A stretch of 7,998 nucleotides of DNA from Octopus sinensis. Lineage: Eukaryota. Shown here piece after piece: positions 1 through 7,998 of the stretch; the first letter of the stretch is position 1, and each line of letters opens with the position of its first letter. The notes below the pieces were generated by a model that ran no database searches, was not told the origin of the DNA, and saw nothing but the letters and a program-made list of their open reading frames with translations. The stretch is from assembly GCF_006345805.1 (NCBI RefSeq), contig NW_021828583.1, positions 1 through 7,998 of the forward strand, given 5' to 3'. The translations under genes were made by a program, and so were the position numbers.

Positions 1-243
1 AAACACACCAGCAACGGTTGTCAAGCAATGCTGGGGGGACAAACACAGACACACAAAACAATACACACACATATATATATACATATATACGACAGGCTTC
101 TTTCAGTTTCCGTCTACCAAATTCACTCACAAGGCATTGGTCGGCCCAGGGCTATAGTAGAAGACACTTGCCCAAGGTGCCACGCAGTGGGACTGAACCC
201 GGAACCATGTGGTTCGTAAGCAAGCTACTTACCACACGGCCAC
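1..243 (-). mobile_element. tRNA-derived SINE, family 1, copy A (3' part runs off the window)
   Basis: The reverse complement gives a tRNA-like head (GTGGCCGTGTGGTAAGTAGCTTGC...GGTTCCGGGTTCAGTCCC, with A-box/B-box-like motifs), then CCTTGGGCAAGTGTCTTCTACT and an internal TA/TG microsatellite. It is colinear with the copy at ~3004-3266. Confidence 0.85.
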
Positions 244-453
244 TTAGCAAGCTACTTACCACATTTCCCCAGTATAGATGAATAATAAACACTTAAACAA
301 CAGAATATTTTGAAATAATGGACTATAAGTGATTATCCAGTAAAATTTGAATTGAGGACTGTTTGTGTCTAACTTAACGAAAAACTCTATATGATACAAC
401 GCAGAGTGGATAAACAAAAGACAAAATATTTAAATCGAAGGATATTAAAATGA

Positions 454-539
454 AGACCCTGAAGAAACTGTACCGGTATCATAGAAGGGTTGCAACTGCA
501 ACAGTTAGTAACCGGTACAGTTGAAACATGTGTAGGTCT
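454..539 (+). ncRNA. Minimal type I hammerhead ribozyme motif (Penelope/retrozyme-like)
   Basis: Stem I: AGACC (454-458) pairs with GGTCT (535-539). Core CTGAAGA at 459-465. Perfect 12-bp stem II: AACTGTACCGGT (466-477) with ACCGGTACAGTT (511-522). GAAA at 523-526, then minimal stem III C-ATGT-G containing the palindrome ACATGT, and cleavage triplet GTA at 532-534. Confidence 0.8.
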
Positions 540-542
540 ATG

Positions 543-588
<46 letters not shown>

Positions 589-807
589 GGTGTGTGTGGT
601 ATACATATATATATATATATATATGTGTGTATATAGATATACACCATATATATATACATACATATAGTATTATGTATATATATTATATACACATATATAT
701 ATATATACATACATAATATATTATATATAACATATATATATACACATATATAATACCATATATATATATACATACCGATATATATATATATAAGATATAT
801 ATATTAT

Positions 808-842
<35 letters not shown>
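543..842. repeat. (TA)n/(TG)n compound microsatellite
   Basis: Near-pure TA and TG dinucleotide runs; these produce the YIYI-type pseudo-ORFs. Confidence 0.95.
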
Positions 843-844
<2 letters not shown>

Positions 845-1226
845 GGTACATGCCCATACTTATGGAGGCTCGGAGGAGTTCACATTCCAGCAAGGAGAAA
901 TATTCTCAATTAAGACCAACTTCACATGTGCTTCCCAGAACCTTATCTATGTCCTTACCTGCTCAGGCTGTGGCCACAATTATGTGGCCCAGACGAGCCT
1001 TACTTTGAGACGAAGAGTCACGCTGCATAAAGAATAGATTCGTTTTCCTCAGTACAGGTAGATAGCCCTGAGCGAACATATCGACAGATGCGCAAGAAAT
1101 AAAACGCCGAATTCCCATATCTTTCCATTATACCAATGCAAAGATTTATTCTCCTTACAAGAACGCCTAAACAAGGAAAACCTTTTCATTCAAAAGTACA
1201 GATCATACCTTAATATACAAACTTGA
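843..1226 (+). pseudogene. Decayed GIY-YIG endonuclease domain of a Penelope-like retroelement
   Basis: Reading through two TAG stops (1035-1037, 1059-1061) gives FTCASQNLIYVLTCSGCGHNYVAQTSLTLRRRVTLHKE*IRFPQYR*IALSEHIDRC...ERLNKENLFIQKY...LN. This matches the PLE endonuclease pattern C-x-S-x-N-x-IY-x3-C-x2-C-x3-YVG-x-T...R-x3-H...H...R-x3-E, with the YVG glycine changed to Ala. Confidence 0.8.
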
Positions 1227-1464
1227 CCACTTCAAAAATTAAACTGAGGAGTTAGTTGTCCCCCTTGCCACTGATTACGTCCCTTGGTCCACTCTCTAGA
1301 TTCATTCTTATTTTTCAAGCATCCAAAATGTCAAGACCCCTGTATTTATTGACTTCTTCTTTCCTTTAAAAATCGCCACGAACTTTCTGGACAACCCAAT
1401 ATATACTGACAAAATGTTACATTAAATAAATGTACAACAAATGGAATCACAAAGGAATACCTAC

Positions 1465-2267
1465 CTTTGTTAGGTACGTATATAATTACTGGTTCGGGTA
1501 GAATATCGTCTGGTAGAGTTGTACCGTTGATGTCTTCGGCATATACATTTAAATGGATTTTGTCATCGTAGTTATAGCCCAAGCGTAAGAGGCTGTGGGT
1601 TATTTCGTGTTTGTAATAGCGATCGAAACCCCAGTCGTTCTCTTCACGGCTTCCGTACACCAATATGGAAGCCAGAATCATGGGGACACTCCTCTTCACA
1701 TTGTCCCTGGAGTTTTCATTCACTGCTACTTGGATCTTGGCAGACGTTTTGATTCCGCGCAGTAAGAACCCAATAAAAACACGGTCTTTTTTTTTCAGAT
1801 CCTCGATGCGAGTATAAAGATCAGGGATACCAATAGACATATCAGCCCCTAGATTAAGGGACTCGAACTCGTAATGTAAATTGCTCCGATAATCGTGCAA
1901 TTGATCGGGTGTCGAGTGTTCAAAGGTAATCAAATTAGTGTTGATAGGCGGACCGTCGGAGAACGGTTTCAAAAGACGGTGAAGGTCAGATTGTATACAG
2001 TGAGCCGCTGACGAGAGGCCCCGATAGACCTGCAAAGCTTGCCACGTTGCCCACAGACGATCCACTTGATTGCTATGCATCCAGAACAGTGGATCGAACG
2101 ACATGTGGTCCAACGTTGGGAATTCCGGCTCCGAGAAAATGTTGTAGAAGCTGTTTTGTAGGACTTCCAGTTGGATTTCGAAATCGCAGAAGTCCTCCTG
2201 TTCGAAAGCGAGCAGTAACTGGGAAAAGAGGGACCCGTGTTTCTCGTCCCCAAGATTCTCGGTGATC
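1465..2267 (-). CDS. Hemocyanin-like exon: C-terminal part of FU-b-like unit (degenerate CuB site and beta-sandwich domain)
   Basis: Acceptor ttctttgcttcag|G at 2268/2267 (phase 2); donor AAAG|gtaggt at 1465/1464 (phase 1); 803 bp. Translation (W)ITENLGDEKHGSLFSQLLLAFEQEDFCDFEIQLEVLQNSFY...FDPLFWMHSNQVDRLWATWQALQ...RVFIGFLLRGIKTSA...WGFDRYYKHEIT...INGTTLP...YVPNK. The ORF track starts too late and runs into the intron. Confidence 0.92.
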
Positions 2268-2400
2268 CTGAAGCAAAGAAATATAAATCAGCCATCATCA
2301 AGGACAAAGCATTAAAATAAGGATCAGGTTTCAAACGTGAATTATTGAGAGGTTGAGGAGACAGAATGGTTCTGGAAATAGGGTGTCGCTCTCAGGATTG

Positions 2401-2443
2401 TATATGCAAGCAAATATATATATTATATATATAGTATATATAT

Positions 2444-2477
<34 letters not shown>
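2401..2477. repeat. (TA)n microsatellite
   Basis: Visible TA run inside the phase-2 intron. Confidence 0.9.
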
Positions 2478-2828
2478 CAACTAATGTAGGATAAAATTTT
2501 TCCGAAAAAAATTTTTATCAATGGCCAGCATATCAAAAAGTACCTTGAAAGGTTAAATTTATAAATAACTTATAAAATACGGGCAAAAGAAAAATTGTAA
2601 TACCAAATATGCCGAAAAAAGACAAATTGTCAATAACCATTATAATTTATGCGTCTCGAAACAAGCCGATAGAAATTTCTAAAAAATTCCATTATTACCG
2701 TATTGGTCCCAATTTCAGAGTTAATTCATAAGAATTTTCTCCTCCTCAGCGATAAATACGTAAGACATAAATGAAATACTTACTCATACCCATGGAAAAA
2801 GCAAGCACTAAGTCCTGAGTACCAAGTC

Positions 2829-2898
2829 CGATGTTAGGGGGACAAACACAGACAAACAAACACATACACACATATATATACATATACATATATACGAC
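2829..2898 (-). mobile_element. Internal fragment of SINE family 1 fused to the 3' end of copy B
   Basis: CGATGTTAGGGGGACAAACACAGAC...TATACGAC matches the central segment of copy A (~26-93) and of copy B (~3029-3115). Confidence 0.75.
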
Positions 2899-3266
2899 GA
2901 GCACCACCTTTGGTCGAGCAAATCGAACCCAGGACTTATTCTTTGTAAGCCTGGTACTTAGTCTATCGGTCTCTTTTGCCGAATCCCTAAGTTACGGGGA
3001 CGTAAACACACCAGCATCGGTTGTCAAGTGATGTTGAGGGAGACAAACACAAACACACAAACATATACACACACATATACACAAACATATACACATATAT
3101 ATATACATATATACAACTGGATTCTTTCAGTTTACCTCTACCAAATCCACTCACAAGGCTTTAGTCGGCCCGAGGCTACAGTAGAAGACACGTGCCCAAG
3201 ATGCCACGCAGTGGGACTGAACCCGGAACTATATGGTTGGTTAGCAAGCTACCTACCACACAGCCA
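2899..3266 (-). mobile_element. tRNA-derived SINE, family 1, copy B (near full length)
   Basis: Head TGGCTGTGTGGTAGGTAGCTTGC...GGGTTCAGTCCCACTGCGTGG on the minus strand. The body is colinear with copy A and continues to ...AATAAGTCCTGGGTTCGATTTGCTCGACCAAAGGTGGTGCTC. Confidence 0.85.
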
Positions 3267-3299
3267 TAAGATTATCTTTACAGATCTATATAAATTATA

Positions 3300-3685
3300 G
3301 TGGAGGCGCAATGGCCCAGTGGTTAGGACAGCGGACTCGCAGTCGTAGGATCGCGGTTTCGATTCCCAGACCGGGCGTTGTGAGTGTTTATTGAGCGAAA
3401 ACACCTAAAAGCTCTACGAAGCTCCGGCAGGGATGGTGGTGATCCCTGCTGTACTCTTTCACCACAACTTTCTCTCACCCTTACTTCCTGTTTCTGTTGT
3501 ACCTGTATTTCAAAGGGCCGGCTTGTCACTCTCTGTGACACGCTGAATATCCCTGAGAACTACGTTAAGGGTACACGTGTCTGTGGAGTGCTCAGCCACT
3601 TACACGTTAATTTCACGAGCTGGCTGTTCCGTTGATCGGATCAACCGGAACCCTCGTCGTCGTAACCGACGGAGTGCTTCCAAAA
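3300..3685 (+). mobile_element. tRNA-derived SINE, family 2, full-length copy C with 12-bp target-site duplication
   Basis: tRNA-like head GGAGGCGCAATGGCCCAGTGGTTAGG...GGTTTCGATTCCC. It is flanked by the exact direct repeat ATATAAATTATA at 3288-3299 and 3686-3697, and is highly similar to 7751-7998. Confidence 0.9.
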
Positions 3686-3793
3686 ATATAAATTATATCC
3701 TGCAAAAATCTATGCTGATTATAATTTCTATAAAAAAATCTTTAGTGATAACATTTATTAACAAGGGAAAGCTACAACGGATTCAAGACTTAC

Positions 3794-4277
3794 CATTCTG
3801 TATTTCTCGGAGCCTCTTCATTATAGGACATGAAATCAACCGAGAGACGGGAAAACGGGTTCAATCTAAACTGCATCCAGTCTGGATCATAAAAGGAGTG
3901 GTTCGATAAGAACAACGGTATGGTATTCACAGGATCAGTCCAGTCCCAGTACGGTAAGGCAACACTGGTTCCGCACTCACCCAGTGAATTCTCAAATTGT
4001 TTCACAGCTAATCGATTCCAGTGCAAGAACACCGGGTTTCCATGGACGCGGCAAACCCGTTGATGGGTCGATTCCGGTTGGGGACATTTCTTCAACAGTC
4101 CAGAATACTCTGCTAGAATTTGGTAACCTTGCATGGATTTGTCCTTGGCGAAACACACCATGGCTAGTCTTAGTTCGAGCTGTTCTATTTTAGTTAAATC
4201 ATTGACGTTTTTCCGCTTGATGGATGCTTTGTGCAGTTTCTTGTGGAATTTTCTCTGCAGTTTCTTCAATTTCCTCT
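3794..4277 (-). CDS. Hemocyanin-like exon: basic linker plus N-terminal part of FU-b-like unit (degenerate CuA site)
   Basis: Acceptor aatttttaatgttacag|AG at 4278/4277 (phase 1); donor GAATG|gtaagt at 3794/3793 (phase 2); 484 bp. Translation ...IKRKNVNDLTKIEQLELRLAM...GYQILAEYSGLLKKCPQP...VCRVHGNPVFLHWNRLAVKQFENSL...ALPYWDWT...NPF. Confidence 0.92.
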
Positions 4278-4320
4278 CTGTAACATTAAAAATTTAAGAA
4301 AGAATATATAATTTTATACA

Positions 4321-4358
4321 CGCCCCAGCATGGCCACAGCTCAAGAGCTGAAACTGGA
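4321..4358 (+). mobile_element. Possible isolated 3' tail fragment of SINE family 1
   Basis: CCCCAGCATGGCCACAGCTCAAGAGCTGAAAC resembles the tail I recall following GGTGCTC in this octopus SINE family. This rests on memory of the consensus and cannot be verified inside the window. Confidence 0.35.
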
Positions 4359-4377
4359 AACATAGGTATAAACATAA

Positions 4378-4411
4378 ACACACATACACATACGCATGTA
4401 TATACACACAA

Positions 4412-4453
<42 letters not shown>

Positions 4454-4457
4454 ATAC

Positions 4458-4490
<33 letters not shown>

Positions 4491-4638
4491 CATACATATA
4501 TATATATGTGCTTGTGTGTGTGTGTGAGTGAGTGTGTGTTCATACATATATATATGTGTGTGTGTGTGTGTGTGAGTGAGTGTTCATACATATATATATG
4601 TGTTTGTGTGCGTGCGTGTGAGTGAGTGTGTGTGTGTA
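4378..4638. repeat. Compound (TG)n/(TA)n/(TGAG)n microsatellite array
   Basis: Repeated units of CATACATATATATATG(TG)n with TGAG variants. Confidence 0.92.
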
Positions 4639-4650
4639 TCTAATTATGTA

Positions 4651-4738
4651 TGCCGAACCGCTAAGTTATGGGGATGTAAACACCCCGACACCGGTTGTCA
4701 AGTCGTGATGGGAAGCAAACATACACATCACGCTTATA
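4651..4738 (-). mobile_element. Diverged internal fragment of SINE family 1, interrupted by the Helitron
   Basis: TGCCGAACCGCTAAGTTATGGGGATGTAAACACC...CGGTTGTCAAG aligns with copy B 2977-3028. Confidence 0.75.
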
Positions 4739-5041
4739 TCTATATATATAAAACTCTAGTTGTGTGAGTGTCTGTCCCCTTCGATTTAGATTCCTAACTA
4801 CTCCCACATTTTGCGGTGCAGTTTAACCAAATTCGGGTATCTTATAGTCGTGATTCATATCGAGCCCTTCTGGGTATTAGCGCGCGTCTACGATGAGTCT
4901 ACGATTTAAAAAAAAATTTACCATCATTTTTTCCATTTTAATGCATTTTTTTTCGCTATTATATAAGGGAAGTAACTCTCTAAAAATGTCTACGATGAGT
5001 CAACGATTTAAAAAAAATTTACCAAATTTACCATTATTTAC

Positions 5042-5085
<44 letters not shown>

Positions 5086-5381
5086 GAGAGAGAGAGAGAG
5101 AGAGGATAGGAGAGAGGAGAGAGATTTTGTTTTTGTCTGTGTGTATGTGTGTGTTCGTATATGCTTCGGTGTTAGTGTCATTGTTTGTATTTGTGTGTGT
5201 GTGTGTGTGTATGTATGCATGTATGTATATACGCCTGGACGCACTTACACATTCAAACACATAATCACACTCTTTTCCATTTTTAATGCATTTTTTTGCT
5301 ATTTTTTGGCTATAACTCTCTAAAAATGCTTATATAGTTATTTCCCTTACAAACCCGAGCAACGCCGGGCGATACTGCTAG
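4739..5381 (+). mobile_element. Non-autonomous Helitron (643 bp, both termini intact)
   Basis: 5' TC (TCTATATATATAAAAC) follows host A4738 and 3' CTAG (5378-5381) precedes host T5382, with no TSD. Subterminal hairpin CCCGaGC-AAC-GCcCGGG (5354-5369) ends 8 nt before CTAG. Internal direct repeats at 4886/4988 and 4928/5273. Confidence 0.85.
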
Positions 5382-5534
5382 TATATGTATAGGTCAGTTG
5401 GTTCTGGTTTAAAGGAAGTTTGGCTGCTATTTCTATCTGATGAGACGACTAAGTAGATGCCGATGGCCCTTGGCTACATATACACACGCTCTTTCGGGGT
5501 CGATAAATAAAGTACAACTGAGGCCAGCTTTATG

Positions 5535-5970
5535 TCTCTTCTTTCTCTCTCTCTCTCTCTCTCTCCTTTCCTCTTTCTTTCTCCCTTTCTCTCTCTCACT
5601 CTCTCCTTTCCTCTTTCTTTCTCTCTCTCTCCTTTCTCTCTCTCCTTTTCTCTTTCTTTCTCTCTTTCTCTCTCTCCTTCTCTCTTTCTCTCCTCTCTCC
5701 TTTCCTCTTTCTCTTTCTCTCTCCTCTTCGTTCTCCCTCTCCTTCTTTCCCCGTTCCTCCCTCTCTCCTATTCTTCCTCCCCCCCCTCCCTTCCTCTTCT
5801 TTCTTTCTCTCTTTTCTCTCTCTCTCCCTCTCTCTTTCTCTCTCTCTCTCCTTTCCTCTTTCTTTCTCTTTCTCTCTCTCTCCCTCTCTCTTTCTCTCTC
5901 TCCTTCCCTCTTTCTTTCTCTCTTTCTCTCTCTCTCTCTCCCTCTCTCTTTCTCTCTCTTTCTTTCTCCC
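5535..5970. repeat. Long CT-rich homopyrimidine/homopurine low-complexity tract
   Basis: About 435 bp of almost only C and T on the + strand; source of the SLSL and ERER pseudo-ORFs. Confidence 0.95.
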
Positions 5971-6326
5971 AGAGAGAGAGAGGATCTGCTAAGTTTAGTT
6001 GTCTACAAAAACAAAAATAAGCTAAAATAAAAACACCGTAGATTACGACAAAGTCTCTGCGACCCAATCGTGAGTTAAGGACCCAAGGCACATGCATAAG
6101 ACAGCATGGCCTTGTTGAGCGAGATTTGACTGCTGTTTTTACCAAATCTAATGGTCACGAAGAGTCTTCTTCGCGTAATCATTTAATACAGGCTTTATTC
6201 TCGACAGGCTGCTATCTCTAACAAGTCAGATGACCACGAAGAAAAGAAAAACCTTCTGCTGTTCTTTGTTGTTGTCCCTTGGAGATGGGTGTGGGATCGA
6301 AACCGTGAACAGCGTTCACTACTTAC

Positions 6327-7445
6327 CGTTTGTGTGTCTTCGGCCTGGAATATAGGACACTGTGGGTGGCGGTATGATGTCATCTTTGAGCTGTGTGCCA
6401 TTCAGGGCAGATATATCTGCACGGACGTAGTAGTCGCCATCTAGCGGGACACCGAGCGATTTGACCACATCGGTGATTTCGAAGAGGTACGGATAGCCGT
6501 AGTCCCACTTCTGTTGGTGGATGTCATCTCCTCCCAGAACGAAGAACGAACCTGCATCGTTGCTACAGTCGTCTGCCAGCACATGCGCGGTGTCACTTTC
6601 GGGCGACACACAAACCAAGACCCGGAATTTGGCCGACGCTTTGATTGCACGTAGTTGAAAGCTGGCGAAAGATCTGGGTTTCGATCGGCGCTCTTGGAGA
6701 AGCTGACTAATTCTTGAGATATTCATGCCATTGAGACTTAGATCATCATAATGATAACCTAATGAAACAGCAGGATTTACTAATTGCATGGGTTCGGCGT
6801 TTATCCTGCTGAGGTTGACACGATCGCTGTACACACGATCGAAAGGTCCCAACGGCTTTTGGAGCAAGTTCAAAGCACAGTTAATGGCCGCTCTCCTTCC
6901 TCTGTAGTCTTGAAGTTGCTGCCACAAGGCGAACATGCGATCAGTGTTCACCGTGTAGTGACATATGGCCATGTCGTCTAATCGATATGGAGTGATGCCG
7001 GTGTGAAAAAAAGATTGTATGAGGGCCATTTCAAGCATAATAGCAAAACGGCAATAATCGACTTGCTCCAGAGCCAACAGAGCGCCCTCTAGCAGAAAGT
7101 ATTTTGTGTGATAATGACTGATAAACGTCATCTTGTTCATGGGGATCTTGATGCTCGTCCAGTCGTAATAAAAAAGACCAGTAAAGCCTTCGTAAGAAGC
7201 CAGCGCTTGTTCTAATTGTGCAAGGTACAATCTGTTCCAGAGAAGATAAGTTGCCTTGCCATGTGTTGCGCAGTATGAACGGGTTCCATCCGATCGCTTC
7301 GTACAGCTACTTTGATTATCGTGGAAAGCTGAGAAGTTTGCGTATCCAGTGGCGCGTTCGTCGTTCAAAAAGAGGTTTACTGCGGAATATAGGTTGTGCG
7401 TTTCTGTTTGCGTGAGAGCAGATACGTTCTTGCGTATAAAAACAC
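6327..7445 (-). CDS. Hemocyanin-like exon encoding an entire, degenerate FU-a-like unit
   Basis: Acceptor ttctttttctttcttctctttccag|GT at 7446/7445; donor AACG|gtaagt at 6327/6326; 1119 bp, phase 1 at both ends. Translation VFIRKNVSALTQTETHNLYSAV...GYANFSAFHD...YCATHG...LWNRLYLAQLEQAL...YYDWT...ALEQVDYC...DRMFALWQQLQ...AGSFFVLGG...LGVPLDGDYYV...NGT...PPPTVSYIPG. The FU-a assignment rests on my recollection of FU-a C-terminal motifs (VCV...C..AG, LGVPLxGxYYV). Confidence 0.9.
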
Positions 7446-7646
7446 CTGGAAAGAGAAGAAAGAAAAAGAATAATTAATAACGGTGAAAGAAATTGGAAGA
7501 AATGTTGGGACACTTATGAATATGCTCTACCTAAGACTGAGGAGAATACAGCAATGTGTCCCTTAACAATTTGCCCCCTATCAATTTCTCTCTATATATG
7601 CTAAAGCTTCCTCTTTGAGCCACGAAGTATTTAATGCTCCAGATTG

Positions 7647-7748
7647 GTGGAGGCGCAATGGCAGCGGACTCGCGGTCGGAGGATTGCGGTTTCGATTCCC
7701 AGACCGGGCATTGTATGTGTTTATTGAGCGAAAACACCTAAAGCTCCA
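7647..7748 (+). mobile_element. SINE family 2 head-only copy (D1) with a 14-bp deletion in the A-box region
   Basis: GGAGGCGCAATG/GCAGCGG lacks GCCCAGTGGTTAGG relative to copies C and D2, and ends at AAAGCTCCA immediately before D2. Confidence 0.8.
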
Positions 7749-7750
7749 TA

Positions 7751-7998
7751 GGAGGTGCAATGGCCCAGTGGTTAGGGCAGCGGACTCGCGGTCATAGGAT
7801 CGCGGTTTCGATTCCCAGACCGGGCGTTGTGAGTGTTTATTGAGCGAAAACATCTAAAGCTCCACGAGGCTCCGCCAGGGGATGGTGGTGATCCCTGCTG
7901 TACTCTTTCACCGCAACTTTCTCTCACTCTTACTTCCTGTTTCTGTTGTACCTGTATTTCAAGGGGCCGGCCTTGTCACTCTCTGTGACACGCTGAAT
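7751..7998 (+). mobile_element. SINE family 2 copy D2 (runs off the window)
   Basis: Near-identical and colinear with 3302-3548. Confidence 0.9.

What the first reader, a model, noticed from the sequence alone, without database searches (positions are those of the whole stretch)
1465..7445. Intact hemocyanin paralogue with dismantled copper sites: a candidate molluscan 'cryptocyanin'
Seen in sequence: three exons with perfect splice phases and no stops encode two hemocyanin units. FU-b-like unit against the canonical motifs: EYHG -> EYSG (4102-4104), CCxHG -> CRVHG (His kept, thioether Cys lost), HWHR -> HWNR (4015-4017), HNxIH -> QNSFY (2156-2158, 2144-2146), LHHSN -> MHSNQ (2072-2074). About 1 of 6 ligands remains. 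FU-a-like unit: FHD and ATHG are kept, WHR -> WNR (7234-7236), and no His lies in register at the three CuB positions, so about 2 of 6 remain. Established knowledge: type-3 O2 binding needs all six His, and arthropods have copper-free hemocyanin derivatives (cryptocyanin/pseudohemocyanin, hexamerins). Inference: this is a maintained non-respiratory hemocyanin-fold protein (storage, egg, carrier, structural or immune role). I do not recall a well-characterised cephalopod equivalent, but cannot search to confirm novelty. A-to-I editing cannot rescue the sites, because His codons (CAY) contain no G.
Basis: partly seen in the sequence, partly recalled or inferred. Interest (0 to 1): 0.88.

Follow-up and report, generated by a model that had tools for sequence, protein, structure and literature searches.

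The report
Octopus hemocyanin-like gene, two dead units
The window holds the first two units of a conserved, secreted three-unit octopus protein derived from the blue blood pigment hemocyanin: these two units have lost their copper sites yet are kept by selection, while a third unit outside the window keeps a complete copper site, so the protein is a maintained non-respiratory hemocyanin derivative but probably not copper-free.

Summary
On the minus strand, three exons (7445-6327, 4277-3794, 2267-1465) with canonical AG/GT sites and matching phases encode 801 residues without a stop.

The window is a whole 7998-bp unplaced Octopus sinensis contig. Its product equals RefSeq XP_036354573.1. Full-length orthologues exist in O. 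vulgaris (1271 aa) and O. bimaculoides (1272 aa). They show a probable signal peptide, FU-a*, FU-b*, FU-c and a short tail.

FU-a* and FU-b* lack most copper ligands and the thioether Cys. FU-c, outside the window, keeps all six His and the Cys in five octopod sequences.

Argonauta hians has a collinear orthologue with open frames and the same FU-b* replacements, so the losses are old. dN/dS is about 0.26 for each dead unit (P < 1e-6 against neutrality) and 0.20 for FU-c. This is not a pseudogene.

The 'copper-free cryptocyanin' reading is only partly supported. The closest known case is snail Hcl-1 (FU a-b-h), which arose independently. I found no paper describing the octopod gene. Its function and expression remain untested.

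The parts
6327..7445 (-). Exon encoding the whole FU-a-like unit (FU-a*, residues 1-372 of the window product). It enters in phase 1 after an AG acceptor, and a GTAAGT donor follows 6327.
   Evidence: Pfam Tyrosinase (33-98 only) plus Haemocyan_bet_s. Falls in the FU-a clade with bootstrap 100.
7318..7329 (-). AFHD: CuA His-1 kept in FU-a*.
7258..7272 (-). CATHG: CuA His-2 kept. The thioether Cys is replaced by Ala, and the disulfide Cys is kept.
7231..7242 (-). LWNR: CuA His-3 replaced by Asn (codon 7234-7236).
6952..7170 (-). Degenerate middle and CuB region of FU-a*, running from YYDW (7170-7159) through IQSFFH (7020-7003) to ICHYT (6966-6952). It has a 46-residue deletion and an 8-10-residue deletion relative to canonical FU-a. 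There is no HxxxH and no HH.
   Evidence: The AlphaFold model has pLDDT below 50 at residues 99-114 and 149-159.
3794..4277 (-). Exon encoding the basic linker (ERKLKKLQRKFHKKLHK...) and the N-terminal part of the FU-b-like unit (FU-b*). A GTAAGT donor follows 3794, in phase 2.
   Evidence: Canonical O. sinensis hemocyanin has its FU-b internal intron at the same place (within one residue) and in the same phase.
4099..4110 (-). EYSG: CuA His-1 replaced by Ser.
   Evidence: The same in Argonauta.
4039..4053 (-). CRVHG: CuA His-2 kept, thioether Cys replaced by Arg.
4012..4023 (-). HWNR: CuA His-3 replaced by Asn.
   Evidence: The same in Argonauta.
1465..2267 (-). Exon encoding the C-terminal part of FU-b* (CuB region and beta-sandwich). 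A GTAGGT donor follows 1465, in phase 1, leading to the FU-c exon that lies beyond the window.
2144..2158 (-). QNSFY: CuB His-4 replaced by Gln and His-5 by Tyr.
   Evidence: The same in Argonauta.
2066..2080 (-). MHSNQ: the ligand (second) His of the HH pair is replaced by Ser.
4278..6326 (-). Phase-1 linker intron between FU-a* and FU-b*. It is rich in (TG)n, (TC)n and interspersed repeats.
2268..3793 (-). Phase-2 internal intron of FU-b*. It holds a copy of a SINE-like repeat of about 385 bp (3299-3684).

Best explanation
The window carries exons 2-4 of an octopod 'hemocyanin-like' gene. The gene descends from the first three functional units (a, b, c) of a cephalopod hemocyanin gene. The full protein, seen in O. 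vulgaris and O. bimaculoides, has a probable signal peptide, then FU-a*, FU-b*, FU-c and a 19-residue Cys-containing tail, about 1270 aa in all.

Shown:
- FU-a* and FU-b* keep the hemocyanin two-domain fold but cannot build a dicopper site. FU-b* keeps 1 of 6 ligands and FU-a* keeps 2, possibly 3. Both have lost the thioether Cys.
- These losses predate the Octopus-Argonauta split.
- Both dead units evolve under purifying selection about as strong as in respiratory hemocyanin.
- FU-c keeps the complete type-3 copper site everywhere it was seen.

Inferred:
- The protein is secreted.
- With only three units it does not form the respiratory decamer wall.
- It works as a single-site type-3 copper protein, either phenoloxidase-like or a local O2 binder.
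- The two N-terminal pseudo-units act as scaffold, binding or regulatory modules. In FU-b* the pocket seems re-packed: the His ligands became S/N/Q/Y/S, and the 'plug' Leu of the beta-domain became Tyr, which is conserved in Argonauta.

The tissue and physiological role (egg or reproductive, immune, or other) are unknown.
For: - Gene model and identity to XP_036354573.1.
- Full-length orthologues and their exon maps.
- FU identities: NJ tree of 92 FUs with 200 bootstraps gives FU-a 100, FU-b 97.5 and FU-c 98. The per-FU PDB scores put FU-c best at 295.7 bits, with at most 239 for any other FU.
- Ligand table.
- dN/dS by Nei-Gojobori. Window against O. bimaculoides: FU-a* 0.258 and FU-b* 0.259. 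O. vulgaris against O. bimaculoides: FU-c 0.20. All have P <= 2e-7 against neutrality.
- Window against O. vulgaris: 0.25 overall, with 17 synonymous and 16 non-synonymous changes, P = 1.5e-4.
- Canonical hemocyanin FU-g gives 0.20 over 291 codons.
- There are no indels in 2406 exon bases, against 7-36 gap openings in each aligned intron stretch of 0.7-1 kb.
- Argonauta locus L003 is collinear. It has 662 + 508 + 712 codons without a stop, the same intron site (...HHEW|), the same FU-b* replacements and an intact FU-c.
- The FU-b internal intron is shared with canonical octopod hemocyanin.
- AlphaFold model: pLDDT 76, pTM 0.80. Foldseek TM 0.84 to squid hemocyanin FU-a/b.
- Plug residue: Tyr in FU-b*.
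Against: - No transcript, protein, copper or activity data could be examined. Expression is inferred only from two independent genome annotations that agree on the small first and last exons.
- dN/dS for FU-a* in the closest comparison (O. sinensis against O. vulgaris) is 0.57 and not significant, with 5 synonymous and 10 non-synonymous changes.
- The window itself does not contain FU-c, so the three-unit architecture in O. sinensis is inferred from orthologues with 96-99% DNA identity.
- In Argonauta the units carry very long low-complexity in-frame insertions. Parts of these might be unannotated introns.
- Six conserved His do not prove copper loading.
- The signal peptide was judged by eye.
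Confidence: 0.8

Rival explanations
1. This is a wholly copper-free storage, carrier or structural protein, a molluscan analogue of cryptocyanin or hexamerin.
For: Both units in the window lack a workable dicopper site. Snail Hcl-1 has been proposed to act like a hexamerin in egg-mass fluid (PMC5201427).
Against: The orthologues carry a third unit with all six His and the thioether Cys. It is conserved in five octopod sequences including Argonauta. It is the slowest-evolving part. A pure amino-acid store would not be expected to preserve that site.
Confidence: 0.12
2. This is a decaying or recently dead partial duplicate of the hemocyanin gene, a pseudogene that happens to still be open.
For: The gene is truncated to 3 of 7 units. 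Ligands are lost, FU-a* has deletions, and the branches in the FU tree are very long. FU-a* dN/dS is 0.57 and not significant in the closest pair.
Against: - dN/dS is about 0.26 with P <= 2e-7 in each unit against O. bimaculoides.
- Exons have no indels or stops in three Octopus species or in the Argonauta homologous segments.
- Splice sites and phases are kept.
- The same replacements are fixed since the Argonauta split.
Confidence: 0.04
3. This is a short accessory subunit that co-assembles with canonical hemocyanin, tuning or capping the decamer, rather than a free-standing protein.
For: FU-a, FU-b and FU-c are wall units. The model places FU-a* and FU-b* in the same mutual arrangement as in squid hemocyanin, with TM 0.84 over both units. 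Variant subunits are known in snails: mega-hemocyanin (PMC2881123) and the extra polypeptide of Muricidae (PMC7884596), both listed.
Against: There is no evidence of co-assembly. FU-a* has lost 46 + 8 residues. Sequence identity to canonical FU-a and FU-b is only about 33-47%. The gene lies on a different chromosome from the hemocyanin genes in O. vulgaris.
Confidence: 0.1

Closest known systems
Biomphalaria glabrata hemocyanin-like 1 (Hcl-1), with Bulinus homologues (Pena and Adema 2016, PMC5201427)
   Same: It is a secreted three-FU protein derived from hemocyanin by truncation. It has phase-1 linker introns, missing canonical His and a presumed non-respiratory role. It is the next-best database hit after the Octopus orthologues.
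   Different: Hcl-1 is FU a-b-h, and its units group with gastropod FUs. The octopod protein is a-b-c, and its FU-a* groups with coleoid FU-a and its FU-b* with cephalopod FU-b; its FU-c falls in the FU-c clade but branches outside the cephalopod FU-c. The two therefore arose independently. Hcl-1 lost one His per unit (the alignment shows 1-2 per unit, plus the thioether Cys in all three). The octopod protein lost 4-5 in each of two units and none in the third. Hcl-1 has 23 exons, whereas this gene has about 6. Octopods still use hemocyanin for respiration, while planorbid snails do not.
Respiratory octopod hemocyanin (Type A/G and Type R; Enteroctopus dofleini OdH, O. sinensis XP_029636170.2)
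   Same: It shares the FU fold, the a-b-c order, the phase-1 linker introns and the FU-b internal intron position and phase. FU-c has the full dicopper site.
   Different: It has 7 units, each with six His, and sits on other chromosomes. Identity to the window product is only about 43%.
Arthropod cryptocyanin, pseudohemocyanin and hexamerins
   Same: These are copper-site-less derivatives of an oxygen carrier that are retained for non-respiratory roles.
   Different: They belong to an unrelated protein family (arthropod hemocyanin superfamily). Pfam here gives Tyrosinase plus Haemocyan_bet_s only. Those proteins are wholly copper-free, whereas this one keeps one intact site.

Membership tests
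Molluscan hemocyanin superfamily (FU-type type-3 copper proteins) | Each unit is a tyrosinase-like alpha domain followed by a hemocyanin beta-sandwich domain. | tested here: met
   Pfam PF00264 plus PF14830 in both units. AlphaFold model TM 0.84 to squid hemocyanin.
Molluscan hemocyanin superfamily (FU-type type-3 copper proteins) | [quoted passage not shown] | tested here: met
   Phase 1 at 7445, at 6327/4277 and at 1465.
Respiratory molluscan hemocyanin | Six copper-ligand His and the thioether Cys in every functional unit. | tested here: not met
   FU-a* reads H, A, H, N plus a disrupted CuB region. FU-b* reads S, R, H, N, Q, Y, S.
Respiratory molluscan hemocyanin | Seven units (cephalopods) or eight units (gastropods) per subunit, able to build the decamer wall and collar. 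| tested here: not met
   Orthologues have three units plus a 19-residue tail. Assembly itself was not testable.
Respiratory molluscan hemocyanin | Reversible O2 binding, a 340-350 nm band, and abundance in hemolymph. | not testable with these tools
   No biochemical or expression data were available.
Gastropod Hcl-1 | Common descent with planorbid Hcl-1, and FU composition a-b-h. | tested here: not met
   The third unit falls in the FU-c clade (bootstrap 98) and has no FU-h extension. Hcl-1 units cluster with gastropod FUs.
Gastropod Hcl-1 | Expression in a female accessory gland and deposition in egg fluid. | not testable with these tools
   No RNA-seq or proteome could be queried. Literature searches found nothing for octopods.
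Arthropod cryptocyanin / hexamerin | Membership of the arthropod hemocyanin superfamily. | tested here: not met
   Pfam gives only Tyrosinase and Haemocyan_bet_s.
Arthropod cryptocyanin / hexamerin | Complete absence of copper sites in the mature protein. | tested here: not met
   FU-c of the orthologues keeps the full site. Copper content itself was not measured.

The most novel reading that the evidence does not exclude
Octopods carry an old hemocyanin derivative, at least as old as the Octopus-Argonauta ancestor, that arose independently of snail Hcl-1. Two units became true pseudo-units. Their former copper pockets were re-packed: the His ligands became Ser/Asn/Gln/Tyr/Ser, and the plug Leu became Tyr. 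These units were then conserved as scaffold or regulatory modules for a single live dicopper unit. This would be a pseudoenzyme-plus-enzyme design giving a new, non-respiratory type-3 copper function in cephalopods, and a convergence with snails on a three-unit format.
Probability: 0.35. Interest if true: 0.7.

Novelty: new variant of a known kind. Interest (0 to 1): 0.55.

Why it matters
Hemocyanin-derived non-respiratory proteins are well known in arthropods. In molluscs they are described only for planorbid snails, which gave up hemocyanin for hemoglobin. Here an animal that still depends on hemocyanin keeps a separate, old, three-unit derivative. Two of its units are conserved without copper sites and one has a perfect site.

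This offers a natural experiment on what a hemocyanin unit is good for once oxygen binding is gone. It is a second, independent origin of the three-unit format. It is also a defined target, of about 145 kDa with one predicted dicopper site, for finding a new cephalopod phenoloxidase-like, egg or immune protein. For annotation, it shows that database names such as 'hemocyanin G-type-like' or 'hemocyanin subunit 1' hide a distinct gene family.

Tried and rejected
- tRNA scan and Rfam scan of the window found nothing. The SINE-like repeats remain unclassified.
- Pfam on the intronic + strand ORF 843-1037 gave no hit.
- Look-up of P0002 by exact sequence found nothing on record. I used P0202 instead.
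- Literature searches found no description of the octopod gene. I searched for 'hemocyanin-like' plus octopus, for all accession numbers, for oviducal gland, for non-respiratory or paralog, for cryptocyanin or hemocyanin-derived plus cephalopod, and for the argonaut eggcase.
- Dating the duplication from the NJ trees failed. The Hcl branches are so long that they fall at the base of the coleoid FU-a, the cephalopod FU-b or the whole FU-c clade. I take only 'older than the Octopus-Argonauta split'. The shared FU-b intron shows only descent from a hemocyanin gene that already had it; whether Nautilus has it was not checked.
- The search for orthologues outside Octopoda was inconclusive. The 50%-representative scan and the FU-c profile search gave only octopod relatives. 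The profile search also failed to list known members, so this absence is weak evidence.
- I considered whether the FU-c exon might belong to another gene. I rejected this because the phases are compatible, the order is collinear in three genomes, two annotation pipelines agree, and an Argonauta model joins FU-b* to the ...ENSKW linker.


Full report
**1. What is in the window**

The feature lies on the minus strand. Six-frame translation and inspection of the boundaries give three exons: 7445-6327, 4277-3794 and 2267-1465. Each is preceded by a polypyrimidine tract and AG, and followed by GTAAGT or GTAGGT.

The phases fit together. The first exon enters in phase 1. The codon G|AG spans 6327/4277 (phase 1) and TG|G spans 3794/2267 (phase 2). 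The last exon leaves in phase 1 at 1465. The total is 2406 nt, or 801 codons, without a stop.

Pfam finds a Tyrosinase domain and a Haemocyanin beta-sandwich in each half. The best solved relatives are squid and gastropod hemocyanins, and the match runs collinearly over FU-a and FU-b.

**2. Where it comes from**

An exact-sequence look-up shows that the spliced product is RefSeq XP_036354573.1, 'hemocyanin G-type, units Oda to Odg-like, partial [Octopus sinensis]'. It lies on a contig of 7998 bp, so the window is that whole unplaced contig.

Its 90% cluster also holds two full-length proteins: O. vulgaris CAI9743244.1 (1271 aa) and O. bimaculoides XP_052833582.1 (1272 aa).

The O. vulgaris locus (L001) matches the window across exons and introns: 97.3-99.4% identity in exons, about 86-97% in aligned intron stretches.

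The O. vulgaris gene has these parts:
- a small 5' exon encoding a hydrophobic N-terminus, which I take to be a signal peptide (judged by eye);
- the FU-a* exon;
- the two FU-b* exons;
- a single exon for a third unit;
- a 19-codon last exon.

The third-unit exon and the first and last exons lie outside the window.

**3. Identity of the units**

I cut 92 functional units out of 16 proteins and aligned them. The set comprised octopod Type A/G and Type R hemocyanins, Argonauta, Euprymna, Todarodes, Nautilus, KLH1, Aplysia, Physella, Nucula, the snail Hcl-1 proteins and the Octopus paralogues. I then built a neighbour-joining tree with 200 bootstraps.

- Unit 1 falls in the FU-a clade (bootstrap 100), inside cephalopods (94) and coleoids (90).
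- Unit 2 falls in the FU-b clade (97.5).
- Unit 3 falls in the FU-c clade (98).

Per-unit scores against squid hemocyanin agree for unit 3: 295.7 bits for FU-c against at most 239 for any other unit.

The snail Hcl-1 units (a, b, h) cluster with gastropod units, so the two three-unit proteins arose independently. The octopod branches are very long and their exact attachment is not reliable.

The internal intron of FU-b* lies at the same place (within one residue) and in the same phase as the FU-b intron of the canonical O. sinensis hemocyanin gene. This ties the gene to a hemocyanin ancestor that already had that intron.

**4. The copper sites**

The FUs of 10 of the 11 full hemocyanins in the 92-FU alignment have H, C, C, H, H, H, H, H, H at the nine site columns. 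These are His-1, the disulfide Cys, the thioether Cys, His-2 to His-5 and the HH pair. The one exception is Argonauta FU-f.

The ligand spacings of 19/9/100/4/27 match the Octopus FU-g numbering as I recall it (His2543, 2562, 2571, 2671, 2675, 2702). They show that the second His of the HH pair is the ligand.

| Unit | State of the site | Ligands kept |
|---|---|---|
| FU-b* | S, C, R, H, N, Q, Y, H, S | 1 of 6; thioether Cys lost |
| FU-a* | H, C, A, H, N; CuB region shortened by 46 and 8-10 residues, no HxxxH, no HH | 2, possibly 3 depending on alignment |
| FU-c | all nine positions canonical | 6 of 6 |

Searches support the table. FU-c is canonical in O. vulgaris, O. bimaculoides, a further octopod known only from sequencing runs SRR11869384/85/94 (85% identical), and Argonauta hians.

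The beta-domain residue that plugs the active-site entrance in Octopus FU-g is Leu2830, the L of ILGG (from memory). It is Leu in 87 of 99 units. It is Tyr in every FU-b*, including Argonauta, and Phe in FU-c of the three Octopus-like species.

**5. Is it maintained?**

| Comparison | Region | dN/dS | Note |
|---|---|---|---|
| Window vs O. vulgaris | all exons | 0.25 | 33 differences, 17 synonymous and 16 non-synonymous; dS 0.034; P = 1.5e-4 |
| Window vs O. vulgaris | FU-b* | 0.13 | |
| Window vs O. vulgaris | FU-a* | 0.57 | not significant |
| Window vs O. bimaculoides | FU-a* | 0.26 | dS about 0.2; P = 2e-8 |
| Window vs O. bimaculoides | FU-b* | 0.26 | P = 1e-9 |
| O. vulgaris vs O. bimaculoides | FU-c | 0.20 | P = 2e-13 |
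| O. sinensis vs O. bimaculoides | canonical FU-g, 291 codons | 0.20 | half the dN |

The exons have no indels, whereas each aligned intron stretch of 0.7-1 kb has 7-36 gap openings.

The Argonauta hians locus L003 holds the same gene in the same order. FU-a* is 27% identical, FU-b* 42-56% and FU-c 62%. The FU-b* intron follows ...HHEW. The homologous stretches give 662 + 508 + 712 codons without a stop, despite very long low-complexity in-frame insertions. The FU-b* replacements are the same: EYSG, CSIHG, WNR, QNSFY, LHSS.

The ligand losses are therefore older than the Octopus-Argonauta split, and the dead units have been kept since. The pseudogene reading is rejected.

**6. Structure**

I ran an AlphaFold2 model of the 802-residue window product with a 16-sequence alignment. 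Mean pLDDT is 76 and pTM is 0.80. Both units fold. The low-confidence segments sit at the FU-a* deletion sites, the Cys loop and the linker.

Foldseek gives TM 0.84 to squid hemocyanin 4yd9_A over both units together. For a single unit it gives target-normalised TM 0.90-0.92 to the single-FU structures 1js8, 8tnv and 1lnl.

**7. What it most likely is and does**

Shown: this is a conserved octopod gene for a three-unit hemocyanin derivative. It has two copper-site-less units and one unit with a complete type-3 site.

Inferred:
- The protein is secreted.
- It is too short to build a decamer wall.
- It is not a bulk oxygen carrier.
- It acts through the single FU-c dicopper site, either as a phenoloxidase-like enzyme or as a local O2 binder.
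- FU-a* and FU-b* serve as scaffold, binding or regulatory modules.

'Copper-free cryptocyanin' does not hold for the protein as a whole. No expression, copper or activity data could be examined with these tools.

**8. Comparison with what is known**

The closest described case is snail Hcl-1 (PMC5201427; PMC7931591). It has three units (a-b-h) with one His missing in each. It is made in the albumen gland and deposited in egg-mass fluid, and its authors discuss a hexamerin-like or phenoloxidase role.

The octopod gene differs in four ways:
- origin (independent);
- unit composition (a-b-c);
- pattern of loss (two units gutted, one untouched);
- context (octopods still breathe with hemocyanin).

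Work on octopod hemocyanin genes describes Type A and Type R genes only (PMC7931591). Eight literature searches, including all accession numbers, found no description of this gene. It exists only as automatic annotations under hemocyanin names.

I rate it a new variant of a known kind, of moderate to good interest to specialists.

Noticed in passing
window 3299-3684, 7635-7748, 7751-7998; also L001 1503-1888, 15509-15891, 18475-18863, 20536-20783: A SINE-like interspersed repeat of about 385 bp occurs two to three times in the window and at least four more times in the O. vulgaris locus, at 94-96% identity. ARAGORN and Rfam find no tRNA or known RNA in it.
   Followed up: partly
window 43-242 and 3067-3266 (and 1-244 against L001 14868-15108, 20819-21054, 34458-34705): A second interspersed repeat of about 200-240 bp, always next to a (CA/TA)n tract, is present in several copies in both species.
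   Followed up: no
window 843-1037, + strand (intron downstream of FU-b*): An ORF reads ...NLIYVLTCSGCGHNYVAQTSLTLRRRVTLH.... From memory this resembles the GIY-YIG nuclease motif of Penelope-like retroelements. Pfam gave no hit, so the resemblance is unconfirmed.
   Followed up: partly
window 5535-5968 and 4414-4637: The linker intron holds long (TCTC)n and compound (TG)n(TA)n microsatellite arrays. The orthologous O. vulgaris stretch differs mostly by indels there.
   Followed up: no
P0010 (Argonauta hians hemocyanin, GAB1607025.1), residues 1800-2226: FU-f of this seven-unit-type hemocyanin model reads CSRIG, HNNMN and ILLS at the ligand motifs. It has therefore lost 3-4 copper ligands and the thioether Cys. 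The model also lacks most of FU-e. This could be a degenerate unit in a respiratory hemocyanin or a gene-model problem.
   Followed up: no
L003 (Argonauta hians BAAFZT010000055.1) 5265-13566: The Argonauta orthologue carries very large in-frame low-complexity insertions (poly-His/Gln, poly-Ser, poly-Glu, poly-Thr/Asn) inside all three units without breaking the frame. The public annotation splits the gene into fragments of 138 and 299 aa.
   Followed up: partly
FU alignment column of Octopus FU-g Leu2830; window codon for Tyr in ...ASILVYGSREEN... (exon 2267-1465): The beta-domain 'plug' Leu, conserved in 87 of 99 units, is Tyr in FU-b* of all Octopus species and Argonauta. It is Phe in FU-c of the Octopus species.
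   Followed up: partly
P0031 (472 aa, from the representative search): This is a single-unit protein with a hydrophobic N-terminus that looks like a signal peptide. It looks FU-h-like, with a C-terminal extension and altered site motifs (TCSIHG, FLHS). It suggests that further stand-alone hemocyanin-unit derivatives exist in some mollusc. Its source organism is unknown.
   Followed up: no
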